Shown here in pieces: positions 1-64,000 of a stretch of DNA of 64,000 bases; positions within the stretch are counted from its first letter, which is position 1; the number at the start of each line of letters is the position of its first letter. The notes under the pieces were generated by a model. The model was given only the letters and a program-made list of their open reading frames with translations, was not told where the DNA came from and did not search any database. The stretch spans positions 1 through 64,000 of IMG/VR virus record IMGVR_UViG_3300045988_177154. The stretch is one strand, 5' to 3'. This DNA is from a virus. A program made the translations under genes and the position numbers.

Positions 1-458
1 TCTATTTTATTTGAACTGACTTCTGAGGAAGTCCATAATGCTAAATCTTCAGCAAAGAATGAAATGAATTTTTTATCAATTTTATAAATTTGTTCATCTT
101 CTAGTTGTAAATTAGCTTCAGCTTTGATTAGTCGTTCTTTTGCTTCAGTTCTTAACAGAACTAAATTTGAGTTAACTAAAAATAAAATCATATTTAATTT
201 ATTAGTTTTATATTCTTCTAGGTATTGTAGTTTCATCTGTTCTGCTAATGACAACCACAAATTAGGCGTTTCATCATATTGTGCATAAGCAGAATTAGGA
301 TAATTTAAATTTTTAGCTAAAAGAATATTATCCTCGTTATATTTCATTTTAAATTTAGCAATACCATTAAAAAATACAAAAGATTCATTTTTATTTAACA
401 AGTAATAAGTTTGAAGCTTTTGAGCTTCCAAAAATTTTTTAAGTTCTTTACTATTCAT
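1..458 (-). CDS. hypothetical protein, 5' part only (gene runs off the left edge); begins MNSKELKKFLEAQKLQ
   Basis: Minus-strand frame is open from ATG 458-456 to position 1. AAGGA SD-like tract lies just upstream. Absent from the ORF track because it is truncated. Confidence 0.6.
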   Translation of the reverse strand, partial: MNSKELKKFLEAQKLQTYYLLNKNESFVFFNGIAKFKMKYNEDNILLAKNLNYPNSAYAQYDETPNLWLSLAEQMKLQYLEEYKTNKLNMILFLVNSNLVLLRTEAKERLIKAEANLQLEDEQIYKIDKKFISFFAEDLALWTSSEVSSNKI

Positions 459-473
459 TTATTTTCCTTATCT

Positions 474-592
474 AAGTTTAAGCGTTTCTGAGCTGTTTTT
501 CTCAGTCTTTGATGGTTTTATCGAAAATCAGTTTAGACTGTTTTAGCGTTGCTTATATTTCGATATAACGACATTCAAAATCAGTTTCAGAT
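474..592 (+). repeat. intergenic repeat family A, copy A1
   Basis: Alignable to copies at 14566, 15577, 28905, 36654, 45190(rc), 57070 and 59055(rc). Ends TTCGATATAACGACATTCAAAATCAGTTT. Carries CTGTTTTT/AAAATCAG motifs in alternating orientation. Confidence 0.85.
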
Positions 593-605
593 TGGTATAA
601 AAAGT

Positions 606-809
606 CTATTTTTCACTTTTTGAGCGTTTGAATAGATTTCGGATAAATTCAATAGCAATTACAACCAAAAGAAATTGCCAAAAAGTTAATTTTGGAAGAA
701 CTGTAAAGATTCCAGCTAGAAAATTATAACCCCAAAATGCTAACATATATGGCAAACCAATGAGGAAGATTGTTCCTAGAAATGCTAGGATAAGTTGGAT
801 GTACTTCAT
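606..809 (-). CDS. small membrane protein (two hydrophobic helices)
   Basis: 67-aa ORF. GAAAGGAG SD lies upstream of the ATG. Hydrophobic stretches LILAFLGTIFLIGLPYMLAF and FWQFLLVVIAIEFI. Confidence 0.75.
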   Translation of the reverse strand: MKYIQLILAFLGTIFLIGLPYMLAFWGYNFLAGIFTVLPKLTFWQFLLVVIAIEFIRNLFKRSKSEK

Positions 810-830
810 TTTTATTTGCTCCTTTCAATT

Positions 831-1241
831 TTAAAATTTCATATTAGCTTCTGCATCTGCTAACGTTATAGCATTTTCTACTGTATCAATAAGAAACTTA
901 TAAACAGTATTGTAAATATCTGCGTACGGGGGCTCCATGAGTTCAATTTCTTTAACTTTTCCATTACGTTCACATTTCAAAGTAACAACAAGGTCAGTTA
1001 CTTTTACAATTTTAACTTTCAATTCAATAGAGTCAATTTTGTAAGTCCACACATAACCATTTTCAGTATTTTGAAATTTATATTTTTGAAGAATATTGTT
1101 ATTGTTATAACGGTCAACAAATTTAGTAATAAATTCTGTTTTTCCATTTCTAGTTTCAATTACTGCTTTTGCATAAGCAAGATAATCGACTAAAAACGGT
1201 TTAATTTCTGCTGTTAGAATTTTTTGATTTTCTTTTTCCAT
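831..1241 (-). CDS. hypothetical protein
   Basis: 136-aa ORF, co-oriented and tightly packed in the minus-strand block. Confidence 0.75.
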   Translation of the reverse strand: MEKENQKILTAEIKPFLVDYLAYAKAVIETRNGKTEFITKFVDRYNNNNILQKYKFQNTENGYVWTYKIDSIELKVKIVKVTDLVVTLKCERNGKVKEIELMEPPYADIYNTVYKFLIDTVENAITLADAEANMKF

Positions 1242-1282
1242 GTTACTTCTTCTTTCTTTTATTTCTTATAACTAGGATTTTG

Positions 1283-1825
1283 TTATTTCTTCATCTTTTT
1301 AATTAGATTGTCTAGTTGTTTTAGTTCTCTAAGATTTAATTTGTCAAAATCAACCTTAGTAGTAATATTTCGTTTCAATCTACGAGTAATAGAATTTCGT
1401 TCATCTTGTTCTGCTTGATTTTCTTCTGCTTCAATCTTAGCAACTTCTTTATCAATCTTATCAATAATTGGAGCAAGTGCTTTAATAAATTTTTCAATTT
1501 GTACTCGATTAAGTTCAGAAACAAAATTCAAGTAGTATTGATTTGCATAAAGTTGAGTTCTATGACGCCAAACTTCTTCTCCTTTTTTGAATAATTGTAA
1601 AAACACTGAAGAATAAACTTTCGTTTTGTTGTAGCTATATGGGCTTACTGTTAATTTAACTTCGCCCAAATCAACTTTTGTTCGATTTTGACAAATAGAA
1701 TAAGTAAGGTCTGAAGCTCTAACAACATCATTATCAATTAAGACAACTCTATTGTTAGTTAATTTAGTAATATAATTCTTTAGCAATTCTTTTCGATAGT
1801 TTAGATTTGGTTGTTTCTTTTTCAT
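1283..1825 (-). CDS. hypothetical basic/coiled-coil protein
   Basis: ORF track 1283..1876. Start moved to MKKKQPNL (1825) because AAGGAAG SD sits 6 nt upstream and the track start lies inside the promoter -10/leader. Confidence 0.75.
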   Translation of the reverse strand: MKKKQPNLNYRKELLKNYITKLTNNRVVLIDNDVVRASDLTYSICQNRTKVDLGEVKLTVSPYSYNKTKVYSSVFLQLFKKGEEVWRHRTQLYANQYYLNFVSELNRVQIEKFIKALAPIIDKIDKEVAKIEAEENQAEQDERNSITRRLKRNITTKVDFDKLNLRELKQLDNLIKKMKK

Positions 1826-1867
1826 TGTTTTAACTTCCTTTTCATAAGTTATTTTATCTTTAGTTAT

Positions 1868-1896
1868 ATTGTACAATAAAATCTCTATTTTGTCAA
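1868..1896 (-). promoter_or_regulatory. sigma-A-type promoter TTGACA-17-TACAAT
   Basis: Plus strand reads ATTGTA (1868-1873) and TGTCAA (1891-1896) with a 17-nt spacer. Confidence 0.75.
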
Positions 1897-1898
1897 AG

Positions 1899-1928
1899 AA
1901 AAAATAAAAAAGAGCATAACTATGCTCT
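1899..1928 (-). terminator. intrinsic terminator after the 1930..2364 gene
   Basis: Hairpin AGAGCAT-aact-ATGCTCT (1911-1928), followed on the minus strand by a T-run. Confidence 0.7.
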
Positions 1929-1929
1929 T

Positions 1930-2364
1930 TTAGTCATTTGTAAATTCTAAATATTTGCTAAGACTAAGTTCATCTTTATGCTGTATTACTGATTTGTAAA
2001 TCGCTTCTACAGCTGGCATTTTGCTGGCGTAACTGTTATAAATAGCCCCATCTGAAAAAATTTTATTATCATCAGTATTATGCTCTGATTTATTTGGGCT
2101 GTTGAAATGAAATTCAAACACATGATAGCGGTCACCGATTTTGGTCATAGAAATTTTTACTCCTCTCTCACCAGGGCTTGAACCATTCGCTGCGTATAAG
2201 TTTAACCAAACCTTTGCTTCTTTTAGAACTCTTTTAGCAACTTCGTTTGATTGAAAGTCATAAGGCTTAAAATAGGACTGAAATGAAGGTTTGTCAAATT
2301 TGATTTGTAAATTAGACATCCTATTAACCCCATTAAAAAAGTTATCAATTTCTAGTGCGTTCAT
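1930..2364 (-). CDS. hypothetical protein
   Basis: 144-aa ORF, co-oriented, with a terminator immediately downstream. Confidence 0.75.
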   Translation of the reverse strand: MNALEIDNFFNGVNRMSNLQIKFDKPSFQSYFKPYDFQSNEVAKRVLKEAKVWLNLYAANGSSPGERGVKISMTKIGDRYHVFEFHFNSPNKSEHNTDDNKIFSDGAIYNSYASKMPAVEAIYKSVIQHKDELSLSKYLEFTND

Positions 2365-2390
2365 TTTTATTTCCTTTCTTTTCGTAATTT

Positions 2391-3539
2391 TTATAAAGCA
2401 TTTTTTAATCTATTTAGAGTTGAATCTATATAATCATATAAGCTTTTAATCATATTAACATCTTCTAAACTGAAATAACGATTCATAATTTTATGACTAA
2501 ATTGTGGCTTGACAGAGCCTTTATAATCCTTATAGCGCCCCTCTAACATGATGTCATAATTGTCTTGTTCTGAAATAAGGAATCTATCAAAGTTATCAGA
2601 AATCCCTACTTTAAAATTGTCAGCTCCATTAACAATAGTAATACTAAATTTAAATTCTTCCTTACATCTATAAATCATTCTATTAGTATCCCAACTAGTA
2701 GGGAATGAATAATTTAAAATAAGTAATTGATAGAAATATTCTCTAATAGCAGAAATATATAAGCTTTCAAGATTTACTTCAATATATTTAACAAAATCTT
2801 GCATAGTACTTACTTTGTTATTAAGAAGCATATTGAAAAAGAAATTAGCAAATTCAGGTTCAAGAGATTTCTTCTTCACTTCAAAATAGAAAGTAGTATT
2901 TAATCCAATCTTCAAGAAAGGAGAAATAGCTCTATTAGCATTTTCAAAGAGCTCATGAATATTAAGTTTTTCTTCTGCTTCTTTTTTAATTTTACCGCAT
3001 TTAATTAGTAATTCTTCTCTAATTCGGTCTTGTAAATACTCACAAGTTTCTGTAATAATTTCAAATTTAGTAACTTCAATATTGATTCGTTCTTGAATAG
3101 ATTTGTCTTTATTCATAAGCCATGGAGTAATAAGTAAATTTTGATACTCTTGAATTGAACTATTTTCAGTCATACTATTAAGAACTGTTAAAATTTCTTC
3201 ATATTCATTAGCTTTAGACCACATTAAACTTCTTCTGGCTTCTTTAGTAATAGCTTTTTCAATTAGATTAAGTACTACAGCCATTAAAGATTCTTTTAAA
3301 TCTTTTACTTTATCAATGTAAATAACGTGCTCATCTTTCTCAAAGTTTTTCTTTTTCGTAAGGATAAATTTATTGCTATCTACTAAATATTTGATTTCAA
3401 CAGAATGTGGCCCACATTTGTAATTGAAATTGTTTTTTATGTTTTGAAAACCTGTAATATGTAGATTAGTTGGATAGATTTCTTTATTGATTTTGTCTAT
3501 TTCGTTTTGGATTTCATCTATGCTTATATAAATATTCAA
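2391..3539 (-). CDS. hypothetical protein (382 aa)
   Basis: Long ORF with no competing frame. No motif recognised. Confidence 0.8.
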   Translation of the reverse strand: MNIYISIDEIQNEIDKINKEIYPTNLHITGFQNIKNNFNYKCGPHSVEIKYLVDSNKFILTKKKNFEKDEHVIYIDKVKDLKESLMAVVLNLIEKAITKEARRSLMWSKANEYEEILTVLNSMTENSSIQEYQNLLITPWLMNKDKSIQERINIEVTKFEIITETCEYLQDRIREELLIKCGKIKKEAEEKLNIHELFENANRAISPFLKIGLNTTFYFEVKKKSLEPEFANFFFNMLLNNKVSTMQDFVKYIEVNLESLYISAIREYFYQLLILNYSFPTSWDTNRMIYRCKEEFKFSITIVNGADNFKVGISDNFDRFLISEQDNYDIMLEGRYKDYKGSVKPQFSHKIMNRYFSLEDVNMIKSLYDYIDSTLNRLKNAL

Positions 3540-3632
3540 TTGGTTCAGCTCCTTTTTCTTTTCATTTTATCAAATTGTTAAATTTAAGTCAAATAAAAAA
3601 GAGTCTGATAATGACTCTTTTCTTATATTTTA

Positions 3633-3845
3633 TTAGTCTTTTACTACTTGTAAATACGCTTCACATAAGATTCCTTTATAACCAATAAGTGTAACTTCGG
3701 TACAGGTTTCCCATTCTTCAATAGTTGGAGATTCATAGAGTTCCCACTTTTCTTTTTTAAGGAACTTTAAAACTTCTTGTTTAGATTTAAACAAATCTAA
3801 ACGGAATTTCCTTTGATTATCAAATGTTGCTAAAATGAATTTCAT
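3633..3845 (-). CDS. hypothetical protein, paralog of 3850..4080
   Basis: MKFILATFDN..LDLFKSKQEVLKFLKKEKWELYES aligns with MKYILAMSNK..LELFNSKEELLKYLNENEWYLLNS. Confidence 0.75.
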   Translation of the reverse strand: MKFILATFDNQRKFRLDLFKSKQEVLKFLKKEKWELYESPTIEEWETCTEVTLIGYKGILCEAYLQVVKD

Positions 3846-3849
3846 TGTC

Positions 3850-4080
3850 TTATCCTTTCATTACTCGTAAATGAGCTTCACTGTTTGGGCCAAAGAACTC
3901 AGGCTTCTGGGCAATATATTCTGCTTCAACATTAGTATAATTTTCCAAATTATCCCAATCTACTGAATTAAGAAGATACCATTCATTTTCATTTAGATAT
4001 TTAAGTAATTCTTCTTTGCTATTAAAAAGCTCTAGTGCAACCCCGTTAATTTTATTGCTCATTGCTAAAATATATTTCAT
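3850..4080 (-). CDS. hypothetical protein, paralog of 3633..3845
   Basis: Tandem duplicate separated by 4 nt. Confidence 0.75.
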   Translation of the reverse strand: MKYILAMSNKINGVALELFNSKEELLKYLNENEWYLLNSVDWDNLENYTNVEAEYIAQKPEFFGPNSEAHLRVMKG

Positions 4081-4095
4081 TGTTTTCTCTCCTTT

Positions 4096-4350
4096 TTACA
4101 AAATATTATCTTCAAAGTAGCTTATCAATTCATCAGCATTATTAAAAGCTCGACCAATTGCAGTAGCAGATTTTGGATAACTACAATTATCTAACTCATT
4201 TAAATCTTTTAGGATTTCGCTCCATTTTGTTATCAAATTACAAGTTTCAAATTCATAGTAAAAACCATTTTTAGTAGTTTCATTAAAGAGTAAAATTGTA
4301 ACGTAATTACCGTCATTGTAGGTTTCAATCACCTTTGTAATATTTTTCAT
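4096..4350 (-). CDS. hypothetical protein
   Basis: 84-aa ORF in the same operon-like string. Confidence 0.7.
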   Translation of the reverse strand: MKNITKVIETYNDGNYVTILLFNETTKNGFYYEFETCNLITKWSEILKDLNELDNCSYPKSATAIGRAFNNADELISYFEDNIL

Positions 4351-4367
4351 TTTTCTTATCCTTTTCT

Positions 4368-4556
4368 TTATTTATAAATTCGGTATTCTTGATTTCCAAC
4401 AAGAGCAGTTTGTACTAGGAAGAATACAGCATAAGTAAGTTCTCCCCAAAAGATAGCTAAAATCCAATCTTCAACAACAAAATGAGCAAGAATTGGAAAG
4501 ATTACCCATCCAAATACGATTATAAACATTAGTAGCAAGTTCTTAATAATTGTCAT
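4368..4556 (-). CDS. small membrane protein
   Basis: 62-aa ORF with two hydrophobic helices. First gene behind the promoter at 4589-4617. Confidence 0.7.
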   Translation of the reverse strand: MTIIKNLLLMFIIVFGWVIFPILAHFVVEDWILAIFWGELTYAVFFLVQTALVGNQEYRIYK

Positions 4557-4588
4557 TGTTTTTTACCTCAATCCTTATTTCTATATTC

Positions 4589-4617
4589 ATTATACAACAA
4601 GAAATATCTTTTGTCAA
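4589..4617 (-). promoter_or_regulatory. sigma-A-type promoter TTGACA-17-TATAAT
   Basis: Plus strand reads ATTATA (4589-4594) and TGTCAA (4612-4617). Confidence 0.8.
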
Positions 4618-4655
4618 CAATTTTATAAAAATAAAAAGAGCTATATAAGCTCCTT

Positions 4656-5087
4656 TTAAAAATCATCATATGCAGCCGCTAAAGCATCCCAATGAATTGC
4701 TTCATCTAGTTCATCTGCATAAAATTCTTTTTCATCTTCAGTACATTTGCTATAAGATTTATGACGACCCCAAGCGTCTTTTTCATCAGAATATAAAATG
4801 TTTTCATCTCCAACTCGTTCACCAATTTTATATTCTTCTTTTGTGCCATGCTCTGGCATGCAGTCAAAACAAACCCAACAACGACCTTTGTCTTTAGGAT
4901 TGATTGTGTAGCAGCTTGATTTAGCTTTAATTAGTTTAGAGCATTCTTCACAGTATCTATCTTTCTTAATAGCAACAATTTTGAAGTTGCTTGTTGGATT
5001 CATTAAAATAAAATGGTTTTCTTCATAGATAGCTCCATACCTATAAATAGTTACTGTTTGAGAATTTACTAATTTAGGTTTATTCAT
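4656..5087 (-). CDS. Cys-rich putative zinc-binding protein
   Basis: 143-aa ORF with CEEC..C...CWVCFDC spacing (CxxC ... CxxCxxC). Confidence 0.7.
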   Translation of the reverse strand: MNKPKLVNSQTVTIYRYGAIYEENHFILMNPTSNFKIVAIKKDRYCEECSKLIKAKSSCYTINPKDKGRCWVCFDCMPEHGTKEEYKIGERVGDENILYSDEKDAWGRHKSYSKCTEDEKEFYADELDEAIHWDALAAAYDDF

Positions 5088-5111
5088 AGTTATCCCCTTT
5101 CAATCAAATTT

Positions 5112-5930
5112 TTAGCTTAGTATCATAGTAAAGAATCCAACAACTACAACTAAGAGTAAAATAACTACAAAAATCATATAAGGTTTCTGTTTTTCAGCAT
5201 CGTCACTTTCTTCATCTTTACTTTCTGAAGCAGTATAATCATCATAATAATAATAGTAGTCATTATAATAATAATTATCATGGTTACGGTTATTCAACAA
5301 ATTCATAAACAATAATTGCTGGGTCAGTGTTGGATAAGCGAAGTTATTCTCAACAGGTGGGTAATAACTCCTATTTGAATATGAGTTCCATGATTCAATA
5401 GGAAGTGTTGGCGGAGCCAAATTCGGATTCTGTACATATGAATTATTTTGAGAAGAGCTTGATTGTCTAGCATTTTTACTAGGGTCATAAATAGCATTAG
5501 GTTGTTTAGCCTTAGAAGTATTTGAGCTTGATTGTGAGTCATTTGACTTCGGTTGTGCATCTGCTGGACGAGAATTTACACTTGGGTCATAGATTGCATT
5601 AGGCTGCTTTGGCTTAGTACTTGATTTTGGAGTACTGCTTGATTTATTAGATTTATTTGACTTGTTTGAGTTTGATTTATTTGAACTCTTATTAGAGTTA
5701 CTATTTGAACTTTTGCTTGAACTCTTTGATGAGCTAGATTTGCTCGAGCTGCCCGAAGAACTTTTTGAAGAGCTTGAACTTCTTGACGAGCTATGACTAG
5801 AACTTCTACTTGAACTATGAGATGAGTGAGATGAATGTCCACCACTATGGCCTCCACGAGCAAGTGCCGTGCCTGGCGATAACAACATAAGTAGAGCAAT
5901 CAGAGCTCCTAACATTTTGATTTTTTTCAT
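5112..5930 (-). CDS. secreted, C-terminally membrane-anchored Ser/His/Lys-rich low-complexity protein
   Basis: Signal peptide MKKIKMLGALIALLMLLSPGTALA. Long HSS/KSS tracts. Duplicated KPKQPNAIYDPS motif. Tyr/Asp-rich stretch, then TM MIFVVILLLVVVVGFFTMIL. Confidence 0.75.
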   Translation of the reverse strand: MKKIKMLGALIALLMLLSPGTALARGGHSGGHSSHSSHSSSRSSSHSSSRSSSSSKSSSGSSSKSSSSKSSSKSSNSNSNKSSNKSNSNKSNKSNKSSSTPKSSTKPKQPNAIYDPSVNSRPADAQPKSNDSQSSSNTSKAKQPNAIYDPSKNARQSSSSQNNSYVQNPNLAPPTLPIESWNSYSNRSYYPPVENNFAYPTLTQQLLFMNLLNNRNHDNYYYNDYYYYYDDYTASESKDEESDDAEKQKPYMIFVVILLLVVVVGFFTMILS

Positions 5931-5975
5931 TTAGTATAATTCCTTTTCAAAAGATTTTAGTTCTTTGTATTTTTA

Positions 5976-6350
5976 TCACGAATAAATCACCACAAGCACT
6001 AAGATGAGTACGATTAAGATTGGTATTACTACAGAAGCAATGGAAGAAGATTCTTTTTGAGCACAACCGCTTTCTGAATTGTTATCATGATTTTTCTGGT
6101 GTCGTATATATGTAGGTTGATAAATTATTGTTGGATAAGTGCCTCCTTTGCCATCAGGCATATACATTGTAATTGGCAAAGGTACCCATTCACCATCAGT
6201 ATCATCTGATGTTTCTGTACAAGGATTATTTGATGAGGTTGTAGTAATTTCTGAGTTAGAGTCAACCGAGGTTTGCTCTTCATTGGCTAATGCTGTACTG
6301 ATTGACAACAAAGCAAGAAAAACAATTAAAAATCCAAATATTTTCTTCAT
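5976..6350 (-). CDS. secreted, C-terminally anchored small protein
   Basis: Signal peptide MKKIFGFLIVFLALLSISTALA and C-terminal TM IASVVIPILIVLILVLVVIY. Confidence 0.75.
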   Translation of the reverse strand: MKKIFGFLIVFLALLSISTALANEEQTSVDSNSEITTTSSNNPCTETSDDTDGEWVPLPITMYMPDGKGGTYPTIIYQPTYIRHQKNHDNNSESGCAQKESSSIASVVIPILIVLILVLVVIYS

Positions 6351-6375
6351 TTAGTAAATTCCTTTTTTAAGCAAC

Positions 6376-6711
6376 TTATCGAATGTTAATGTTGTTTTTT
6401 TGTAAATATTCAACAGAATCAGGTGAAAGCAATTCTAAGATTGATAAATCTGAGCATTGACTGTAATCATACTCGAAATGGATTTCATCAGCACATTCAA
6501 AACTGTATTCTCCACCTTTATAACCATAAAACTCTTTGCCTGATGTTAAATCGTCAAATGCTTCATTAAGTTCAGAAATTGGAATGTACTCATCTTTGTT
6601 ATCAAAGAATAGAGCTGGTTCAGCATAAATGCCTCGCCATGAGCCATATTCACGAATTTTCTTAATCTCAAGTGGTAATGTTAGTAAGTATTCAAATTTT
6701 GCAATATCCAT
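6376..6711 (-). CDS. hypothetical acidic protein
   Basis: 111-aa ORF, co-oriented. Confidence 0.7.
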   Translation of the reverse strand: MDIAKFEYLLTLPLEIKKIREYGSWRGIYAEPALFFDNKDEYIPISELNEAFDDLTSGKEFYGYKGGEYSFECADEIHFEYDYSQCSDLSILELLSPDSVEYLQKNNINIR

Positions 6712-6726
6712 TTTAATTATTCCTTT

Positions 6727-7107
6727 CTACGCTCCTAAGTCAATTCCTACTTCTTTTAATTCATTAAAAGCTCGTTCAGAATTAAGAGCATTCTTTTTAA
6801 TCTTTTTACGGATTTCTGGGTAACCTTCTTCAGCAATAGATAGTAATGCACCAGTTTCTTTAGCAGCTTTCGCAATAGCAGAAGTCATATAATCTGAGCG
6901 AGAACCACCAAGATATGGGTAAAGATAAACGAACAAACGGTCAATGACTTGGTAAGCACGTTTCTTATCTTCTTCTGTTTCTACTTTTTCAAAAGTAAAA
7001 TCATATTCATTCATAACTGATGTAAATTCATAGCTTTCGTCTGAAATGTCAAAATCCTTAGAAATATTGATTAAAGCTTGTTTTGTAAAAGTTTCTTTCA
7101 CTGTCAT
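6727..7107 (-). CDS. hypothetical protein
   Basis: 126-aa ORF, first gene behind the promoter at 7139-7167. Confidence 0.75.
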   Translation of the reverse strand: MTVKETFTKQALINISKDFDISDESYEFTSVMNEYDFTFEKVETEEDKKRAYQVIDRLFVYLYPYLGGSRSDYMTSAIAKAAKETGALLSIAEEGYPEIRKKIKKNALNSERAFNELKEVGIDLGA

Positions 7108-7138
7108 TGTTTTTCTCTCCTTTATTCTTCATATGTCT

Positions 7139-7167
7139 ATTATATTATATGCTTTTTAATTTGTCAA
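7139..7167 (-). promoter_or_regulatory. sigma-A-type promoter TTGACA-17-TATAAT
   Basis: Plus strand reads ATTATA (7139-7144) and TGTCAA (7162-7167). Confidence 0.8.
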
Positions 7168-7210
7168 CAAATTTATAAAACAAAAAAGAGCATATGGCTC
7201 TTATTTTAGT

Positions 7211-7720
7211 TTATGCAATTTCCTTATTCAAAATTTTAGTAATGAAGTGTTCCATAGTTGGCTTCAAATTGATTTCCACTCTGTTTAGGTAATCTTCATT
7301 TAAGAAACATTTATATTGGTCTAGTTCTTTAATATATTCATCAGTAAGAGCATAGAAATCATTATAAAGTTTGTTCAATGCTTTTTCTTTGTCATTTGCT
7401 TTTGAATTTAGAATTTTTTCATATTCATCTTTATATGTTACAGCAATTGTTGTAACTGTTCTTTGTACAATCTTTCCAGCTTTTTTCAATTTGTAATATT
7501 CATTTTTAGAAATTGGAGTAGTCTCAAATTTATATATAGGAAGTCTGTCGTATTTACCATTGTCACCCCAGCCCCATTCAGAGCCAATTTTAACTTTTTC
7601 TGTTAAAGTAAAATGTTCTTTCTTAACTTCTTTATAATCAATAGAATTAAAAAGCTTCTTTGAGAGCATATGAAGATTCATATAAAGCAAATCGTCAAGT
7701 TTCATTTCATTTAATTTCAT
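7211..7720 (-). CDS. hypothetical protein
   Basis: ORF track 7211..7744. Start moved to MKLNEMKL (7720), which has an AGAGG SD about 7 nt upstream. Confidence 0.7.
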   Translation of the reverse strand: MKLNEMKLDDLLYMNLHMLSKKLFNSIDYKEVKKEHFTLTEKVKIGSEWGWGDNGKYDRLPIYKFETTPISKNEYYKLKKAGKIVQRTVTTIAVTYKDEYEKILNSKANDKEKALNKLYNDFYALTDEYIKELDQYKCFLNEDYLNRVEINLKPTMEHFITKILNKEIA

Positions 7721-7748
7721 AAGTTTACCTCTTTCATTTAACAATCTT

Positions 7749-7777
7749 ATTGTATAATAAAGTTTTCACATAGTCAA
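7749..7777 (-). promoter_or_regulatory. sigma-A-type promoter TTGACT-17-TACAAT
   Basis: Plus strand reads ATTGTA (7749-7754) and AGTCAA (7772-7777). Confidence 0.75.
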
Positions 7778-7837
7778 CGATTTTATAAAAAATAAGGCAA
7801 ATACTGATATAGTAAAATAAAAAAGGAAAATTTATTT

Positions 7838-8104
7838 ATGAATAACTTAAAAAAGAAAACTTATAGAAATACTTCGTCATTCATTTTTATGGCATGGGGT
7901 TCATTCGCTTTCTTCGTTATCTTAATGGCAATCGGATTATACACACTTAAAGAGCCATTAATGGTTAAGGGTTATTACTTAATGGGTTCTGTTGGATTGA
8001 TTTCAAGTTCATTCACATTAGCTAAAGTAGTAAGAGATAATCAAGAAGATGAAGAACGTTATAACCAAATGTTCAGAGCAGTAGATGTTGATAACGAAAA
8101 ATAA
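7838..8104 (+). CDS. YiaA/YiaB-type two-helix inner-membrane protein
   Basis: FIFMAWGSFAFFVILMAIGLY..KGYYLMGSVGLISSSFTLAKVVRD matches the YiaAB repeat pattern (W..G..iGL...KGYY....l....K..RD) from memory. Confidence 0.6.
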   Translation: MNNLKKKTYRNTSSFIFMAWGSFAFFVILMAIGLYTLKEPLMVKGYYLMGSVGLISSSFTLAKVVRDNQEDEERYNQMFRAVDVDNEK

Positions 8105-8135
8105 AGAGGCTATTTAATATAGCCTCTTTTTTATT
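8103..8135. terminator. bidirectional intrinsic terminator between convergent genes
   Basis: 11-bp stem AAAGAGGCTAT/ATAGCCTCTTT (8103-8129) flanked by A- and T-runs. Confidence 0.8.
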
Positions 8136-8469
8136 TTAACAATTCTTCAAATTCAAGTTCAAGAGCTTCTCTTTGCTTGTAATTCTTTTCAAATTTAAGG
8201 AATAGTTTAATCAACTCTTTTGGCTTCATATACTTATGAATACCATATCTATTCAAAAAAGGAAATTCTCTAGCGCCCTCTGTATAGACCAAAAAAGTAT
8301 ATTTATATTCTGTTTCAAGTGAAATACTAATACTGCCATTAAATAATTTCTTATTCTTATAAGTAATTCCTTTTAATTTCGCCAATCGCTCAACTTCTTT
8401 CCAATATTCATTAGAAAGTGTAGCTTTCCATTTTCGGTTTAAAAATTCTAGTTTTTCTTCATGAGTCAT
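8131..8469 (-). CDS. hypothetical protein
   Basis: 112-aa ORF. Confidence 0.7.
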   Translation of the reverse strand: MTHEEKLEFLNRKWKATLSNEYWKEVERLAKLKGITYKNKKLFNGSISISLETEYKYTFLVYTEGAREFPFLNRYGIHKYMKPKELIKLFLKFEKNYKQREALELEFEELLK

Positions 8470-8489
8470 TTCACAATACCTTTCTTATT

Positions 8490-9416
8490 TTACAAGCCAT
8501 AAAGTTCTTTCTTGAACTTCGCATAATTTTCCCATTTTTTAGCCAATAAATCTTCATTATCTTTAAAGTATTCATATTGGAGAGCTTCGTTTAAATTATC
8601 ATAATCAAATCCACTTGATTTAGATTCATAGTAATACCCCCAGTTATCAACTCCAGCATCTTCCAAATAGCTTAATTTTTCTTCGGCTTTTAATGAGCTC
8701 CATTCTTTTTCGTCATTTTCTGCTAATTCAATAGCATAATCATAACCACCCCAGTTATCTACTCCACCATTACTCAAATTTCGATAAATGTCTGCTTTGG
8801 TCAAACCATCAACATAATCAGATTTAATAATGCTCATATACTCATAACAATCTTTAATGTTGTATTTATCAAGCAATTCTAATGTTTTCATAAAATCTGC
8901 TTCATGAGTAGGATAAGAGAAGAAATAAACAAAAATCTCTCCTGGTCGTTTAACAATTTTATGAAGGTAGTATTTTTTAGGATTAAATTCTTTAAAGGTA
9001 ATCTTAGTTTCATCAAATTCTGATTCTTTAATTAGATATGATTTAATTGTCTTTGAGCCAATAATGATGTTTACTGTTATTTTTTCATCTTTGACATCAG
9101 CTAGAGCTTTAGTAATAATAGTTTCCAAATGATTTTCTATTTCTGTTAAAGGAAAGCTCGGGAGTCGTTTTTGCAGTTCAATTACTCGGATTTTTACTGC
9201 ACCATTATGAATTTTATCAATATTGTTATTTAGGTAAAAAATCAAATCGAACCAGCTCGAATAGCCAAAGCGTTTAGCTAAATTCTCAGCAAATATTGTA
9301 ATTTCTTTCTTTTCTGATAATTCTTTTGCTTTTTGTTCAGACTCTTTAGCTTCTGAAAGAGTTTTGAAAATCTTTCCAGTAATTTCATCTTTATAAGCAG
9401 TAACTTCTTTAACCAT
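8490..9416 (-). CDS. hypothetical protein with duplicated GVDNWG(G)Y motif
   Basis: 308-aa ORF. GGVDNWGGYDYA and AGVDNWGYYYES lie about 40 aa apart. Confidence 0.75.
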   Translation of the reverse strand: MVKEVTAYKDEITGKIFKTLSEAKESEQKAKELSEKKEITIFAENLAKRFGYSSWFDLIFYLNNNIDKIHNGAVKIRVIELQKRLPSFPLTEIENHLETIITKALADVKDEKITVNIIIGSKTIKSYLIKESEFDETKITFKEFNPKKYYLHKIVKRPGEIFVYFFSYPTHEADFMKTLELLDKYNIKDCYEYMSIIKSDYVDGLTKADIYRNLSNGGVDNWGGYDYAIELAENDEKEWSSLKAEEKLSYLEDAGVDNWGYYYESKSSGFDYDNLNEALQYEYFKDNEDLLAKKWENYAKFKKELYGL

Positions 9417-9433
9417 TTTTATAAACCTTTCTT

Positions 9434-9877
9434 TTAAAAACCTTTTACAATATCTTGTTGTTTTTCTGATAAAGCAAAGTAATTAGCATTTAGCCATTCT
9501 TCTTGTTTTTTACTTAATGAATCTGTATTTTTAATAACCATTTCAAATAGTTCATTATAAACATCTTTTCCATAACTGAAATAAATAGCATTTTTAATTT
9601 CATTTTCATAAATGCTCAACACTTCTGAATGAGCCCCATAAACACATTCATAAAATTTGCCATCTTCACTGAGCCATCCACATAAACCTTCATTTTCCAC
9701 AAATGGGCGTGTGTCTGAATAATCCCAATCTTCGATTTCATCATTGTCAGGTTTCAAAAAGAAACCACCAACTTTATTTACATATAAAGTTTTATGTGTT
9801 CGCAATTCATCTTCCATTTTAGGCAATTTGCTTAACATTCGTTCCAACAAATCAATGTTATTAGCAAGACGAATCAT
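9434..9877 (-). CDS. hypothetical protein, now separated from its upstream promoter by the IS607 element
   Basis: ORF track 9434..10006. Codons upstream of MIRLANN (9877) are read-through into the IS left end, so the start is placed at 9877. The SD is weak. Confidence 0.6.
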   Translation of the reverse strand: MIRLANNIDLLERMLSKLPKMEDELRTHKTLYVNKVGGFFLKPDNDEIEDWDYSDTRPFVENEGLCGWLSEDGKFYECVYGAHSEVLSIYENEIKNAIYFSYGKDVYNELFEMVIKNTDSLSKKQEEWLNANYFALSEKQQDIVKGF

Positions 9878-9879
9878 TA

Positions 9880-9894
9880 AATTTTTCTTGTGAA
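9880..9894 (+). repeat. 15-bp direct repeat at the left boundary of the IS607 element
   Basis: AATTTTTCTTGTGAA is identical to 12076-12090. Confidence 0.8.
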
Positions 9895-9943
9895 ACAAAC
9901 AGTTTCTGATATTATATGCAAATATAACTAAGGATGGTGAAAT

Positions 9944-10573
9944 ATGACTATATATAAAGTAGGAGAATTTGCAGAAAAAATTGGAGTTAGTATAAGTACT
10001 TTGCAAAGATGGGATAGAACTGATGTGTTAAAATCAAAGAGAACACCCACTAATCAAAGATATTACACTGACGAAGATTTGAATAAAGTTCTGAACTTAG
10101 AAGCTGAAACAAAAACTAAGCGAAAAAACGTTGGATATTGTAGAGTATCAACACAAGGGCAAAAACATAATTTAGAAAATCAAAAAGAATTTGTTTCAGT
10201 ATATAGTTTAAGTCACGGAGTAATATTAGATGAAATTTATACAGATATTGGAAGTGGCTTGAATTACAAAAGAAAAAATTGGAGTATATTATTAAAACTT
10301 GTTGAAAATAACGAAATAGATAAAATATATGTTACTTACAAAGATAGATTTGTTCGTTTTGGCTATGAATGGTTTGAAGAGTTTTGTGCTTCACATGGAA
10401 CTGAAATAATCGTTTTGAATCAAAAGCAAACAAGCCCCGAAGAAGAATTAACTGAAGATTTATTATCTATACTCCATGTTTTTAGTGAAAGAAATAATGA
10501 TTTGAAAAAATATAAAACAGAAATCAATAAGGAATTGAAAGAAATCAATGAGAAGAAAGAAGAAAGAGACTGA
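9944..10573 (+). CDS. tnpA: IS607-family serine recombinase TnpA (MerR-like HTH + resolvase catalytic domain)
   Basis: N-terminal YKVGEFAEKIGVSISTLQRWDR HTH. Catalytic-serine motif VGYCRVSTQGQ. Overlaps tnpB by 26 nt. Confidence 0.85.
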   Translation: MTIYKVGEFAEKIGVSISTLQRWDRTDVLKSKRTPTNQRYYTDEDLNKVLNLEAETKTKRKNVGYCRVSTQGQKHNLENQKEFVSVYSLSHGVILDEIYTDIGSGLNYKRKNWSILLKLVENNEIDKIYVTYKDRFVRFGYEWFEEFCASHGTEIIVLNQKQTSPEEELTEDLLSILHVFSERNNDLKKYKTEINKELKEINEKKEERD

Positions 10574-11807
10574 AAATCCAATTCCAACTATAACAAGAGC
10601 TCATAAAATTAGAATATATCCCAACAAACATAATCAAGAAGTTTTTCAAAAATATTATGACTATCAACGTTCAATATGGAATAGAGCAATAGATGAAAGA
10701 AATGCTCAATATAAAATCTATAAAGAAATGAAAGCTACTGGATTATATACTCAAAAAGAATTGAATAAGAATTATTTTCCACATACCAACAATTTAAGAA
10801 AAATGGAAAAATTTGATTGGGAAAATAATTTCCATTGTAGAGTAAGAGAGATTCAATTTGATAATTTATGCCAAGCTTGGGATAATTTCTTTAATCCAAA
10901 CATGCCTAATCACAAAAAGCCTAAATACAAGAAGAAAAAAGATGTTGAAACTCATAAGAAACTTGCTTTAAGAAGAGTGAGAACAAAAGGCAAATGGCTT
11001 TTCTTGCCAAAATCTCTAAAATCAAAACCTGAATATAGATTTACTAGAATCAAAATGGCGCAAGAATTAAGATTTGATGGACGAGTAGTAGATGATTTTT
11101 CTGTTTCTGTTGAAAATAATAAATGGTATGTAACTATAACTGTTGAAACACAACTTGAAGAAAAAATTGCAATATCTAATCATTCTACTGGTATTGATGT
11201 AAATGTTGGTTCTATTGACTACTTAAAGAAAGACGGTACAAATAAAGAATATGATAAATTTTATTTATTACCGAAATCATTGCTTAGACAATATGATAAA
11301 ATTAAATTTTATTCAAGAGTAATTTCTAAGAAACGGAATAAAAATCCTTATTATAAGTATAGTAAAAGTTATAAAGAAACGATAACCAAGCTTAATAATG
11401 CTTATACTAAAGCTTATAATATTCAAGAAGCAAATTTAAACAATATGGTTAAATATTTCTTTGATAATTACAATAGGATTGTTATTGAGGATTTAGATGT
11501 TAATTCTATGAAAATGAATAAAAGATTATGTAAATCATTACATAGAAATGCTTTTGGTCGTTTTAAACGAAAGATGGTTAACAAAGCTGAAGAATATAAT
11601 GTAGAGTTCATATTGGCAGATAGATATTTCCCAAGCACTCAAACTTGTTCAGAGTGTGGTCATATTAAGACTGGTGATGAAAAATTATTCCTATGGGGAG
11701 ATAAATATGGTAATGACCACAATACTTATGTTTGTTATAATTGTGGAACAATTCAAGATAGAACTGAAAATGCCATCTTAAATCTCGTTAATTATGGAAA
11801 ACGCTAA
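10548..11807 (+). CDS. tnpB: TnpB RNA-guided endonuclease (intact RuvC and zinc ribbon)
   Basis: RuvC-I GIDVNVG, RuvC-II IVIEDLDV, Zn ribbon CSECG...CYNCG, RuvC-III DRTENAILNL. Confidence 0.85.
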   Translation: MRRKKKETENPIPTITRAHKIRIYPNKHNQEVFQKYYDYQRSIWNRAIDERNAQYKIYKEMKATGLYTQKELNKNYFPHTNNLRKMEKFDWENNFHCRVREIQFDNLCQAWDNFFNPNMPNHKKPKYKKKKDVETHKKLALRRVRTKGKWLFLPKSLKSKPEYRFTRIKMAQELRFDGRVVDDFSVSVENNKWYVTITVETQLEEKIAISNHSTGIDVNVGSIDYLKKDGTNKEYDKFYLLPKSLLRQYDKIKFYSRVISKKRNKNPYYKYSKSYKETITKLNNAYTKAYNIQEANLNNMVKYFFDNYNRIVIEDLDVNSMKMNKRLCKSLHRNAFGRFKRKMVNKAEEYNVEFILADRYFPSTQTCSECGHIKTGDEKLFLWGDKYGNDHNTYVCYNCGTIQDRTENAILNLVNYGKR

Positions 11808-12075
11808 TTAAAAGTTAGTAATTTATATTACTATTGAGCGAAGTGTAGGTGGCACTTGCTCGTTAAATAAGAATGGGTGAACAATCAACCTCTGTGACTT
11901 GAGTTATTGCTTTCTTAGGAGAGAATAATTTTTGTTGGAATGTTGGTGACAGAATACGCACCCGAAGAAAGTGTATATAATAAAAGTTTCTTATATAGTG
12001 AAGCATAAATTAGAATATTTAATTATGTTTCAACACACTTTCTACACCTGAATTAAATCAATGTACCAAAGATAG
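11780..12075 (+). ncRNA. candidate omega (re)RNA of the IS607 TnpB
   Basis: About 270 bp of ORF-free, locally GC-richer sequence lies between the tnpB stop and the right-end repeat, where TnpB guide RNAs are encoded. Boundaries are not determined. Confidence 0.4.
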
Positions 12076-12152
12076 AATTTTTCTTGTGAAGTATATTCTT
12101 CCTTGAATTGAAGTTCCTTGTACCAATTTCCGTTAATTTTAACATAAGTCAT
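12042..12152 (-). CDS. small ORF (36 aa) whose 3' end reads into the IS607 right end; probably an insertion-truncated phage gene
   Basis: MTYVKINGNWYKELQFKEEYTSQEKF... sits behind the promoter at 12188-12216. The frame crosses the 15-bp repeat into IS sequence. Confidence 0.4.
   Translation of the reverse strand: MTYVKINGNWYKELQFKEEYTSQEKFYLWYIDLIQV
12076..12090 (+). repeat. 15-bp direct repeat at the right boundary of the IS607 element
   Basis: AATTTTTCTTGTGAA is identical to 9880-9894. Confidence 0.8.
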
Positions 12153-12187
12153 TTTATAAAATGTCCTTTCATATTCTTTCTTTAAAT

Positions 12188-12216
12188 ATTGTATAATAAA
12201 AATTTTCTTTTGTCAA
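12188..12216 (-). promoter_or_regulatory. sigma-A-type promoter TTGACA-17-TACAAT
   Basis: Plus strand reads ATTGTA (12188-12193) and TGTCAA (12211-12216). It now drives only the truncated small ORF and then runs into the IS. Confidence 0.75.
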
Positions 12217-12246
12217 CAAAAAATAAATAAAATTAAATAGTTATAA

Positions 12247-12365
12247 AAACGAACAATTTAGCCAGATGCTGGCTAAGAATGTAGCACGATTCACGAATAT
12301 TAAAAACCAATTTTAGCCATGAATGAAGCCTAGTTTACGAACAATAGAAATTGTTATTAGCAATT
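12247..12365 (+). repeat. intergenic repeat family B, copy B1
   Basis: Aligns over about 100 bp with the reverse complement of 49899-50028 (ACGAACA.TTTAGCC...GAATGTAGC...TTTACGAAC). ACGAAC and TAGCC/GGCTA units are iterated. Confidence 0.8.
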
Positions 12366-12390
12366 CAATTTTAGAGATTTATAAAAATTT

Positions 12391-12419
12391 TTGACTATTT
12401 TGAAAATAAAAGATATAAT
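12391..12419 (+). promoter_or_regulatory. sigma-A-type promoter TTGACT-17-TATAAT
   Basis: TTGACT at 12391-12396 and TATAAT at 12414-12419. Confidence 0.8.
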
Positions 12420-12452
12420 TAAAATGAAAGACAAAAGTAAAAGGAAAAAAGA

Positions 12453-12875
12453 ATGAAAATATATACAGTAATAGAAAAACGACATATTAAACAAATGACA
12501 CCAAGAGAAAGACAATATTTAAATAACACTGTCAGAAATAACATTAAAGAAAATTGTGAGAATGACGAGCTTGTTGTTTCTTGGCATTCCTTAAATAGAT
12601 TCAAAGAAAAATTTCCAGTAGAACTTACTGAAGAAGATTTGATTGACACTCTATTAACTGGGGATTTCATTGAATATAAAAAAGTTTACGAAAATAACAT
12701 TTTGAAAGATAAGAGAGTGGTACTTAGAAAGAATATGAAGAATGACTCTGAATATGATTTAGTAATTGTTTATTCCTTAATTGATAATAAAATCATTACA
12801 GTTTGGGATAATAAAAATACTGACCAACATTACAGTTTAAATTTGGAAAAATATTCTCGTAGACCTATTTGTTAA
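12453..12875 (+). CDS. hypothetical protein
   Basis: 140-aa ORF with AAAGGAAAAAAGA SD region, a promoter upstream and a terminator downstream. Confidence 0.8.
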   Translation: MKIYTVIEKRHIKQMTPRERQYLNNTVRNNIKENCENDELVVSWHSLNRFKEKFPVELTEEDLIDTLLTGDFIEYKKVYENNILKDKRVVLRKNMKNDSEYDLVIVYSLIDNKIITVWDNKNTDQHYSLNLEKYSRRPIC

Positions 12876-12884
12876 TAAAACTAG

Positions 12885-12916
12885 AAAAGAGCTTATTTAA
12901 TATAAGCTCTTTTTTA
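12885..12916. terminator. bidirectional intrinsic terminator
   Basis: Hairpin AAAAGAGCTTAT-ttaa-ATAAGCTCTTTT between convergent genes. Confidence 0.8.
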
Positions 12917-12929
12917 TATTTCATAATTT

Positions 12930-13523
12930 CTAATTTGGAATTACTTCTAAATTAGTTATATTCAGTTTAACAAGATTGATGAAATCTTCTATATCTTTGT
13001 AAGTTACTTTATCCGTTGTTTTGTAATAATGCAGATTAAGATTTCCATTTTCATTTTCAGTTAGCCTAATAAAGAATTTAGCTGATTGAAAATGAAGCAT
13101 TTTATATTCGTGATTGTTAAATAAATAGCGTTTAAATAAATAACACCAATTTTCTTTATCAATTCTTATTTTACTAAAATCTGAATAAGTTAAATTAACT
13201 ATCTTATAGAACAAATCTTTAAACTCATATTTAACAGCTTGACAGCAAGGTATTGCTTCACTTTTTTGAAAAGCACAATTGAGCAAATCCTCTCTTGTCA
13301 ACGAGTCTAAAGTCTTAAATGCTAATTCTTCAATTCCACCTTTAAATGTAACAAACAATGATGGCAATTCTCTTTTTGTTTCAACGATTTCTATACTGTT
13401 ATAATAAGGGAAAATATTTATTATTCCATATTCAAAAGGTACTTCAATCATAACATCTGATTGATTAAAGGATTCCGGCAAATCAAATTTTCTTAAATTA
13501 TAGTGGCTTTTTATTTTATTCAT
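12930..13523 (-). CDS. hypothetical protein
   Basis: 197-aa ORF. Confidence 0.75.
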   Translation of the reverse strand: MNKIKSHYNLRKFDLPESFNQSDVMIEVPFEYGIINIFPYYNSIEIVETKRELPSLFVTFKGGIEELAFKTLDSLTREDLLNCAFQKSEAIPCCQAVKYEFKDLFYKIVNLTYSDFSKIRIDKENWCYLFKRYLFNNHEYKMLHFQSAKFFIRLTENENGNLNLHYYKTTDKVTYKDIEDFINLVKLNITNLEVIPN

Positions 13524-13595
13524 TTATTAAACTCCTATTTTATTTTGAAATATCTATTAGAAGAGCAATATTTTAAAATTTTTATCTTTTCTTTA

Positions 13596-13624
13596 TTGAC
13601 AAAAGTTAAATATTATTATACAAT
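13596..13624 (+). promoter_or_regulatory. sigma-A-type promoter TTGACA-17-TACAAT
   Basis: TTGACA at 13596-13601 and TACAAT at 13619-13624. Confidence 0.8.
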
Positions 13625-13656
13625 TAGAATATAAAGAAAAATAAGAGGAAATAAAA

Positions 13657-14094
13657 ATGAGAAAAACATATCCTGAGTTTATTGAAAATGCTTATCGTGG
13701 ATTAACCAATTTTGCAAATGTCGGTAGAGATAGATGGGGCACCTTTGAAATAGATGGTTATAGAAAGCTATCAGATGTTCTTAAAAAATCTAAAGATACC
13801 TCTTGGGAATACTTATATGTATATTATAGCGATTTATATATTATGATTCAATTTCTAGCAAATTATGATGAAAAATATGAGCTAGATGAAAATGTTAATA
13901 AAGAAGAATTTATCAAACTTATGGAAAAGAATTTGAATAATCCATATATAAACTGGGATATGATTTACTATCACTTTGAAGATAAATATAAATATAAGTA
14001 TAAATTTGGTTATTTAGGCCGCTCTGACACAATTGTATTGAATGTGCTATTCAAATTTAGCAGAAAACTAAAACAAGAAAATGATTTCTGGTAA
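13657..14094 (+). CDS. hypothetical protein
   Basis: 145-aa ORF with AAGAGGAAA SD. Confidence 0.8.
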   Translation: MRKTYPEFIENAYRGLTNFANVGRDRWGTFEIDGYRKLSDVLKKSKDTSWEYLYVYYSDLYIMIQFLANYDEKYELDENVNKEEFIKLMEKNLNNPYINWDMIYYHFEDKYKYKYKFGYLGRSDTIVLNVLFKFSRKLKQENDFW

Positions 14095-14129
14095 TAATTC
14101 GTGATAAAAAAGAAAATGAGGTGATTGTT

Positions 14130-14549
14130 ATGAATAAAGACATTTTGAATTTTAATAAAGAAATTGCTTTAGAAGTAAGAAAAATTATCAAGAAAACGCA
14201 AGATTTTACAAAAGAACTAATTTTGAAAAGTGCAAAAGAAAAAGGACTTTGTTTAGAAGTTTTGAATGAAGGTGAATGTACCCAATCTTATTTAGTTAAA
14301 AATGTTGAATACATTCTTGAATTGATTGAAAATGAAAAGATTAAATGTACTTCAAAAATGGGTAATAAATTCGGCTTAGCTTATAAAACTTACACTTTTG
14401 AAGATTTACTAATTATTGAAAATCTTAATAAAAAAGATTATTATACAGTAATTTCAAAAGACGAAATTATCAACTTAAACAATTACGAGTCAGATTTTGA
14501 ATCTTTACAATCATTCTTAGATAAATTTATTGAAGTTGAAAAAAATTAG
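14130..14549 (+). CDS. hypothetical protein
   Basis: ORF track starts at GTG 14121. ATG 14130 is preferred (GAGGTG SD, then MNKDIL). Confidence 0.75.
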   Translation: MNKDILNFNKEIALEVRKIIKKTQDFTKELILKSAKEKGLCLEVLNEGECTQSYLVKNVEYILELIENEKIKCTSKMGNKFGLAYKTYTFEDLLIIENLNKKDYYTVISKDEIINLNNYESDFESLQSFLDKFIEVEKN

Positions 14550-14565
14550 AAATTGTTATTCAAGT

Positions 14566-14680
14566 AAAAATAAGCAACTCTAAGCTGATTTACTGTAGAG
14601 TCGATACATTTATCGAAATTACGATTTTTCAGTTTTAGTGTTGCTTATATTTCGATATAACAACCCCCAAAATCAGTCTT
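14566..14680 (+). repeat. intergenic repeat family A, copy A2
   Basis: AAAATAAGCAACTCTAAGCTGATTTACTGTAGAGTCGATACATTTATCGAAATTACGA...GTTGCTTATATTTCGATATAACAACCCCCAAAATCAGTC. Confidence 0.9.
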
Positions 14681-14754
14681 ATAGATGAATAAAATAGCAA
14701 TTTTTAACTCTCGAACTGTACAACTTAGAAATGTAAAAAAATTTATTATTTTTG

Positions 14755-14783
14755 TTGACAAACTAGATTTCTTGTTGTATAAT
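14755..14783 (+). promoter_or_regulatory. sigma-A-type promoter TTGACA-17-TATAAT with conserved leader
   Basis: TTGACA at 14755-14760 and TATAAT at 14778-14783, followed by ATAACTATAAAGAAATGAAAAAGAGG. Confidence 0.85.
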
Positions 14784-14818
14784 ATAACTATAAAGAAATG
14801 AAAAAGAGGAAATAAGAA

Positions 14819-15082
14819 ATGAAAGATGTAATCAAATTCGAAGTACTAAATTGTAAAAAAGTTGAAACTGCTCTTAAACGTGCTGAAAAACAATTGATTA
14901 AAGACGCTAAAGAACATGGTCTTTATGAAAATATTGGGCAATCTTATGCTCGAGTAATTCGTGATGAATTTCTTTACTCTAAAGGCAAAGATTTTCAATC
15001 TCAAATGAAAGTTGTAGATTTGGTTCAACAATTTGCTAACCGAATGAGTAATCTTTCATTGGCAGAATTGCAATATGCTTAA
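14819..15082 (+). CDS. hypothetical protein
   Basis: 87-aa ORF behind the consensus promoter and leader. Confidence 0.8.
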   Translation: MKDVIKFEVLNCKKVETALKRAEKQLIKDAKEHGLYENIGQSYARVIRDEFLYSKGKDFQSQMKVVDLVQQFANRMSNLSLAELQYA

Positions 15083-15085
15083 TAT

Positions 15086-15114
15086 TTGACTTTTTCAAAT
15101 CATTTTGTTATTAT
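15086..15114 (+). promoter_or_regulatory. sigma-A-type promoter TTGACT-17-TATTAT driving the structured leader
   Basis: TTGACT at 15086-15091 and TATTAT at 15109-15114, followed by ATAAC as in other promoters. Confidence 0.75.
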
Positions 15115-15120
15115 ATAACT

Positions 15121-15338
15121 ATAATTTATTTAGTAGGTTAATTACTGATAGAGGAAGGTTTAGAGTTCTAACCCGGGAAAGGACTCACGAACAGGGCAAT
15201 GGCTGAAATCAAATTCATTTAAGCCGTACAACTTGAAAGAATTGAAAGTAAAAGATTGCCTAAATGGCGGGTCGGCACCGTCCTAAATAAATTTAGATTT
15301 TTGTGAAAATTTTACCGCTACACTAAGAAAGGTAAAAG
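15121..15338 (+). ncRNA. candidate structured 5' leader / riboswitch-like RNA upstream of the 63-aa ORF
   Basis: About 220 nt with no ORF and GC-enriched relative to its flanks. A 12-bp closing helix pairs 15123-15137 with 15282-15293. GGCAAT (about 15195-15200) can pair with ATTGCC (15255-15260). The hairpin 15310-15316/15331-15337 overlaps the SD. Confidence 0.55.
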
Positions 15339-15340
15339 TC

Positions 15341-15532
15341 ATGAAAATTACTATTATGATAAATGGTGTTATCATTTATAAAGGTGGAATCACTTCTTAT
15401 ACTCCTACTCCTTATATTACTCCAAAAGAAAAAGGATATATTTCAAATCTTTTAGAGCTAATTGAAAAAGGAAACAAAAAAGAATGGATTAAACTAAAAG
15501 ATGGTACAACCATTACTATAACTACTTTATAA
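15341..15532 (+). CDS. hypothetical small protein (63 aa)
   Basis: ORF with GAAAGG SD, followed by a terminator. Confidence 0.7.
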   Translation: MKITIMINGVIIYKGGITSYTPTPYITPKEKGYISNLLELIEKGNKKEWIKLKDGTTITITTL

Positions 15533-15534
15533 AA

Positions 15535-15565
15535 AGAGAGCAGAGAAAATCTGCCCTCTTTTTTG
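15535..15565 (+). terminator. intrinsic terminator
   Basis: Hairpin AGAGAGCAG-aaaatct-CTGCCCTCT followed by TTTTTT. Confidence 0.75.
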
Positions 15566-15576
15566 TTATATTCAGA

Positions 15577-15690
15577 ACTGAAAATAAGCAACTCTAAGCT
15601 GTTTTACCCTAAAGTCGATACATTTATAGAAAATCAGTTTTAGCGTTGCTTATGTTTCGATATAACAACCCTTAAATTCAGTTTCAAGAC
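15577..15690 (+). repeat. intergenic repeat family A, copy A3
   Basis: GAAAATAAGCAACTCTAAGCTGTTTTACCCTAAAGTCGATACATTTATAGAAAATCAGTTTTAGCGTTGCTTATGTTTCGATATAACAACCCTTAAATTCAGTTT. Confidence 0.9.
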
Positions 15691-15792
15691 TTAACTAAAA
15701 ACCAAAAATCACTTAAATAAGTAGTAGATTTCATTACTCGTTTTTATTAGATATAACTAAAAAAGAATAATAAAAATAAAAGGAGCTTTTTT

Positions 15793-16242
15793 ATGGATAG
15801 AGAACAATATATTTCTATGATAGCTCAAGAGATTTATGACGCTGAATATCAAGCCAAATATTATTATTATAAAATGATGGAAGAGCCTGATGAAGAATGG
15901 GTTATGAGGCATTTGGAAGCTATAGATAAAGATATATCTTATAGAAATAAATATGGGTGGAATAACAAGGAACTAGAAGATGCTATTGAGTTTTTGAGAG
16001 CATGCGAGCTTCTAAGTGATAATCACCCAGATTACTCTTATGAAGAGCAAAAGGATATATTAAAAAAAGCAGTTGAAAAAGGGCTAAAATTTGATTGCTT
16101 GAAATCATATTATTATTCTACTGAGGATTCTCATAAAATTGTAACAGCTTTAGCAACCAATAATTTTAATAATAATATGCAATTTTTTGACTTCGTTTCA
16201 AAAATTGAATCATTGTACAATAAAGGACGCTTCTCATTTTGA
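15793..16242 (+). CDS. hypothetical protein
   Basis: 149-aa ORF with AAAGGAG SD. Confidence 0.8.
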   Translation: MDREQYISMIAQEIYDAEYQAKYYYYKMMEEPDEEWVMRHLEAIDKDISYRNKYGWNNKELEDAIEFLRACELLSDNHPDYSYEEQKDILKKAVEKGLKFDCLKSYYYSTEDSHKIVTALATNNFNNNMQFFDFVSKIESLYNKGRFSF

Positions 16243-16307
16243 GAGGCACTTTTATTATAAAAACTAAATTGATATAAAAACTAAAAATTAAAAAGGAGAA
16301 TAGAAGT

Positions 16308-18893
16308 ATGAGCAACTTATCAAAATTTGAAGAGTATAGCTTAAAGAATGAGTTTCTAAGTAATTACTTCGAACCAATCAACAAAGAAGAAGCTACTCGT
16401 CAAATTTTTATTTTAGATAAAATACAAGATTTAGATGATGTTACTTGTATTTCATCTAAAAAGCCTGAAAAGAAAGCACAAGCTAAATCAACTCAATCTG
16501 TTCCTTTTTATGTTGCAGATAGAGACTTAAGAAATAAAGACATTTGGAAAATTACTGGTCGTTTCCTTAATGATTATAATGATAAACTTGATTTAACTAG
16601 ACTTAACATTAACAATATTAGAGTTTATTTTGCTCCAGGTACTGCTTCTAAAAATAAAGAATTAGATTATCTACATAGCTTAGTTTTAGATGTGGACCCA
16701 ACTAATATAGAAACAATTCAGAATTTAGAATTTGTAATGGAACGTTACTATAATTATTTACCTTTTAATATGGTTGTAAATTCAGGTAATGGACTTCATA
16801 TTTATTTTAACTTTGATAAACCTATTAAATTAACACAATTAACTAAATTCCATTTAAAAAATATTAAAGATGTAATTAGTTATATTTTCACTTATTTATT
16901 AGGATTAACTACTCATATTCCCGAAGAATACAAAAAGAAAGGGGCTGCTAATACAACACAAAGTATTATGCAAAAAATGAGTGTGCCTGGTTGTAGAACT
17001 AAATTCTATACACCTCAAAATAAAGCCGTTGTACAAGCTTTTAGAATAAAAAAAGACAAAGTCACTTATCAAGATTTTTTAATCTCAATTAGCAACTTTG
17101 TCGATTTATTCCGTGGCGATTTGCCAAGTGGGTTGTACAATAAGGTTAAAATGTTTATCGAAGATTCCTCAATTTTTGATGAGTTGATTGCAACACAAAA
17201 TCAATTATCTCATACAGATTTAATTTTGGAAGATTTCGATAAGTTATATCGTTTATCCTCAACCCCTCATAAACTTTTATCAAGTAGTAAAGCATCTATT
17301 TTGAAAAATGTTTCAGAAGTTAAAAGATTGCTACAACAACAAGATGAAAGAAGAAATGAGATTGTTAGAGGCTATAGAGCCAAGGCTCTTAAAGGTAGGG
17401 GCAAAATGCTCACAATTTTAGGATTTACTCGTAATATTGCAAGTAATCTTAAATCATTTAACAGACAATTAAATGAACCTTTAGAGAATAAAGAAGTAAA
17501 AGCAATTATTTCTGAAATTCGTAATCTAAAAGGTAATGTGGGATATAACCACCGTACATTTAAGAGAGACCATGGATTCTATTATATTAAACGTAATAAG
17601 TATATCAATAGCGCTCATAAAGCTGCTGAAGAAGCTTATTATGTTGAATGTGGATTGAATTATGGTCATGGCTACGGAACTTATGTGAATCCTACTAATT
17701 CTGTTGCAGCCGTTTATTCAGAAAATCAAGATTACTATTATGCTAATCAAGATGAATTGGCGAAAGAGCTTCGTTTGAGAGGTATTGTTGGAGAAAAACA
17801 ATATGCTGAAGCTAAAAAGAAAGTAACTAAATTCTTCTCATCTCAAGCTCATAATAACTATATGAATAATTTTAGACGCTTGAGAAGTGGTAATGATTTA
17901 ATGGAAAGACCTTTAAATTTCGTTAATTTATTTATCTCTGAAGTAACTTTAGATGAAACAAAACAAAAACGTAAACAAATAACTCATACAGAAAAAGCTA
18001 TTAAACAAATACAAAGATTAGAACAAGCAGTTAATATTATTACTACTTTAGAAAATGCTATTCATTGGAGTGTAACTAAAGAAAAACAACTTCAAAAAGT
18101 AGCTAAATTCTTCCAAAGATTCAGAGCTATTAACAATTCAGTTAAAACTGCTTTCTTATCTAATGAATTGGAAGTTTCTTTAGAAAAAGTAGTCCAAGAA
18201 GCATTTGCTCTTTATGATAGATATAATGTTGTTCTAATCCAAAGAAAAGCACTCGTTAAAAATGGTAGCTATACTGGGTCTGATGAATTTGCACAAAGCA
18301 TCTTGACTAATTTTAATAATTATAGAAAAGATAAAAGACAAGAGCAATTTATTAAAACAGTATCAAACTTAGCTGCTAATAAAGTATTTACAAATAGTAA
18401 ATACAGTAATTTTGAAATTAACTCTTTATTATATAGATTTAAGAGTAGACCAAGATTAGTCACTCTAACAAGTGATGATGTAGTTAATTCATACCTTGCA
18501 ATTCATAATTTAGAAGATAATAGTAAAAATCAAACTATTGCTAAAGTTAACCTAACCTATGAATTAAGCTCTATTATTAAAGATTTAAGATTTAATATTA
18601 GAGATGGTTATTATACTACTATTCAAAGATTAGACAAAGAAACAGCAAGATTAACAAATGAAACTTATGGTAAGAATACTATTGCTACTGCAACTGAAGT
18701 AGAATCATTTATTAGAAATGTTTTAAATCCTTTACTAAATGAATTAACAGATAATCTAATTTTTGAAATGGATTATACTGATTTCAGTACTATTCTACCA
18801 AGAAATAATTTTTATGTTGCTGAAAAGCTAAATAGAGTTATTGAAATGAATCTTAACAACAATTCAACAAGTACTACTTTATTAGCTGCTTAA
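16308..18893 (+). CDS. AEP-superfamily primase-polymerase-like replication protein (861 aa)
   Basis: Motif I LVLDVD and motif II VVNSGNGLHIYFNF lie in the N-terminal third. AAAGGAG SD. The long C-terminal region is unassigned. Confidence 0.6.
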   Translation: MSNLSKFEEYSLKNEFLSNYFEPINKEEATRQIFILDKIQDLDDVTCISSKKPEKKAQAKSTQSVPFYVADRDLRNKDIWKITGRFLNDYNDKLDLTRLNINNIRVYFAPGTASKNKELDYLHSLVLDVDPTNIETIQNLEFVMERYYNYLPFNMVVNSGNGLHIYFNFDKPIKLTQLTKFHLKNIKDVISYIFTYLLGLTTHIPEEYKKKGAANTTQSIMQKMSVPGCRTKFYTPQNKAVVQAFRIKKDKVTYQDFLISISNFVDLFRGDLPSGLYNKVKMFIEDSSIFDELIATQNQLSHTDLILEDFDKLYRLSSTPHKLLSSSKASILKNVSEVKRLLQQQDERRNEIVRGYRAKALKGRGKMLTILGFTRNIASNLKSFNRQLNEPLENKEVKAIISEIRNLKGNVGYNHRTFKRDHGFYYIKRNKYINSAHKAAEEAYYVECGLNYGHGYGTYVNPTNSVAAVYSENQDYYYANQDELAKELRLRGIVGEKQYAEAKKKVTKFFSSQAHNNYMNNFRRLRSGNDLMERPLNFVNLFISEVTLDETKQKRKQITHTEKAIKQIQRLEQAVNIITTLENAIHWSVTKEKQLQKVAKFFQRFRAINNSVKTAFLSNELEVSLEKVVQEAFALYDRYNVVLIQRKALVKNGSYTGSDEFAQSILTNFNNYRKDKRQEQFIKTVSNLAANKVFTNSKYSNFEINSLLYRFKSRPRLVTLTSDDVVNSYLAIHNLEDNSKNQTIAKVNLTYELSSIIKDLRFNIRDGYYTTIQRLDKETARLTNETYGKNTIATATEVESFIRNVLNPLLNELTDNLIFEMDYTDFSTILPRNNFYVAEKLNRVIEMNLNNNSTSTTLLAA

Positions 18894-19134
18894 CAATAAA
18901 ATAAGCTAAAACTCAGCTTGACTTTCCACATATAGCACACCTTGCTTTTTTTCATTAAGAGTCAGGTTACTTTTGTAGTGTCTTTTTTAGTAAAAAATAA
19001 AACTTTTGGAACAACTTAACAAAAATAAAAGAATTAAAGCAGAACTACTCTAATTTTAATTAGTTTATATATGAATTTGTATTAAATAAGTTATAAATGC
19101 TTACATTAAAGCCTAATTCATTAGTATTACACTT

Positions 19135-19167
19135 CGTTACATAATAACTAACAACTCAAAATATTAT
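19135..19167 (+). repeat. direct repeat copy 1 in the ORF-free region
   Basis: CGTTACATAATAACTAACAACTCAAAATATTAT versus CGCTACATAATAACCAAAGAGTTAAAATATTAT at 19406. Confidence 0.7.
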
Positions 19168-19405
19168 GCTATAAAACAGCTATAAATAAGGATAAAAGTC
19201 ATTCATAATAGAATAGCTCTTTCAGAAAAAAGGAAAAGGAATTTTTTGCTTAGAAGTTTTGAACCAAACTTGTTACTAATAGAATAAATAGATAAACACT
19301 TCAAAAGATACTCATTTAATTCTATACTAGATGAATAAAAGAGATAATTCCTTGTTTAGTGATTGAAGTAATGAAAAGCAGCCTAGTATATAGAGCAATA
19401 GCTAT

Positions 19406-19439
19406 CGCTACATAATAACCAAAGAGTTAAAATATTATT
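19406..19439 (+). repeat. direct repeat copy 2 in the ORF-free region
   Basis: See 19135-19167. About 26 of 33 positions are identical. Confidence 0.7.
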
Positions 19440-19485
19440 CACTTAGTTCAAATAAAAAAGGACTACTTAAGTAATCCTTTTATTG

Positions 19486-19707
19486 TTATTTAATATTTGA
19501 GTTAAATAGTGCTCGTACAGAAACAACATCATAAACATCATAAAATTCAAACTCTAACTCAGGATTTTGCTTTCTGAGCTCTTGTATAATCATTGTTGGT
19601 GATTCTAAAATATAATTAACTTGAAGCCAAAGATTCCATTCTAATTGAGTTCCAACTAGAAGCGTATTAGTTGTAATGTTCCTAATTGCAATAATTTTAG
19701 CTTTCAT
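19486..19707 (-). CDS. hypothetical protein
   Basis: 73-aa ORF with AAAGAGGCAAG SD and a hairpin terminator at about 19455-19485. Confidence 0.75.
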   Translation of the reverse strand: MKAKIIAIRNITTNTLLVGTQLEWNLWLQVNYILESPTMIIQELRKQNPELEFEFYDVYDVVSVRALFNSNIK

Positions 19708-19808
19708 TTATCTTGCCTCTTTTCATTTATTTATAGTTATATTATATAACTTCAATTTCAATTATGCAACAATAAAGTCAAATGAAAAATAAATAGATAA
19801 GAGTAATG

Positions 19809-19905
19809 ACTTAAGCATTGACTAGCGACTGTAGCTCATCCATAGCTCGATTTTATAGTCAAAGTCGATAAAACCTTTATGATTTTAGTAGCGTTGCTTA
19901 AGCTG
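19809..19905 (+). repeat. intergenic repeat family A, diverged copy A9
   Basis: Retains AAAGTCGATA and TTTTAGTAGCGTTGCTTAAG. The outer helix is changed to CTTAAGCA/TGCTTAAG. Confidence 0.6.
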
Positions 19906-19910
19906 CAGCT

Positions 19911-19940
19911 AATAAAAGATTACTCAGAAATGAGTAATCT
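19911..19940 (-). terminator. intrinsic terminator after the 19950..21536 gene
   Basis: 10-bp stem AGATTACTCA/TGAGTAATCT, followed on the minus strand by TTTTATT. Confidence 0.75.
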
Positions 19941-19949
19941 TAATTGTTT

Positions 19950-21536
19950 TTATTCAAAAGTAATATTTGATAGGAAATTGTTTTCATCTGTTTCAGCAGT
20001 AATAGTTTGATTTACTTCTAAGAATGGAAGTTTATCAAGAGTATTTTTATTAGCTTGAATTTTATAAATCTTGTCATTGATTTTTAAATAATAAATAGTA
20101 GTACCATCAACAACTTGTGTCTTGATTGAAGTAACAGTTCCATTAACCTTTTCTTTTTGTTTTGCTTTCTCACCAGTAACAGCTTCATCAATGTTGTTGA
20201 TTTCTTCTCCAGTCACACTCTTAATCAATTCGTTAATATTAGTATTGACAGTAACTTTTTGGAAATCTTCTGCATTAACAAGAGCATAAGCTTTAATAAG
20301 ACTTCCTTTATCCTTGAGTGATACTAAGTAATAAGCTTGACCATTAAGTTTTGCAAGAATAGGAGCTGTTGCATTATATCCTTTTTCTTGAACTGCACCT
20401 TCAGCAGATTTCATAGCAGAAGTTTCAGTAACAGATGGCAGACGATAGAAATTAGTTTCACGAGTTCTCATATTAACAAGAACAAATCCTAAGTTTGAGT
20501 TATCAGCATTAACAGAAGTTAAACCAGTATAAAGGTAAATGTCAGAACCAATTGTAATATAGTTATATTCATCTGTTGTTTGACGAACACCCTCTTTAGA
20601 AAAGATAGAGTTCCAAAAACCATTTTTATAAGCGTAGTGTTGATTCACACGTTGGATAACATTAGTAGCAGAATATACACGGTCAACCCATTCAGGTACA
20701 TCATTTAATGAATATTCTTGAGTTTCACCAGTAACTGCATTCAATAGGACTACTCCATTTGGTTCTTTTGGTCCAAAGATAAATTTACGAGCATAAGTAG
20801 TAGCTACGTAGTATGGATTGCCTTTATCATCAACTTCAAAAGATGGGTCACCGAACATTGTTGTAGGGTAAGATATACGAAGTTTCACACTTACATCATC
20901 AGCAAAATAAGATGAAGCAGTATATTTCATTCCTTTTTCAAGCTTAACAAGTTCGCCTTTACCTGTTGTTTGATTGATTTTAATATAGTATTGGATTCCG
21001 TCTTTTCGGTTGTTCAACCAACGGATAAAACTTGCATAACCAAGTGGTGATACTCGATAAGGTTCATCTTTGATTGTAATTTGTCGATACTCTTTAGAAA
21101 TTTCAAATTGGGATTCTTTATCAATCGTACCCATCAAAGAATTACCAATCTTAACAGCAGAATCTTTGTCAAGTAGTGCAAGTTTATTTACATCTGTATT
21201 TTGGAAATCTGAGTTAAATTCCTTATTTTCTACTTGAATTAGATTTGAGTAATTCTTAGCTTGGAATAATGGGGTAGAAAAAATTGATAGTACAATAGCT
21301 CCAACAACCCAGATTGAAATGAGTGAAATCACAATAATATTAGGAATTGATTTTACTGAGTCAGTATCTTCAGTAAGCAATACAAGAGCGACATAATAGA
21401 CAAAAGCAAAAAGAACTACTCCACCAAGGAAGTAAAAATCTGCTAAGTTAAAAGCGGGTAAGGTAACATACCAATAAATAGCAGAAACGATTAAGGAAAT
21501 TACTAACGAAGTAATTTGAGCAAGTGATTTTTTCAT
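19950..21536 (-). CDS. large membrane protein (three N-terminal TM helices + about 430-aa extracytoplasmic domain)
   Basis: 528-aa ORF. Hydrophobic helices within residues 5-90. The remainder is beta-rich and hydrophilic. Confidence 0.8.
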   Translation of the reverse strand: MKKSLAQITSLVISLIVSAIYWYVTLPAFNLADFYFLGGVVLFAFVYYVALVLLTEDTDSVKSIPNIIVISLISIWVVGAIVLSIFSTPLFQAKNYSNLIQVENKEFNSDFQNTDVNKLALLDKDSAVKIGNSLMGTIDKESQFEISKEYRQITIKDEPYRVSPLGYASFIRWLNNRKDGIQYYIKINQTTGKGELVKLEKGMKYTASSYFADDVSVKLRISYPTTMFGDPSFEVDDKGNPYYVATTYARKFIFGPKEPNGVVLLNAVTGETQEYSLNDVPEWVDRVYSATNVIQRVNQHYAYKNGFWNSIFSKEGVRQTTDEYNYITIGSDIYLYTGLTSVNADNSNLGFVLVNMRTRETNFYRLPSVTETSAMKSAEGAVQEKGYNATAPILAKLNGQAYYLVSLKDKGSLIKAYALVNAEDFQKVTVNTNINELIKSVTGEEINNIDEAVTGEKAKQKEKVNGTVTSIKTQVVDGTTIYYLKINDKIYKIQANKNTLDKLPFLEVNQTITAETDENNFLSNITFE

Positions 21537-21542
21537 TTGTTT

Positions 21543-21947
21543 TTATCCTTTCTTCAATTCAATCAATTGGTCAATGAGGTGTTGGCAATTTTCTTCAACA
21601 TAAGCTTCATCACGCCATACTTCATCTTCATTGACAACCCAATCTGGTAACATAGCATCAATAAATGGGTTTTTGTCACCTACATGGCTACAATCAAATC
21701 CAATATAATTGTCTTTTGAATTATTAAACAAGAGCTTCAAGTTCCCTTTATAAGTAATTCCACCATGACAATCAAGCTTATTGATGGGATTACTTTCCAA
21801 AGTAACTTCATCAATAGATTTTAGTTGAATAAACCCACACAAACTACCGCTGTTGGGATGTTGAAATACTATATAATTATAATCTTTATAATTCTTTAGA
21901 TAGAATCCATTAGGATAGTTAATCTTAAATTCATGCCATTTTTCCAT
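21543..21947 (-). CDS. hypothetical protein with CHGGITY...GFDCSHVGD motif
   Basis: 134-aa ORF. The His/Asp-rich motif suggests metal binding. Family not recognised. Confidence 0.75.
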   Translation of the reverse strand: MEKWHEFKINYPNGFYLKNYKDYNYIVFQHPNSGSLCGFIQLKSIDEVTLESNPINKLDCHGGITYKGNLKLLFNNSKDNYIGFDCSHVGDKNPFIDAMLPDWVVNEDEVWRDEAYVEENCQHLIDQLIELKKG

Positions 21948-22077
21948 AGTTAATTTTCTTCTTTCTTTATTTTATAGTTCTATTGTATTATATAAAAACA
22001 AAAAAGTCAACAAAAGATTGCGAACTTATAGAAGTTTTGATAGAATATATTTATATAAAGAAATTGAGGTAACAAAA

Positions 22078-22650
22078 ATGAATTTAGATGAGCGCTCAAG
22101 TTATGAAAAGAATATTATTCAGAAAGCTGTTGATAAAGGATTACCAATAGAGAAATACCTTAACCCTAAATTTTCTATTTGGACTATTAAGTATTTGATA
22201 GCTGTACTAGAAGAAGAGAATAACTTAGATGATTTCCCATTCGATAAGTACAATGATAAACAAATCCAAGTTCTTTTATACTGTATTTATCGAGGTAAAG
22301 AATGGAAGAGCTGGGCTGAGCCAAATATGAATTTTAGAGTAATGGACTTGTTTTACTATTCAAAAAATACTCAAGAATTGCTTTATTTCTATAAACGAGG
22401 ATTTAAACTAATAGAACTTCACCAGATAAATAAATTCATCAACGATGGTTTTGACCCTAAAATTATTGATAACTTAGATTTCAATTTTCAACAAATGAGA
22501 GAGATTAGGAAAGCTCTACGAAGTGGAATCTCTATTACTAAATTAGCTAATCCCAATTTAACATGGAAAGAAATAAGAGCTAGAAGAATAAAAGCTTATG
22601 GAGTTAAAAAAGGAATTGAATTTTATATAACTCATTACAATGAACTTTAA
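22078..22650 (+). CDS. hypothetical protein
   Basis: ORF track 22018..22650. Start moved to MNLDERSS (22078), which has a GAGGT SD. Confidence 0.75.
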   Translation: MNLDERSSYEKNIIQKAVDKGLPIEKYLNPKFSIWTIKYLIAVLEEENNLDDFPFDKYNDKQIQVLLYCIYRGKEWKSWAEPNMNFRVMDLFYYSKNTQELLYFYKRGFKLIELHQINKFINDGFDPKIIDNLDFNFQQMREIRKALRSGISITKLANPNLTWKEIRARRIKAYGVKKGIEFYITHYNEL

Positions 22651-22680
22651 AAAAGAGCAATATTGAATTGCTCTTTTTAT
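22650..22680. terminator. bidirectional intrinsic terminator
   Basis: Hairpin AGAGCAAT-attg-AATTGCTCT between convergent genes, flanked by A- and T-runs. Confidence 0.8.
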
Positions 22681-23504
22681 TTTTTAGTAAAACTTCCGTC
22701 AGAATAATTGATTTCGTAACCAGAAGCGTTATTAAATACTTTCACTTTTTCATTGATTACTCCATCTTCTGATTTTGCATTAACAATAACATAGCGAGGA
22801 ACCAATTCATTTCCGTTATATACAGGTGTTACTTCATAATAAACATTGTTTTTTGTTTTTAGAACATAATCAACAACTTTCTTTTCAATATATTGCATAC
22901 CGCCGTCACCATTGTTACCAACGTTTTGTTGACGAGTACCAGTAACAACATTATATTTATAAGAGCGACCGCCAAGAGAATCAGCAATCAAGTGAGAACG
23001 ATTATAAAAATAACCGTTATAAATTTTTCCATTAGGTAGTTTTACAGAAACCTTTTTGTTATTAGATTTCTTTCCAATAAACCAGCCGCTAGGTTCAGAA
23101 TTTGGTTCGAAGTCAGCTCTCCAACCTTTTGAATCCATTACTGCTTTATAATTAACCAAACCATATGCAGTTGTAGTTCTGTCTAATTCATCATGTGAAT
23201 ATGAATATGTAGTAGAGAATTTACTTTCATCAATTTCTGCTTCACCTAATACTTGATACATATTAGGAAATTTTGCTTCATCATAATCTGATTCAACATC
23301 ATTATTTGAATTTGAAGAAGCAGAATGTTCATTTTTAAAATCATTTACTTTATCTTTTGCTTTTTCATATAAAGATTTTGATTTTTCTTTGATTTCTTGT
23401 TTGACACCAGGGATTTTTTGATAACCAGTTGGGTGAATTTGGCCGCAACCTGTTAGAGCAATTGCTCCTGCTAAGATAATAATTGATTTTGTTAGTTTAT
23501 TCAT
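22677..23504 (-). CDS. lipoprotein DNA/RNA non-specific endonuclease (EndA/NucA-like)
   Basis: Start moved to MNKLTKSIIILAGAIALTGC (lipobox LTGC) with an AGAGG SD. The SHLIADSLGG motif is typical of streptococcal DNA-entry nuclease-type enzymes. Confidence 0.65.
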   Translation of the reverse strand: MNKLTKSIIILAGAIALTGCGQIHPTGYQKIPGVKQEIKEKSKSLYEKAKDKVNDFKNEHSASSNSNNDVESDYDEAKFPNMYQVLGEAEIDESKFSTTYSYSHDELDRTTTAYGLVNYKAVMDSKGWRADFEPNSEPSGWFIGKKSNNKKVSVKLPNGKIYNGYFYNRSHLIADSLGGRSYKYNVVTGTRQQNVGNNGDGGMQYIEKKVVDYVLKTKNNVYYEVTPVYNGNELVPRYVIVNAKSEDGVINEKVKVFNNASGYEINYSDGSFTKK

Positions 23505-23600
23505 TTTTTGTTTACCTCTTTTCTTTATGTAGCTATTATATAATATCTTTAAAAACTTGTCAACCATTTTCTGATATAAAAATAAAAAAGGAGTAAAGTT

Positions 23601-23783
23601 ATGAGAGATTTAATTGTTTTTTCAATGTTCCTAGCTATGGCTATCTTTTTAGGTTTGTTCATACTCTTACCGCTAGCAATAACTTTTACGGTTCTTTTCT
23701 TTAAATTTTTAATTTGGTTAATCTTATTCATCTTTATTCTAGGATTAGTAACTCTATTCAAATTCTTTCTTAAAAAAGAGTAA
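23601..23783 (+). CDS. small membrane protein (60 aa, almost entirely hydrophobic)
   Basis: AAAGGAG SD with two or three TM helices. The opposite-strand ORF 23549..23761 is rejected. Confidence 0.7.
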   Translation: MRDLIVFSMFLAMAIFLGLFILLPLAITFTVLFFKFLIWLILFIFILGLVTLFKFFLKKE

Positions 23784-23855
23784 AACGAGCTATTTAGTTC
23801 GTTTTCTTTCTTTTTGGAATAATAAAAATAAATAGAAAATAAAGGACAGCAAGAA

Positions 23856-24317
23856 ATGAAAGATAAAATAGATTTGATTTACATTAGCTTGAGTGGAAAC
23901 ACGGATAGCTTCGTTAAGAGATTGAGAGGTTATCTCTTGTTAAATACTAAGCTTAAAGAAGTTAATTTATTAAACGTAAAAGAGCTAGTAAAGAATAATA
24001 TTCCATTCAATGAAGTAAGTAATGATTTTGTAGCATTTTTACCAACATATTTAGAGGGTGGAAATGGTATTGATAATGGTGATAAAGAAATTTTAACAAC
24101 TCCATTAAGAGAGTATATACGTTATAAAGAAAATTACAAAAAATGTTTAGGAATTGTTGGCTCAGGTAATAAGAACTTCAATAATCAATATTGCCTTACG
24201 GCTAAGCAATATTCCCAAGAGTTTGGTTTTCCAGTATTATATAATTTTGAATTAAGAGGATTAGATGTAGATATTCAAAAAGTTAGTTCTATCATTGAAG
24301 CTTTGACCGATATTTAA
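23856..24317 (+). CDS. nrdI: NrdI-like flavodoxin (class Ib ribonucleotide reductase stimulatory protein)
   Basis: N-terminal IDLIYISLSGNTDSFVKRL and a size of about 150 aa match the NrdI pattern. No nrdEF is visible in this window. Confidence 0.65.
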   Translation: MKDKIDLIYISLSGNTDSFVKRLRGYLLLNTKLKEVNLLNVKELVKNNIPFNEVSNDFVAFLPTYLEGGNGIDNGDKEILTTPLREYIRYKENYKKCLGIVGSGNKNFNNQYCLTAKQYSQEFGFPVLYNFELRGLDVDIQKVSSIIEALTDI

Positions 24318-24333
24318 AATTAAAAAAGGTTGA

Positions 24334-25230
24334 ATGCTACAAATGAAAAAACTAGAAGAAAAGGAATGGAAGTATTGGATTCCCTCTGCTGGTAGAGCTG
24401 AAAATATAAAAACTGTTGATTATTTATTATCCATAGGAGTACCGAAAGAAAATATAAATATTATGGTACGAGATGATGAATATGAAGCTTATAATACTAA
24501 ATATAAAGGAATGGCTCATATTCTACCAGAGCAACAAACAAAAAACATTGGTATTATTAGAAATGGAATAGTTAAACTTTGTAATTTTGAAGATTATATT
24601 AACTGTATCTTAGATGATGATACAACTTCATTTTTGATTTGGAGTAATGACGGTACGAAATATGGAAATAGAGCTAAAGTAACCAATATTAAAGATTGGC
24701 AAAATAGATATATTGAAGTATTAAATACATTAGATTTGGATTTAGTTCCAGCAATAGGCCAAAGAGCAGGTGGAAATAATTTTCTATTCCAAAAATGCCT
24801 TACTGAAGAAATCACTTATTTTGGAAGTTTAAGCGGCTCATGCTTTGTTGTATTAGACCCAGATTTTCAATTTATCAATCATTCATTTTATGAAGATAAA
24901 TTAACTTGTTATGATTATTGGGTTAAAGGAAAGATAACACCAATCATTAACAATTTAGGTATGTTACGTTTGCCTGAAAGAACTGCAAAAGGTGGAATAG
25001 ATTATAAAGGCATAGCTAAAGAAATAGAAGAAGCTGTTGACTGGGGAGCAGAACAATTCCCATTTACAGAAAAGAGATTAACTAATGAGAAATACAGAGA
25101 TTACCAACCATGTGAGTTATATACTAACAAATTCCGAATTTTAAAATATTTAGCTTCTATTGGTATTGACCACAAATACATTCCAGAGGAATACAAAAAG
25201 AAAGCTAAGAGAAAAAGCTTATTTGAATAA
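24334..25230 (+). CDS. hypothetical protein, possibly GT-A-like nucleotide-sugar transferase (DxD-type ILDDDT)
   Basis: 298-aa ORF. The weak pattern WIPSAGRAE...ILDDDTTSF suggests a Rossmann-like glycosyltransferase. The start may be at MKKLEEKEW. Confidence 0.3.
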   Translation: MLQMKKLEEKEWKYWIPSAGRAENIKTVDYLLSIGVPKENINIMVRDDEYEAYNTKYKGMAHILPEQQTKNIGIIRNGIVKLCNFEDYINCILDDDTTSFLIWSNDGTKYGNRAKVTNIKDWQNRYIEVLNTLDLDLVPAIGQRAGGNNFLFQKCLTEEITYFGSLSGSCFVVLDPDFQFINHSFYEDKLTCYDYWVKGKITPIINNLGMLRLPERTAKGGIDYKGIAKEIEEAVDWGAEQFPFTEKRLTNEKYRDYQPCELYTNKFRILKYLASIGIDHKYIPEEYKKKAKRKSLFE

Positions 25231-25269
25231 AAAACAAAAAAGTAATCCTTGGTTGGATTACTTTTCTTT

Positions 25270-25584
25270 TTATAGCATTTCTTTCAATTCTTTAACAGCT
25301 TGTTTTAAAGCTGCATTAAAGTCTTTATAGAACCATTTAGTAATATATTTATTTGGGTCACCGCAGATTGGTAATACTACAGTTGGTAAAGGAGCAGTAG
25401 TAGTTTTTGTTTTGAAATCATAAACAGAAATCCAATAATTGTATTTGCCTTCTTCTTTTAATTGTTTCAAAAGTCTTGGATTATCAATAGTTTCTTCATT
25501 TGCTTGTATCAAACGATAATATCCTCTACTTAGTTTAATGAATCCGTCAGTTTTTAATTTTTCTTTAATTTGTTTTGGAGTCAT
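25270..25584 (-). CDS. hypothetical protein, paralog of 25722..26039
   Basis: MTPKQIKEKL...QANEETI..LLKQLKEEGKYNYWISVYDFKTKT...GDPNKYITKWFY aligns along its full length with the neighbour. Confidence 0.8.
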   Translation of the reverse strand: MTPKQIKEKLKTDGFIKLSRGYYRLIQANEETIDNPRLLKQLKEEGKYNYWISVYDFKTKTTTAPLPTVVLPICGDPNKYITKWFYKDFNAALKQAVKELKEML

Positions 25585-25721
25585 TGTTATTACCTCTTTT
25601 GTTTTTCTTTATGATTATATGATACAACAATAATTTCATTTTGTCAACACAAAATTACAAAAAAGAAAAAATTATTTAAAGAAAAACAAAAAGTAATCCA
25701 ATTAACGATTACTTTTCTTTT

Positions 25722-26039
25722 TTATAGCAAATTTTTCAATCGTCTTACTGCTTCACGCATAGCACGTTCTTTATCAGAGTAGAACCATTTAGTTACGTAT
25801 TTATTTGGGTCGCCAAAAACAGGTAACACTTCACTAAGAATAGGTTCATCAGGTGTTTTTGATTTGAAGTCATAAGCAGTAAACCAATAATTATATTTGC
25901 CCTCTGCTTTCAATTGTTCCAACAATGCCTTGCTAGCAATTGTTTTTTCATTTGCTTGAGCAATTCGGAAAAAGCTATCACTTCCAACTTCTACATATTC
26001 TTGAGAATTTAATAAAGCTTTAATTTCTTTAGGAGTCAT
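25722..26039 (-). CDS. hypothetical protein, paralog of 25270..25584
   Basis: MTPKEIKALL...QANEKTI..LLEQLKAEGKYNYWFTAYDFKSKT...GDPNKYVTKWFY. Confidence 0.8.
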   Translation of the reverse strand: MTPKEIKALLNSQEYVEVGSDSFFRIAQANEKTIASKALLEQLKAEGKYNYWFTAYDFKSKTPDEPILSEVLPVFGDPNKYVTKWFYSDKERAMREAVRRLKNLL

Positions 26040-26053
26040 TGTTTTTGCCTTTC

Positions 26054-26653
26054 TTAATAGTAATAAGTGTCAATGATAACTTCTGAGTCAATAGAAGAAA
26101 TAACAGTATCAGAGAATTCATAGCCATCATAAGCTTTTCCATGATTTGTTTCTACTGTTTCAACTTCATGTTGAATACGGATAACTTCAAATTTTACAGT
26201 CAAGCCTGTATCTTCTTTTAATTTCATCAAATCATCAAAATAACAACGAGTGCTTGTCAAATCATAGCCAACTTGGAAAAGACGAATATCATTGATAAGA
26301 GTTGATGTACCCAAAGAAACTTTCACATTGTCTTGATGAAGAAGTGAATCAAAGAATGCTTCTGTACGAGCAATTCGGCGTTGTTCTTTTCGGATTGCCG
26401 CAATTCGTTTGGCTTCTGCTTCTTGTTGAGCAATTTCTTCAAGTTTATCTTGGATAAGGACAGCTTGGCTATATCGTTTAGCGATTGCAATGTTTTGAAC
26501 TCGACCGAAATGAGAATAAGCCGCACTTACTAGTAAGTCCTCAGTAAGAATTTCTCGGTCAAAGTATTCAGACCATTCTGCTAATGTTCCAGCGTAAACA
26601 GTCGGTTTAGTTACACCTAAGTATTTTACTCGAATTGCGATTGTTGTTTCCAT
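26054..26653 (-). CDS. hypothetical protein
   Basis: 199-aa ORF behind the promoter at 26698-26726, with an AAAGAGGAAA SD. Confidence 0.8.
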   Translation of the reverse strand: METTIAIRVKYLGVTKPTVYAGTLAEWSEYFDREILTEDLLVSAAYSHFGRVQNIAIAKRYSQAVLIQDKLEEIAQQEAEAKRIAAIRKEQRRIARTEAFFDSLLHQDNVKVSLGTSTLINDIRLFQVGYDLTSTRCYFDDLMKLKEDTGLTVKFEVIRIQHEVETVETNHGKAYDGYEFSDTVISSIDSEVIIDTYYY

Positions 26654-26697
26654 TGTTATTTCCTCTTTATTTCATTTGTTTGTTTTATTATAGTTAT

Positions 26698-26726
26698 ATT
26701 ATACAATAGAAATTTCATTTTGTCAA
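26698..26726 (-). promoter_or_regulatory. sigma-A-type promoter TTGACA-17-TATAAT with conserved leader
   Basis: Plus strand reads ATTATA (26698-26703) and TGTCAA (26721-26726). Confidence 0.85.
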
Positions 26727-26779
26727 CAATAAAATTCAAAAAAAAGAAAAATTTTTTAAAAATCTTTCTTTTCCTTTTG

Positions 26780-27082
26780 TTATAACGACTTATCAAAGAC
26801 AACATCATCAATAAAGCTGTTGGAGTCACGGTCAAAATGCTTGAGTGTGAGTTTAATTCCTTTAATAGAGCAGAATTTGATAACAGCAACAGTTGCTGGA
26901 GTCAATCCTGTCACATAAACATCAAGCTTATCTCCGAAATTAACAAAATTAAGTTTAGTAGCAACTTTATCAAGAAGTGCTGTTGGATTGATAGGGAAAG
27001 TAATATCCCTGTCAGCAAAGATAAAATCAGTTACTGGTAAATCATGACGACCAGCACAAAGTCCAAAAGTAAATGTAGTCAT
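26780..27082 (-). CDS. hypothetical protein (100 aa, GLCAGRHDLP motif)
   Basis: ORF with an AAAGAGGA SD. The overlapping ORFs 26656..26889 and 26837..27040 are rejected. Confidence 0.75.
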   Translation of the reverse strand: MTTFTFGLCAGRHDLPVTDFIFADRDITFPINPTALLDKVATKLNFVNFGDKLDVYVTGLTPATVAVIKFCSIKGIKLTLKHFDRDSNSFIDDVVFDKSL

Positions 27083-27104
27083 AGTTAAATCCTCTTTTCT
27101 TTAT

Positions 27105-27434
27105 TTAATTCTGTTCAAACAATTTGTATACTGCTTGTTTTTTCTCTTGATACTCTTTTTCAATTTCATCAAGTTTTCGTTGAAGTGTAGTTCGATGAAT
27201 TGAATAGTAGTTTGGTTCGTCCCAGTCACCTGAATGAGGGAACACTGCAAAAGATAGCTCACCGTTAATGAATTTTACATAATCAGATTTGTAATAATCA
27301 TTATCACATAGCCATTCATATTCTTTCATAGCACCTTCAAGTTCATCAATAGAATTTACAACAAAACTCTTAAATTCTTTTTTAGCATCGCCTTTTCCAT
27401 AGACTCCAAAAATCTCAATTAAATATTTTTCCAT
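27105..27434 (-). CDS. hypothetical protein
   Basis: 109-aa ORF behind a TTGACA-17-TATAAT promoter at about 27463-27491. Confidence 0.8.
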   Translation of the reverse strand: MEKYLIEIFGVYGKGDAKKEFKSFVVNSIDELEGAMKEYEWLCDNDYYKSDYVKFINGELSFAVFPHSGDWDEPNYYSIHRTTLQRKLDEIEKEYQEKKQAVYKLFEQN

Positions 27435-27561
27435 AGTTATTTGTACCTTTCATTTTTCGTTAATAGTATTATATAACTTTTTAAATAATTTGTCAACAAT
27501 TTTTTAAAAAATTTAAGTAGCTATTTGATATATTTAAAGAGTAATTTAATAGAGGTGAAAA

Positions 27562-28365
27562 ATGGCTAAATATCATATAAAGAAAGACGGAACACCAGGT
27601 GTTTGCAGAGCTCAAAATGGTAAGTGCCCTTTTGGTGGCGAATCAGAGCATTTTCCAACTAAGGAAGAAGCACAAAATTATGCTGACAAAAGACATGAAG
27701 CAATAGAGCAAAGAAATAAATTGGCTGTACAATTCATTAGGAATAGAAGCTTAGAAATTGAGAGAGCACTTTATCCAACATACGAAAATATAGATAAAGT
27801 AAAAGACTTTGACTCAGATGTAAAAGTTCTAATGGATAATGGTCAAATATTGATTCAAAAAGCAATCAATGTAAATGTTTCCACAAACAAGCATGATAAA
27901 ATTTACAACAATACTAATATAAATATTAGAATAGACCCAGACAATCCAAGTAAGATGAATGTAAAAGTAGAAAGAGAAGATAGCACATGGAAAAATGCTG
28001 TATCAACTCCTCTTGGTGGGTTAAGACATATGACTGCTGAAGAAACAGAAATCTTACAAAAAGTGGAAAATAAAGTAAAGAACAAAGTTGCTAAAAATAA
28101 AGAACAAATTTTAGAAGCTTGTTTAGAGTCAGATAATTTTGTTTTCAATGATTTAGACCAATATAAAGGTAAATCTGTTTCAGATACTATTGATGGGTTA
28201 GACTCAGAAAGATACTATGTTATCAAAGATAAAGACAACAAAGAACTTGCAGAAGGTAGATTATCAGATGGTGATTTTAATAACTCATTATTATCAAAAC
28301 CTATTAACAATATAGAAGTTAAAGAACCAGGTAGTGAAGAAGAAATGATTTATTTGTATATTTAA
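27562..28365 (+). CDS. protein with N-terminal MAKYHI His/Cys mini-module (H-C-C-H) + unassigned C-terminal domain
   Basis: MAKYHIKKDGTPGVCRAQNGKCPFGGESEHFPTKEEAQNYAD aligns with the N-termini of the 40084 and 60239 ORFs. GAGGTG SD. Confidence 0.8.
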   Translation: MAKYHIKKDGTPGVCRAQNGKCPFGGESEHFPTKEEAQNYADKRHEAIEQRNKLAVQFIRNRSLEIERALYPTYENIDKVKDFDSDVKVLMDNGQILIQKAINVNVSTNKHDKIYNNTNINIRIDPDNPSKMNVKVEREDSTWKNAVSTPLGGLRHMTAEETEILQKVENKVKNKVAKNKEQILEACLESDNFVFNDLDQYKGKSVSDTIDGLDSERYYVIKDKDNKELAEGRLSDGDFNNSLLSKPINNIEVKEPGSEEEMIYLYI

Positions 28366-28400
28366 AAAAAGCACAACAGTAAAGTTGTGCTTTTCTTTTT
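28364..28400. terminator. bidirectional intrinsic terminator
   Basis: Hairpin GCACAAC-agtaaa-GTTGTGC (28371-28390) with flanking A- and T-runs. Confidence 0.8.
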
Positions 28401-28824
28401 AGGGCTCAATGCCATAAAAAATAAATTCAATGAGTTTAGTTAAGTTTCTTTCTGCCCAATCAAAATTATAGAAAGAATCATCTTGATTAAAATAGAATTT
28501 TACTTCTTCATGTGGGTGTTTAATCATAACTAATGAAATTTTGCTATCAATATTTTCATTCTTGATGTAAATAGCAACGTTTCTCCTAATTGCATTTCTA
28601 GTTTCAGTTGACTCATATGATTCTTCTTCAGCTCTAACTATAAATGTATAGTCTAAATCATCAATAGTATATTTTTTATTTTCATCAATAATAAATTTCA
28701 ATAAATCTTTTAATCTTACTCCGTTTGAAGTAAAGCTGTCTAAATACTTATCAAAGTCAAGAAAGAACTTAAGCTTATTAGCTTCGTACTCTTGTTTTTT
28801 GTTATAATCATCAATAATTGCCAT
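28399..28824 (-). CDS. hypothetical protein
   Basis: ORF track 28399..28878. Start moved to MAIIDDYNK (28824), which has a GAGGA SD. The upstream codons overlap the promoter -10. Confidence 0.75.
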   Translation of the reverse strand: MAIIDDYNKKQEYEANKLKFFLDFDKYLDSFTSNGVRLKDLLKFIIDENKKYTIDDLDYTFIVRAEEESYESTETRNAIRRNVAIYIKNENIDSKISLVMIKHPHEEVKFYFNQDDSFYNFDWAERNLTKLIEFIFYGIEP

Positions 28825-28904
28825 TTTTAAAAATCCTCGTTTCTTTTTGTTAGTTATATTATATAATAATTTCTTCACTTAGTCAATAAGGAACAATAAT
28901 TTCA

Positions 28905-29013
28905 AACTGTAAAATAAGCGACTCTGAGCTGTTTTATTGTAAGGTCGATACATTTATCGAAAATCAGTTTTAACCGTTTTAGCGTTTCACTAGTGACGAT
29001 ATAACAACCCTAA
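28905..29013 (+). repeat. intergenic repeat family A, copy A4
   Basis: AAAATAAGCGACTCTGAGCTGTTTTATTGTAAGGTCGATACATTTATCGAAAATCAGTTTTAACCGTTTTAGCGTTTCACTAGTGACGATATAACAACCC. Confidence 0.9.
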
Positions 29014-29053
29014 AAATAAAAGAGAGCAATGTAGATTGCTCTCTTTTTAAGTT

Positions 29054-29830
29054 TTATTTTTTATATTTGTAAGTCTTTTGTGACTTAACACCTTCTTTTC
29101 GCCTTACTCCAACTTCAATAATGAAATTCTTGTACTCACGAAGTACATTTTGACGAATAAGATTTTTATTTGGCAAAATAGCTTTAACAAGATTTAGAAT
29201 TTCTGTAACAGTAAATTCATACCCGAGCATTTGGAAGAAGTTTGGCTTCCATGAATCGTGACCTTGCATACGAGAAATTGCTTCTTGAATTAAGTCATAA
29301 TGGTCAAAAGCAAAATCTTCTTTAGCTAATAATTTGTCACCATCATAAAAAGCATTATCTTTTACATTAACTGTAATAAGTTTAACTTCAAGAGCATCAT
29401 CTTGAGCTTGCATCTCCAAAACTTGCTCATATGGAAGATAAACAATATAACCAATTGTAATAATCCAAGTTCGTGGGTCCCGACCGGGTGTCGATACAGT
29501 TTTTAATTGTTCAATCTGTTCTAAGTTAATAGTAATATTTGTTTCTTCTTTTACTTCACGTAGTACAGCTTGTTCAGCACTTTCATGAGAGCCAACGAAC
29601 CCACCAGGCAAAGCATATTTCAAACGATATGGGTGAGCTTTACGTTGAATCATAAGTAATTTAAGCTCATTATCAATGAATGTAAATGCTGTCATATCTG
29701 TTGTAACAGATGGTTGCTCATATGTAGGTAAATCTTGTTTTTTGTACCAGTCTAAAAATTCTGCTTCAGAAGCAACTTGTTCATAGTAAGTTTTTTCTTC
29801 TTGTTTTGAGTTAAATTTAATTTTTTTCAT
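29054..29830 (-). CDS. Nudix hydrolase with C-terminal winged-helix-like domain (NrtR-like ADP-ribose pyrophosphatase/regulator)
   Basis: Nudix box GGFVGSHESAEQAVLREVKEETNI is nearly complete. The C-terminal ~90 aa (FDHYDLIQEAISRM...FTVTEILNLVKAI...) resemble the NrtR DNA-binding domain. Last gene of the nadR-pnuC string. Confidence 0.65.
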   Translation of the reverse strand: MKKIKFNSKQEEKTYYEQVASEAEFLDWYKKQDLPTYEQPSVTTDMTAFTFIDNELKLLMIQRKAHPYRLKYALPGGFVGSHESAEQAVLREVKEETNITINLEQIEQLKTVSTPGRDPRTWIITIGYIVYLPYEQVLEMQAQDDALEVKLITVNVKDNAFYDGDKLLAKEDFAFDHYDLIQEAISRMQGHDSWKPNFFQMLGYEFTVTEILNLVKAILPNKNLIRQNVLREYKNFIIEVGVRRKEGVKSQKTYKYKK

Positions 29831-29883
29831 ATTCTAACTCCTTTCAATCTTATTATAAACTTATCTCAATAATAAGTCAATCT

Positions 29884-30645
29884 TTATTTAGTACTTTTAA
29901 CCCAGTTGTACCAACCAATAATACTGTTTAATAGATATACCCAGTACATTCCTTGAATATGAATGTTGGTTCCCCACCATAGATAAATTGAGAATACGTT
30001 AGTTAGTACCCATAATAGCCAAGATAAGTTAGCAAAACGTTGAGTTTGACCGATTTGAGCACCAACACTTAAGCCGTTTGTGATAGCATCTCTGAATGGA
30101 CGAGCTGAACCAATGCTTTGGAAAGCAAATCCCATACTTAACCAAGCAATAAATACAAACACGAAGTATTTCACATAATCCATAATTGACTCTTTACGAG
30201 CAACAAATTCAGAAGTTTCAGTATTTTTGATACGAGCAGTTAACCAAGCATAAATTCCAATTGGTTGCATAATTACATAGAATACTGCTATCATAACTTC
30301 TCCATAGAATAAGTTAGATAATGCTAAATAGAAATAAATGATGTTAGAGATTAAACCGAATAGATAATTACTAGCACGACCTTCTGCTACAAGGATAACA
30401 CATAATATACCAGTTAAACTTGATGTAAGACCTAAATAGTCATGCTCATTTCCACTTGTAAACTCCAAGATAATTGGAACAGAAGCAAGAATTAGTAAGT
30501 ATAGCCAGGCACCCAGACTTCGGTTATCAAAGAAATCATCAACGATTCCTTTTAACACTTTCTTAAATCCAAGTTCTTTTGCTTTGCCTGTAATGAGGCC
30601 AATATTTTGAGGGATAGCTGCAATGTTTGATTGTAAATTTTTCAT
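29884..30645 (-). CDS. pnuC: nicotinamide riboside transporter PnuC
   Basis: 253 aa with about 7 TM helices and Trp-rich helices (WLLWVLTNVFSIYLWW, WVYLLNSIIGWYNW) typical of PnuC. The start lies 2 nt after the nadR stop. Confidence 0.75.
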   Translation of the reverse strand: MKNLQSNIAAIPQNIGLITGKAKELGFKKVLKGIVDDFFDNRSLGAWLYLLILASVPIILEFTSGNEHDYLGLTSSLTGILCVILVAEGRASNYLFGLISNIIYFYLALSNLFYGEVMIAVFYVIMQPIGIYAWLTARIKNTETSEFVARKESIMDYVKYFVFVFIAWLSMGFAFQSIGSARPFRDAITNGLSVGAQIGQTQRFANLSWLLWVLTNVFSIYLWWGTNIHIQGMYWVYLLNSIIGWYNWVKSTK

Positions 30646-30647
30646 AG

Positions 30648-31703
30648 TTAGTACTCCTTATAAATGTTTTCAATTTCTTTAATAGCTTTATTGTAATTTC
30701 CTAGATAATCTTCATCTAGGAAGATAAGTTTTGTGTCTTTATGATTTTCTTTAGTAATTTGTAATAGATAATCTGTAAATGCTTGTCTGATTTGTTCATC
30801 AGCCATAGTCATGTCACGGAACCCATCATCAACATACTCACCTGTTGGTTGTACAAATAAGATTAAATCCCATTTTTCTTTAGTTACAAGTGATTTGTAA
30901 AGGTGTTCAACTGCCTTAATGTCTAAATCAGTATCAGATGAAGATTCATCTAAGTAATAGTCATAATAAGCTTTAGTTACGGTAGAATTTGTATCAGCAA
31001 TAACCAAACCTTTATTTTCTTTTGAGTCGATAGCTTTAGAAGTTTGAGCATATTGACCGTCTAACAAGTAGAAATAATCTTTAGCAGTAAGTTCATCATC
31101 TCTAACATTATTAGTTGTTTGGTATTCTCTTGCATATTCCAAACTTGTTGGAGCAGAGTAGAACAATCCTAAATCTTTAACAAGAGTAGTTTTTCCATTA
31201 GAAGCAGAGCCTAATACAAGAACTTTCTTAGTAAAGTGTCGTTTGAATGGTTGAGCAATAAATCTCCAATATTGGAAAGGATTTTCACGAATTAGACTAG
31301 CGCTAATTCCAAAGTTTCTTTCTTCTGATTGAGTTTTAAAGCCACGTTTTTGTAATTCTTCCACATATTCATCTTCATTAACAAAGAAGAGTAAATCATC
31401 ATCTTTATTAGTATTAGATACGTTGAAGAGTTCGTCTAGCCAAACGTCCCAACCTTCAGGCATAAGTGGCATATTAGCTTCATCTAATTTTGAGACTTCC
31501 ACAAGAGCATCATCATTAAATACTTCTCGGATATAGCGGAAACGTTTTTGAAGTGACAGTCCAATTTGGTCACCTCTATCACCTTCTCTGCCAGACACGA
31601 TAACTTTAACAGAATCGCAAATTCGTTTAGCTTTAATAATTAGGTCAATATGACCTCTGTGCATAGGAGCAAACGTTCCAAACACAATTCCTACTGTTTT
31701 CAT
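30648..31703 (-). CDS. nadR: bifunctional NMN adenylyltransferase / ribosylnicotinamide kinase (NadR type, no N-terminal HTH)
   Basis: GTFAPMHRGH nucleotidyltransferase motif at residues 9-18. Second-domain P-loop LVLGSASNGKTTLVKDL. 351 aa. Confidence 0.8.
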   Translation of the reverse strand: MKTVGIVFGTFAPMHRGHIDLIIKAKRICDSVKVIVSGREGDRGDQIGLSLQKRFRYIREVFNDDALVEVSKLDEANMPLMPEGWDVWLDELFNVSNTNKDDDLLFFVNEDEYVEELQKRGFKTQSEERNFGISASLIRENPFQYWRFIAQPFKRHFTKKVLVLGSASNGKTTLVKDLGLFYSAPTSLEYAREYQTTNNVRDDELTAKDYFYLLDGQYAQTSKAIDSKENKGLVIADTNSTVTKAYYDYYLDESSSDTDLDIKAVEHLYKSLVTKEKWDLILFVQPTGEYVDDGFRDMTMADEQIRQAFTDYLLQITKENHKDTKLIFLDEDYLGNYNKAIKEIENIYKEY

Positions 31704-31716
31704 ATAGATTACCTAT

Positions 31717-31736
31717 AAGTATCAAATTTGATACTT
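31717..31736. promoter_or_regulatory. perfect 20-bp palindrome in the nadR leader (candidate NrtR-type operator)
   Basis: AAGTATCAAATTTGATACTT is its own reverse complement and lies 14-33 nt upstream of the nadR ATG. A degenerate relative, ATAAATATCAAAATTTAT, lies at 31771-31788. Confidence 0.5.
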
Positions 31737-31801
31737 TCCTTTCTAAAAAAATTTGAATGGTATTTCATACATAAATATCAAAATTTATATTTTTGTTATT
31801 T

Positions 31802-31832
31802 ATATTATTCCACAACTGAGCTATAAAGTCAA
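31802..31832 (-). promoter_or_regulatory. promoter of the nadR-pnuC-nudix operon (TTGACT -35; AT-rich -10 region)
   Basis: Plus strand reads AGTCAA at 31827-31832. A -10 candidate, AATAAT or TAATAT, lies 17-19 nt downstream on the minus strand. Confidence 0.55.
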
Positions 31833-31889
31833 CCATTTTGAAAAACTTTTTTAAAAAAATAAAAAATCAGTAATTAAACTGATTTGTTT

Positions 31890-32555
31890 TTATAGTTTTT
31901 GAATCTTCACAATGCTTGTGAAATCATGCTCTAAGGAATGCTTGAAGAATATTTCAAAGCGTTCCTTTTTCCTTTCTTCATCTTCCCAATTTAAAAATAC
32001 AGGTGGGAAAGTTAGCATAGCATCTAATTCAGCAGAAATATCTGCAACTTTTTTAGATTTGTCTAAGTGTGGCCAAGCAGTAGCAATATTACTGAATAAT
32101 TCTTTATAGCAATCTTCTAGGGTTTCTTTAACAATAATATTTTCATACTCAAAATTCTTTTTTCGTTTAGGTGGAATATAATAAAGTCCAAGTTGAGCAA
32201 ATTTAATAGCATTTTTCTGCAAAATAAAATAAATTATATAAGGAACAACTTCATCAGGTGAGCCATAAATAAATTCGTGGTCAATCTGACACCCATAATA
32301 ATTACAAGGCATAACAAAGATTTTTTCGTATGGTTTTAATTTTGAGTAATCCACAATAATAGAATCTTTTTGAATAGTAAGAGTAAATTCACCTTGCAAC
32401 AATCTACTTAATTCATTTTCAATTAGTTCTTTTATAACCGGTTGGTTTTGTTCAAAAGATTTTTCATAATATTCTTTTAGTTCAAGTTCTGTTTTAAAAG
32501 AGCCTGTAATTAACTCTCTTTGGATAAAATCTTTCCATTTACTTCTATAAGTCAT
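31890..32555 (-). CDS. hypothetical protein
   Basis: The ORF track starts at GTG 32561. ATG 32555 (MTYRSKW) is preferred because a GGAG SD lies 5 nt upstream. Confidence 0.75.
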   Translation of the reverse strand: MTYRSKWKDFIQRELITGSFKTELELKEYYEKSFEQNQPVIKELIENELSRLLQGEFTLTIQKDSIIVDYSKLKPYEKIFVMPCNYYGCQIDHEFIYGSPDEVVPYIIYFILQKNAIKFAQLGLYYIPPKRKKNFEYENIIVKETLEDCYKELFSNIATAWPHLDKSKKVADISAELDAMLTFPPVFLNWEDEERKKERFEIFFKHSLEHDFTSIVKIQKL

Positions 32556-32567
32556 TAACACTCCAAT

Positions 32568-32855
32568 CTACTCTTCAAATTCACGCAAGTAAACAATTTT
32601 ACCGCCATTTTTAAGGTCGATACTAATCAAAAACGAATCTTTGCTATAATGAATACTGAATAGATAGCGGTCATCATCTTCTAAAAAGAAAGCATTTGGT
32701 AACTCAACTGAAACTTCAGCATTTTTAATTCGTTCCTTTAATGATTGAGCTTCTTTTGAAGTATAATCTTCCAATGCTTTTTTTACTGCATTTACAATAT
32801 TATCTTCAGTTGGTTCAACATTAACTCCATTGATTGTCAAAAATTCTCTTGCCAT
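32568..32855 (-). CDS. hypothetical protein
   Basis: 95-aa ORF behind the promoter at 32890-32918, with an AAAGAGGACAAA SD. Confidence 0.8.
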   Translation of the reverse strand: MAREFLTINGVNVEPTEDNIVNAVKKALEDYTSKEAQSLKERIKNAEVSVELPNAFFLEDDDRYLFSIHYSKDSFLISIDLKNGGKIVYLREFEE

Positions 32856-32889
32856 TGTTTTGTCCTCTTTATTCTTTCTTTATAGTTAT

Positions 32890-32918
32890 ATTGTATAATA
32901 AAAAAGATTGCTTGTCAA
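32890..32918 (-). promoter_or_regulatory. sigma-A-type promoter TTGACA-17-TACAAT whose -35 lies in a terminator-like hairpin loop
   Basis: Plus strand reads ATTGTA (32890-32895) and TGTCAA (32913-32918). The stem arms are AAAAAGATTG (32901-32910) and CAATCTTTTT (32919-32928). Confidence 0.8.
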
Positions 32919-32930
32919 CAATCTTTTTAA

Positions 32931-33374
32931 TCATTTTTTAATCTTTTTAAACCTAGCAAAAGCTTTTTGATGTAAATGAAATTCTATATTTTTATAATCA
33001 ATAAGGATATAGTCCATTTCTAAGTTGTATTTGCTTTTCAAATCAAATTTTATTTTATTGTATTTGTCTTGTACAAAGTTTGATTTTTTAACAATAGGAA
33101 GTTTAATCTTTTTAGAGATTAAGAGGAAGCAGAAAATATAAACAATCAGAAATAGAATTAAGCTTGTTTCATAAGAGATTAAATTGAATTGATTTTTTAA
33201 TACTAGTATAGTAATTACAGGTAAATAAAAGAACCATAAAATCAATTTTGGATTATGAGGTTTAAAATATTTACCATTTTCTTCATATTCATCTTGATAG
33301 ACTTTACTAAGTTCCTTTAATTGAAGTTCAATTTCTTCCAATTCTTTATTGTGAATAATATGGTTATCAGTCAT
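32931..33374 (-). CDS. two-TM membrane protein, member 3 of a tandem paralog triplet
   Basis: N-terminal NKELEEIELQLKELSKVYQDEYEENGKYFK, two TM helices, and C-terminal KLPIVKKSNF...DLKSKYNLEMDYILIDYKNIEF, shared with its neighbours. Confidence 0.8.
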   Translation of the reverse strand: MTDNHIIHNKELEEIELQLKELSKVYQDEYEENGKYFKPHNPKLILWFFYLPVITILVLKNQFNLISYETSLILFLIVYIFCFLLISKKIKLPIVKKSNFVQDKYNKIKFDLKSKYNLEMDYILIDYKNIEFHLHQKAFARFKKIKK

Positions 33375-33873
33375 TTTGGCCTCCTATCTTTTGAGCTCTT
33401 TTTAACATTTTTAATTTTTTCATTGATTTATGGTCATCTTTATTTAAAGAAATTTCTAAATTTTTACTATCAATAATTACATCATCTAAATTCAGATTAT
33501 AATTATTTAATTTAGTTATTAGTAATGATTTATTTTGTTTTAAGAAACTTTTTTTGCTAACAATTGGTAATTTAAAACGAGGTATAATATAACTAGTTGT
33601 AAAATTTACTGAAGCAATAAACAGAGAAATATCCAATATAATTAAAAGAATATTCGTAATTGCTGAAAGTGGTTGCATAAATGCTAACAAATAAAGGAAC
33701 AAGAAAACAAAAACAATAGGATATAAAATAGCTGTAATCACTCTAGTAACAGTCCTCATATATAAATATTTACCATCTTCTTTATATTTTGTTTGAAGCT
33801 CGTTACTTAGTATTTTGAGATAATTTTCAAATTCTTCTAGTTCTTGATTATCAGTAATATAATTCATTTTCAT
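33367..33873 (-). CDS. two-TM membrane protein, member 2 of a tandem paralog triplet
   Basis: Same architecture as its neighbours. Overlaps both by 4-8 nt, which suggests translational coupling. Confidence 0.8.
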   Translation of the reverse strand: MKMNYITDNQELEEFENYLKILSNELQTKYKEDGKYLYMRTVTRVITAILYPIVFVFLFLYLLAFMQPLSAITNILLIILDISLFIASVNFTTSYIIPRFKLPIVSKKSFLKQNKSLLITKLNNYNLNLDDVIIDSKNLEISLNKDDHKSMKKLKMLKRAQKIGGQND

Positions 33874-34292
33874 TTCTTTCTAAGTCTTGATAAAGCTTTT
33901 TGATTAAGAGTAAACTCAATTTTATCATAATCAATAGAAATGTACTGAATATCTAAATTGTAGTTACTCTTTAAGTCAAACTTAAATTTAGGATAAATCT
34001 TCTTTACATAGCTCTTTTTACTAACAATTGGCAATTTTAGATTCTTCCCAAATGTTAGAACAAATGAAACTATTAAACCATAAATTGCTACACAAATAAG
34101 TCGCCCTAAATCATCAAGCTTGATAAATATTACTAAAGTCAAAATGAAATTAAGATAAAGAATTGTAGCTTGTGCTGTTTCAGACTTAATATACTTGCCT
34201 CTTTCAGCATAATCTTGTTGATACTTCTCAGTTAATTCTTTTAACTCATTTTCTATTTCTTTTAGTTCTTCATTGTAAGAAATGTAGTTCAT
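33870..34292 (-). CDS. two-TM membrane protein, member 1 of a tandem paralog triplet
   Basis: YNEELKEIENELKELTEKYQQDYAERGKYIK ... KLPIVSKKSYV...DLKSNYNLDIQYISIDYDKIEF. Confidence 0.8.
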   Translation of the reverse strand: MNYISYNEELKEIENELKELTEKYQQDYAERGKYIKSETAQATILYLNFILTLVIFIKLDDLGRLICVAIYGLIVSFVLTFGKNLKLPIVSKKSYVKKIYPKFKFDLKSNYNLDIQYISIDYDKIEFTLNQKALSRLRKK

Positions 34293-34328
34293 TCTAATTC
34301 CCCTTTAGTAATATATTCTTTAAGTTAT

Positions 34329-34357
34329 ATTATATAATAAAAAAGATTGTCCGTCAA
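34329..34357 (-). promoter_or_regulatory. sigma-A-type promoter TTGACG-17-TATAAT whose -35 lies in a hairpin loop
   Basis: Plus strand reads ATTATA (34329-34334) and CGTCAA (34352-34357). The stem arms (34340-34349 and 34358-34367) are identical to those at 32901-32928. Confidence 0.8.
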
Positions 34358-34372
34358 CAATCTTTTTATTGT

Positions 34373-34633
34373 TTAATATTCCCAATAAAGTTTATTAGCA
34401 GATTTAGCAATAAACCAACCAACAAGAAGCAATACAATCAAACTAAAGATGAATGATTTATTTTGTTCACCCATGTACCAAATAAATGTTACAAGTGCAA
34501 TTACTGCATCAAGCAATGAATGAGCAATAGTGTGGCCCCAATTCTTTTCATGAGTTTGAATCCAGTAAATTTTAAATCCAGTATATCCAATGGCAATAGC
34601 CATGGCTGATGTTGAAATAATAAATGTTAGCAT
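34373..34633 (-). CDS. small membrane protein (three TM helices)
   Basis: 86-aa ORF with an AAAGGAGAG SD. Confidence 0.75.
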   Translation of the reverse strand: MLTFIISTSAMAIAIGYTGFKIYWIQTHEKNWGHTIAHSLLDAVIALVTFIWYMGEQNKSFIFSLIVLLLVGWFIAKSANKLYWEY

Positions 34634-34649
34634 GTTTTATCTCTCCTTT

Positions 34650-34790
34650 TTAGTTCCAAGTAAGAAGTTCCCAGCCGAATGTTTTAGCAATTTCGTGAGC
34701 TCGTTCTTCAGCATGGAATGGCCCATTAGCTTGGAAGCCGTAAGTTGTTACAGTACCGATTTCAGTTTTAAAAGTTCCTATATATTTCAT
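34650..34790 (-). CDS. small protein (46 aa) missed by the ORF track
   Basis: MKYIGTFKTEIGTVTTYGFQANGPFHAEERAHEIAKTFGWELLTWN. GAGGAAA SD. Sits behind a TTGACA-17-TATAAT promoter at about 34820-34848. Confidence 0.65.
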   Translation of the reverse strand: MKYIGTFKTEIGTVTTYGFQANGPFHAEERAHEIAKTFGWELLTWN

Positions 34791-34881
34791 TTTGTTTTCC
34801 TCATTTCTTAATTTCTATATTCATTATACAATACAAATTATTCTTTGTCAACACTTTTTTGAAAAAATTTTAAAAAAGTTT

Positions 34882-35499
34882 TTAAGCAGTTAATTCTTTG
34901 ATTTCATAACCAACATGAGTAAGACTTCCACGGTAATATACTCCTTGCTGATTGTTCTTAACTGAGGCACTGGCGTAATAAGATTTACCTGAAGCAAAAA
35001 TAAATTCTTCGTTGTTATCACCTTTATAAATTTTATAAGGTTTGTACAATTTCATTGTACGTTTTGTGAATTTTTTGCTAGCAGGTGTTTTACCAGATGA
35101 ACTAATATTCAATTCATAAAGTTTCATTTCAAAGTCATAAGAGCCATCATTAAAATTCTTTCCTTGTACTGATAAAGCATAATGAACAAGCTCATGCTTC
35201 AAAGTATCGTAAACTTCTTCTAAATCTCCAACAATAAGAGCCGCTGTAAGATGAGTCTTGGATAATTCAATACTAATAGGCATAAACTCTCCAAAATACA
35301 TTCTTGACATATAGCGACCTAATGTACTACTTAAACGGCCATTCATTTTGATAGGAATTTCAAGTCGCATATTAAAGTTTTCCATTAAGAATTTATTAGC
35401 AAAAGCTTTTGCTTCTTTTAGGAATGCTGAAAATTCTTTTGCTTTTTCGATTTTAAGTTTTTCATATTCTCTAATTGATAGTTTTACTGTCTTTACCAT
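34882..35499 (-). CDS. SprT-like zinc metalloprotease domain protein
   Basis: Start moved to MVKTVKL (35499), which has a GGGGGA SD. HELVHYALSVQGKNFNDGSYDFEMKL matches the SprT-like HExxH...DF pattern. Confidence 0.6.
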   Translation of the reverse strand: MVKTVKLSIREYEKLKIEKAKEFSAFLKEAKAFANKFLMENFNMRLEIPIKMNGRLSSTLGRYMSRMYFGEFMPISIELSKTHLTAALIVGDLEEVYDTLKHELVHYALSVQGKNFNDGSYDFEMKLYELNISSSGKTPASKKFTKRTMKLYKPYKIYKGDNNEEFIFASGKSYYASASVKNNQQGVYYRGSLTHVGYEIKELTA

Positions 35500-35512
35500 A
35501 ATTTTATCCCCC

Positions 35513-35731
35513 TTATTTAACTTGATTGAATCGTGTAACCATTTCTTTCGTAACAACAACTGAAGTAGAAAGTGGATTAGCTTGATTTACAGGTTTAAAT
35601 TCCATAACAATTGGTTCATTCAAGAATGATTCAATATAGTAGCGAATAGCTTTCATTTGTTTTGAAGTAATTTTCTTGTAATCTGTAAATAGAGTAATTG
35701 TATTACCACTTTTTGTTGCAAGTTCAAACAT
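35513..35731 (-). CDS. hypothetical protein
   Basis: 72-aa ORF behind the promoter at 35775-35803. Confidence 0.75.
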   Translation of the reverse strand: MFELATKSGNTITLFTDYKKITSKQMKAIRYYIESFLNEPIVMEFKPVNQANPLSTSVVVTKEMVTRFNQVK

Positions 35732-35774
35732 AGTTAAATCCTCGTTTTCATTTCTTTCATTTCTTTATAGTTAT

Positions 35775-35803
35775 ATGATACAACAAAAAATATCTTTTGT
35801 CAA
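35775..35803 (-). promoter_or_regulatory. sigma-A-type promoter TTGACA-17-TATCAT with conserved leader
   Basis: Plus strand reads ATGATA (35775-35780) and TGTCAA (35798-35803). Confidence 0.75.
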
Positions 35804-35841
35804 CAATTAAATACAAAAAAGAACTATTTTTAAATAGTTCT

Positions 35842-36219
35842 TTAAGAATGGAGTAAAACTTGTATAGAGATTGAATATTGATAATGGCGGCTGCCATCTA
35901 AAGGTTGGAATATTCTATGTGATTCAATTTGAAATAATGATTCAGATTTAGATATAGCAAGCTCATAAATGATAGTATCAATATTGGAGCGCTCTTTTGA
36001 AGTTTCATTGTATGAAGAATAACTTAAAATATCTTTTTCTTTTAATTTCTCTAATGCAGATTTAGTTTTATGAATTATAAGAGAGTCAGTATTTAATTGG
36101 GAGATTTGATTTAACAAAAAGTTATAAAGCTTGTCATTAGCTTCTGTTTCTAATGGAGTAGAGAAAGTATTATAAGTATCACAGTGATTTACGCTAGTAA
36201 TTGAAATAAGGGATTTCAT
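35842..36219 (-). CDS. hypothetical protein, paralog of 36244..36639
   Basis: Shared MK(S/F)(L/F)ISI..VNH.D, SALEKLKEKDILSYSSYNETS / SILESLKEQDILSYSSYKEAS, and SISIQVLL/SISVQVLL. Confidence 0.8.
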   Translation of the reverse strand: MKSLISITSVNHCDTYNTFSTPLETEANDKLYNFLLNQISQLNTDSLIIHKTKSALEKLKEKDILSYSSYNETSKERSNIDTIIYELAISKSESLFQIESHRIFQPLDGSRHYQYSISIQVLLHS

Positions 36220-36243
36220 ATTTATTCCTTTCTATGAGTTGTT

Positions 36244-36639
36244 TTACATATTGAGTAAAACTTGTACCGAGATGGAATGAGTATAACTCCGACTATCTAC
36301 TAGGAAAGGATTTCCACTTTTTCGATTAAAAAGTCTATGTAATTCAATTCGAAGTAAAGTTTCAGATTTACTAATAGTTAGTTCATGAACTACATCATTA
36401 TCATTAGAGTATTCTGTTGAAGCTTCCTTATATGAGCTATAACTCAAAATATCTTGTTCTTTTAAGCTTTCTAGGATAGATTGAAATTTATGAGTCATAT
36501 TAGGGGTAGTATTTAACTTAACAATTTGTTTAGTGAGGAAGTTGAAGATGTAATCGTTAGTGTTTGCTTCTCCCTCATATGCAAAATGGTCGCAAGAATC
36601 ATTGTGGTTTACATTAACAATTGAGATAAAGAATTTCAT
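36244..36639 (-). CDS. hypothetical protein, paralog of 35842..36219
   Basis: Tandem duplicate. The start abuts repeat copy A5. Confidence 0.8.
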   Translation of the reverse strand: MKFFISIVNVNHNDSCDHFAYEGEANTNDYIFNFLTKQIVKLNTTPNMTHKFQSILESLKEQDILSYSSYKEASTEYSNDNDVVHELTISKSETLLRIELHRLFNRKSGNPFLVDSRSYTHSISVQVLLNM

Positions 36640-36653
36640 ATTTAGCCCTTTCT

Positions 36654-36765
36654 ATAAGCTGTTTTAAGCTGTTTTTTCATAGAGTTGATGGTTTTATCGA
36701 AAAACAGTTCAAACTGTTTTAGCGATTAACTAGTGACGATATAACGACATTCAAAATCAGTTCTA
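36654..36765 (+). repeat. intergenic repeat family A, copy A5
   Basis: Fills the whole gap between the 36763 stop and the 36639 start. Contains the perfect hairpin AAAACAGTT-caa-AACTGTTTT and ends GACGATATAACGACATTCAAAATCAGTT. Confidence 0.85.
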
Positions 36766-37083
36766 GCGTTTGAATCCATTCTGTTTATATTGTTGATTGA
36801 TAAGCATAATAATTCGCTCTGATTTTTCAGACATTCGGTTCCAAACTGTATTTGGTACCAGGTCAAATAGAATAGTAACTGATGGAGCTAAGCTTTCCTT
36901 GTGATTCCAAACGAAATCATTCAAAAATTGAGCATAATCATGAATGAATTGCCAGCGTTTTTGGAAAAGTGATTTCTTTTCTTCTTCATTTTCACAATTA
37001 ACAGCTTGTTGAGTGAGTTGTTCAAATTTCTTATTATGGTTGGTAAGAGCAATTTCTAATTCATTTCTAAGGTCTTGTGTCAT
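36763..37083 (-). CDS. hypothetical protein
   Basis: 106-aa ORF. Confidence 0.75.
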   Translation of the reverse strand: MTQDLRNELEIALTNHNKKFEQLTQQAVNCENEEEKKSLFQKRWQFIHDYAQFLNDFVWNHKESLAPSVTILFDLVPNTVWNRMSEKSERIIMLINQQYKQNGFKR

Positions 37084-37110
37084 AGTTATTCTCCTTTGCT
37101 TTATTAAAAT

Positions 37111-37317
37111 TTATTCAAGTTCTAGGTAAAAATCATTGTACCAGTCTGAATCGTATTTAATCCTATTTGTTTCAAAAGAATATTGAGATACTGCAGTTGA
37201 ATCACATAGAATATATTCAGTATTGTTAATAACTTTCAAAGTGTCTTTATCATCTATTTCAAAATATTCTGATGGCAACCAAACACTTTTCACTTTTAAA
37301 TTGTTAGTTAAATTCAT
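37111..37317 (-). CDS. hypothetical protein
   Basis: 68-aa ORF behind a TTGACA-17-TACAAT promoter at about 37365-37393. Confidence 0.75.
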   Translation of the reverse strand: MNLTNNLKVKSVWLPSEYFEIDDKDTLKVINNTEYILCDSTAVSQYSFETNRIKYDSDWYNDFYLELE

Positions 37318-37444
37318 TTTGAATATTCCTTTTTATCATATTTCTTTATTTCTTTTTATAGTATTATTGTACGATAACATTTCTAATTTGTCAACAGAAA
37401 AATAAAACTTTTTTGAAAAATTAAAAAAAAGAGAAACTGCTAAA

Positions 37445-38236
37445 TTAAGCAGCTTCTTCTGAATGGTATTTCTTTTTATAAAGTTCTAATGCTTCTTCAT
37501 TTTCTTTATCTGTCTTGATTGGTGGAATGACTAAATTAAGAGTATCTTCAATACCATTTTCAGTTTTGTTTCTATCTATTCCTAAGCTATAAATATTTAC
37601 TACTCCAGCATTGTTGGAACGTATATTTAATTCAGAAATTTTCCTTTCAAAATCTGAATCACCATCATTGAATTTTTTGTTTTGATACCAAAGCGCATAA
37701 TGTACAAGTTCATGCTCAAAAATCGGTTGAACTATTCCAAAATCATTAAATTTTACCATAGCATATAGGAAAGGTTCGCTTATTAAGATTTGAGTAGCAT
37801 TTCTTTCTTCAAATAGGATTTTTTGATTTGGAGTCATATTAAGAAAAGAACCTGCTGAATAATTATTATATTCTGCTAAAAGGATTTTACTATTCCATTC
37901 AACACCAGGGAAATTCTTCTTTAGAAATTCTATGGCAAATGAATTGAGCTTGAGTTTTATTTCTTCCCATTTTTCTTTTGTTAGTAGTTCTTCATCTACT
38001 TTGTAAGAAGTAATCTTTTCAACTTTAAATTTTGCTTGTGATAATGATGGCTCAGAAATTGGAGAGGGGCTTACTAATTGATAATTTTTAGAATTATCAT
38101 CGAGAATGAAACTGATAACAAGGTATAAATAGCAAAGAAGAATTATAACAAATCCTACAGTTATGTCTTGAGCATTGCCACTGCTCATTAGATACATTGC
38201 TAAGAAATTTAGCAAAATCAATATAAGTTTTTTCAT
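37445..38236 (-). CDS. membrane-anchored SprT-like zinc metalloprotease domain protein
   Basis: N-terminal signal/TM plus a second TM. FEHELVHYALWYQNKKFNDGDSDFERKI is paralogous to the motif in 34882..35499. Confidence 0.6.
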   Translation of the reverse strand: MKKLILILLNFLAMYLMSSGNAQDITVGFVIILLCYLYLVISFILDDNSKNYQLVSPSPISEPSLSQAKFKVEKITSYKVDEELLTKEKWEEIKLKLNSFAIEFLKKNFPGVEWNSKILLAEYNNYSAGSFLNMTPNQKILFEERNATQILISEPFLYAMVKFNDFGIVQPIFEHELVHYALWYQNKKFNDGDSDFERKISELNIRSNNAGVVNIYSLGIDRNKTENGIEDTLNLVIPPIKTDKENEEALELYKKKYHSEEAA

Positions 38237-38257
38237 TTTATATTTAAGTAATCCTTT

Positions 38258-38746
38258 CTATCTTTTTACAATGTAATAGTTTTTCACACTCTTAAAATAA
38301 AAATATTCTTTTAAGAAAGTAAAAACAATATATTCAAAGAAATTTCTTTTTTCTTTATTTTGCAATTTGTAATATTTTTCTATAAACTTTGGATTTAGAG
38401 TTGTATTATTGAAGTGATAACTTCGCCAAGGAAAAATAAGTGTGATGTTTTCTGATTTAGAAATAGAATTAGAATCATTAGTAATATTCTCTACTTTATA
38501 TTCAGAAGTTCCTCTATCAGAAGCATTTGCCATAACAATCATTGGTAAACTTACTAATAAATTTAAAATGAATATGCTCATTCCCAATATAAACACAATT
38601 TCAGAATTAAGATTTACAGTCATTAGAGTAGCTAATAAAAGAATAGCATTAACCAAGATTTGAAAATTAGTATTGTCTTTATTAGGAGAGCTTAAAAATA
38701 AACTCCAATCTAATATAACCCATAGAATATTTAATAACAAAAACAT
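38258..38746 (-). CDS. membrane protein, paralog of 38746..39237
   Basis: ATG 38746 is preferred over the track's TTG at 38752 (GAAAGG SD). Shared C-terminal ...FPW..Y.F...TLN.KFI.KYY.LQNK......F.IFTFLKEYFYFKSV. Confidence 0.75.
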   Translation of the reverse strand: MFLLLNILWVILDWSLFLSSPNKDNTNFQILVNAILLLATLMTVNLNSEIVFILGMSIFILNLLVSLPMIVMANASDRGTSEYKVENITNDSNSISKSENITLIFPWRSYHFNNTTLNPKFIEKYYKLQNKEKRNFFEYIVFTFLKEYFYFKSVKNYYIVKR

Positions 38747-39237
38747 TAGCAATCCTTTCTATGTTTTTCTCTTTTGATAAGATGAAAACTATGAACACTC
38801 TTAAAATAGAAGTATTCCTTTAAGAAAGTAAAAATTAAAAATTCAGAAAAGCTTCTGCTCTTGTTTTGTAATTCATAATATTTAATAATGAATTTTTGAT
38901 TAAGAGTAACTTTTGAAAAATCATATTTACCCCAAGGAAAATTAAGTACAATATATGGCTCGGAAATGAAATTAAATTTATTATCTATCTTATAAGAAAC
39001 TGACTCTTGAGAATCAGAACTCACACCAATAAAAAGCCAAAGAAGAATATTACAGCCAAATAAAATTTGAAACCAAGCAGTGCTTAGATAAGCTGGATTA
39101 TAAGTAGCTTCTACTATGTTATCTACAACTATAACAATTGATGGTAACATGAATTGAAAAGATGTAATACCTTTGTTAGGCGATTTCACCAAGAAAAGAA
39201 GTAAAACAAAGGCTAATATATTAAGTGTTATAATCAT
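38746..39237 (-). CDS. membrane protein, paralog of 38258..38746
   Basis: ATG 39237 is preferred over the track's TTG at 39243. Its stop overlaps the next start (TAATG). Confidence 0.75.
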   Translation of the reverse strand: MIITLNILAFVLLLFLVKSPNKGITSFQFMLPSIVIVVDNIVEATYNPAYLSTAWFQILFGCNILLWLFIGVSSDSQESVSYKIDNKFNFISEPYIVLNFPWGKYDFSKVTLNQKFIIKYYELQNKSRSFSEFLIFTFLKEYFYFKSVHSFHLIKREKHRKDC

Positions 39238-39249
39238 TAACAAACCTTT

Positions 39250-39861
39250 CTAATCGTTCAAATACCAAGCTGCACAATACAACGCATCTTTTTTAAGTGT
39301 TACTAAATCTTTCCACTTTTCTTCAACTTCTGCTGTTTTGAAACGCTCTTCCAAAATAACTGCATAATAGTTAGGAGTAGTTCGCACTTCTACTTTAAAT
39401 TCACCTAACTTCTTGTTTACTTTCTTTGTTTCTTCATGTGCTAATGCCAAATCAGAAATAAATTCTTTTAATTTCTCAGCATTACTATCAAAGTCATAAA
39501 AATATTTACTTTCCAAAGCATGCTCAGGTTGAGCTGCAATCATAGCAATTCGTGAATCAAGACTACCTAAGTTCAAATCTTGATGGTCTAACAAGTAGTG
39601 CATAAGACTATGTTGAACTGTTTTATGGTTGCGTTTGTTCAATGAAACATACATACGGCTAAATTCATTCTTTTTGCCTTGTTTAGCCCAAGCTTCAAAA
39701 ATAGGAACTAATTCTTCATCAGTCATTGTACTAATAAATGAAGTCTTACGACTTGAAAAATCTTCAACTTCAATATTATCTTTTGGTCGTGATACAAAAG
39801 ATATTACTCTCAAGTCAGTTTTTTCTTCAGCTGTTTTATACCATTTGTTTAAGTTACTCAT
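39250..39861 (-). CDS. hypothetical protein, paralog of 57826..58392
   Basis: Start moved to MSNLNKW (AAAGAGGA SD). Shared motifs: (I/L)(S/L)FVSR.KD, F.R.Y..(L/I)N.R, (Y/L)FDFD(S/D), (T/K)TPN..AVI, LKKD...C..W. Confidence 0.75.
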   Translation of the reverse strand: MSNLNKWYKTAEEKTDLRVISFVSRPKDNIEVEDFSSRKTSFISTMTDEELVPIFEAWAKQGKKNEFSRMYVSLNKRNHKTVQHSLMHYLLDHQDLNLGSLDSRIAMIAAQPEHALESKYFYDFDSNAEKLKEFISDLALAHEETKKVNKKLGEFKVEVRTTPNYYAVILEERFKTAEVEEKWKDLVTLKKDALYCAAWYLND

Positions 39862-39926
39862 TGTTAAATCCTCTTTCATTTCTTTATAGTTATATAATAC
39901 AATAAAGAATTTATTTTGTCAATATT

Positions 39927-40009
39927 AAAATAAAAAAGAAAGAGAAATTTTCTCTTTCTAGTAGATTTAAACCGAACCTAGCTCAATTTAAGATACCTGA
40001 CTGCGAATC
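39927..40009 (-). ncRNA. candidate ~80-nt small RNA with its own promoter and terminator
   Basis: The consensus promoter at 40016-40044 points into an ORF-free stretch. That stretch ends in a 9-bp hairpin (39937-39959) followed on the minus strand by a T-run. The only ORF is a 7-codon one with no SD. Confidence 0.5.
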
Positions 40010-40015
40010 ATAGCT

Positions 40016-40044
40016 ATTGTATCAAAAAGAGCTTTCAAAGTCAA
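40016..40044 (-). promoter_or_regulatory. orphan sigma-A-type promoter TTGACT-17-TACAAT
   Basis: Plus strand reads ATTGTA (40016-40021) and AGTCAA (40039-40044). No protein gene lies downstream before the terminator. Confidence 0.7.
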
Positions 40045-40083
40045 GATTTACTTGTGATATACAAATTAAAAAGGAGTAAGTTA

Positions 40084-41316
40084 ATGGCTAAATATCATAT
40101 AACTCCAAGAGGCGAAGTTAAAAAATGTAATGCTAAAGTACATTGTCGCTATGGAGATTACAACCCTCACTTTGATGACCCAGTGACAGCTCAATTATTT
40201 GCTGATAATTGTTTTGATAGATTGAAATTTGACTCTACAATCAGAACTTTAGATACAAGTGGTTTTGATTTAAGAATGAAAAATAAAAATAGTTTACCAA
40301 GTAGAGTGAAAGATATAACTGGAGTAAAGCAAAGAGGTTTTGATTATGAATGTTACATGAGCTCTTGTTATGCTGAATCTCTAGGCCTTAGAAATGTTTT
40401 AGTGCAAGATAAAAATGGCTCATGGCATGCTATCAATCAAAACGGTGCTATTCCAGATATTGATGAAGAAAGAATAAAAAGCTTAATTGACAACGCTAAA
40501 CAAAGTTTAGAAAATGCTTATGATGTTGCTAATGAAACTAATTCAGAAAAATTCTGTCGTGCTATTTATTACAGTGACGATTCTGATTCATTATTCATTC
40601 AAACTGGAGCACCTGAGCTATTAGATGCAGCTGTTGTAGAAAATGGAGAAACTCAACTATTAGAAATCAAGAAAACTCACTCTAGTGGTGCTCAAACATT
40701 TGAAAGAACTTTAGGAATTGGCCACGATAGTTCTTTTGAATTAAGAGATGAAGATTACGATACTCTACACCCAGAAATCTTAGAACAAGTAGAGAAATTT
40801 AGAAATGATAATAGTACTAATCAATACAATCTAAAAGTTTCTAATTTTGTTGCTACTGAGCAATTCGTAAGAGATTATCAAAGAAGTGGAAGTTCTGAAT
40901 TTGTTTGTACAGATAAAAGGGGTAGAGCTATTTCAATAGATATGACTAGACCACCTGAAATTGTTGCTAAAGAATTAGTAAATAATGGATTTGTTACTAC
41001 TCTTAAAATCAGAACTAATCTAAATACTCGTAAATTAGACAGCAATGCTATATATAGATTAAGAGAAAATAAAGAAAACCTTTATACTGGTGACTATGTG
41101 AAAGCACCTGGTGGACATAGAGCTATTCCATTTGAAAACTTTGATAAATCTAAAATGACGAAAGTTAGAGGCAAAGTTAGAATTGGTGAATATATGTTGC
41201 CAGTTAAATGGGAAGATAAAGATAGCTTCACTGGCCCAATTACACTTGATAGAATGGAATATTTTGCTCCAGTTATGGGTGGCGATATTAAAAAAGTACG
41301 AGATGAAGAATACTAA
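40084..41316 (+). CDS. protein with N-terminal MAKYHI His/Cys mini-module + C-terminal domain with a possible PD-(D/E)xK-like motif
   Basis: Start moved to MAKYHITPRGEVKKCNAKVHCRYGDYNPHF (AAAGGAG SD). The D...E-x-K pattern in PELLDAAVVENGETQLLEIKK is only suggestive. Confidence 0.75.
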   Translation: MAKYHITPRGEVKKCNAKVHCRYGDYNPHFDDPVTAQLFADNCFDRLKFDSTIRTLDTSGFDLRMKNKNSLPSRVKDITGVKQRGFDYECYMSSCYAESLGLRNVLVQDKNGSWHAINQNGAIPDIDEERIKSLIDNAKQSLENAYDVANETNSEKFCRAIYYSDDSDSLFIQTGAPELLDAAVVENGETQLLEIKKTHSSGAQTFERTLGIGHDSSFELRDEDYDTLHPEILEQVEKFRNDNSTNQYNLKVSNFVATEQFVRDYQRSGSSEFVCTDKRGRAISIDMTRPPEIVAKELVNNGFVTTLKIRTNLNTRKLDSNAIYRLRENKENLYTGDYVKAPGGHRAIPFENFDKSKMTKVRGKVRIGEYMLPVKWEDKDSFTGPITLDRMEYFAPVMGGDIKKVRDEEY

Positions 41317-41346
41317 AAAAGATAGCATTGAGCTATCTTTTTTTAT
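41315..41346. terminator. bidirectional intrinsic terminator
   Basis: Hairpin AGATAGC-attga-GCTATCT with flanking A- and T-runs between convergent genes. Confidence 0.8.
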
Positions 41347-41757
41347 TTATAATTCAAGTTCATAAGTGACTTCATCATTGTTTGTTGTTTTGGTGCTATT
41401 AAATTTGTTATAAAAGTTAATAGCATTTTTATTTTTAATAGAGCAATTTAGTTTTAAGACTTTATTTTCATTTAGTAATTGCTGAATTACAGCAGTACCA
41501 TAATTCATTTTACGATACTCTGGTTTGATATACAGGTATCTTAAAATTTGAGAGTTACAAGGCGATAAGGAATAGAAACCCACAATATTGAAGTTTTCAT
41601 CATGAATGAAATAAGAGCAATCATCTAGTATTAAATCTTCAGCATAGTTCATAAATAAATTATCATGATAAGATTGCAATTCCTCATAAAAGTCACCCAA
41701 CAAATCATCAAACAAAAATATATTAGTTTGATTTGAGTAAATCTTTGAAACAATCAT
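41347..41757 (-). CDS. GNAT-family N-acetyltransferase-like protein
   Basis: LYIKPEYRKMNYGTAVIQQLL (motif A-like R..G.A) and AINFYNKFN near the C-terminus. 136 aa. Confidence 0.5.
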   Translation of the reverse strand: MIVSKIYSNQTNIFLFDDLLGDFYEELQSYHDNLFMNYAEDLILDDCSYFIHDENFNIVGFYSLSPCNSQILRYLYIKPEYRKMNYGTAVIQQLLNENKVLKLNCSIKNKNAINFYNKFNSTKTTNNDEVTYELEL

Positions 41758-41768
41758 AACTTATCCCC

Positions 41769-42137
41769 TTATTTAGAAAGCATTTTTTGGAAGAAGTTTT
41801 TTGGCTCTGGAAGATTTTGAGCATGAAATGATTCTAGCTTTTCTGTAAGAGTATCTGTTGCTACTGTAAGAGGGGATTTTGGAACAACTGATTTATATTC
41901 ATTTACGTTTTCCTTTTTTTCATCTTGATAGTCACAAAGATATAAATAGTCAGCATAGTATTTTAACTCATCATCAAAATTCATCATTCGAGCGAAGTCA
42001 GAAAACATGGAATTTTTCAAAAATGCGGGACTGTTACGCTCAGTTAGCCATTTGAAGTATAAATCATAAATGTAGCCAACAAGAATTTTTTCAGCTGCAG
42101 TCAATTCGTTATATTGTTTTTTGTTTGGAATAAACAT
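41769..42137 (-). CDS. hypothetical protein
   Basis: 122-aa ORF. Confidence 0.75.
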   Translation of the reverse strand: MFIPNKKQYNELTAAEKILVGYIYDLYFKWLTERNSPAFLKNSMFSDFARMMNFDDELKYYADYLYLCDYQDEKKENVNEYKSVVPKSPLTVATDTLTEKLESFHAQNLPEPKNFFQKMLSK

Positions 42138-42154
42138 ATTAGTACTCCTTTATC

Positions 42155-42814
42155 TTATAAAAAGCGTTCATAGTGGCCATCATGTAGGACACTTGCTTCG
42201 TAGTGGAAGTTACAGTAAGTGAGCAAATCTTCGATTCGTTTTTTAACAATTCGTTTAGTAGTTGTTTTATGAAGCGAAGTTAATTCTTTTAATTCATCTT
42301 GTGAGAATGAATAGTTCAAATCTTTTGCTATTTTCTCCACTTGCATACCACGTAGAGCCTTTTCCCAATTATCTGTAATGTGTAATCGAGTCATAGCTGG
42401 TTGGAAGTTTTCATCAGTTAAAGTGAAAGCTTCTTTAAACAAGTTTTTGATTTCTTCAATTGTTTCAAGTCGTTCTTTTGGAGTTTTATTTTTCAAGATA
42501 ACATCAAATTCATTTTGTAAATGATAAATGAAACGAGCTTCATCGTCAACTTCCATAGCATTAAGTAGAGCTTCAATTTCATCATCAGAATCATTAAAAT
42601 AAACTTTTGAGTAAAGACTATATTTAGCTTTAATAAGTTCTGCTTTATCCAAGATAGCTTTTTCTTTTTGATAAGCTTCAATAACAGAAGCAATAGTTCG
42701 CAAATCAGTAACGTCCATATTTTCATAGTCATTGAAAGATAAGATTGTTTCAATGTGTTGAGCTTTTTCTGAATTTTTCATTTCTGCAATTTTCTTTGTT
42801 AAATCAATAATCAT
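42155..42814 (-). CDS. hypothetical protein
   Basis: 219-aa ORF behind a TTGACA-17-TACTAT promoter at about 42849-42877. Confidence 0.8.
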   Translation of the reverse strand: MIIDLTKKIAEMKNSEKAQHIETILSFNDYENMDVTDLRTIASVIEAYQKEKAILDKAELIKAKYSLYSKVYFNDSDDEIEALLNAMEVDDEARFIYHLQNEFDVILKNKTPKERLETIEEIKNLFKEAFTLTDENFQPAMTRLHITDNWEKALRGMQVEKIAKDLNYSFSQDELKELTSLHKTTTKRIVKKRIEDLLTYCNFHYEASVLHDGHYERFL

Positions 42815-42924
42815 TTTTCATTCCTCATTTCATATTTCTTTTATAGTTATATAGTACAATAAAAATTTTACTTTGTCAACAATAAAATAAAAAAGAAAGT
42901 AACTTTTTTGTTACTTTCTTAATT

Positions 42925-43290
42925 TTAATATATAGAGGTTGTTGCAACTGCAATTTTCAAATTTGAGTTTTCAAGAGCACGATTTTTAGTCCATAAGTTA
43001 CAAACAGTATAAAACTTATCTCTTGTATCAATTTCTAAGTAGTAATCCTCATCTGGATAACGAATAAGTTCGTTTTTAATCATTAACAAGTTATTAGGAC
43101 TTGAATAATTCCATTTATCCCATTCTGCTTTGAATAAATTTGTTGAATATTCTAGTTTTTCTAAAACTTCAATCATTTTTTCTAAAACAGTATAATATTT
43201 AAATTTAATAAAAACCACACTGTTTTCAACTACAAATTTTTGAATTTTTTCGTCTAAATTTTGTGTGCTAATCCAATTTTCGTTAGTCAT
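42925..43290 (-). CDS. hypothetical protein (distant paralog of 45312..45686)
   Basis: ATG 43290 is preferred over the track's GTG at 43299 (GAAGGTG SD). Overlaps the upstream gene by 8 nt. Confidence 0.7.
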   Translation of the reverse strand: MTNENWISTQNLDEKIQKFVVENSVVFIKFKYYTVLEKMIEVLEKLEYSTNLFKAEWDKWNYSSPNNLLMIKNELIRYPDEDYYLEIDTRDKFYTVCNLWTKNRALENSNLKIAVATTSIY

Positions 43291-43591
43291 GTTGGTCACC
43301 TTCGAAAATTTTTGAAGTTCCTAAGAAGTAAGGAGCGATTGCTTCAAATTCTTCATCATTCATAACAACCATAGCTTTATCAACAATCATTGCTTGGATA
43401 GTAATGTTATCAGTCTTTAAATCAACTGGACATTCAGTAGCTACATAACGGACTGCTTCTGCCAAAACCCACGGGTCAAGATGATTTAGTAGTGCAATTG
43501 AGAAACCTTGCGTTAGAGCTCCATTTTCCTCAATATTTTTACGCAGTTCTGCTAAGCTTAATGCTTTTTTAGATTTCTTATCTGGCTTCAT
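43283..43591 (-). CDS. hypothetical protein
   Basis: 102-aa ORF with an AAGGAGAAA SD. Confidence 0.75.
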   Translation of the reverse strand: MKPDKKSKKALSLAELRKNIEENGALTQGFSIALLNHLDPWVLAEAVRYVATECPVDLKTDNITIQAMIVDKAMVVMNDEEFEAIAPYFLGTSKIFEGDQHD

Positions 43592-43592
43592 T

Positions 43593-43757
43593 TTATTTCT
43601 CCTTAATTGTTTTGATTGTTTTGTTTTCTAATTGAGCAACTAGTTTGAAATATTCATCTGCTAAATATTTATCAGTACCAACTGTTTCTCGTTTAGTTCC
43701 ATCAGTAAAGACACAAACAAAAGTTTTGATTTCATTGTTTAGTACTACATTGTTCAT
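43593..43757 (-). CDS. small protein (54 aa) missed by the ORF track
   Basis: MNNVVLNNEIKTFVCVFTDGTKRETVGTDKYLADEYFKLVAQLENKTIKTIKEK. AAGGAAG SD. First gene behind the promoter at 43791-43819. Confidence 0.65.
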   Translation of the reverse strand: MNNVVLNNEIKTFVCVFTDGTKRETVGTDKYLADEYFKLVAQLENKTIKTIKEK

Positions 43758-43790
43758 TGTTTATCTTCCTTTTCGTTTCTTTATAGTTAT

Positions 43791-43819
43791 ATAATACAAT
43801 AAACATTTTGTTTTGTCAA
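43791..43819 (-). promoter_or_regulatory. sigma-A-type promoter TTGACA-17-TATTAT with conserved leader
   Basis: Plus strand reads ATAATA (43791-43796) and TGTCAA (43814-43819). Confidence 0.8.
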
Positions 43820-43882
43820 CAACTTTTAATAAAAAATTTAAAAAATAAAAAGGTAGTTTCCACTACCTTTTAAATTGTTATT

Positions 43883-44272
43883 TTATTTTTCTAGCAACGC
43901 TGAATTTTCATGAATATTACCGATGATTGTCATAGATGAACCATCTTCAATCAATTCAGCTAAAGCAGACTTTTTGTTGTATGTTTTTGATTCAACCATA
44001 AACAAAGCATGTTCATTATCCCAAAATACAATTACTTTAACTAAACCATCTTTAGTTTCGGTTGCCAGAATATCACCATCAAAAATTTCTTTGCTATCTT
44101 TATCAAGCAATCCTGTTGATTGCATGAGAATAGCATCTTCATCTTCAAGATAAAAGTCATAAGAATAACCACATACACATCTTGTTTTGTCATTTTCAAA
44201 AACAAGAGCTTTGACTCTTAACATTCTTTTAACATCTGGGTCTGGCAGCCATACTCGAAATTTTGGTATCAT
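43883..44272 (-). CDS. YopX-family phage protein
   Basis: MIPKFRVW...IFDGDIL...IIGNIHEN pattern, typical of YopX-like proteins of Firmicute phages. Confidence 0.6.
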   Translation of the reverse strand: MIPKFRVWLPDPDVKRMLRVKALVFENDKTRCVCGYSYDFYLEDEDAILMQSTGLLDKDSKEIFDGDILATETKDGLVKVIVFWDNEHALFMVESKTYNKKSALAELIEDGSSMTIIGNIHENSALLEK

Positions 44273-44478
44273 TTATCTTCCTCCTCGTAAAACTCAATCT
44301 TACCAAAATGTTTTGGGTGTAGTGTTATCATAGTTTCAGTAGGTTCAATCTGTTGTAATTGGAGGCATTGTATATTACCCACTTCTAACCAACCTAACAT
44401 ATCAGTTATATGTTTGTAACTTTCCTTTACCTTTATTTCTTCCTCAAAGTAAGGATTTTTCAATATAATCTTGGTCAT
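44269..44478 (-). CDS. hypothetical protein
   Basis: 69-aa ORF that overlaps the next gene by 4 nt. Confidence 0.7.
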   Translation of the reverse strand: MTKIILKNPYFEEEIKVKESYKHITDMLGWLEVGNIQCLQLQQIEPTETMITLHPKHFGKIEFYEEEDK

Positions 44479-44487
44479 ATTATGCTC

Positions 44488-44802
44488 CTATTCAAAATTG
44501 TCGGCTGCATCTAAAACAGCATCTTCATCTTCATAATAGTTATAGTTATAATCATTGCTTTCTAATCCAATGTAAACTTCAAACAGAAGATACTCAATAG
44601 ATTCAAACGTTTCATCGTCAACACAAAATAAACAAACTTCGGTACCATCTTCTTGAATTGCTTTCTTTAAGAATGTTACCTTATCAAAGAGCGTTTTTAA
44701 AACTTCTTTGGCAGTTTGACTATCTTTGATAAGTGGATTTTCTTTAATCAAATATTGAAATGCTGTTTCTGGTTCTTCGTCCCAAAATCTTCCTTTAATC
44801 AT
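44488..44802 (-). CDS. hypothetical acidic protein
   Basis: 104-aa ORF. Confidence 0.7.
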   Translation of the reverse strand: MIKGRFWDEEPETAFQYLIKENPLIKDSQTAKEVLKTLFDKVTFLKKAIQEDGTEVCLFCVDDETFESIEYLLFEVYIGLESNDYNYNYYEDEDAVLDAADNFE

Positions 44803-44822
44803 ATTTTTAATCCTTTCTGAAA

Positions 44823-45071
44823 TTATAGTTCAACGTAACTTACACTAACTGGACAATTTTGTTGTTCTTCCAAAGCTTTTTCATAATTAGAGATAAAACT
44901 TTTGATTGTCTTTGGGTGGAGATTGATTTTACGATTATAGCTGTAACCAACTTCAAATGTGTAACGAGTTGCTTCAATCAATTCTTTTAATGTGCCTTCT
45001 AATGTGTAAGTACGAGTACGAGCCATGCCGTAAATATTTTTAGTAACTTGATAAATGTTTTCTTTTGCCAT
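44823..45071 (-). CDS. hypothetical protein
   Basis: 82-aa ORF behind a TTGACA promoter at about 45104-45132. Confidence 0.75.
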   Translation of the reverse strand: MAKENIYQVTKNIYGMARTRTYTLEGTLKELIEATRYTFEVGYSYNRKINLHPKTIKSFISNYEKALEEQQNCPVSVSYVEL

Positions 45072-45189
45072 TTGTATTTCCTCTTTTCATTTTTTACAAT
45101 CTTATTGTATAACAACTTTTTTACTTTGTCAACAATAAAAATCAAAAAATAAAAAATATTTTTCAAATGCTAAAATCTTTAATTCTTGG

Positions 45190-45310
45190 ATTGCTTAGAC
45201 TGAATTTTAATGTCGTTATATCGTCAATAACTGCATGCTAAGACTGAAAAACTGCAATTTCGATAAATGTATCGACTTTGCAGTAAAACAGCTTAGAGTT
45301 GCTTATTTTC
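45190..45310 (-). repeat. intergenic repeat family A, copy A6 (inverted orientation)
   Basis: The reverse complement reads GAAAATAAGCAACTCTAAGCTGTTTTACTGCAAAGTCGATACATTTATCGAAATTGCAGT...GACGATATAACGACATTAAAATTCAGTCTAAGC. Confidence 0.9.
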
Positions 45311-45311
45311 A

Positions 45312-45686
45312 TTAGATGTACAGATGGCCATTGTGAATATATTCTGATTTTTCTAACATTGTTCCATAAGCAACTTTTTGATTATTGAAAACACCTTTTT
45401 GTACATGATAGAAAGTGGATAAGTCAATAGTTTTTCTTTCAGTACAAATATTAAGCCATAAGGATTCATAACGCTTTTTCAAATCTTCTTCAACAACTTT
45501 CAGATTCATAATACTAGTCATATCTTCCTCTTCAGTCCATTCAGAATTATAGCCCAATTGTTCAATAGCTTTAAATAATTCAATGAATTTTTCATAGTTA
45601 TTAAACTCAACAAAAATCATTTTGTAACTTTCAAGATTATTGATAATTTCTTCTTTAGTAAGTTTATTACCCAAATATTTTTTCAT
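45312..45686 (-). CDS. hypothetical protein
   Basis: 124-aa ORF. Confidence 0.75.
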   Translation of the reverse strand: MKKYLGNKLTKEEIINNLESYKMIFVEFNNYEKFIELFKAIEQLGYNSEWTEEEDMTSIMNLKVVEEDLKKRYESLWLNICTERKTIDLSTFYHVQKGVFNNQKVAYGTMLEKSEYIHNGHLYI

Positions 45687-45700
45687 TTTAGTAAGCCTTT

Positions 45701-46012
45701 CTAATTCTTTTCAATTCCAATAGTTGTTTCAGACCAATTAACTGGATTCCAATAAGAAATTTCAAAATAATTTTCATTTTGAATCTGTTTATAGATTTCT
45801 TTAATGATTTTAGATTTCTTAGAAATGCTTTCATCAAAATAATCATAGTTAGAGCTTATTTTTAATTTATTAAATATTAAATGGCTCAAAATCAAATTTA
45901 AAATTTGAATAGTTGATTTTTCTTCATCTTGGATTAGATATTCTTCAGGTTGACCAGAATAATTCCATGTTCCGTAATGAGCAGATTGGATTGTTACAGT
46001 ATATCTATTCAT
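45701..46012 (-). CDS. hypothetical protein
   Basis: 103-aa ORF. Confidence 0.75.
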   Translation of the reverse strand: MNRYTVTIQSAHYGTWNYSGQPEEYLIQDEEKSTIQILNLILSHLIFNKLKISSNYDYFDESISKKSKIIKEIYKQIQNENYFEISYWNPVNWSETTIGIEKN

Positions 46013-46015
46013 TTT

Positions 46016-46231
46016 TTAACTTTCTATATAGATTCCATAAATAATTGTAGTTGTGTAATGATAATATTCTTGTCTGTTTGTATTGACAGAAATAGCAATA
46101 ACTTTAAATCCTTTTTCAGTAATACTATCAATAAAATCATTAACTTCTTTATCAAGTTTCCAAGGTGTGTCAGCATAGATGATTTTTTGTTGTGGAACAC
46201 GAACATTAGTAGGTATCATAATTGGCTTCAT
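46016..46231 (-). CDS. hypothetical protein, possibly Cse60/DUF2758-like
   Basis: 71-aa ORF. LDKEVNDFIDSITEKGFKVIAISVN...TTTIIYG loosely resembles the Cse60 pattern from memory. Confidence 0.6.
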   Translation of the reverse strand: MKPIMIPTNVRVPQQKIIYADTPWKLDKEVNDFIDSITEKGFKVIAISVNTNRQEYYHYTTTIIYGIYIES

Positions 46232-46346
46232 AATAAATTTCCTCTTTCTTTATTTCTACAACCATTGTACAACAAAAATCTTTCATTGTCAACTAAGAAG
46301 ATTTACAAAAATAAAAAAGTAGCTATACAGCTACTTAATTGTCAAA

Positions 46347-47024
46347 TCAATTTACAATATGTTGAGATTGTTGTTTTTTATCATCGTCCTTATGAACAAA
46401 AGCTTTTAATTCTGCGACAAAATCATCTGGCAATGTTACAATTACAGAAGCTTCACGCTCTTCAAGTACTTCTTTAATATAAGGACTCGTTACTTTGTAA
46501 GTCAAGTTAATTTCTTCAATTTCTGTATAGGGAAACTCTTGCTTTTCCTTAATGAAATTCACCAAATTCTCAATCTCAGTGTATTTCATAATTTCGCTAT
46601 TTCGGATTCCAACATTACTAATACCATTTGATTTGTAAACTAATCCATTCTTTTCAATTAAATAGATTACTTCGCTAAAATAACCAGTCTTAAAAGAGAT
46701 AGTATAACCTTCATCTCGTTTGAGAATTGTTCCAGTTGAGTAATATTTAGATGTGAGTTCGCTATTCCATTCCCAAAGACTTTTTAGAGTAAAGAAAACA
46801 CTAAAAAAGGAAATCATAGAACCCATACTATAAATCAAAATAAATATTGCAAAAATCATAATGTGTGTATTGCTATTTGATACAAGAATACTCCCTACAA
46901 CAGTAGTAAATATGCTTAATATAAATTCAAAGCAGATAGCAAGACGAAAATTATCTCCAGTCGTTGCATACTTTAATTGCACTTTATTTCTTTTTAGAAT
47001 TTCAATCAAAATCTTTGTAATCAT
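46347..47024 (-). CDS. membrane protein (two TM helices + cytoplasmic domain)
   Basis: 225-aa ORF. Confidence 0.75.
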   Translation of the reverse strand: MITKILIEILKRNKVQLKYATTGDNFRLAICFEFILSIFTTVVGSILVSNSNTHIMIFAIFILIYSMGSMISFFSVFFTLKSLWEWNSELTSKYYSTGTILKRDEGYTISFKTGYFSEVIYLIEKNGLVYKSNGISNVGIRNSEIMKYTEIENLVNFIKEKQEFPYTEIEEINLTYKVTSPYIKEVLEEREASVIVTLPDDFVAELKAFVHKDDDKKQQSQHIVN

Positions 47025-47031
47025 TTTTTCA

Positions 47032-48021
47032 TCAACCTTTCTTTCCTAGCAAACTCATATATTTTTCATAAATCACTTCATCAATAACTCGACTAGCAGA
47101 ATCAATCTTAGAAAAATCTGTAATTAAAGCAAGTACATCTTCATCTAGTTTATCTTTCTTGATAGCTTTTGCTGAAATACCATCATGTGCTTTCATATGT
47201 TGATAAATTGCTTCAACAATCTTCAAATGTGAATCACTTAAATCATCTTTGAATTTAACAAGAGCGTACATTGCTCCAACATATTGATGGTTTGCAAACA
47301 TACTATGTGAACCATGAACTTCAACAAAGTAATCATGTGCTACTCCTTTTGACTGAGAAGGTTTCTTAGTAATTCCTTTACCCAAATCATGCAATTCTGC
47401 CAAAGTAACAATTTCATCTTTTGTGTAATGAATTGATTCAGATTGAGCTTTAGCACCATCAATAGTCATTTGAATATGTGTGTCAACATCTTCGGCATGA
47501 TATGGAGAATCGTGCTTCATTCCTTTAATCATAGCAATTTCATCTTCAAAAGCTTTGTAATCACCAATAACTTCAATTTTATCACAATCAACACTAATAC
47601 GTGGCACTTGTAAGCTTTCATACATACGGCGAATAACACTTTCAGGTACTTTTGCAAATCCACTACGTTGAGCATTTTGTTCCAAAATAGTAGCAAGAGG
47701 TTTTACTAATACAATAGCTTCAATTTCTGTATATTTCTTGAATTGTTCATAAAATCCTTTACGAAGTTTACGATTCAAGTTAGTAGCGTCATAAAAGATA
47801 GTATCATATTGTTTAGACAAAAGAGCTTCTCTCATTCGCTCATGAAGTGTTTTGAAAACAACTGGAATAGCTTCAGGTGCATTACCAGCTTCCAAATCGC
47901 CAAACAATTCAATGCGTAATTCATCAGAAGATAGTACTAATGATTTTTCTGTTTTAACTTTTTGAATATATGTTGATTTTCCTACGCCAGCAACTCCAAT
48001 CAATACTTTAATCTTAGTCAT
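47032..48021 (-). CDS. P-loop (polynucleotide-kinase/AAA_33-like) kinase fused to an HD phosphohydrolase domain
   Basis: Walker A IGVAGVGKST at the N-terminus. HD signature LAELHDLGK and downstream His residues in the C-terminal half. Confidence 0.6.
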   Translation of the reverse strand: MTKIKVLIGVAGVGKSTYIQKVKTEKSLVLSSDELRIELFGDLEAGNAPEAIPVVFKTLHERMREALLSKQYDTIFYDATNLNRKLRKGFYEQFKKYTEIEAIVLVKPLATILEQNAQRSGFAKVPESVIRRMYESLQVPRISVDCDKIEVIGDYKAFEDEIAMIKGMKHDSPYHAEDVDTHIQMTIDGAKAQSESIHYTKDEIVTLAELHDLGKGITKKPSQSKGVAHDYFVEVHGSHSMFANHQYVGAMYALVKFKDDLSDSHLKIVEAIYQHMKAHDGISAKAIKKDKLDEDVLALITDFSKIDSASRVIDEVIYEKYMSLLGKKG

Positions 48022-48134
48022 TTTTCTTTACCTCGTTTCTATAATTCTATTATATGATATAATTTTCTGATTGTCTACATAAAAGTTGAAGAAAGAAGAA
48101 TAATATAACTATAAGTAAATAAAGGATTGAAAGA

Positions 48135-49898
48135 ATGAATAATAAAGAATTACTAAATGAAATATTACTTGAAAATTCAAATCTTAATGAAGCTCTAAAA
48201 GGAGCAGAATATACTTCACAAACCGAAGCAATTATCCAAATGTTAATGGGTAATAATGTTTTCCTTAGTGGCCCAGCGGGATCCGGTAAATCTTTCGTGA
48301 TTAGAAAATATTGCGAATTAGTTGAATCGTTTAATCCCAAAGTGAAAATCCATAAAACAAGTACTACTGGATTAAGTGCTATTAACATTGGTGGACAAAC
48401 TATTCAATCATTTTCAGGTATGGGTATTTATAAGCATACTTACGAAGATTATTTAAAATTACCGGGAGTTACAGATTCTGGCTTGTATAGAGGAAGTCTA
48501 TACAAAATTAGAAGTAGCCAAATCTTAATTATTGATGAAGTTTCTATGCTAAGTGCTAGAGATTTGCAATTTCTTGTAGATAGAATTAAAGACATTAAAA
48601 AGAATATTAAATACTTACAAATTATAGTATCTGGTGATTTTACTCAATTACAACCAGTTGCTACTAAAAAAGACATTGAAACATATGGCCAAGATTTAGC
48701 TGATTTTTGTTATGGAACTAAAGCTTGGGAAGAACTTAATTTCTCACTTTGCTATTTAGATAAAATCCAAAGAACAAGCGATAGAATATTGAAAGAATTA
48801 CTTGATAATATTTCTTTAGGAAATGGATTATCAAAAGAAGTGGCAGATACGATTAGAACTATTCCAATCTCTACTACTAAATACAAACCTGGTGTAGCAT
48901 TATTAGTTTCAACTAACTTCCAAGTAGACAAAATCAATGAAGATAATCACAAACTAAATAAAGGTGAATTATTTACTCATGAAACTTGGTGTAATCCAAG
49001 AACACCTGAAGATAGTGAAAAATACGCTTTTAGAGAATTAAAATTACCTGAAGTTCTAAGAGTTAAACATGGCGATACCATTATGATTACATCTAATGAA
49101 TCTGCAGCTATGCCGTATTCTACTCCACATATTAAATATATGTTAGATGATAAAGAGCGTTTAATTAGAACAAATGAAGCTAAACTTCTAAAGAATGGAA
49201 TGATTGGAACTTTTGAACTAATTGACCATGAACCTTACTTTAAATATTTCGATTCTGATTTAGATAAAACTTTCTATTATTTGCTAAGTGAAATTTACTA
49301 CACAAAAGAAGAAGTAACACCAGAGCAACTTAAGAGAAGAGAAGAATTAAAGAAAGGCATTAAAGAGAATGTTTTAAGTCATTATACTAAAGATGAGCAA
49401 AAAGCTTATAAGAAGAAAACAAACAAATGGTTAGTAGCACAAATTGATTCAGAAGTAGAAGATGAATTATTAAGAGCAACTAAAAAGAGTAAATTGTCAA
49501 TCATATTAGCAGAATGTACACAATATCCGATTAAGCTTGCTTATGCGATTTCAATTCATAAATCACAAGGACAAAGCTTTGATAATATTACTGTAGATTT
49601 AACTAATTGTTGGACTCCAGGTTTGGGTTATGTTGCATTATCAAGAGCAACTTCTCTTAAAGGAATTTCATTATTAAGAAATGCGACTAATGGAAAAGTA
49701 CTTAATAAAAATGCCATATTAGTAACAGATAAATCTATTGAAATTAAAAAAGATATTATGAGAAAAGCAAAAGAACTTAGAAAAGCAAATTTAGACTTTT
49801 ATAAGAAGTTATTTAATAATGAAATTGATTTCATAGAGTTACTTCAAGAAACAAGACCTAGAATTTTCCCTAAAATAGATGAAGATTCTCCATTTTAA
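48135..49898 (+). CDS. PIF1/RecD-family (SF1B) DNA helicase
   Basis: Walker A LSGPAGSGKSF, Walker B LIIDEVSMLS, C-terminal AISIHKSQGQSFD and YVALSRATSLKGISL. Confidence 0.8.
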   Translation: MNNKELLNEILLENSNLNEALKGAEYTSQTEAIIQMLMGNNVFLSGPAGSGKSFVIRKYCELVESFNPKVKIHKTSTTGLSAINIGGQTIQSFSGMGIYKHTYEDYLKLPGVTDSGLYRGSLYKIRSSQILIIDEVSMLSARDLQFLVDRIKDIKKNIKYLQIIVSGDFTQLQPVATKKDIETYGQDLADFCYGTKAWEELNFSLCYLDKIQRTSDRILKELLDNISLGNGLSKEVADTIRTIPISTTKYKPGVALLVSTNFQVDKINEDNHKLNKGELFTHETWCNPRTPEDSEKYAFRELKLPEVLRVKHGDTIMITSNESAAMPYSTPHIKYMLDDKERLIRTNEAKLLKNGMIGTFELIDHEPYFKYFDSDLDKTFYYLLSEIYYTKEEVTPEQLKRREELKKGIKENVLSHYTKDEQKAYKKKTNKWLVAQIDSEVEDELLRATKKSKLSIILAECTQYPIKLAYAISIHKSQGQSFDNITVDLTNCWTPGLGYVALSRATSLKGISLLRNATNGKVLNKNAILVTDKSIEIKKDIMRKAKELRKANLDFYKKLFNNEIDFIELLQETRPRIFPKIDEDSPF

Positions 49899-50028
49899 AG
49901 ACGAACAAGCTTTGCTAAATGAAATTTTGAATGTTCGTAAATCAGGCTGCAATGCTGTAAAATTATGGCTATAAATGTTCGTAAACTAGGCTACATTCTC
50001 GGCTAAACAGCGGCTAAAATGTTCGTCT
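49899..50028 (-). repeat. intergenic repeat family B, copy B2 (inverted relative to B1)
   Basis: Closed by the 11-bp helix AAAGACGAACA/TGTTCGTCTTT. Has three AATGTTCGT units and five GGCT(A) units. Confidence 0.8.
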
Positions 50029-50042
50029 TTTTAAAAAACAGA

Positions 50043-50073
50043 AAAACCACTTAGATTTTTGTCTGAGTGGTTT
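50043..50073. terminator. hairpin terminator between convergent genes
   Basis: AAACCACTTAGA-tttttg-TCTGAGTGGTTT stem. Confidence 0.7.
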
Positions 50074-50076
50074 CTT

Positions 50077-50484
50077 TTAGTTAAAGTATATTTTTAAAAC
50101 TTTTTCATTTTCTTCTTCGTCAAAAGTTATATATTGACTTTCATTTATTCCATTCTCACCCTCAATTGGTAAGATTAGAGTTTTATTGTTATTGCTGTTT
50201 TCATAATCAATTGCAAAAGCAACAATATCATAGCATGATGTCAACCTGTTGTATGCGTCCTTTGAAAGAGCAGTCTTTTTGCCTATAAGTTTTTTAATGT
50301 TGATAACTATCAAAGCTTTTTCAGCACAAATGAAATCTTCTTTGAAAGTTTCTCCTTTAGCTGTATAGTTTGTAATAGTTTTATTTACCTCCAAAAAATG
50401 AGAAGTAATCAAATCACTAGGGTCTAAAGTTAGAGTATCTTCATCATTAAATAAAATTCTATATTCTTTTACTTTTTCAGTCAT
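50077..50484 (-). CDS. hypothetical protein, paralog of 50502..50945
   Basis: YRILFNDEDTLTLDPSDLITSHF versus YELILENCETIILSATDLIEANF. Both have the same length class. Confidence 0.75.
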   Translation of the reverse strand: MTEKVKEYRILFNDEDTLTLDPSDLITSHFLEVNKTITNYTAKGETFKEDFICAEKALIVINIKKLIGKKTALSKDAYNRLTSCYDIVAFAIDYENSNNNKTLILPIEGENGINESQYITFDEEENEKVLKIYFN

Positions 50485-50501
50485 TATATAACCTTTCTAT
50501 A

Positions 50502-50945
50502 TTAAACAGTTGTAGAAATTTCTTGCACATTTTTACCGAAGTAAATTTCTAATCGTTCTTTTCCTTGTACTTCTTCAAGGGTAGTTTCTTGTAATTTATT
50601 TTCGTAATCGCCATCAAATGGAACATAAATAAGTTCATTTGAACTGTCACTGTAAAAAATTTCCAATGCAACAATATCTGAATGTTTTGTTACCCGTTCA
50701 TAAGCATTGTATTCGCCATTAGAGAAAGAAGTTCGTCTAGCTTTGAGATTTTCTGCATCGAAAATGAGCAAAGCATCTTTAGCTACCAGAGATTCTTTTC
50801 TAAGAACTTGATTTTCTGATTGCCAAATATCTATGTGTTTATCTAATCCAGCAAAATTAGCTTCAATTAAATCTGTTGCTGATAAGATGATTGTTTCGCA
50901 ATTTTCTAGTATAAGTTCATAGCTTGTTACTGATTTTTCGTTCAT
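50502..50945 (-). CDS. hypothetical protein, paralog of 50077..50484
   Basis: Tandem duplicate. Confidence 0.75.
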   Translation of the reverse strand: MNEKSVTSYELILENCETIILSATDLIEANFAGLDKHIDIWQSENQVLRKESLVAKDALLIFDAENLKARRTSFSNGEYNAYERVTKHSDIVALEIFYSDSSNELIYVPFDGDYENKLQETTLEEVQGKERLEIYFGKNVQEISTTV

Positions 50946-50981
50946 TTAATCTCCTTGATTTTATATTTTCTTTAAATATAT

Positions 50982-51581
50982 CTATTTTAGAACTTTAAAT
51001 TCAACTGTTGACGCTTTTAATTTTCTTGTTAAGGTGTTGTTATTCCAATTGTTTTCAATTTTATAGATAACTAAAGTTTTATGGCTTTCTTTTTCATATA
51101 AAACTTTAAAATAGTAATCGTAAGAATCATTTCCTTTGTAATATGCTTTTCTAGTAAAATCAACAACTAAGTCATTATAAAATAATCTTGTTAATTCTTT
51201 AAAAGGCTCATCTGATTTATAAGCTTTAAAAACTTTTTCAATAGGAACAAAATCATTTCCTAACTTAGTATCTTCTAATTTAACTGATTTTAAATCTTGC
51301 TCTTCAAAAGAATTGATTACATCATCTTTAGAAATATTAACAACAAGCAACTGCTCTTTTAAAAATGTTTCCATTTTTCGTTGGGGCATAAAAATGTCAG
51401 TTTTTTTACCGTTAATAACAAGTTGGAATTGTGTTGATTTTAATTTAGCGTAGCTAGAATTGCTTGAATCTAAATACCCAATTAAATTGATTTTATCTCC
51501 AACATTTAATCTCTTAGTTAATGTAGTTTTTTTGATAACTTCTTTTACAATATATAAATCCGTTTTAACTGTAATATTCAT
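50982..51581 (-). CDS. hypothetical protein
   Basis: ORF track 50982..51668. Start moved to MNITVKTD (51581), which has an AAAGGGG SD. Confidence 0.7.
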   Translation of the reverse strand: MNITVKTDLYIVKEVIKKTTLTKRLNVGDKINLIGYLDSSNSSYAKLKSTQFQLVINGKKTDIFMPQRKMETFLKEQLLVVNISKDDVINSFEEQDLKSVKLEDTKLGNDFVPIEKVFKAYKSDEPFKELTRLFYNDLVVDFTRKAYYKGNDSYDYYFKVLYEKESHKTLVIYKIENNWNNNTLTRKLKASTVEFKVLK

Positions 51582-51684
51582 TCTATTACCCCTTTCTTTT
51601 TCTAATTTAATTATATAATAATTTAAGAAAAAGAGCAATATATAATTAAAAATAAAAAAGAACTTCATTTAGAAGTTCTTTCTT

Positions 51685-52308
51685 TTATTTTTTATTTTTA
51701 GTAATTTCATTCATAAATATAACTTCTGAAGCTATAATATAAGGCTGTAACCATATTGATAAAATTCCCATAGTGAAAACTGATAAAAATTCCCAACCAA
51801 AGAAGCTTAAATGTTGAATGAACAATGTCATTTTATTGCCGTTCATATCAATTCTACTCTTTGTAATATTTTCCATAGGACTATTTTCTTTATAATCATT
51901 AGAATGGTATATAGCTAAAGCATAAGAAAAGCCTTTAACTGTAGCAATAAATGGCCCAGCAAGTGGAATCAATGCCCAACAAAATACTAGAACATCTGAT
52001 ACAAGGAATGTATATATATTTTCTCTAGTTAGACAGTTGAAAATGTCTTTAACTTGATTTGAAAAGCCTTCAGCAATTTCTATTTCATTTTTTACAACTT
52101 TATATAAATATATTTGGGCAGCCAAAGCATAAAAAGCCATTATAAATCCAAATGAATATACTGGAAAATGATAATTTTCAGGCATTAGAAATACTGTTAG
52201 AAAAACTATAACTGATAATATAAGATATGGTATTCCTATTGCTTTCCAAACATGATTTCTTTTAATCAAAGCTCTTGCTTGTTCTTTGATTTCAATTCTT
52301 GACATCAT
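51685..52308 (-). CDS. DUF975-like integral membrane protein
   Basis: N-terminal MSRIEIKEQARALIKRNHVWKAIGI followed by 4-5 TM helices, resembling the DUF975 pattern. Confidence 0.55.
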   Translation of the reverse strand: MMSRIEIKEQARALIKRNHVWKAIGIPYLILSVIVFLTVFLMPENYHFPVYSFGFIMAFYALAAQIYLYKVVKNEIEIAEGFSNQVKDIFNCLTRENIYTFLVSDVLVFCWALIPLAGPFIATVKGFSYALAIYHSNDYKENSPMENITKSRIDMNGNKMTLFIQHLSFFGWEFLSVFTMGILSIWLQPYIIASEVIFMNEITKNKK

Positions 52309-52411
52309 AAAAATTTACCTCGATGATTTTAATATTCTGTTAAAATATCGAGGTTTATTTATAACTCAACAATTGGCTTCAAAGTTAGTAATATTACTTG
52401 CTTTTTGGCAT

Positions 52412-53068
52412 TTAATATCTGTTATATTTATAGCTAAGTTTCGGAAGAGCAGAATCTTCGGGAAGAGTATTAAGTAATTCTTTCAATTCCTTAACAGTGT
52501 TAAATTTTGTAAAATCAATAGTTTTATCAAGAGTTGTAAATGGAGTAACACCTGTATCAGAAAAATCATCATCACTATATGTGACTTTCCATTCAAAATA
52601 GTTTCCAAAATCTGTTTCTACTACATTCAAATAGGTAATTCCAACCCAATAATCGCCATATTCAAAATAAGGATAAGCTAGATGATTAAGTAATTCAATC
52701 AATTCATTTCTAGTAAGCATTGAAGCTGCTTTTGGAAGAGAGCTTATTGTTAATCCAGCACTTGGGTAAGTATCATAAGCTAATACACCAGAAATAAATT
52801 TAAGATAAAGTGGTACTAATTCTTGAGTAGGATTTTCAATTTCCTCTTTAGTAATTTCATAGTCTAAATCAACTGAATCAGAAAAATTTTCAATCGGAAC
52901 ATTTCTCGACTCGCTATTGAACATTGCAATATTTTTAATGATTTCTGATAGTTTCTTTGGAGTTAAATATTTGAGATTAGGATTTTGAAAATCTTTCCCA
53001 TGATAGTATTCATTTTTGCCCCATTCTTGTTTAAATTTCAATTCAATTTTTGTTTTAGTAATAGTCAT
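52412..53068 (-). CDS. hypothetical protein
   Basis: 218-aa ORF. Confidence 0.75.
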   Translation of the reverse strand: MTITKTKIELKFKQEWGKNEYYHGKDFQNPNLKYLTPKKLSEIIKNIAMFNSESRNVPIENFSDSVDLDYEITKEEIENPTQELVPLYLKFISGVLAYDTYPSAGLTISSLPKAASMLTRNELIELLNHLAYPYFEYGDYWVGITYLNVVETDFGNYFEWKVTYSDDDFSDTGVTPFTTLDKTIDFTKFNTVKELKELLNTLPEDSALPKLSYKYNRY

Positions 53069-53092
53069 ATTTAGTAAATCCTTTCTTCTTAA

Positions 53093-53890
53093 TCAATAGT
53101 GTTCTTCTTCAAAATCTGTGTAATTTAAGATTTGTTCTGCAGTTTCTTTAATTAAATCATTTAGAGAAGTTTCATCAATGCTATATCTTCTAGCTACTAA
53201 GTAAACATTAAATTCTTCATTAGGTTCAAAATCTCTATCATCAAAACTTTCTTCTGCTTCTGGTGTTACAATATGAGCGTCCAAACCATTATTATCTAAG
53301 GAAAGATTACACTTGACTGCATTGCTTAAAATTTTCTTATAAGCCATTAAATCAAAAGTAGAATAATCAAGGGTGTTGAACTTTAATAAATATAGAACTT
53401 CTTCATAATCGTGGTTGTCATAATTACATTTAAAAGATACTATGGAATCTTTGTAATTGTTGTTATATTGGCTTTTTACTCTGGTATATATTAAATTCTC
53501 GCCTAAATCTTCTAAGTATTTATAAATTGGAATAATTCTGTTTTGAAACTCAATCCATTTTTCAAGTTCATTAAGCATTGTAGAACCTGAAGTTGAAATC
53601 TCTACTGGCGAAAAATCTTCACAATAATAAATCAATGTTAACTTATTGATTGTATAATCACTTTCGATTTTAAGTTTGTGTTTGAAATGAAAATTATCAA
53701 TCTTATTTTGCAAGTCTTGAACTTTGCTTATAATAAATTCTTTGTTTAAATTGTTAGCGCTATTACTTTCTTCTTCCTCTCGTATTCGATTCTCAAAATA
53801 AGCTTTGCTCTCTTCAAGTTTTGTTATTTCTTTTTTCAGAGCTTCAATTTCTTTGTTCTTTTTCTCTACAATTTCATATAAGTTTTCCAT
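53093..53890 (-). CDS. hypothetical protein with N-terminal coiled coil
   Basis: 265-aa ORF with a heptad-like N-terminus, KNKEIEALKKEITKLEESKAYFENRIREEEE. Confidence 0.75.
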   Translation of the reverse strand: MENLYEIVEKKNKEIEALKKEITKLEESKAYFENRIREEEESNSANNLNKEFIISKVQDLQNKIDNFHFKHKLKIESDYTINKLTLIYYCEDFSPVEISTSGSTMLNELEKWIEFQNRIIPIYKYLEDLGENLIYTRVKSQYNNNYKDSIVSFKCNYDNHDYEEVLYLLKFNTLDYSTFDLMAYKKILSNAVKCNLSLDNNGLDAHIVTPEAEESFDDRDFEPNEEFNVYLVARRYSIDETSLNDLIKETAEQILNYTDFEEEHY

Positions 53891-53893
53891 TGC

Positions 53894-54430
53894 TTAATTC
53901 TCCTTACGAGCCATATCTTTTAAAACAAACTCTAAAATTGTTTCATCTTCTGGCACATGGTCGAAATTCCAATTAAGACCGTCAAGTAATCTGGTTCTTT
54001 TCCAAGCATAGACCCAATCTTCCATTCGTGATTGAATATATTTATTAGTCCAACTTGTTTCAAAATATTCTGCATCATCACCAATTTCTTTTTCTAAGTA
54101 TATAGGATTGCCTTCTAATTGCATAATTTCATTTAAGAAAGGCCCCTCGTGGTCATTCTTGTTTAATGAATCTTCATTTAGGATATTTTCTATTTCTTTC
54201 ATGGTGGTTTCTTGTAAGATATAGATTGGTAAATAAGTTTCTATTGGATAACCATTCTCAGTTTTAGCTTCTTCTAGTTCTTCGCTAGACAACCAATCAT
54301 CATCATTACAAAACTCAAAAAACAATTTATTATCTTTTGTTGTAATAATATTAAGTATTGAGCCTTCCATTCCAGCAATACCACCTAATAGATATAGACA
54401 GGTTCTGTTTTTTATTTCACTAAATTTCAT
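53894..54430 (-). CDS. hypothetical protein
   Basis: 178-aa ORF, 3 nt from its neighbour. Confidence 0.75.
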   Translation of the reverse strand: MKFSEIKNRTCLYLLGGIAGMEGSILNIITTKDNKLFFEFCNDDDWLSSEELEEAKTENGYPIETYLPIYILQETTMKEIENILNEDSLNKNDHEGPFLNEIMQLEGNPIYLEKEIGDDAEYFETSWTNKYIQSRMEDWVYAWKRTRLLDGLNWNFDHVPEDETILEFVLKDMARKEN

Positions 54431-54438
54431 TTATAACC

Positions 54439-54867
54439 TCAATCTTTTGTTTTTAATCTTTTTAAAGTAGAATATAGAGAGCTTAATTTATGATAACTGT
54501 CATGTGTAAGTGTTTCATTCTCTGCAACAGTATTTATATTCCCTCTAATCCAATCAGCAACAGTATCACAATCTTTCAACAATTTACTTTGCTCAGCTTT
54601 AGTCAAAAGATGATTGTTTCTTTTTAGAATAATCAAAGCATGATTCACTTCAAAAGTAGAAAAACCCACCTCAAAAACCTTGAATAATCCATGCTCGAGA
54701 GCAAGTTCTATAATCTCTTTATTGAACTCATATTCAAATTGATTTACAAGATTGTAGGGTTTCTTACTTAAATAAGATAATTTATTTAATTTGTTTGTGC
54801 AGTCATTCAGAGTTATAGAATGAGGCTCTGCAATCAAAGAATGAAGAAACAGTCTATTAGTATCCAT
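54439..54867 (-). CDS. hypothetical protein
   Basis: 142-aa ORF behind the promoter at 54902-54930. Confidence 0.75.
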   Translation of the reverse strand: MDTNRLFLHSLIAEPHSITLNDCTNKLNKLSYLSKKPYNLVNQFEYEFNKEIIELALEHGLFKVFEVGFSTFEVNHALIILKRNNHLLTKAEQSKLLKDCDTVADWIRGNINTVAENETLTHDSYHKLSSLYSTLKRLKTKD

Positions 54868-54901
54868 TTTTTTATTTTACCTTTCAGTTTTCATTTGTAC
54901 T

Positions 54902-54930
54902 ATTATATAACATTTTTTAATTTTTATCAA
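54902..54930 (-). promoter_or_regulatory. sigma-A-type promoter TTGATA-17-TATAAT
   Basis: Plus strand reads ATTATA (54902-54907) and TATCAA (54925-54930). Confidence 0.75.
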
Positions 54931-54946
54931 TTAAAAATTTTTATGA

Positions 54947-54975
54947 TTGAAAAATTAACATTTTTGTTATATAAT
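54947..54975 (+). promoter_or_regulatory. sigma-A-type promoter TTGAAA-17-TATAAT upstream of the tnpA remnant/TnpB-like unit
   Basis: TTGAAA at 54947-54952 and TATAAT at 54970-54975, followed by ATAACTATA as in phage early promoters. Confidence 0.75.
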
Positions 54976-55025
54976 ATAACTATATTTATGAATATGAAAT
55001 AGAGGTTAGAAATGAAATTAGAAGC

Positions 55026-55202
55026 TTTATAACTACTAACAAAGAAAGATTAGTGGGATTTGGTTTTAAATATATAGAAGCTATATGTAATCCTCATAAT
55101 GTAGAAATAGTTGTAATACAATCAGAACAAGATAATAAATCAGTTGAACAAGAATTAACAGAAGATATTAAGAACTTATTAGCAACATTAGAAAAGGAGT
55201 AG
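55026..55202 (+). pseudogene. IS607 serine recombinase remnant (C-terminal ~58 codons only, no start codon)
   Basis: FITTNKERLVGFGFKYIEAICNPHNVEIVVIQSEQDNKSVEQELTEDIKNLLATLEKE aligns with residues ~130-190 of TnpA at 9944..10573. The HTH and catalytic Ser are absent. Confidence 0.75.
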
Positions 55203-55212
55203 TTATCAAATA

Positions 55213-56565
55213 ATGAGTAATGTATTTACGGTAACAACTGAATTAAAATTGAATAAAGAATATAATCAGTTGGTTGGTAAATACATTTCTGATTATATTG
55301 AAATATTCAATAAAATTCAGAGATTAACATTTCATAGAATTAAAAATTACTATATAAAAAATGGTAAAATAACTCAAAAAGATAGAAATATTATTCATGC
55401 TCAACTAAAAGAAGAATTTAATCTAACTAGTCGAGCTATTGATGCAATATTAAGTAATATGTTAGGTCGTTTTGAATCTATCAAAGAATTAAAGGAATTT
55501 GAAAGAAAAAGTTTAGAAAGAAAGATTTTTGCTCTTGAAAAAGAACTAACTAAATTAAAAGATGAAAGAACTTTACAAAGAATAAATTTAAATAACAATT
55601 TAAAAGATTTCAACTTTGTTAAATACAAAAATCTAAAAATAAAAATCTACTGGAAACAAAACAGATTAAATACTAAAAAGCAAAAACTTAAAAATCTTGA
55701 AAATGAAATTGAAACGAGTAAATATAAAGTATGTTTTGGCACTAAGAATTTACTACAAAAAGATTATAGCAAATTTATTAAGAAAAGAGATAGTGAAATC
55801 TATTTCTTAGGTAGAGCTGGCGATAAAGCTTGCAACTTCAATTTCCAAGTGGAATATAACTCTAAAACAAATCAATTCTATTTTAGAATTAGAAAAGAAA
55901 TTGACTTAGATAATGACAAATTCGTTTATGGCCAATTTCATTTTAATAATAAAAATTATACTAATTTATTAAAGAAGTTACTAAAAACCAAAGAAAGTGC
56001 TTTAACATATAGAATTAAGATAAAAAATAATCGAGTATTTCTCCAAATCATATACAACTTTGAGCATAACAAAGATTTATGTGTAACTAGAGATAGTTAT
56101 GGTGTAATTGGAGTAGATTTTAACAAAGGCTTTGTATCTGTAAGTGAAACAGATAAATACGGTAATTTAATAAACACTTTTAATATAGATTATCAATATA
56201 GTAAAGGTAATCAAACAACAAATGATTTTCAATATATAGCAACTAAATTAAAAGATTATTGCTTAAGAACTGGAAAAGATTTAGTTATAGAGAAACTTGA
56301 CTTTACTAAAAAGAAAGATAATTTAATAAGTAAGAAAGGTAAAAAATATAATGAAATGTTATCAACACTTGCTTATTCTAAATTTGATTCTATTATAACT
56401 TCTAAATGTGCTAAAAACAGAATTTTTTTACATAAAGTTAATCCGGCATGGACGAGTTGGATTGCGAAACGAAAATATTGTCTGAAAATGAAATTAAACA
56501 TACACTCTGGAGCTTCTTATGTTATTGCTCGTAGAGGTATGTTCTTAAAAGATAAAGTAAAATAA
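55213..56565 (+). CDS. TnpB-like protein lacking the zinc ribbon, with His at the RuvC-III Asp position
   Basis: RuvC-I GVDFNKG, RuvC-II LVIEKLDF, then VNPAWTSWIAKRKYCLKMKLNIHSGASYVIARRG. No CxxC pairs. The canonical D-x-NAA is replaced by H-S-GAS. Confidence 0.7.
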   Translation: MSNVFTVTTELKLNKEYNQLVGKYISDYIEIFNKIQRLTFHRIKNYYIKNGKITQKDRNIIHAQLKEEFNLTSRAIDAILSNMLGRFESIKELKEFERKSLERKIFALEKELTKLKDERTLQRINLNNNLKDFNFVKYKNLKIKIYWKQNRLNTKKQKLKNLENEIETSKYKVCFGTKNLLQKDYSKFIKKRDSEIYFLGRAGDKACNFNFQVEYNSKTNQFYFRIRKEIDLDNDKFVYGQFHFNNKNYTNLLKKLLKTKESALTYRIKIKNNRVFLQIIYNFEHNKDLCVTRDSYGVIGVDFNKGFVSVSETDKYGNLINTFNIDYQYSKGNQTTNDFQYIATKLKDYCLRTGKDLVIEKLDFTKKKDNLISKKGKKYNEMLSTLAYSKFDSIITSKCAKNRIFLHKVNPAWTSWIAKRKYCLKMKLNIHSGASYVIARRGMFLKDKVK

Positions 56566-56760
56566 CATAGTATTTCTACTTAACCAGAATAAGACCAAGT
56601 GATTGATGTCTGGCTCTGTGTAGAAATTCAAAAATAAAATAACTTTTCATTATCTTTGAAGTTGTAATTCCTACGTGGTGAAACTAAAAAGAAAATGAAA
56701 TTAAAATGTTCATCTGAATTAAGATGAAATAGTCATTGTGGTCACGGACGAAAAACAATC
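56566..56760 (+). ncRNA. candidate guide/scaffold RNA region downstream of the TnpB-like gene
   Basis: ORF-free. Nested helices ATTTCTAC (56572-56579) / GTAGAAAT (56620-56627) and CCAGA (56584-56588) / TCTGG (56609-56613). Hairpin TTCATCT/AGATGAA (56709-56728). Confidence 0.4.
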
Positions 56761-57036
56761 TTGAATTATGGAATATACACTATTCTATATTTCTTGTACC
56801 ACATTCCACAAGAATTTCAAATAAAATACCCGTTAGAATTAGTCTTTAAATACCCTAATCTTGTTTCTTCTTTGAGTGACTCACAAATCTCTAATATTCC
56901 AAGCGCTAATCATTTACTTATGATTGGCTACAAAATCAAAGATTGGAATTATGACTATTTTGATGCTAGAGAAATTATGAGAGCAAGAGAAATATTTAAA
57001 AATGGCACCTATCAAGTAATTGAACATAAAAAGTGA
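56761..57036 (+). CDS. hypothetical ORF with doubtful start (TTG); possibly the 3' part of a gene disrupted by the IS-derived element
   Basis: No in-frame ATG until codon ~55 and no clear SD. The frame is open from 56731. Confidence 0.4.
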   Translation: MNYGIYTILYFLYHIPQEFQIKYPLELVFKYPNLVSSLSDSQISNIPSANHLLMIGYKIKDWNYDYFDAREIMRAREIFKNGTYQVIEHKK

Positions 57037-57069
57037 TAAGTCCTTTAGTTTTTACTTGTTAGATTGATG

Positions 57070-57180
57070 AAATAAACAATTCTAAGCTGCTTTACTGCAA
57101 ATCCGATACATTGCAGTTTCTCAGTTATAGCGTTTTATTAGTGACGATATAACGACATTCAAATTCAGTCTAAGCAATTC
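57070..57180 (+). repeat. intergenic repeat family A, copy A7
   Basis: AAATAAACAATTCTAAGCTGCTTTACTGCAAATCCGATACATTGCAGT...TTAGTGACGATATAACGACATTCAAATTCAGTCTAAGC. Confidence 0.85.
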
Positions 57181-57235
57181 TAAAAATCAACATTTCAAAC
57201 AGTTGAAACTATTTTTATTTTTTATATTTTTATTG

Positions 57236-57264
57236 TTGACAAATTATAAACTTTGTTGTATTAT
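57236..57264 (+). promoter_or_regulatory. sigma-A-type promoter TTGACA-17-TATTAT
   Basis: TTGACA at 57236-57241 and TATTAT at 57259-57264. Confidence 0.8.
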
Positions 57265-57313
57265 ATAAATATAGAAAAGGAAATTAACAACAAAAGAAAT
57301 GGAGTTTTTTACT

Positions 57314-57490
57314 ATGACGAAAGAAGCTATTAAGAAAAATATTGCAACTCTTGCTAAATCACAAGGATTCTATGGGCGACTTCTTAATCAAATTGAAGAA
57401 GATGAAGCTGTCCTTGATTACCTTCATGAGAAATCAATTCAAGAAGGCTGGAAAGATGCTGTAGATATGGTTCTAGCTATTGAATGCTAA
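57314..57490 (+). CDS. hypothetical small protein
   Basis: ORF track 57299..57490. ATG 57314 (MTKEAIKKN) is preferred because a GGAG lies 9 nt upstream. Confidence 0.7.
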   Translation: MTKEAIKKNIATLAKSQGFYGRLLNQIEEDEAVLDYLHEKSIQEGWKDAVDMVLAIEC

Positions 57491-57573
57491 TCTTTTAAAA
57501 TAAATGAATTTAATATTTAAAGAGGTGGTGGAAAACTACCTTTTTATTTTTTAAAATTTTTTATTAAAAATTG

Positions 57574-57602
57574 TTGACAAACTATAAATTTTATTGTATT
57601 AT
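57574..57602 (+). promoter_or_regulatory. sigma-A-type promoter TTGACA-17-TATTAT with conserved leader
   Basis: TTGACA at 57574-57579 and TATTAT at 57597-57602. Confidence 0.85.
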
Positions 57603-57642
57603 ATAACTATAATAAAACAAATGAAAAAAGAGGACATAAACA

Positions 57643-57813
57643 ATGAAAAGAAATAAAATGACAATCAAAATTACTGTAAAACCACATCATAAATCAAAAA
57701 TGACTAAGGAAGAACTACAATCTCACTTGAATGAGATGCGTAGAGGTGCCTCTGTTACTAAAAATGGAAAAGGCTTCCAGCGCCACCAAAAACATAAAAA
57801 TCGTGAATATTAA
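57643..57813 (+). CDS. small highly basic protein (56 aa) missed by the ORF track
   Basis: MKRNKMTIKITVKPHHKSKMTKEELQSHLNEMRRGASVTKNGKGFQRHQKHKNREY. AAGAGGA SD. First gene behind the promoter. Confidence 0.65.
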   Translation: MKRNKMTIKITVKPHHKSKMTKEELQSHLNEMRRGASVTKNGKGFQRHQKHKNREY

Positions 57814-57825
57814 GAGGTGATGAAA

Positions 57826-58392
57826 ATGACTAAAGAACTCAAACCATTAAAATCAATTCTATTCGTAAGTAGAAATAAGGATAATAAACACTTGCCAGAT
57901 TTTAAAGAACGAAGATATGTTCGACTAACTACTAAAACAGCTGAAGAACTTAAAAAAGATTTTGACCATTGGGCTGCTAAAGGGCCTGAAGGTGAATTTT
58001 GCCGTTTCTATATGAAAATCAATGCTCGAGACCCAGAGAAAACTAAAAAGAATCTCATTAAAGAACTTATTTTTAATGACAATTTCGATTTAGTATCTGC
58101 TGAAGCAAAAATTGCTGGTATTGCTAATAAAAAAGAATGTGCAGCTGAACGAAAATGGCTATTTGACTTTGATGATACTGAAGATAAACTTGAAGAGTTC
58201 ATCAATGATATTAAGGAATATGACAAGGCTTCTGTTCCACTAGAAATAGAAGTTCATAAAACTCCAAATGGGCATGCAGTTATCGTCAATCGTGGTTTTG
58301 ATACTAGAGAATTGATGAAAAAATGGAACGCTACTGTCGAACTTAAAAAAGACGAAATGCTATGCGTTAACTGGACAGGTAAGGAGAATTAA
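57826..58392 (+). CDS. hypothetical protein, paralog of 39250..39861
   Basis: ATG 57826 (MTKELKPLKSILFVSRNKD) is preferred, with an AGAGG SD 8 nt upstream. Shared motifs FDFDD, HKTPNGHAVIV and ELKKDEMLCVNW. Confidence 0.75.
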   Translation: MTKELKPLKSILFVSRNKDNKHLPDFKERRYVRLTTKTAEELKKDFDHWAAKGPEGEFCRFYMKINARDPEKTKKNLIKELIFNDNFDLVSAEAKIAGIANKKECAAERKWLFDFDDTEDKLEEFINDIKEYDKASVPLEIEVHKTPNGHAVIVNRGFDTRELMKKWNATVELKKDEMLCVNWTGKEN

Positions 58393-58665
58393 GTGGAAAG
58401 AAAAGGATATGAAATGCTCAAAGGAATTTTTGAGCTAGATAAAGATTGGAATTTATATTCCCAAGAAGAACAAAAAGAAATTGTAGCTAAAAAAGCAAAA
58501 GTTTTGCTTCACCTAGTAGAAACAAATCCCCGATTAGAAGAAGCTCTAATCGGACACTTAAAACAAGAATATATTGCTTCAGTCGAAAAGAAAGCCAAAG
58601 AATATATTCTTGGAGGATTCCCTACTCTATCAAAGATGAATAACAAATCTCAAAAAGAAAAATAA
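58393..58665 (+). CDS. hypothetical protein
   Basis: The GTG start lies 6 nt after an AAGGAG and abuts the previous stop. Confidence 0.7.
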   Translation: MERKGYEMLKGIFELDKDWNLYSQEEQKEIVAKKAKVLLHLVETNPRLEEALIGHLKQEYIASVEKKAKEYILGGFPTLSKMNNKSQKEK

Positions 58666-58725
58666 ACTGCTCATTAAGGCAGTTTTTCTTTTTATAAAAA
58701 ATTTTAAAAAAGTTTTATTTTTCTG

Positions 58726-58754
58726 TTGACAAATTAAAATTCCTATTGTATAAT
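58726..58754 (+). promoter_or_regulatory. sigma-A-type promoter TTGACA-17-TATAAT
   Basis: TTGACA at 58726-58731 and TATAAT at 58749-58754. Confidence 0.85.
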
Positions 58755-58789
58755 GATATTATAGAAATGAGAAATGAGGAAAAATAACA

Positions 58790-59050
58790 ATGATTGAAGT
58801 ATGGTACTATGATAGAAATAAACAAGCTGACAAAACTTATCCAAACAAACTGTCAGAATATGAAGTTGCTGACCTAATCAAAAATGGCTTGACTACTACT
58901 TCAGAAGAAAATATTGCTCAATATATGAGTCCTTGGTATAGCACTTATAAAGATAAAAAAGATGCTAAGGAAAATTGTCCATATTCTAAAAAACGGGGCA
59001 ATGTAGTAATCTTCAAAAACATTAAAACAGGTAAATTTACTCGTGCTTAA
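58790..59050 (+). CDS. hypothetical protein
   Basis: 86-aa ORF with a GAGGAAAA SD. Confidence 0.8.
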   Translation: MIEVWYYDRNKQADKTYPNKLSEYEVADLIKNGLTTTSEENIAQYMSPWYSTYKDKKDAKENCPYSKKRGNVVIFKNIKTGKFTRA

Positions 59051-59054
59051 TAAC

Positions 59055-59172
59055 TCTCAAACTGATTTTGAGGGTTGTTATATCGCCAATGAGTTGTTCA
59101 AAATGCTATTGTTTTCCAACTTCGATACATTTATCGAAACTTAGAAAAGAACAGCTGAGAACAGCTCATTTT
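59055..59172 (-). repeat. intergenic repeat family A, copy A8 (inverted; central hairpin flipped relative to its flanks)
   Basis: Plus strand reads CTCAAACTGATTTTGAGGGTTGTTATATCG... (reverse of the A-family end) but TCGATACATTTATCGA in forward polarity. Confidence 0.75.
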
Positions 59173-59198
59173 TCTGTTTATAAAGATTTACTTTTTTG

Positions 59199-59227
59199 TT
59201 GACAAAATCAAATGTTTATGATACAAT
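59199..59227 (+). promoter_or_regulatory. sigma-A-type promoter TTGACA-17-TACAAT
   Basis: TTGACA at 59199-59204 and TACAAT at 59222-59227. Confidence 0.85.
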
Positions 59228-59261
59228 AAAATAAATTAAAGAAATAAAGGAGTCTTATATC

Positions 59262-59630
59262 ATGGCAGAAATTGAAGTTATTAAAACTTATCGAGTAGGA
59301 AATGAATCGTTTGATACTCAAGAGGAAGCAGAACGCTACTTAGAAGAACAAAAGAAACTTGTTTTGCTAGAAAATCCAATCTATAAAGATAGTGAATTTC
59401 ATGCTACTTCTTATTATGAGCATTATGTTTATCAAGGTGGAGAGCATGAGCACCGTCATTGTGTGGGTAGATTTACTACATTAGCTGAAGCTGTAAACAA
59501 TATGAAAAATTTTCAAAATAGCATGGGTAAACCAGGCTCAGGATATATTGATTTTGTCAAAATCACAAAGCAAGAAAATACACAAGGATTAGTTAAGATT
59601 GAACGAATTACTATTTTATCCGTAGTTTAA
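59262..59630 (+). CDS. hypothetical protein
   Basis: 122-aa ORF with an AAAGGAG SD. Confidence 0.8.
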   Translation: MAEIEVIKTYRVGNESFDTQEEAERYLEEQKKLVLLENPIYKDSEFHATSYYEHYVYQGGEHEHRHCVGRFTTLAEAVNNMKNFQNSMGKPGSGYIDFVKITKQENTQGLVKIERITILSVV

Positions 59631-59662
59631 AAAATAACATTATTAAATCTAAAGGAGTCTTT

Positions 59663-60205
59663 ATGCCTAAACAAGAAAAACAAGCTAAACAATTTGCTTA
59701 TAAAGCACATAAAGGAATGAAAAGAAAAGGAAAAGACACCCCCTTTACTTATCATTTAGAATTAGTAAATAAAATTTTAAAAACTTTAACAACAGATGAT
59801 GAAATATTAGCTGTTGGATGGCTTCATGATGTTATTGAAGATACTCCAATCACATTAGATGAACTTAAAAAAGAATTTAATTCTAAGATTTGTTATTATG
59901 TAGACTTAGAAACAGAAGATAAGTCTTTGCCTTGGAAAGATAGAAAATTAAAACAAATCGAAGAATTAAGGCGAAATAATTTTGAAGTTGCTCTTATTGC
60001 TTATGCAGACAAAATGGCTAACATGACTGAAATGTTTGATGATTACAAAATTATCAAAGATGAACTATGGCAACGCTTCAATCGTGGAAAAGAAAAACAA
60101 TATTGGTACTACTTAGAGTTTTATAAGATTTTTTGCTACAATGAATTGATTGATAAAGAACATTTAAAAGAATATGAAATGTTACTAGAAAAATTATTTA
60201 AGTAA
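59663..60205 (+). CDS. RelA/SpoT-type HD-domain small alarmone hydrolase-like protein
   Basis: QAKQFAYKAHKGMKRKGKDTPFTYHLELV...AVGWLHDVIEDT is the classic (p)ppGpp-hydrolase HD signature. 180 aa, single domain. Confidence 0.7.
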   Translation: MPKQEKQAKQFAYKAHKGMKRKGKDTPFTYHLELVNKILKTLTTDDEILAVGWLHDVIEDTPITLDELKKEFNSKICYYVDLETEDKSLPWKDRKLKQIEELRRNNFEVALIAYADKMANMTEMFDDYKIIKDELWQRFNRGKEKQYWYYLEFYKIFCYNELIDKEHLKEYEMLLEKLFK

Positions 60206-60238
60206 AAAGATATAACTCCTAAAAGGAGTAAATCCAAA

Positions 60239-61279
60239 ATGGGTAAGTATCATATAAATTTAAAGGGTGAAGTTGCTATTTGTAGAGCAATGGAGCATTG
60301 CCCTTTGGGGGGAGCACATTTTGAGCATCAAGCAGAAGCAATAGAATATGCTGATAGAATGAATGAAACTGTTATCAATAGTAATTTGCCTGAAGATTTA
60401 GCTAGAATGGAATATATTGAAGAAGATATTTTTAGGCATAAATTTATTCATGATGAAGATTATTCTATGCAAGAAGCTCTGAAAAGAGGTGAGTACGTTG
60501 AGAAAAGAGTAGAATATGCTAGAACAGTTGAAAAACTAGATTCTAAAAGCTTATACTATGATGAAACGATTGAAGATTATTCACCAGAAAGAAAAGCACT
60601 TCACAATAGATTGCTAAGAGAAGTCTTAGATAAATATAAAGATGTACCATGTGAAGCAAAAGTCTTTATGTCTGGTGGAATTTCAGGTGCTGGTAAAACT
60701 ACAATCCTATCAAAAATGGGAATAGATTTTCAAAACTATGCTACTGTTTCATCAGATGACTTCAAAGAATTACTTGCTAGAGAAGGTGCAATACCTCATG
60801 TAGAAGGCTTAACTCCTATGGAAGCATCAAGTCTTGTACATGAAGAATCTTCTCATTTGGCAGATAGATTATTACTCAACCTAGCTAACCAAAGAAAGAA
60901 TTTAATTTATGATTTTACTATGAAATCTGAATCAACTACTATGACTAGAATTGGAACGTTGAATAACTTCGGTTATCAAAATGAAGATATAAGGATAGTC
61001 TTTGTAGATGTTCCATTATCTGTTTCTAAAGGTAGAGCTAAAACAAGATACATGGTTGGATTAAATAACTTTGATTTAGGTGGAAGATGGGTGCCATCAT
61101 TTGTAGCAGATAAACAAAAAGCTAAGACTAATAGATTTAATACTGCTAATGCAGAAACATTAGTTACAATGGGAAGTAAATTAGAAGCAGACGGTTTCCC
61201 AACTCCAATTGTTTACGATAACACGGATGTTGCTAAGAAAATAGACTTTAATGAATTTAGAAAGGGATATAGAGAATGA
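60239..61279 (+). CDS. zeta-toxin/AAA_33-like P-loop kinase with N-terminal MGKYHI His/Cys mini-module
   Basis: MGKYHINLKGEVAICRAMEHCPLGGAHFEHQAEAIEYAD at the N-terminus. Walker A FMSGGISGAGKTTILS followed by VSSDDFKELL. Confidence 0.65.
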   Translation: MGKYHINLKGEVAICRAMEHCPLGGAHFEHQAEAIEYADRMNETVINSNLPEDLARMEYIEEDIFRHKFIHDEDYSMQEALKRGEYVEKRVEYARTVEKLDSKSLYYDETIEDYSPERKALHNRLLREVLDKYKDVPCEAKVFMSGGISGAGKTTILSKMGIDFQNYATVSSDDFKELLAREGAIPHVEGLTPMEASSLVHEESSHLADRLLLNLANQRKNLIYDFTMKSESTTMTRIGTLNNFGYQNEDIRIVFVDVPLSVSKGRAKTRYMVGLNNFDLGGRWVPSFVADKQKAKTNRFNTANAETLVTMGSKLEADGFPTPIVYDNTDVAKKIDFNEFRKGYRE

Positions 61280-61515
61280 ACTTAATTAAAATTGCTGAAA
61301 AATGGAAAAACAACTTATATAAAGATGATAAAGAATTAAAGGAAGATTTAGATAAAGTTAAAATCTTTACGCCTATTACTTCTGCAACCGTTGATGAAGA
61401 TTCTATCTCATTTGACGGAAGCGGTAATAGCTTCCTTGAAGTAGGGGAACTTGTTTTCAAAGATGATTCACAAAATTATCATGAATTTGTTAAATTAGTA
61501 AAGAAATTGAAATAA
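61276..61515 (+). CDS. small acidic protein translationally coupled to the zeta-like kinase
   Basis: ATGA start/stop overlap. 79 aa, rich in D/E. Confidence 0.7.
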   Translation: MNLIKIAEKWKNNLYKDDKELKEDLDKVKIFTPITSATVDEDSISFDGSGNSFLEVGELVFKDDSQNYHEFVKLVKKLK

Positions 61516-61525
61516 AAATGTAACA

Positions 61526-61557
61526 AAAGAGCCGTATTTTTATATGGCTCTTTTTCT
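61526..61557 (+). terminator. intrinsic terminator
   Basis: Hairpin AGAGCC-gtatttttatat-GGCTCT followed by TTTTT. Confidence 0.75.
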
Positions 61558-61690
61558 TATTCTAAGCAGTTCTGAGCGATTTGTAGCATAACGCACACAT
61601 TCTATCAAGAGTAACATAAAACTGTCTTAGCAGCTGAATTACGGCCACTCATAACGTTTTAGCATAGAGCTAATAACTTAGATTTGCTCA
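61558..61690. repeat. possible highly diverged family-A-like repeat (A10)
   Basis: TCTAAGCAGTTCTGAGCGATTTGTAG and GTCTTAGCAGCTGAATT resemble A-family end motifs. The alignment is patchy. Confidence 0.3.
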
Positions 61691-61773
61691 AAAGGACGAA
61701 AATTTGAAAAAGGTCAGTTTTTGTGATAAAATAGTGATATAAAATAAATACTTTCAAAAAGGAGAAATTTTAT

Positions 61774-62634
61774 TTGAAGAAATATACTAAGAAAATAATC
61801 ATTGGATTGTTAGCAAGTACTGCCTTATTCGGTAGTGTTGCATACAGTGAAGAAATCCAAACAGTTGCTGTTGACACTTTAAATTTTGTTACTAATACAA
61901 AAGTTGCAACAGAAGAAGATGTAATTAAAGCAAAAGATACTATCAATGAGCTTAATCTAACTAAGGAATACAAAGAGTCTACAAAGGACTCTATTAAAGT
62001 TAGAATGCCTGAAGATGAAGTTTATAATATTGTTAAAACTGCTAAAACAGAATCAGAAAATAATTCTAAAGTTGAAAATAACAAAGCTTCTGAATTAGTA
62101 GACAAATATAATTCATCTAAGACAGAATATAATTATAGAACTGCTAAAGATTATATTGCTACTATTTTTGACTCATCTGAACAAAAAACTCTTTTAGAAA
62201 AATTAGATAAATCTTATAAAGACGAACAAAAGAGAATTGAGGAAGAGAAAAAGAAACAAGAAGAAGCAGAGGCGCAAGCTAGACGAAATAATATTCAATT
62301 TGGCTCTAATGGATTACTTGTGGAACATTCAAGTGATAATGCTGAAAGAGTTATTACATTATTACTTGCAATTCCAAATCATAAAAATGGCTCTGCTTAT
62401 CATGCACAAATTGACCCAATTATCGACCAATTATCTGCAGCTGAAGCGGTTCATGTTATCCATAGAATTGAAGGGGCTGGATTTGGTCAAACTGCCGATG
62501 GATTAGCTGGTGTAGATTCACCTGCAACACATAGAGCTTTTGTGGAAAGACAAGTAAATGGACGTAGGGAATTTGGGGGTTCCATTCATCAATTATTAAA
62601 ATTGTGGGGAACATTTGATTACGGCGGATATTAA
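61774..62634 (+). CDS. secreted protein (signal peptide, Lys/Glu-rich linker, conserved C-terminal domain)
   Basis: TTG start 9 nt after GGAG. Signal peptide [20 protein letters not shown]. The C-terminal domain is not recognised. Confidence 0.7.
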
Positions 62635-62654
62635 AACAAAAAGGAACTAAAAAT

Positions 62655-63593
62655 ATGATTAACAAAGACTCATTTAAGAAAAACAAAAATCGAATTATTG
62701 CGGGTGGTGCTCTAATCCTTATGGTTGGAACACCAATCCTATCAATCATTGCTTCAAATACAAATCATTCTACTCATACGCAGACTGAAACTACTACTAA
62801 AGAACCTGAAACTGAAAAATTTGATTTGGATGCTGTAGCAAAAACACAAGAAGAAGTTAAAAAAGAAGCAGATGAAGCTATTGAAAAGCTAAAAGAGCTT
62901 GATTTAACAGAAACAGAAAAGACAGATATTATTCAATCATTAAAAGAAGCAAATTCTAAAGATAGAGTTAAACAAATTCTTGATGAAGCTATTCTGAAAT
63001 CTGATAATAAGAAAAAAGAAGCAGAAGCTAAAAAGGCTGAAGAAGAAAAAGCTAATAAAATCAAGAAATACTCTGATTTAGTAGATAAAGCAGAAAAAGA
63101 TAAAACAGTTGAAGCTTTCAATAAAGCAGCTACTGAAATTGCTAGTTCTGATTTATCTGATTCAGAAAAAGAAACTCTTTATGTTCGTTTAAGAAAATTA
63201 GAAGCAGAAATTACAGAACCTGAAACTACAACTCAAACAACACAAGCTTCTGCTCAATCAAATCCAACACCACAACCGACTTCTTATACATCATCTGAAC
63301 CATCTAATGTTGTATTATCAAATGGTAACACACCTGGTGAAGTTGGAACATATGCAGCTAAAAGAATGGCTGAAGCTACTGGAGTAGCACAATCTACATG
63401 GGAATATATTATTGCTAGAGAAAGCAATGGAAATCCAAATGCTTATAATCCAAGTGGTGCTTCTGGGCTATTCCAAACAATGCCTTTCTGGGGAGATACT
63501 TCAACTGTAGAAGCACAAATCCAAACAGCATTAAAAGCTTACAATGCAGCTAAATCTGCTTATGGAAATGGACTACAACCTTGGGCGCTATAA
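62655..63593 (+). CDS. membrane-anchored/secreted protein with C-terminal transglycosylase-like domain
   Basis: N-terminal [23 protein letters not shown]-terminal [32 protein letters not shown] resembles IsaA/SceD/Apf-type muramidase-like domains. Confidence 0.6.
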
Positions 63594-63612
63594 AATAAAA
63601 TATAAAACTAAT

Positions 63613-63638
63613 AGGAGCAATGATTTGCTCCTTTTTTA
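63613..63638 (+). terminator. intrinsic terminator
   Basis: Hairpin AGGAGCAA-tgat-TTGCTCCT followed by TTTTTT. Confidence 0.8.
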
Positions 63639-63698
63639 TTGACTTTATAAGATTAACTTGTTACAATAAGAATGAATAAAAATATTACGGAGAATAGA

Positions 63699-64000
63699 AT
63701 GAAATATTTTGATTGCTGGTTGAGGCGGATTGATAAGAAAGAATATGCAAGAATACAGCAAAGAAAAGAATTATATGAAAAAGGTTTAGGTAGAGTTTTC
63801 GTTTTTCTTGATGTGGACGGAGTGTTAAATATTAACCGAACTGATGATAAATTTACTTATATAACTTCATCTACGGTATGGAAGATTAGAAATGAAGTTC
63901 TAGCTTGGATAAAAGAAATGAGTAACTTTATCAATGTACAATTCATCTGGTTATCAACTTGGCAAAATGAATGTAATGAGATTAACAAAGCTCTGAATAT
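63699..64000 (+). CDS. HAD-superfamily-like protein, 5' part only (runs off the right edge)
   Basis: ATG 63699 with a GGAG SD, behind TTGACT-17-TACAAT (about 63640-63668). The FVFLDVDGVLN motif is the HAD motif I pattern. Confidence 0.55.
   Translation, partial: MKYFDCWLRRIDKKEYARIQQRKELYEKGLGRVFVFLDVDGVLNINRTDDKFTYITSSTVWKIRNEVLAWIKEMSNFINVQFIWLSTWQNECNEINKALN

Follow-up and report, generated by a model that had tools for sequence, protein, structure and literature searches.

Three open reading frames within the window, that is, the whole 64,000-nucleotide stretch analysed (positions 1 to 64,000 of IMG/VR virus record IMGVR_UViG_3300045988_177154), begin with a homologous module of about 46 residues (Table 1). 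All three had been noticed in a preliminary description of this DNA, and six-frame scans with a regular expression and with an HMM recover exactly these three copies in the whole window (HMM E 8e-29 to 1.5e-26; next match E 0.3). The modules match each other pairwise by blastp at 40-46% identity (E 3e-8 to 3e-12) and are 38-49% identical in the three-sequence alignment, where M1, K3, Y4, H5, I6, G10, C15, A17, C22, G25, H30, F31, A37, A41 and D42 are invariant. Outside the module the three proteins show no mutual similarity (best E 0.18-1.0), in agreement with the earlier view that their bodies are unrelated. The mechanical ORF call of the second gene begins at GTG 40054; because an AAGGAG ribosome-binding site and all orthologues indicate the ATG, its start was placed at 40084. 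The three genes sit amid metabolic and auxiliary genes, not structural genes. The module of ORF 27562 is 100% identical over 48 aligned columns to that of UniProt A0A8S5RW23, likewise a protein of 267 residues, from Siphoviridae sp. ctHip2, the ~325-kb phage to which the window belongs.

Table 1. Module copies, module-bearing genes and flanking elements in the 64-kb window.
Feature	Position	Strand	Remarks
TGATATA extended -10-like element	27526..27532	+	35 nt before ORF 27562 ATG; no -35 match
ORF 27562, 267 aa	27562..28365	+	module and acidic ~220-aa body (pI 5.0)
Module copy 1 (46 aa), MAKYHIKKDGTPGVCRAQNGKCPFGGESEHFPTKEEAQNYADKRHE	27562..27699	+	regex and HMM scans, three-sequence alignment
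Module copy 1, putative ligand codons	H5 27574-27576, C15 27604-27606, C22 27625-27627, H30 27649-27651	+	
Terminator-like hairpin	28367..28394	+	right behind ORF 27562 stop codon
TGATATA extended -10-like element	40055..40061	+	28 nt before ATG 40084
ORF 40084, 410 aa	40084..41316	+	module and ~360-aa HhaI-like body, predicted PD-(D/E)xK restriction-endonuclease-like
Module copy 2 (45 aa), MAKYHITPRGEVKKCNAKVHCRYGDYNPHFDDPVTAQLFADNCFD	40084..40218	+	putative ligands H5, C15, C21, H29
Bidirectional terminator-like hairpin	41315..41343	.	starts inside ORF 40084 stop codon
GATATA element	60209..60214	+	30 nt before ATG 60239
ORF 60239, 346 aa	60239..61279	+	module, linker, zeta-toxin/AAA_33 P-loop kinase domain
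Module copy 3 (43 aa), MGKYHINLKGEVAICRAMEHCPLGGAHFEHQAEAIEYADRMNE	60239..60367	+	putative ligands H5, C15, C21, H27

GATATA lies between -28 and -35 in all three module genes, and paralogues from related genomes have it as well. Common regulation, one of the explanations first entertained for the shared module, is borne out weakly: a TGATAT[A/T] element without a -35 box does precede the module genes, but it also precedes six other + strand genes of the window and therefore marks a promoter class, not a module regulon, so that GATATA was rejected as a module-specific regulatory site. A second upstream motif, 'TAGCTATT', found before ORFs 27562 and 40084, occurs at chance level and was likewise set aside. 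A perfect TTGACA-17-TATAAT promoter near ORF 27562 (27496-27468) points in the opposite direction.

The His and Cys positions of the module are kept in a broader alignment. H5, C15, C22, H30 and A37 are invariant among 133 full-length relatives, in which G10, A17, P23, G25, F31, Q38 and D42 are conserved in at least 90%, and the first four are also invariant across 41 diverse modules. The spacing in 161 sequences is H-x9-C-x5/6-C-x5..10-H with no CxxC pair, and the module is thus not the metal knuckle that its spacing had originally suggested. The length of about 45 residues given in the preliminary description holds for the window copies, whereas roughly half of the wider family extends to about residue 54 with 'NE..[FYH]G[LIV][LI]P', a motif missing from all three window copies. 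Position-wise frequencies past the module show 'K-x-N-E-x-x-[FYH]-G-L-L-P', where conservation ends (the three window copies differ from one another here), and reveal no prohead-protease cleavage site of the type [LI]-x-E or [SAG]-x-E. The hairpin half of the module is basic (median pI 9.2) and the helix half acidic (pI 4.6); of the exposed residues, the best conserved (E35, E36, Q38, D42, N45 and E46) belong to the helix half. A low-complexity linker rich in K, E, S and N joins module to body.

The module is predicted to be an autonomously folding mini-domain of about 46-55 residues, in which a beta-hairpin is followed by a loop and a helix. The AlphaFold model of copy 1, built on a 41-sequence alignment, is confident (pLDDT 84.6) and places strands at residues 3-6 and 12-15 and a helix at 34-48; independent BFVD models of 11 paralogues exhibit the same fold (TM 0.75-0.95). 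H5 falls on the first strand, C15 on the second, C22 in the loop and H30 immediately ahead of the helix; the domain is most likely stabilised by one metal ion, probably zinc, bound by these four residues. Familiar zinc-binding folds do not match this arrangement: zinc knuckles and zinc ribbons need two CxxC-type (CPxCG) ligand pairs and the module ligands are single residues, while a treble-clef finger was rejected, judging from secondary structure and ligand positions, because the predicted helix 34-48 has no His or Cys.

Comparison with solved structures and curated families gave no significant match to the module. Foldseek searches of the PDB with the module model returned nothing at E<=0.001 (best E 1.3, BPTI/Kunitz, TM 0.52), and the best match of the module profile to PDB sequences had E 0.9. 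Pfam-A 2025, NCBIfam 20.0, PHROGs v4 and PADLOC 2.0 contain no match to the module in the three window proteins or the 133 full-length relatives, and the 41 isolated modules matched no curated family significantly even with the search opened to E<=10 (best E 0.02-0.1, for one or two members each). The literature consulted gives no account of the module motif, of HCCH phage domains, or of N-terminal or zinc families of jumbo phages that match the module; the term 'HCCH' in a paper on CsfB denotes an NMR experiment, not a domain. Domains of the AP2/integrase-arm type, in which a three-stranded sheet packs on a C-terminal helix, were considered on account of an 'F-T-x-EEA' motif and rejected, as they are absent from the Foldseek PDB matches. 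DUF2188 (PF09954) has a similar order of hairpin, strand and helix and the strand-to-helix motif 'H/F-x-T-x-E-A' in common with the module; it matches one of the 41 modules at E 0.03, and a BFVD model of a DUF2188 protein appears at rank 12 (E 0.6). However, DUF2188 lacks the Cys and His ligands, the motif is generic in that it aligns to RRM helices too, and hhalign against seven real DUF2188 proteins gave 11.9% probability over 18 columns, so homology was rejected. The module is a previously unannotated domain family, nameless in the databases searched; as the comparisons with Pfam, NCBIfam and PHROGs and with the sequences and folds of the PDB were all negative, it is not a known DNA-binding or leader domain, which had been raised as a concern.

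This family is widely distributed among uncultured phages. In an exhaustive profile search 3,612 protein clusters matched the module at E<=1e-3, of which 460 did so at E<=1e-10, and among the matches listed the module occupies residues 1-46 in about 148 of 150. A word-indexed homologue search with the module yielded 18 sequences only, all of them truncated or frameshifted versions of the three window proteins. By tblastn the module was not found in 50,697 GenBank phage records (assumed to include phage G), nor was it found in 72,556 plasmids, and a pattern scan of 185,579 species genomes matched three digester MAGs only. The module-bearing IMG/VR contigs are mostly 100-437 kb long. Siphoviridae sp. 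ctHip2 has at least 11 module paralogues and one MAG at least 13 copies across seven loci, and tandem arrays of module genes occur. The family has multiplied within one clade, made up of uncultured jumbo phages of low GC content, and spans oral and digester phages, the hosts of which probably differ. Not every member is a fusion of one module and one body: complete stand-alone module genes exist (54 and 61 aa), proteins of about 150 residues consist of module, coiled coil and module, and a half-module, 'PLGG..F.S.EEAQ..ADK', is repeated inside some proteins. A module-rich locus of a digester MAG also contains a ZIP zinc transporter gene.

The bodies behind the module are diverse. The tails of 154 module proteins fall into about 94 unrelated BLAST groups, which supports the earlier suggestion of a portable N-terminal domain on unrelated proteins; the bodies are mostly acidic and about 90% of the partner domains are orphans. 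Six large orphan module proteins had no match among PDB sequences by phmmer. The identifiable partners include a complete CCA-adding enzyme (PolyA_pol, E 1.7e-19), a topoisomerase I zinc ribbon (Zn_ribbon_Top1, E 1.1e-15) in two proteins and, from Pfam searches of the 133 full-length relatives, a single LysM and a single YceG domain. ORF 27562 has no Pfam or PHROG family and no significant PADLOC assignment; its one PADLOC match, to Cmr3, is marginal (E 0.0097), and four other proteins scanned had none.

By motif and modelled fold, the body of ORF 40084 belongs to the PD-(D/E)xK nuclease superfamily. It contains GFDYE at 85-89, P177-x3-D181 and E194-I-K196, and 22 homologues at 25-92% identity all retain E89, D181, E194 and K196; the 18 homologues at 25-30% identity have all kept both module and body. 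The AlphaFold model (pLDDT 83.2, pTM 0.80) has HhaI (6uke_X) as its top Foldseek match in the PDB at E 1e-7, followed by weak matches to Hjc, MGME1, HincII and RecU. The invariant D181/E194/K196 together with the HhaI match bear out what had been a guess at a PD-(D/E)xK signature. The likeness to R.HhaI (PDB 6UKE) comprises a Foldseek probability of 1.0, 296 aligned columns and the D...E-x-K motif; identity is only 14%, however, the global TM is low (0.29/0.44), and the body is about 100 residues longer in addition to carrying the N-terminal module. No methyltransferase occurs among the best 25 of 30 Pfam families in a window-wide scan. The same window encodes a TET-associated glycosyltransferase; together with the HhaI-like nuclease it suggests a T4-like strategy in which the phage's own DNA is modified and host DNA cut.

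The zeta-toxin-like kinase that had been read from ORF 60239 is confirmed by PF06414 (residues 142-293, E 9.4e-17; its 61.5 bits exceed the gathering score of 22.3); PF13671 also matches (E 1.2e-8), and the Walker A P-loop reads GGISGAGKTT. A module-bearing BFVD entry of 346 residues from Siphoviridae sp. ctHip2, A0A8S5RVE0, is named 'Zeta toxin' and, from its name and length, appears to be the same protein. The kinase region has further matches in the 'minor head protein' family phrog_16619 (E 1.6e-8) and in a Phrappuccino protein of 1,088 residues. A phmmer search of PDB sequences with ORF 60239 returned nothing at E<=0.01, and hence neither zeta nor PezT. A zeta-epsilon toxin-antitoxin system was rejected, as the immediate upstream gene encodes an HD_4 hydrolase, not an epsilon/PezA-type antitoxin. 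A downstream ORF of 79 residues that overlaps the stop codon of ORF 60239 had no match when scanned alone against PADLOC.

The best explanation of these observations as a whole, put forward tentatively as possible rather than probable, is that the module is a zinc-stabilised adaptor domain with one shared binding specificity and with nucleic acid as its target. As an adaptor it would confer one common binding specificity on all of its carrier proteins. The adaptor logic draws support from the some 94 tail groups among 154 proteins, the K/E/S/N-rich linker, the at least 11 paralogues in one genome and at least 13 copies in one MAG, and the tandem arrays. Since stand-alone proteins of 54 and 61 residues, two-module proteins and half-module repeats exist, an intrinsic binding activity is favoured over a pure tag; proteins made of one or two modules would otherwise be tags without cargo, and a binding activity of their own fits better. 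The preferred target would be phage or host DNA or RNA, contacted through the basic hairpin half, and the module would tether the HhaI-like nuclease, the P-loop kinase, the CCA-adding enzyme and the Topo-I zinc-ribbon proteins to their substrate. Nucleic acid is preferred because the identifiable partners act on nucleic acid or nucleotides, because the hairpin is basic and because phage G offers a zinc-ribbon precedent. However, the conserved exposed residues lie on the acidic helix half, which would suit a protein partner or a structural role equally well; with some 90% of partners orphans, few cases stand behind the theme of nucleic acid; the single LysM and YceG partners are unfit for a nucleic-acid tether; strict N-terminal placement is more typical of trafficking domains; and Foldseek finds no kin among known DNA- or RNA-binding mini-domains.

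Two known viral families resemble such an adaptor in part. Bro-N and KilA-N type N-terminal DNA-binding modules, reportedly described by Iyer, Koonin and Aravind in 2002 from large DNA viruses and phages, also combine a conserved N-terminal module with variable C-terminal domains in families of many paralogues per viral genome; they show no sequence or fold kinship with the module (Pfam and Foldseek negative), which is much smaller, has a putative metal site and counts enzymes among its partners. The Bacillus jumbo phage G, which also infects a low-GC host, has an expansion of about 35 zinc-ribbon copies, for which a role as transcription factors or as structural DNA binders has been predicted (Iyer et al. 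2021, PMC7824862); there, too, a small Zn-chelating domain has been amplified in a jumbo phage. In contrast to that zinc ribbon, the module has the spacing H-x9-C-x5/6-C-x5-10-H without a CxxC knuckle and forms the N-terminus of some 94 different bodies.

The strict N-terminal position of the module may instead point to an address tag that docks a clade-specific receptor (scaffold, portal, capsid interior or another compartment), so that the cargo is packaged, co-injected or sorted. Such a tag, which we regard as unlikely, would resemble the T4 capsid-targeting sequence, reportedly the subject of work by Mullaney and Black in 1996, or the MuF-linked polyvalent proteins said to have been described by Iyer and colleagues in 2017, and it would serve a dozen or more cargo enzymes. 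As in those systems, one N-terminal element is common to unrelated cargo (nucleases, kinases, toxins), here a conserved head over some 94 unrelated and mostly acidic bodies with at least 11 paralogues per genome. The family is confined to one huge-phage clade and missing from cultured phages, from plasmids and from almost every bacterial genome, which speaks for a partner specific to that clade. A zeta-type kinase and a nuclease are typical injected effectors, MuF/minor-head polyvalent proteins carry zeta-toxin domains and the kinase of ORF 60239 matches a 'minor head protein' family, while a LysM partner would be sensible on a virion. According to passages in PMC7411985 and PMC10052503, jumbo phages package many ejection proteins, which is in keeping with such a tag. 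The two models nevertheless differ from the module: the T4 sequence is an unstructured peptide of about 10 residues that the prohead protease removes, whereas the module is a predicted folded domain of 46 residues with no conserved cleavage site behind it, so a T4-type propeptide was rejected; and Pfam scans of the window proteins and the 133 relatives found no MuF (SPP1 gp7-like) domain, so a MuF/polyvalent protein was rejected as well. Unlike either, the module also exists without cargo, in stand-alone and two-module proteins, and half-modules are repeated inside proteins. The metabolic and auxiliary surroundings of the window genes also speak against a tag, a CCA-adding enzyme of housekeeping type would be odd cargo, and to our knowledge a zinc-finger capsid-targeting domain has no precedent. 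The fullest form of this reading, decidedly unlikely in our estimate, would make the module the handle of a zinc-dependent phage cargo-sorting system that loads, through a clade-specific receptor, at least a dozen unrelated effector enzymes of each genome into the virion or another phage-built compartment for delivery to the next host; the stand-alone and two-module proteins would then be regulators or fillers. If true, it would be a new protein-targeting mechanism in viruses of bacteria.

Protein partners within the host are a further candidate, in that the module could bind RNA polymerase, the ribosome, the Clp or Lon protease or a chaperone and thereby recruit phage enzymes or time their turnover. 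The exposed, conserved polar and acidic helix face (E35-Q38-D42-N45/E46), the likeness of the 'G-L-L-P' extension to a short linear motif, the portability of the module across bodies and the stand-alone copies, which could serve as competitors or inhibitors, are all consistent with such docking. It is quite improbable, however, as the module resembles no known adaptor in fold or PDB profile searches, and as oral and digester phages probably infect different hosts the hub would need very high conservation. Least probable, and very much so, is that the module has no targeting role, being a structural or regulatory cap (fold nucleation, solubility, zinc or redox sensing) or a 5' recombination 'handle' by which new gene bodies are captured behind a ready promoter, ribosome-binding site and start. 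The window module genes are indeed self-contained cassettes (TGATATA-type element, strong ribosome-binding site, terminator), often antisense to their neighbours, and the tandem arrays as well as the ZIP zinc transporter of the digester MAG locus would be in keeping with a cap or handle. Selection has acted at the protein level, however, keeping H/C/C/H and about 12 further residues between window paralogues that are only 38-49% identical, and across 3,612 clusters, which argues against a recombination handle, as this would need no such conservation; and genes without the module have the upstream TGATAT[A/T] motif too.

A single nameless domain stands at the head of about 3% of all genes in a phage of 325 kb and characterises protein clusters by the thousand, revealing a large annotation gap in the huge phages of human-associated and digester microbiomes. 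Compact as it is, the module is a candidate new zinc-binding fold, and its sequence can serve to mark this phage clade. Its ligand, once identified, would give context to about 100 orphan protein families in which a constant head is joined to varied bodies, and would tell whether the accessory enzymes of huge phages are tethered or addressed by one common system.

The N-terminal module of about 46 residues that opens window ORFs 27562, 40084 and 60239 is shared far beyond chance, as comparison of the sequences confirms. Pairwise module-module matches reach E 3e-8 to 3e-12 at 40-46% identity, and six-frame regular-expression and HMM scans both recover exactly three copies in the window (E 8e-29 to 1.5e-26), the fourth-ranked HMM match having an E of 0.3. 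No similarity was found between the three bodies outside the module (best E 0.18-1.0). The preliminary description of a common module on otherwise unrelated proteins is thus upheld. Each ORF carries a strong Shine-Dalgarno sequence 6-9 nt 5' of its ATG.

Coordinates of module genes and other features in the window
Feature	Position	Strand	Description
ORF 8490	8490-9416	-	308 aa; C-terminal T7 gp5.9-like RecBCD-inhibitor domain (phrog_6234 E 7.8e-13; PF25708 E 2.8e-13)
IS607-like element	9944-11807	+	two overlapping ORFs
MerR/serine-resolvase ORF	9944-10573	+	IS607-like element
TnpB/Cas12f-like ORF	10548-11807	+	IS607-like element
TGATATA element examples	16271; 61736	+	
TET-Associated Glycosyltransferase (TAGT) ORF	24334-25230	+	PF20691, E 3e-9
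TTGACA-17-TATAAT promoter	27496-27468	-	neighbour of ORF 27562
ORF 27562	27562-28365	+	267 aa; module and ~220-aa body
NAD-salvage cluster	29054-31703	-	NUDIX hydrolase, PnuC-type NMN transporter, NadR-like NMN adenylyltransferase/kinase (phrog_3462, E 1.9e-84)
TTGACA-17-TATAAT promoter	39922-39894	-	neighbour of ORF 40084
ORF 40084	40084-41316	+	410 aa counted from ATG at 40084
122-aa ORF	59262-59630	+	contains NESFDTQEEAERYLEEQ
HD_4 gene	59663-60205	+	RelA/SpoT-type HD hydrolase
ORF 60239	60239-61279	+	346 aa; module and kinase
79-aa ORF	61276-61515	+	ATG overlaps kinase stop codon by 4 nt

The module finding is robust and widespread. When 1.84 billion cluster representatives were searched exhaustively with a profile, 3,612 module proteins passed E<=1e-3 and 460 of these also passed E<=1e-10; among the matches listed the match starts at residues 1-7 in about 148 of 150 proteins. 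Across 133 full-length members H5, C15, C22, H30 and A37 are invariant, and G10, A17, P23, G25, F31, Q38 and D42 are conserved at 90% or more; 41 diverse isolated modules show the same pattern, so that the Cys/His conservation seen in the three copies extends to a far broader alignment. About half of the members continue the conserved block with 'ADKxNE..[FYH]G[LIV][LI]P', beyond which conservation collapses in a linker rich in K, E, S and N. The variant 'CPYTTHIMAD', with HI in place of the usual HF, also occurs in the family.

AlphaFold2, supplied with the 41-sequence alignment, models the module with confidence (pLDDT 84.6) as hairpin strands 3-6 and 12-15, a loop bearing C22, residues 27-31 forming a short turn and bridge, and a helix spanning 34-48. 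The obvious reading of the sequence is that the four invariant residues would hold one structural metal ion. Because these residues come from four different predicted elements, with spacing H-x9-C-x5/6-C-x5..10-H, the site is not a ribbon or treble clef, nor the metal knuckle first suggested. The module lies outside every family tested: Pfam, NCBIfam, PHROGs and PADLOC contain no model for it, documented DNA-binding and leader domains included, a PDB sequence-profile search found nothing, and literature searches returned no description of it. Foldseek comparison of the model with the PDB gave no significant match (best BPTI/Kunitz, E 1.3), and the modelled fold is possibly new. The sole significant fold matches in BFVD are 11 proteins of one phage, Siphoviridae sp. 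ctHip2 (TM 0.75-0.95 over the module); since their models agree the prediction is reproducible, and they also place the number of paralogues at 11 or more. Kinship with DUF2188 was rejected after hhalign against real DUF2188 proteins gave 11.9% probability over 18 columns; the common 'F-[ST]-x-E-E-A' is a generic strand-to-helix cap that aligns to RRM helices too. AP2-like sheet-plus-helix DNA binders were likewise set aside, such folds being absent from the Foldseek PDB matches.

The phylogenetic distribution of the module is restricted. Consensus and window modules gave no tblastn match in 50,697 GenBank phage records or 72,556 plasmids. In 185,579 species-representative genomes, two back-translated peptide patterns, which can recover only sequences closely related to the query alignment, hit three anaerobic-digester MAGs and nothing else. 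One of these, the GTDB species representative 'Clostridiales bacterium AS08sgBPME_396' (GenBank DUQJ01), carries at least 13 module ORFs at seven loci (L008-L014), beside ArdA, Eco57I methylase, NADAR, NERD, TAGT and an apparently intein-split FtsK-like ATPase, and seems to be a huge phage or another mobile element recovered as a bin. A ZIP zinc transporter is encoded there too, which is notable alongside this many putative zinc domains. Scanning IMG/VR with a degenerate DNA pattern yielded 34 stretches from about 25 viral contigs, nine of them longer than 200 kb (maximum 437,576 bp) and the rest mostly 100-200 kb; these hold 56 HMM-confirmed module ORFs with no false pattern match, and module genes often stand in tandem, two or three in a row. 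One 4,690-bp contig (L030, IMGVR_UViG_3300006524_000155) is a perfect inverted duplication with the same 772-aa module ORF reading inward from both ends, probably an assembly artefact, and was left out of the partner analysis. From this distribution, the family belongs specifically to uncultured huge phages of one clade or of related clades.

The phage carrying the window is itself a jumbo phage, uncultured and about 325 kb in size, given that an identical copy of the ORF 27562 protein is encoded by ENA metagenome contigs of 324,989 and 325,850 bp, that BFVD lists this protein under ctHip2 (100% identity across the aligned module, both 267 aa), and that megablast of the window against GenBank phages found no match. 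The window has a G+C content of 28.7%, and its helicase (Dda/PIF1) is at most 28.5% identical to cultured-phage helicases among the matches listed. Other auxiliary genes encode polynucleotide kinase, NrdI, YopX, a gp5.9-like RecBCD inhibitor, an SLT transglycosylase and a NadR-PnuC-NUDIX cluster, which may counter NAD-depleting host defences. An IS607-like element appears mobile within the phage population, because a near-identical resolvase/TnpB pair directly adjoins the ORF 27562 locus on another metagenome contig (L018).

The bodies attached to the module are diverse. By BLAST, the regions behind the module in 154 proteins sort into about 94 groups. Such tails tend to be acidic (median pI 5.1) and are free of hydrophobic stretches of 16 or more residues; very few could be named. 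Named bodies include a complete CCA-adding tRNA nucleotidyltransferase (L038; PolyA_pol E 1.7e-19, with RNA-binding and tRNA_NucTran2 domains), Topo-I-type zinc ribbons in two proteins (E 1.1e-15), single LysM/YneA-like and YceG matches, and a weak GNAT match. The 220-aa body of ORF 27562 has no assignment in Pfam, PHROGs or PADLOC, and sequence searches of the PDB found no relatives for six other large module proteins. The earlier guess of a PD-(D/E)xK nuclease in ORF 40084 is supported by catalytic-motif invariance and a structural match: GFDYE(85-89), D181, E194 and K196 are invariant, and the best structural hit of its model (pLDDT 83.2, pTM 0.80) is restriction endonuclease HhaI (E 1e-7), with Hjc, MGME1, HincII and RecU trailing weakly. 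A profile search with this ORF gave 18 homologues at 25-30% identity, and every one retains the module. Similarly, ORF 60239 proves to be a zeta-toxin/AAA_33 kinase (PF06414, E 9.4e-17). The HD_4 gene precedes it; the overlapping 79-aa ORF, for which PADLOC gave no match, may encode an antidote or a partner whose translation is coupled to that of the kinase.

ORFs 27562 and 40084 stand as cassettes of a single gene with a terminator, lying antisense to the genes beside them. The minus-strand promoters examined, those of the two genes flanking these cassettes, are near-perfect sigma-70-type sequences (12/12 and 11/12 matches to TTGACA-17-TATAAT). In all three module genes, and in paralogues from related genomes, TGATAT[A/T] lies 28-45 nt 5' of the ATG with no -35 element, and can be read from sequence as an extended -10-type promoter class. 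The window has two promoter classes split by strand, with TGATAT[A/T] at nine plus-strand genes versus one minus-strand gene; the -35-less TGATATA of the nine, which include an 861-aa orphan at 16308, stands 28-43 nt 5' of the start. GATATA is rarer than expected in the window (50 observed, about 108 expected). Common regulation, as initially proposed, therefore holds only loosely: the module genes share the element, which is not specific to them.

We infer that the module is an adaptor for its attached bodies; as a kind, small metal-stabilised adaptor domains that have multiplied on variable bodies in a large virus have precedents. It might instead be an address tag whose destination is the virion or another phage structure, in keeping with its strict N-terminal position, its restriction to a phage clade and its effector-like cargo. 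However, no conserved cleavage site follows the module, and forms without cargo exist, rendering a pure cargo tag awkward and this alternative rather unlikely. More specifically, complete module-only genes encode 54 and 61 aa (P0047, P0155), and in three divergent proteins, each about 150 aa long, two modules are joined by a helical linker of about 50 aa, both of the two checked (P0040, P0062) being complete genes. In several proteins a full module is followed by one or two further copies of its second half alone ('PLGG..F.S.EEAQ..ADK..E..YG'), some of which have neither His nor Cys. Judged by their sequences, such forms fit better with a module that has its own binding activity and is usable in multiple copies. 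Only these four genes were verified as complete, and stand-alone calls need a contig-level check because many short matches are defective gene calls; many of the 35-80 aa database 'proteins' among P0001-P0018 derive from the three module genes of the window, truncated or frameshifted in noisy assemblies. A 322-aa module protein (L034, minus-strand ORF starting 7574; also L036 and L050) has a further Cys/His stretch in its interior, ITWCTARTPGQRNCNYVLH, with the look of a second, degenerate copy of the module. The NESFDTQEEAERYLEEQ of the 122-aa window ORF resembles the module's second half, though not significantly (HMM E 0.3), as well as the half-module repeats of proteins P0020, P0021 and P0045.

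Docking to a host hub is a distinctly unlikely role for the module, and a structural or regulatory, non-targeting one is improbable. Nucleic acid is preferred as its target, tentatively and at somewhat less than an even chance. Binding would occur through the hairpin half, which is basic (pI 9.2); the stand-alone and bivalent forms agree with such a role, as does the zinc-ribbon expansion of phage G (PMC7824862). A module so bound would keep its nuclease, kinase, CCA-adding and zinc-ribbon partners anchored to nucleic acid. The presence of TAGT in both the window and the digester MAG loci indicates that the phage DNA is probably hypermodified, which would suit an HhaI-like nuclease (ORF 40084) cutting unmodified host DNA.

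Follow-up and report, generated by a model that had tools for sequence, protein, structure and literature searches.

Why would a large phage carry a complete NAD+ salvage route together with what looks like its bacterial regulator? This question is raised by three minus-strand genes at positions 29054-31703 of the window (the whole 64,000-nt stretch of viral DNA that was analysed), which are separated by gaps of 2 nt and 53 nt (Table 1). A first-pass annotation had read them as a host NAD module, consisting of NadR, PnuC and an NrtR-like Nudix protein, with palindromic operators and a possible role against NAD+-depleting defences. The positions and gaps that it gave were exact, all the peptides it quoted were found, including the Nudix box, and its three domain assignments were right, with the NadR lacking the HTH.

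Table 1. Features of the NAD+ salvage locus, in window coordinates
Feature	Position	Strand	Description
nadR-like gene	30648-31703	-	351 aa; NMN adenylyltransferase/ribosylnicotinamide kinase, HTH-less; Pfam, NCBIfam and PHROG
pnuC	29884-30645	-	253 aa; nicotinamide riboside transporter; start 2 nt past nadR stop
NrtR-family gene	29054-29830	-	258 aa; ADPR-pyrophosphatase-like Nudix and C-terminal winged helix-turn-helix
Bidirectional intrinsic terminator, end of unit	29018-29047		13-bp stem; terminator scan and inverted repeat I1
Predicted nadR-pnuC promoter	31804-31832	-	TTGACT, 17 nt, AATAAT, TG extended -10; promoter scan, 10/12 plus TG
Predicted Nudix-gene promoter	29852-29880	-	TTGACT, 17 nt, TATAAT, then AAAGGAG; 11/12 matches
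O1, distal operator candidate	31775-31790		ATATAAATTTTGATAT (transcribed strand); TATCA-N4-TGATA, one mismatch
O2, proximal operator candidate	31719-31734		GTATCAAATTTGATAC; core of perfect 20-bp palindrome
Terminator-like hairpin of upstream gene	31864-31885	-	AAATCAGT-TTAATT-ACTGATTT; T-run to about 31850

Gene content and origin of the operon

The product of the first gene has the Pfam domains CTP_transf_like and AAA_28 and contains the peptides GTFAPMHRGH (residues 9-18) and GSASNGKTT (residues 165-173). It matched phrog_3462 (E 1.9e-84) and TIGR01526 nadR_NMN_Atrans (E 6e-80; 268.8 bits, with an equivalog cut-off of 341.15 bits), as well as the structures 6GYE, deposited as a NadR-family NMNAT/ribosylnicotinamide kinase (E 6.8e-80), and, in a full-length alignment, 9X6F, the NARP3 enzyme Bas30_86 (E 2.4e-33). 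The transporter matched PF04973 (E 8.6e-35), phrog_1880, 4QTN (E 4.5e-22) and TIGR01528 with 154.9 bits, above the cut-off of 42.45; about 6-7 hydrophobic segments in a hydropathy scan and 10 Trp residues (4.0%) agree with the roughly 7-TM, Trp-rich protein first described. The third protein matched PF00293 (E 4e-14) but gave only 19.1 bits with Pfam NrtR_WHD, under the threshold of 27. These matches establish the gene identities and the architecture NadR-PnuC-NrtR-family.

The closest cellular relatives of all three proteins are encoded by the streptococcal nadR-pnuC-nrtR operon. Identity to the co-linear operon of S. sanguinis, S. gordonii, S. parasanguinis and S. australis was 58-61% for NadR, 48-51% for PnuC and 48-53% for the Nudix protein. 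For Streptococcus mitis/gordonii/sanguinis, the arrangement given by Rodionov et al. 2008 (PMC2330246) is '#nadR-pnuC-nrtR', where a site precedes nadR, so that gene order, gene content and the placing of a regulatory site upstream of nadR are the same as in the window. Gene order and closest relatives together show that the module was derived from a Streptococcus-type nadR-pnuC-nrtR operon with the regulator kept, as had been proposed in describing it as a host module captured with its regulator.

However, identity between the phage and streptococcal proteins is only 48-61%, GC changes from about 46% to 33%, and the regulatory DNA is different. ATAGTTTATAATAAAATCATA is present in one copy at each streptococcal nadR promoter, and the box ATA-N-TTTA-N3-TAAAA-N2-ATA overlaps the -10 in all the streptococcal loci, whereas the window leader is without this NrtR box and instead carries two TATCA-N4-TGATA sites after the -10. 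Moreover, the phage nrtR-like gene has a promoter of its own; the streptococcal operons have none at this place, and their nrtR directly adjoins or overlaps pnuC.

The Nudix protein and its candidate operators

Despite the weak Pfam NrtR_WHD match, the NrtR architecture was confirmed by alignment and by a predicted structure. The protein aligned with the NrtR-family structure 2FML/EF2700 over residues 5-244 (E 1.5e-50) and with Shewanella NrtR 3GZ5 over residues 22-251 (E 4e-20). Its AlphaFold model (pLDDT 90.8) superposes full-length on 2FML, 3GZ6 and AraR, with a TM of 0.77 (normalised to target) and an rmsd of 3.1 A on the Shewanella NrtR-DNA complex 3GZ6. The C-terminal NrtR-like winged helix suggested earlier is thereby supported, and the protein shares with the NrtR family both the two-domain fold, Nudix and winged helix, and the location of its gene beside NAD salvage genes.

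The Nudix box GGFVGSHESAEQAVLREVKEETNI (residues 76-99) is canonical except for Gly to Asn and so nearly intact, as first noted, whereas the signature of most NrtR members is perturbed. Across 17 homologues, no substitution is seen at the catalytic/metal-binding residues R91, E92, E95 and E96. The protein could hence be mainly an enzyme, that is, an ADP-ribose pyrophosphatase converting ADPR to AMP and ribose-5-phosphate, or removing ADPR-type products or signals, to which the palindromes would be unrelated. Where the signature is intact, members of the NrtR family can have ADPR pyrophosphatase activity, NuhA being an example (Rodionov 2008, PMC2330246). In addition, a pnuC-nadR-Nudix cluster is annotated in the deposited genomes of Lactobacillus phage Bacchae (Herelleviridae) and Leuconostoc phage phiLM33_01, with adjacent PnuC, NadR (40-41% identical) and Nudix genes in an order different from that of the window. 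Their Nudix proteins, annotated as ADP-ribose pyrophosphatase, are plain hydrolases of 178 aa and of 248 aa (the latter with its Nudix domain at 133-223) that have no NrtR-type winged helix and resemble the window protein meaningfully only in the Nudix box, a pairing that suggests selection for Nudix chemistry beside the pathway. Finally, the Nudix gene persists with its own promoter in two relatives, L006 and L095, from which nadR, pnuC and the operators were lost via TnpB-associated rearrangements, so the protein may act beyond regulating the nadR-pnuC operon. L006 and the intact L004 lineage have identical Nudix proteins, so the loss in L006 looks recent.

A purely enzymatic role is nevertheless hard to reconcile with the distribution of constraint, which is strongest on the winged helix: between the window and the diverged L004 lineage this domain (residues 191-258) is 96% identical with a dN/dS of 0.022, against 78% and 0.18 for the Nudix domain. 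Moreover, one residue of the Nudix signature is replaced, and the homologous S. suis NrtR is reported (PMC6800001) to be without hydrolase activity. A mainly enzymatic protein is accordingly considered possible but doubtful; its milder form, a bifunctional protein, is compatible with repressor control as well.

The predicted second winged-helix helix, RQNVLREY, which was treated as the recognition helix, shows no difference among the phage-lineage sequences, and neither does the wing. The streptococcal counterpart is SNNFLVKF, and this change agrees with the replacement of the streptococcal box. In the phage leader, the perfect 20-bp palindrome AAGTATCAAATTTGATACTT (31717-31736) and its degenerate relative ATAAATATCAAAATTTAT (31771-31788) lie exactly where the first-pass annotation had placed them. 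The former stops 3 nt before the Shine-Dalgarno AGG (31712-31714) and is the only such 20-bp palindrome in the window. At 28.7% GC, chance alone would give 0.32 per 64 kb, and at least one was present in 26% of Markov simulations; as such a palindrome is not rare, its significance as an operator was drawn from the uniqueness of the motif, the one-mismatch copy and conservation. The exact core TATCA-N4-TGATA occurs once in the window (0.17 expected), and O1 and O2 lie 56 bp apart in one 186-nt leader. Since O1 begins 13 nt past the -10, it would cover about positions +7 to +22 relative to the transcript start.

Compared with the L004 lineage (dS about 0.9), O1 and O2 are 14/16 and 15/16 identical, whereas the inter-site DNA is 24/40 identical with 7 gaps and the -35/-10 spacer 6/16. 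The arms of O2 are invariant among the window, L094 and L004 while its central 4 nt differ (AATT, ATTT, GATT), and the single O1 change in L004 raises the symmetry, giving the fully symmetric ATATCAATTCTGATAT. With two well-separated phage lineages available, this footprint is of limited depth. The centre-to-centre spacing of O1 and O2 varies (56, 55, 57 and 49 bp), which argues against a fixed looping geometry. Unlike the operators of the NrtR family, which have the core GT-N7-AC in a 21-bp palindrome that neither O1 nor O2 matches, the candidates are even palindromes of 16-20 bp, and the protein is encoded by a virus. As the sites resemble neither this core nor the streptococcal box, the link between protein and sites is drawn from co-location and co-conservation only, from which we infer that the Nudix protein may bind O1/O2. 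The proposal of palindromic operators is thus backed by comparative conservation, but in a refined form, as two 16-bp TATCA-N4-TGATA candidates that are not the streptococcal box.

The -10 of the predicted nadR-pnuC promoter is kept in the L004 lineage (8/9), and the promoter is one of the near-consensus sigma-70 promoters, of which the window has 20 against 2.0 expected, a 10-fold excess. The Nudix-gene promoter, which had been overlooked in the first-pass annotation, occupies the 53-nt pnuC-Nudix gap; in the window, L094, L010, L004, L095 and L006 it has conserved hexamers with a spacer that varies. Upstream of the nadR promoter, direct reading of the sequence revealed a terminator-like hairpin that would insulate the nadR unit from upstream transcription. 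The terminator scan missed it because the stem has fewer than three G-C pairs. L010/L011/L012, the closest relatives, share the hairpin, whereas the L004-group leaders lack it.

NAD+ reconstitution and the known phage pathways

The explanation that we favour, with a probability of about 0.6, is that the locus is a NARP3-type NAD+ reconstitution module of Streptococcus-type origin, which has kept its NrtR-family regulator and is under the control of this repressor, probably inducible by ADP-ribose. The host sigma-70-type RNA polymerase would read the NrtR-like gene from its own promoter, and a dimer of the product would occupy O1, just past the transcription start, and O2, just before the ribosome-binding site, keeping nadR-pnuC expression low. 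When ADP-ribose from NADase defences of the Sir2/TIR/DSR type builds up, it would enter the Nudix pocket and release the repressor. PnuC would then take in nicotinamide riboside, and NadR would convert it to NMN and further to NAD+, refilling the NAD+ pool of the phage; the nearly intact Nudix box may also hydrolyse ADP-ribose. The role of ADPR as inducer is suggested by analogy with homologues. According to PMC2330246 and PMC6800001, it is the NrtR effector in Synechocystis, Shewanella, S. suis and M. smegmatis and antagonises NrtR-DNA binding, and the streptococcal NrtR is described (Wang et al. 2019 on S. suis, as cited in PMC6800001) as a repressor antagonised by ADP-ribose.

The route combining a PnuC importer with a ribosylnicotinamide kinase had been thought new to phages. 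This does not stand, as Osterman et al. (bioRxiv 10.1101/2024.02.11.579819) predicted a phage NadR+PnuC pathway in 2024, and its validation as NARP3, in which PnuC and an HTH-less NadR restore NAD+ against Sir2-HerA and DSR1, followed in August 2026 (Yan et al., Sci Adv, PMC13464706). Clusters of pnuC/nadR were also described in gut jumbo phages in 2024 (PMC11662467). NARP3 is formed by the NadR-like Bas30_86 and the PnuC-like Bas30_87 of Escherichia phage TrudiRoth (PMC13464706) and, like the window, has adjacent genes for PnuC and an HTH-less bifunctional NMNAT/RNK, with the same expected chemistry from NR via NMN to NAD+. However, it is a two-gene module, found largely in Enterobacteriaceae phages, for which no regulator is mentioned (PMC13464706), whereas the window has a third, NrtR-family gene, two operator-like sites and a separate promoter, and the order nadR then pnuC in a low-GC jumbo phage. 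Moreover, its NadR is far closer to Lactobacillales NadR (6GYE and the streptococcal proteins, with the values given above) than to Bas30_86. NARP2, or KVP40 NadV-NatV, is likewise a phage NAD+ salvage pathway ending in an NMN adenylyltransferase with an associated NadM-type Nudix domain, but it starts at nicotinamide via Nampt, without transporter or kinase, and its Nudix domain is fused to the NMNAT and not, as here, to a DNA-binding domain. What may be new is therefore the probable ADP-ribose-sensing repressor with two matching candidate sites on a NARP3-type module.

The suggested action against NADases has fared better, since the homologous pair of genes has been shown to counter Sir2-HerA and DSR1 (PMC13464706), and by analogy the present one may counter NAD-depleting defence in the host of this phage. 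The operon could also be a general metabolic booster, providing NAD+ for the large phage's own NAD-consuming reactions or in a NAD-poor host, with NrtR as a homeostatic check on a costly transporter and enzyme, as in streptococci. NAD synthesis genes, among them nadR and pnuC (68/174), are widespread in gut jumbo phages, and the authors of PMC11662467 see in them an independent supply of NAD. The present operon was taken over complete from a bacterial salvage operon with a housekeeping role, and no NADase defence or anti-defence gene was found among the 20 larger window ORFs scanned. Set against the activity of NARP3, a booster function as the main explanation appears rather unlikely, and metabolic and counter-defence roles are not exclusive.

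Leader RNA and phage context

The palindromes might act at the level of RNA, as 5'-UTR hairpins with an effect on transcript stability or on access of the ribosome, or their binding partner could be some other host or phage factor and not the Nudix protein. In both the minimum-energy and the centroid fold, O2 folds into an 8-bp hairpin that stops 3 nt short of the Shine-Dalgarno, and conserved arms with a variable centre would also suit a stem-loop. However, the fold stability of the leader is ordinary (z = -0.50), compensatory changes were found in 0/16 pairs, and no Rfam family, including NAD+ riboswitches, matched the leader. Moreover, both sites carry the same arm sequence, which is required by a protein operator and not by two hairpins, and in L004 an A-to-C change makes the TATCA/TGATA symmetry of the DNA perfect but puts the distal element out of its RNA-fold register. 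An RNA function or binding by another factor is for these reasons judged improbable, and operators bound by the Nudix protein are preferred.

That the region is a piece of a bacterial chromosome or of some other mobile element wrongly binned as phage is barely credible, for although it has a nucleotide match to 0/50,697 deposited phage genomes and many window ORFs have no family match, near-identical loci occur on large IMG/VR viral contigs, window GC is 28.7% against 44-46% in streptococcal donor-type loci, and the window contains zero tRNA genes and zero Rfam families above threshold and therefore no rRNA. PHROG matches to a Dda-like helicase, a minor head protein and a lytic tail protein (transglycosylase), together with genes for a TET-associated glycosyltransferase and a non-specific endonuclease, bear out the phage-like surroundings noted at first. 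The relatives with 96-98% identical Nudix proteins are contigs of 262 and 315 kb, and an 82% lineage comprises contigs of 142-349 kb; by these relatives the window belongs to a 140-350 kb phage-contig family and would derive from a jumbo phage.

Other phage contigs, too, have NrtR-like genes that are preceded by palindromes and lie next to genes of NAD salvage. The neighbours of such genes at 23 other IMG/VR loci are enriched for Nampt/PncB (15), NMNAT-type (9), PncA (7) and NadE (6), and in several of these loci the NrtR-like gene or an ORF next to it is closely preceded by long perfect palindromes.

The NadR-PnuC-Nudix operon and its relation to NARP3

From its sequence, the locus is best classed as a NARP3-type module that appears to have kept a regulator of the NrtR family, with re-tooled candidate operators and a dedicated promoter. 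The three co-directional minus-strand genes, with gaps of 2 and 53 nt, were found exactly where the first-pass annotation had placed them. The unit is insulated by a hairpin with a T-run 3' of the upstream gene, read from the sequence, and by a 13-bp-stem terminator found after the Nudix gene in a terminator scan. Coordinates are collected in the table.

The NadR-like protein carries a cytidylyltransferase-like domain (CTP_transf_like, residues 7-140) and an AAA_28 kinase domain (residues 160-319) in Pfam, and matches NCBIfam TIGR01526 (E 6e-80) and PHROG 3462 'nicotinamide-nucleotide adenylyltransferase' (E 1.9e-84). Its alignment to the trifunctional NadR model PRK08099 begins at model position 63, and therefore the HTH is absent. 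Both motifs previously read from the sequence were located, GTFAPMHRGH at residues 9-18 and GSASNGKTT at residues 165-173, together with an ISAS motif. The protein aligns over its full length with Bas30_86 (PDB 9X6F, E 2.4e-33) and has a better match in PDB 6GYE (E 6.8e-80), deposited as a NadR-family NMNAT/ribosylnicotinamide kinase. The proposal of a PnuC-type transporter for the second gene agrees with matches to PF04973 (E 8.6e-35), phrog_1880, PDB 4QTN (E 4.5e-22) and TIGR01528 (154.9 bits, cut-off 42.45), with the approximately 6-7 hydrophobic segments of a hydropathy scan and with a Trp content of 4%.

Among the domains that the first-pass annotation had expected, CTP_transf_like, AAA_28, PnuC and Nudix were thus all matched; the NrtR winged helix stayed below threshold in Pfam (NrtR_WHD, 19.1 bits against 27), but homology to NrtR was found over the full length of the protein. 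Its score against NCBIfam NF050029 was 90 bits, the cut-off being 400. The whole Nudix protein aligns with the NrtR-family structure EF2700/2FML (E 1.5e-50) and with Shewanella NrtR 3GZ5 (E 4e-20), and its AlphaFold model (pLDDT 90.8) superposes at full length on 2FML, on the Shewanella NrtR-DNA complex 3GZ6 and on AraR. Winged-helix elements are predicted in this model at H208-218, H226-233, E237-245 and E248-256. Alignments and model together give the protein the predicted architecture of NrtR, with an ADPR-pyrophosphatase-like Nudix domain at the N-terminus joined to a winged helix-turn-helix at the C-terminus.

Coordinates of the features of the NAD-salvage locus, its relatives and the remainder of the window
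Feature	Sequence	Positions	Strand	Remark
nadR-like gene	window	30648-31703	-	351 aa
pnuC	window	29884-30645	-	253 aa; 2 nt from nadR
Nudix/NrtR-like gene	window	29054-29830	-	258 aa; 53 nt from pnuC, immediately downstream of nadR-pnuC
O1, distal candidate operator	window	31775-31790		ATATAAATTTTGATAT; starts 13 nt past the -10
O2, proximal candidate operator	window	31719-31734		GTATCAAATTTGATAC; surrounding 20-bp palindrome stops 3 nt short of the Shine-Dalgarno
Hairpin + T-run	window	31864-31885		3' of upstream gene
Sigma-70 promoter sites, examples	window	12391-12419, 28858-28886, 29852-29880, 34823-34851
Counterpart of window 29884-31840	L006 (349 kb)	4424-5902
Counterpart of window 29884-31840	L095 (315 kb)	3946-5853
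Nudix gene, phage Bacchae	L001	5068-5604
Nudix gene, phage phiLM33_01	L002	2472-3218		248 aa
Palindrome by NrtR-like/NAD genes (NMNAT, PncA, PncB, prs, Nampt)	L104	5949-5971
Palindrome, same class	L106	5969-5991
Palindrome, same class	L103	5917-5939
Palindromes, same class	L111/L118	5903-5923, 5938-5958
Palindromes, same class	L126	942-960, 1722-1740
TET-associated glycosyltransferase (TAGT)	window	24334-25230	+
DNA/RNA non-specific endonuclease	window	22677-23567	-
SprT-like match	window	34882-35559	-	weak, sub-threshold
Polynucleotide kinase/RNA-ligase-like protein	window	47032-48021	-
IS607/IS605-type element (putative)	window	9944-11807	+	209-aa ORF overlapping 419-aa ORF
Perfect inverted repeat	window	35818-35843		12-nt arms, 2-nt spacer

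A phage-encoded PnuC-type nicotinamide riboside transporter adjoins here an HTH-less NMNAT plus ribosylnicotinamide kinase NadR, as in NARP3, the published pair of Bas30_86 and Bas30_87. The enzymatic core is therefore that of a known phage answer to NAD+-depleting immunity, and nothing new is claimed for it. The first-pass annotation regarded a phage route through PnuC and ribosylnicotinamide kinase as undescribed, but phage NadR was listed by Iyer et al. 2022 (PMC9503650), a phage NadR-PnuC operon was predicted as a further NAD+ reconstitution pathway by Osterman et al. 2024 (10.1101/2024.02.11.579819), and the route was named NARP3 by Yan et al. (Sci Adv, August 2026, PMC13464706). In the latter work, with Sir2-HerA or DSR1 as the defence, the pair restored both NAD+ and the growth of the phage, NAD+ restoration from nicotinamide riboside and phage rescue being demonstrated for Bas30_86/87 only. 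The counter-defence reading offered earlier is reasonable, but for the two-gene core it had already been published. In addition, pnuC has been reported in 68 of 174 'NAD-jumbo phages', alongside nadR clusters (PMC11662467), and NadR homologues were found by tblastn in 435 deposited phage records.

A Nudix 'ADP-ribose pyrophosphatase' is annotated next to pnuC and nadR in two of the deposited phages, Lactobacillus phage Bacchae and Leuconostoc phage phiLM33_01. These Nudix proteins are plain hydrolases without the winged helix and, unlike what was suspected for that of phiLM33_01, comparison ruled out an NrtR-like protein; outside the Nudix box they are unrelated to the window protein, and therefore the pathway seems to have acquired its Nudix partner on more than one occasion. 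No mention of an NrtR-type regulator encoded by a phage is made in Iyer 2022, Osterman 2024, Yan et al. and PMC11662467 or in the deposited phage annotations.

The origin of the module was sought in a scan of one genome per bacterial species. The closest cellular Nudix relatives (48-53% identity) belong to the oral and gut streptococci S. sanguinis, gordonii, parasanguinis and australis, and the same loci hold the closest NadR (58-61%) and PnuC (48-51%) in an order identical to that of the phage. This arrangement is given for Streptococcus as '#nadR-pnuC-nrtR' (Rodionov et al. 2008) and was validated for S. suis NrtR according to PMC6800001. Enterococcal NrtR-like genes encode proteins of 37-45% identity and have no nadR or pnuC adjacent. 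The genes of this NARP3-type module, present here in a low-GC jumbo-phage family, came from a Streptococcus-type operon. Their GC content has shifted toward that of the phage (32.8% against 46.6% in the streptococcal operon), therefore either the capture is old or the donor is an unsampled, low-GC one. NARP3-type modules thus occur well outside phages of Enterobacteriaceae.

Candidate operators, promoter and the NrtR-like protein

The two palindromes reported for the nadR leader, a perfect one of 20 bp at 31717-31736 and a related sequence at 31771-31788, were both found. At the window composition, 0.32 perfect palindromes of 20 bp are expected per 64 kb; one such palindrome by itself proves nothing. 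The exact motif TATCA-N4-TGATA occurs once in the window (0.17 expected) and a copy with one mismatch lies 56 bp from it, within the same 186-nt leader; at one-mismatch stringency the window holds five matches against about 6 expected. Both conserved sites (O1, distal, and O2, proximal) follow the -10 and precede the start codon, as is usual for NrtR sites, and the distance of O1 from the -10 is such that it overlies the transcript start.

In the diverged 82% lineage, represented by locus L004, the sites read ATATCAATTCTGATAT (14/16 identical) and GTATCAGATTTGATAC (15/16 identical), whereas the DNA between them is identical at 24/40 positions with a 7-8-nt deletion, and the -35/-10 spacer at 6/16; synonymous divergence of the Nudix gene between the lineages is ~0.9. 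The arms are invariant but for one difference in O1, which is fully symmetric in the 82% lineage, while the central 4 nt vary (AATT, ATTT, GATT). The conservation footprint is drawn from only two well-separated phage lineages. A fixed helical phasing of O1 and O2 was rejected, the spacing being 49-57 bp.

An action of the palindromes at the RNA level is unlikely, finding no positive support. The stability of the leader fold is ordinary (z = -0.50), neither compensatory pairs nor covariation were seen, and the L004 substitution favours the register of DNA symmetry over that of the RNA fold. With no Rfam match near threshold in the locus and none at gathering score in the whole window, a riboswitch or known RNA in the leader was rejected on Rfam, fold stability and covariation.

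The typical NrtR operator is a 21-bp palindrome with core GT-N7-AC, and lineage-specific motifs are documented in the family (Rodionov et al. 2008). For streptococci PMC6800001 quotes the box ATA-N-TTTA-N3-TAAAA-N2-ATA, which we found once, overlapping the nadR -10, in nearly every streptococcal locus tested. TATCA-N4-TGATA matches neither this box nor the GT-N7-AC core, nor any other NrtR motif so far published. Allowing up to 2 mismatches, the phage leader does not contain the streptococcal box, so that retention of the donor's operator was dropped as an explanation; in its stead the phage has the two TATCA-N4-TGATA sites. A scan of IMG/VR with AAGTATCANNNNTGATAC for relatives and for additional regulon members gave, among the matches listed, no NadR or PnuC in any of 119 loci, and these are chance matches.

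Compared with the 82% lineage, the winged-helix domain is 96% identical (dN/dS 0.022) and the Nudix domain 78% identical (dN/dS 0.18), so constraint on the protein is strongest in its predicted DNA-binding domain. The second predicted helix of the winged helix, RQNVLREY, taken as the recognition helix, and the wing are identical across the phage-lineage sequences. Five of the 8 helix positions differ from the streptococcal SNNFLVKF, a change that fits the changed operator.

The phage Nudix gene has a consensus promoter of its own in the 53-nt gap, TTGACT-17-TATAAT followed by AAAGGAG, with hexamers conserved and spacer variable in all phage lineages; streptococcal nrtR, which abuts or overlaps pnuC, has none of this kind. 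Autoregulation through the same motif was discarded, as there is no TATCA-N4-TGATA at this promoter and the palindromes in its spacer are unconserved.

The Nudix box reads G77-x5-E83-x7-R91-E92-V-x-E95-E96-x-N98-I99, against the signature GX5EX7REUXEEXGU. Throughout the phage lineage Asn takes the place of the signature Gly; every acidic and Arg position is retained, without variation in 17 homologues, so ADPR hydrolysis may be possible. The S. suis NrtR homologue, however, is reported as hydrolase-inactive (PMC6800001).

NrtR-like genes in other phage contigs and a possible ADP-ribose switch

In two relatives of the locus, L006 and L095, nadR, the leader with the operators and the whole or most of pnuC are gone, while the Nudix gene and its promoter are intact. 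TnpB/Cas12f1-like genes stand at the deletion site in both. The remnants are a nadR fragment (aa 30-168) with the last pnuC codons in L006 and the 3' end of pnuC (aa 185-253) in L095. The loss in L006 looks recent, since its Nudix protein does not differ from that of the intact lineage. The retained gene hints at a role beyond the NAD operon, as an enzyme or as a regulator of other genes.

In IMG/VR, relatives of the Nudix protein were found at 72 loci, many on contigs of 100-600 kb. The 23 loci examined are those at which the match extends C-terminally enough to cover the winged-helix region. NAD genes dominate among the neighbouring ORFs: NAPRTase-family 15 (8 Nampt-type, 7 PncB-type), NMNAT-type 9, isochorismatase/PncA 7, NAD synthase 6, and CinA and PnuC 1 each. 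At several loci long perfect palindromes with lineage-specific arms lie immediately 5' of the NrtR-like gene or of an ORF next to it. TGTACTA-N9-TAGTACA is present at three related loci, two copies of ATAGTAGTAAAAAACTACTAT precede an nrtR-NMNAT-pncA-x-pncB cluster, and TGTAATCA-N3-TGATTACA occurs in a 214-kb contig both before the nrtR-like gene and before pncA-prs. That each lineage has its own arm sequence suggests phage-borne NrtR regulons. From the NAD neighbours and these palindromes, control of NAD salvage by a regulator may be widespread among large phages, though some of these contigs could be mis-binned, and it could form a general layer of phage counter-defence that has so far gone undescribed.

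Read most simply, the locus would be a NARP3-type operon under a repressor-operator switch, the NrtR-like protein being produced from its own promoter. We infer that it would then bind O1 and O2, limiting nadR-pnuC expression, that ADP-ribose would release it, and that PnuC would afterwards import nicotinamide riboside, from which NadR would rebuild NAD+. For NrtR of Synechocystis, Shewanella, S. suis and M. smegmatis, ADPR is the established effector (Rodionov 2008; PMC6800001), and Sir2-, TIR- and DSR-type defences make it from NAD+ (10.1101/2024.02.11.579819).

These phages might carry their own ADP-ribose sensor, a tentative proposal to which we give roughly one chance in three: the NARP3-type counter-defence would be induced by the product of the host NADase, being on only when a Sir2/TIR/DSR-type system fires, and the protein might also hydrolyse ADPR. 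The proposal is supported by the recurrence of NrtR-like genes beside NAD genes in other large phage contigs. If true, it would be a simple example of a virus that senses triggered host immunity, through ADPR from Sir2/TIR NADases, and answers transcriptionally. The locus offers a testable case of a phage-encoded, small-molecule-responsive regulator on a counter-defence operon. Moreover, the two 16-bp sites and the 258-aa protein could serve as an ADPR-responsive genetic switch.

Phage context of the window

Megablast and blastn of the locus, and megablast of window positions 1-25000, gave no nucleotide match among 50,697 deposited phage genomes, and for this reason relatives were found through proteins. 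Nudix proteins of 96-98% identity are encoded on viral IMG/VR contigs 262 and 315 kb long; for the 82% lineage the metagenomic contigs measure 142-349 kb. Among the proteins encoded in the window are a Dda-like helicase, a minor head protein, a lytic tail protein/transglycosylase, a polynucleotide kinase-like protein, a TET-associated glycosyltransferase and a non-specific endonuclease, and it has no tRNA or rRNA genes. Near-consensus sigma-70 promoters, TTGAC(T/A)-N17-TATAAT, number 20 against 2.0 expected, a 10-fold excess reached in 0/100 shuffles, which suggests that this part of the genome depends heavily on host RNA polymerase. On the large related contigs, the phage genes, the lack of tRNA and rRNA and the promoter excess, the locus therefore belongs to a jumbo-phage family. 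The record names point to human-associated metagenome sets and the closest cellular homologues are oral-streptococcal, therefore the phage may come from the human oral or gut microbiome. The GC content of the window, 28.7%, is far under that of streptococci.

The TAGT, endonuclease, SprT-like and kinase/ligase ORFs near the NAD module hint at functions in DNA hypermodification, host DNA degradation and RNA repair. Elsewhere in the window, the larger of two overlapping ORFs matches PHROG 506 'transposase' (E 2e-63) and the pair looks like an IS607/IS605-type element within the phage genome. A resolvase and TnpB-like pair of the same kind is found near the damaged NAD module of L006, and a TnpB-like gene in L095. 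The perfect inverted repeat in the window has the sequence AAAGAACTATTT-NN-AAATAGTTCTTT.
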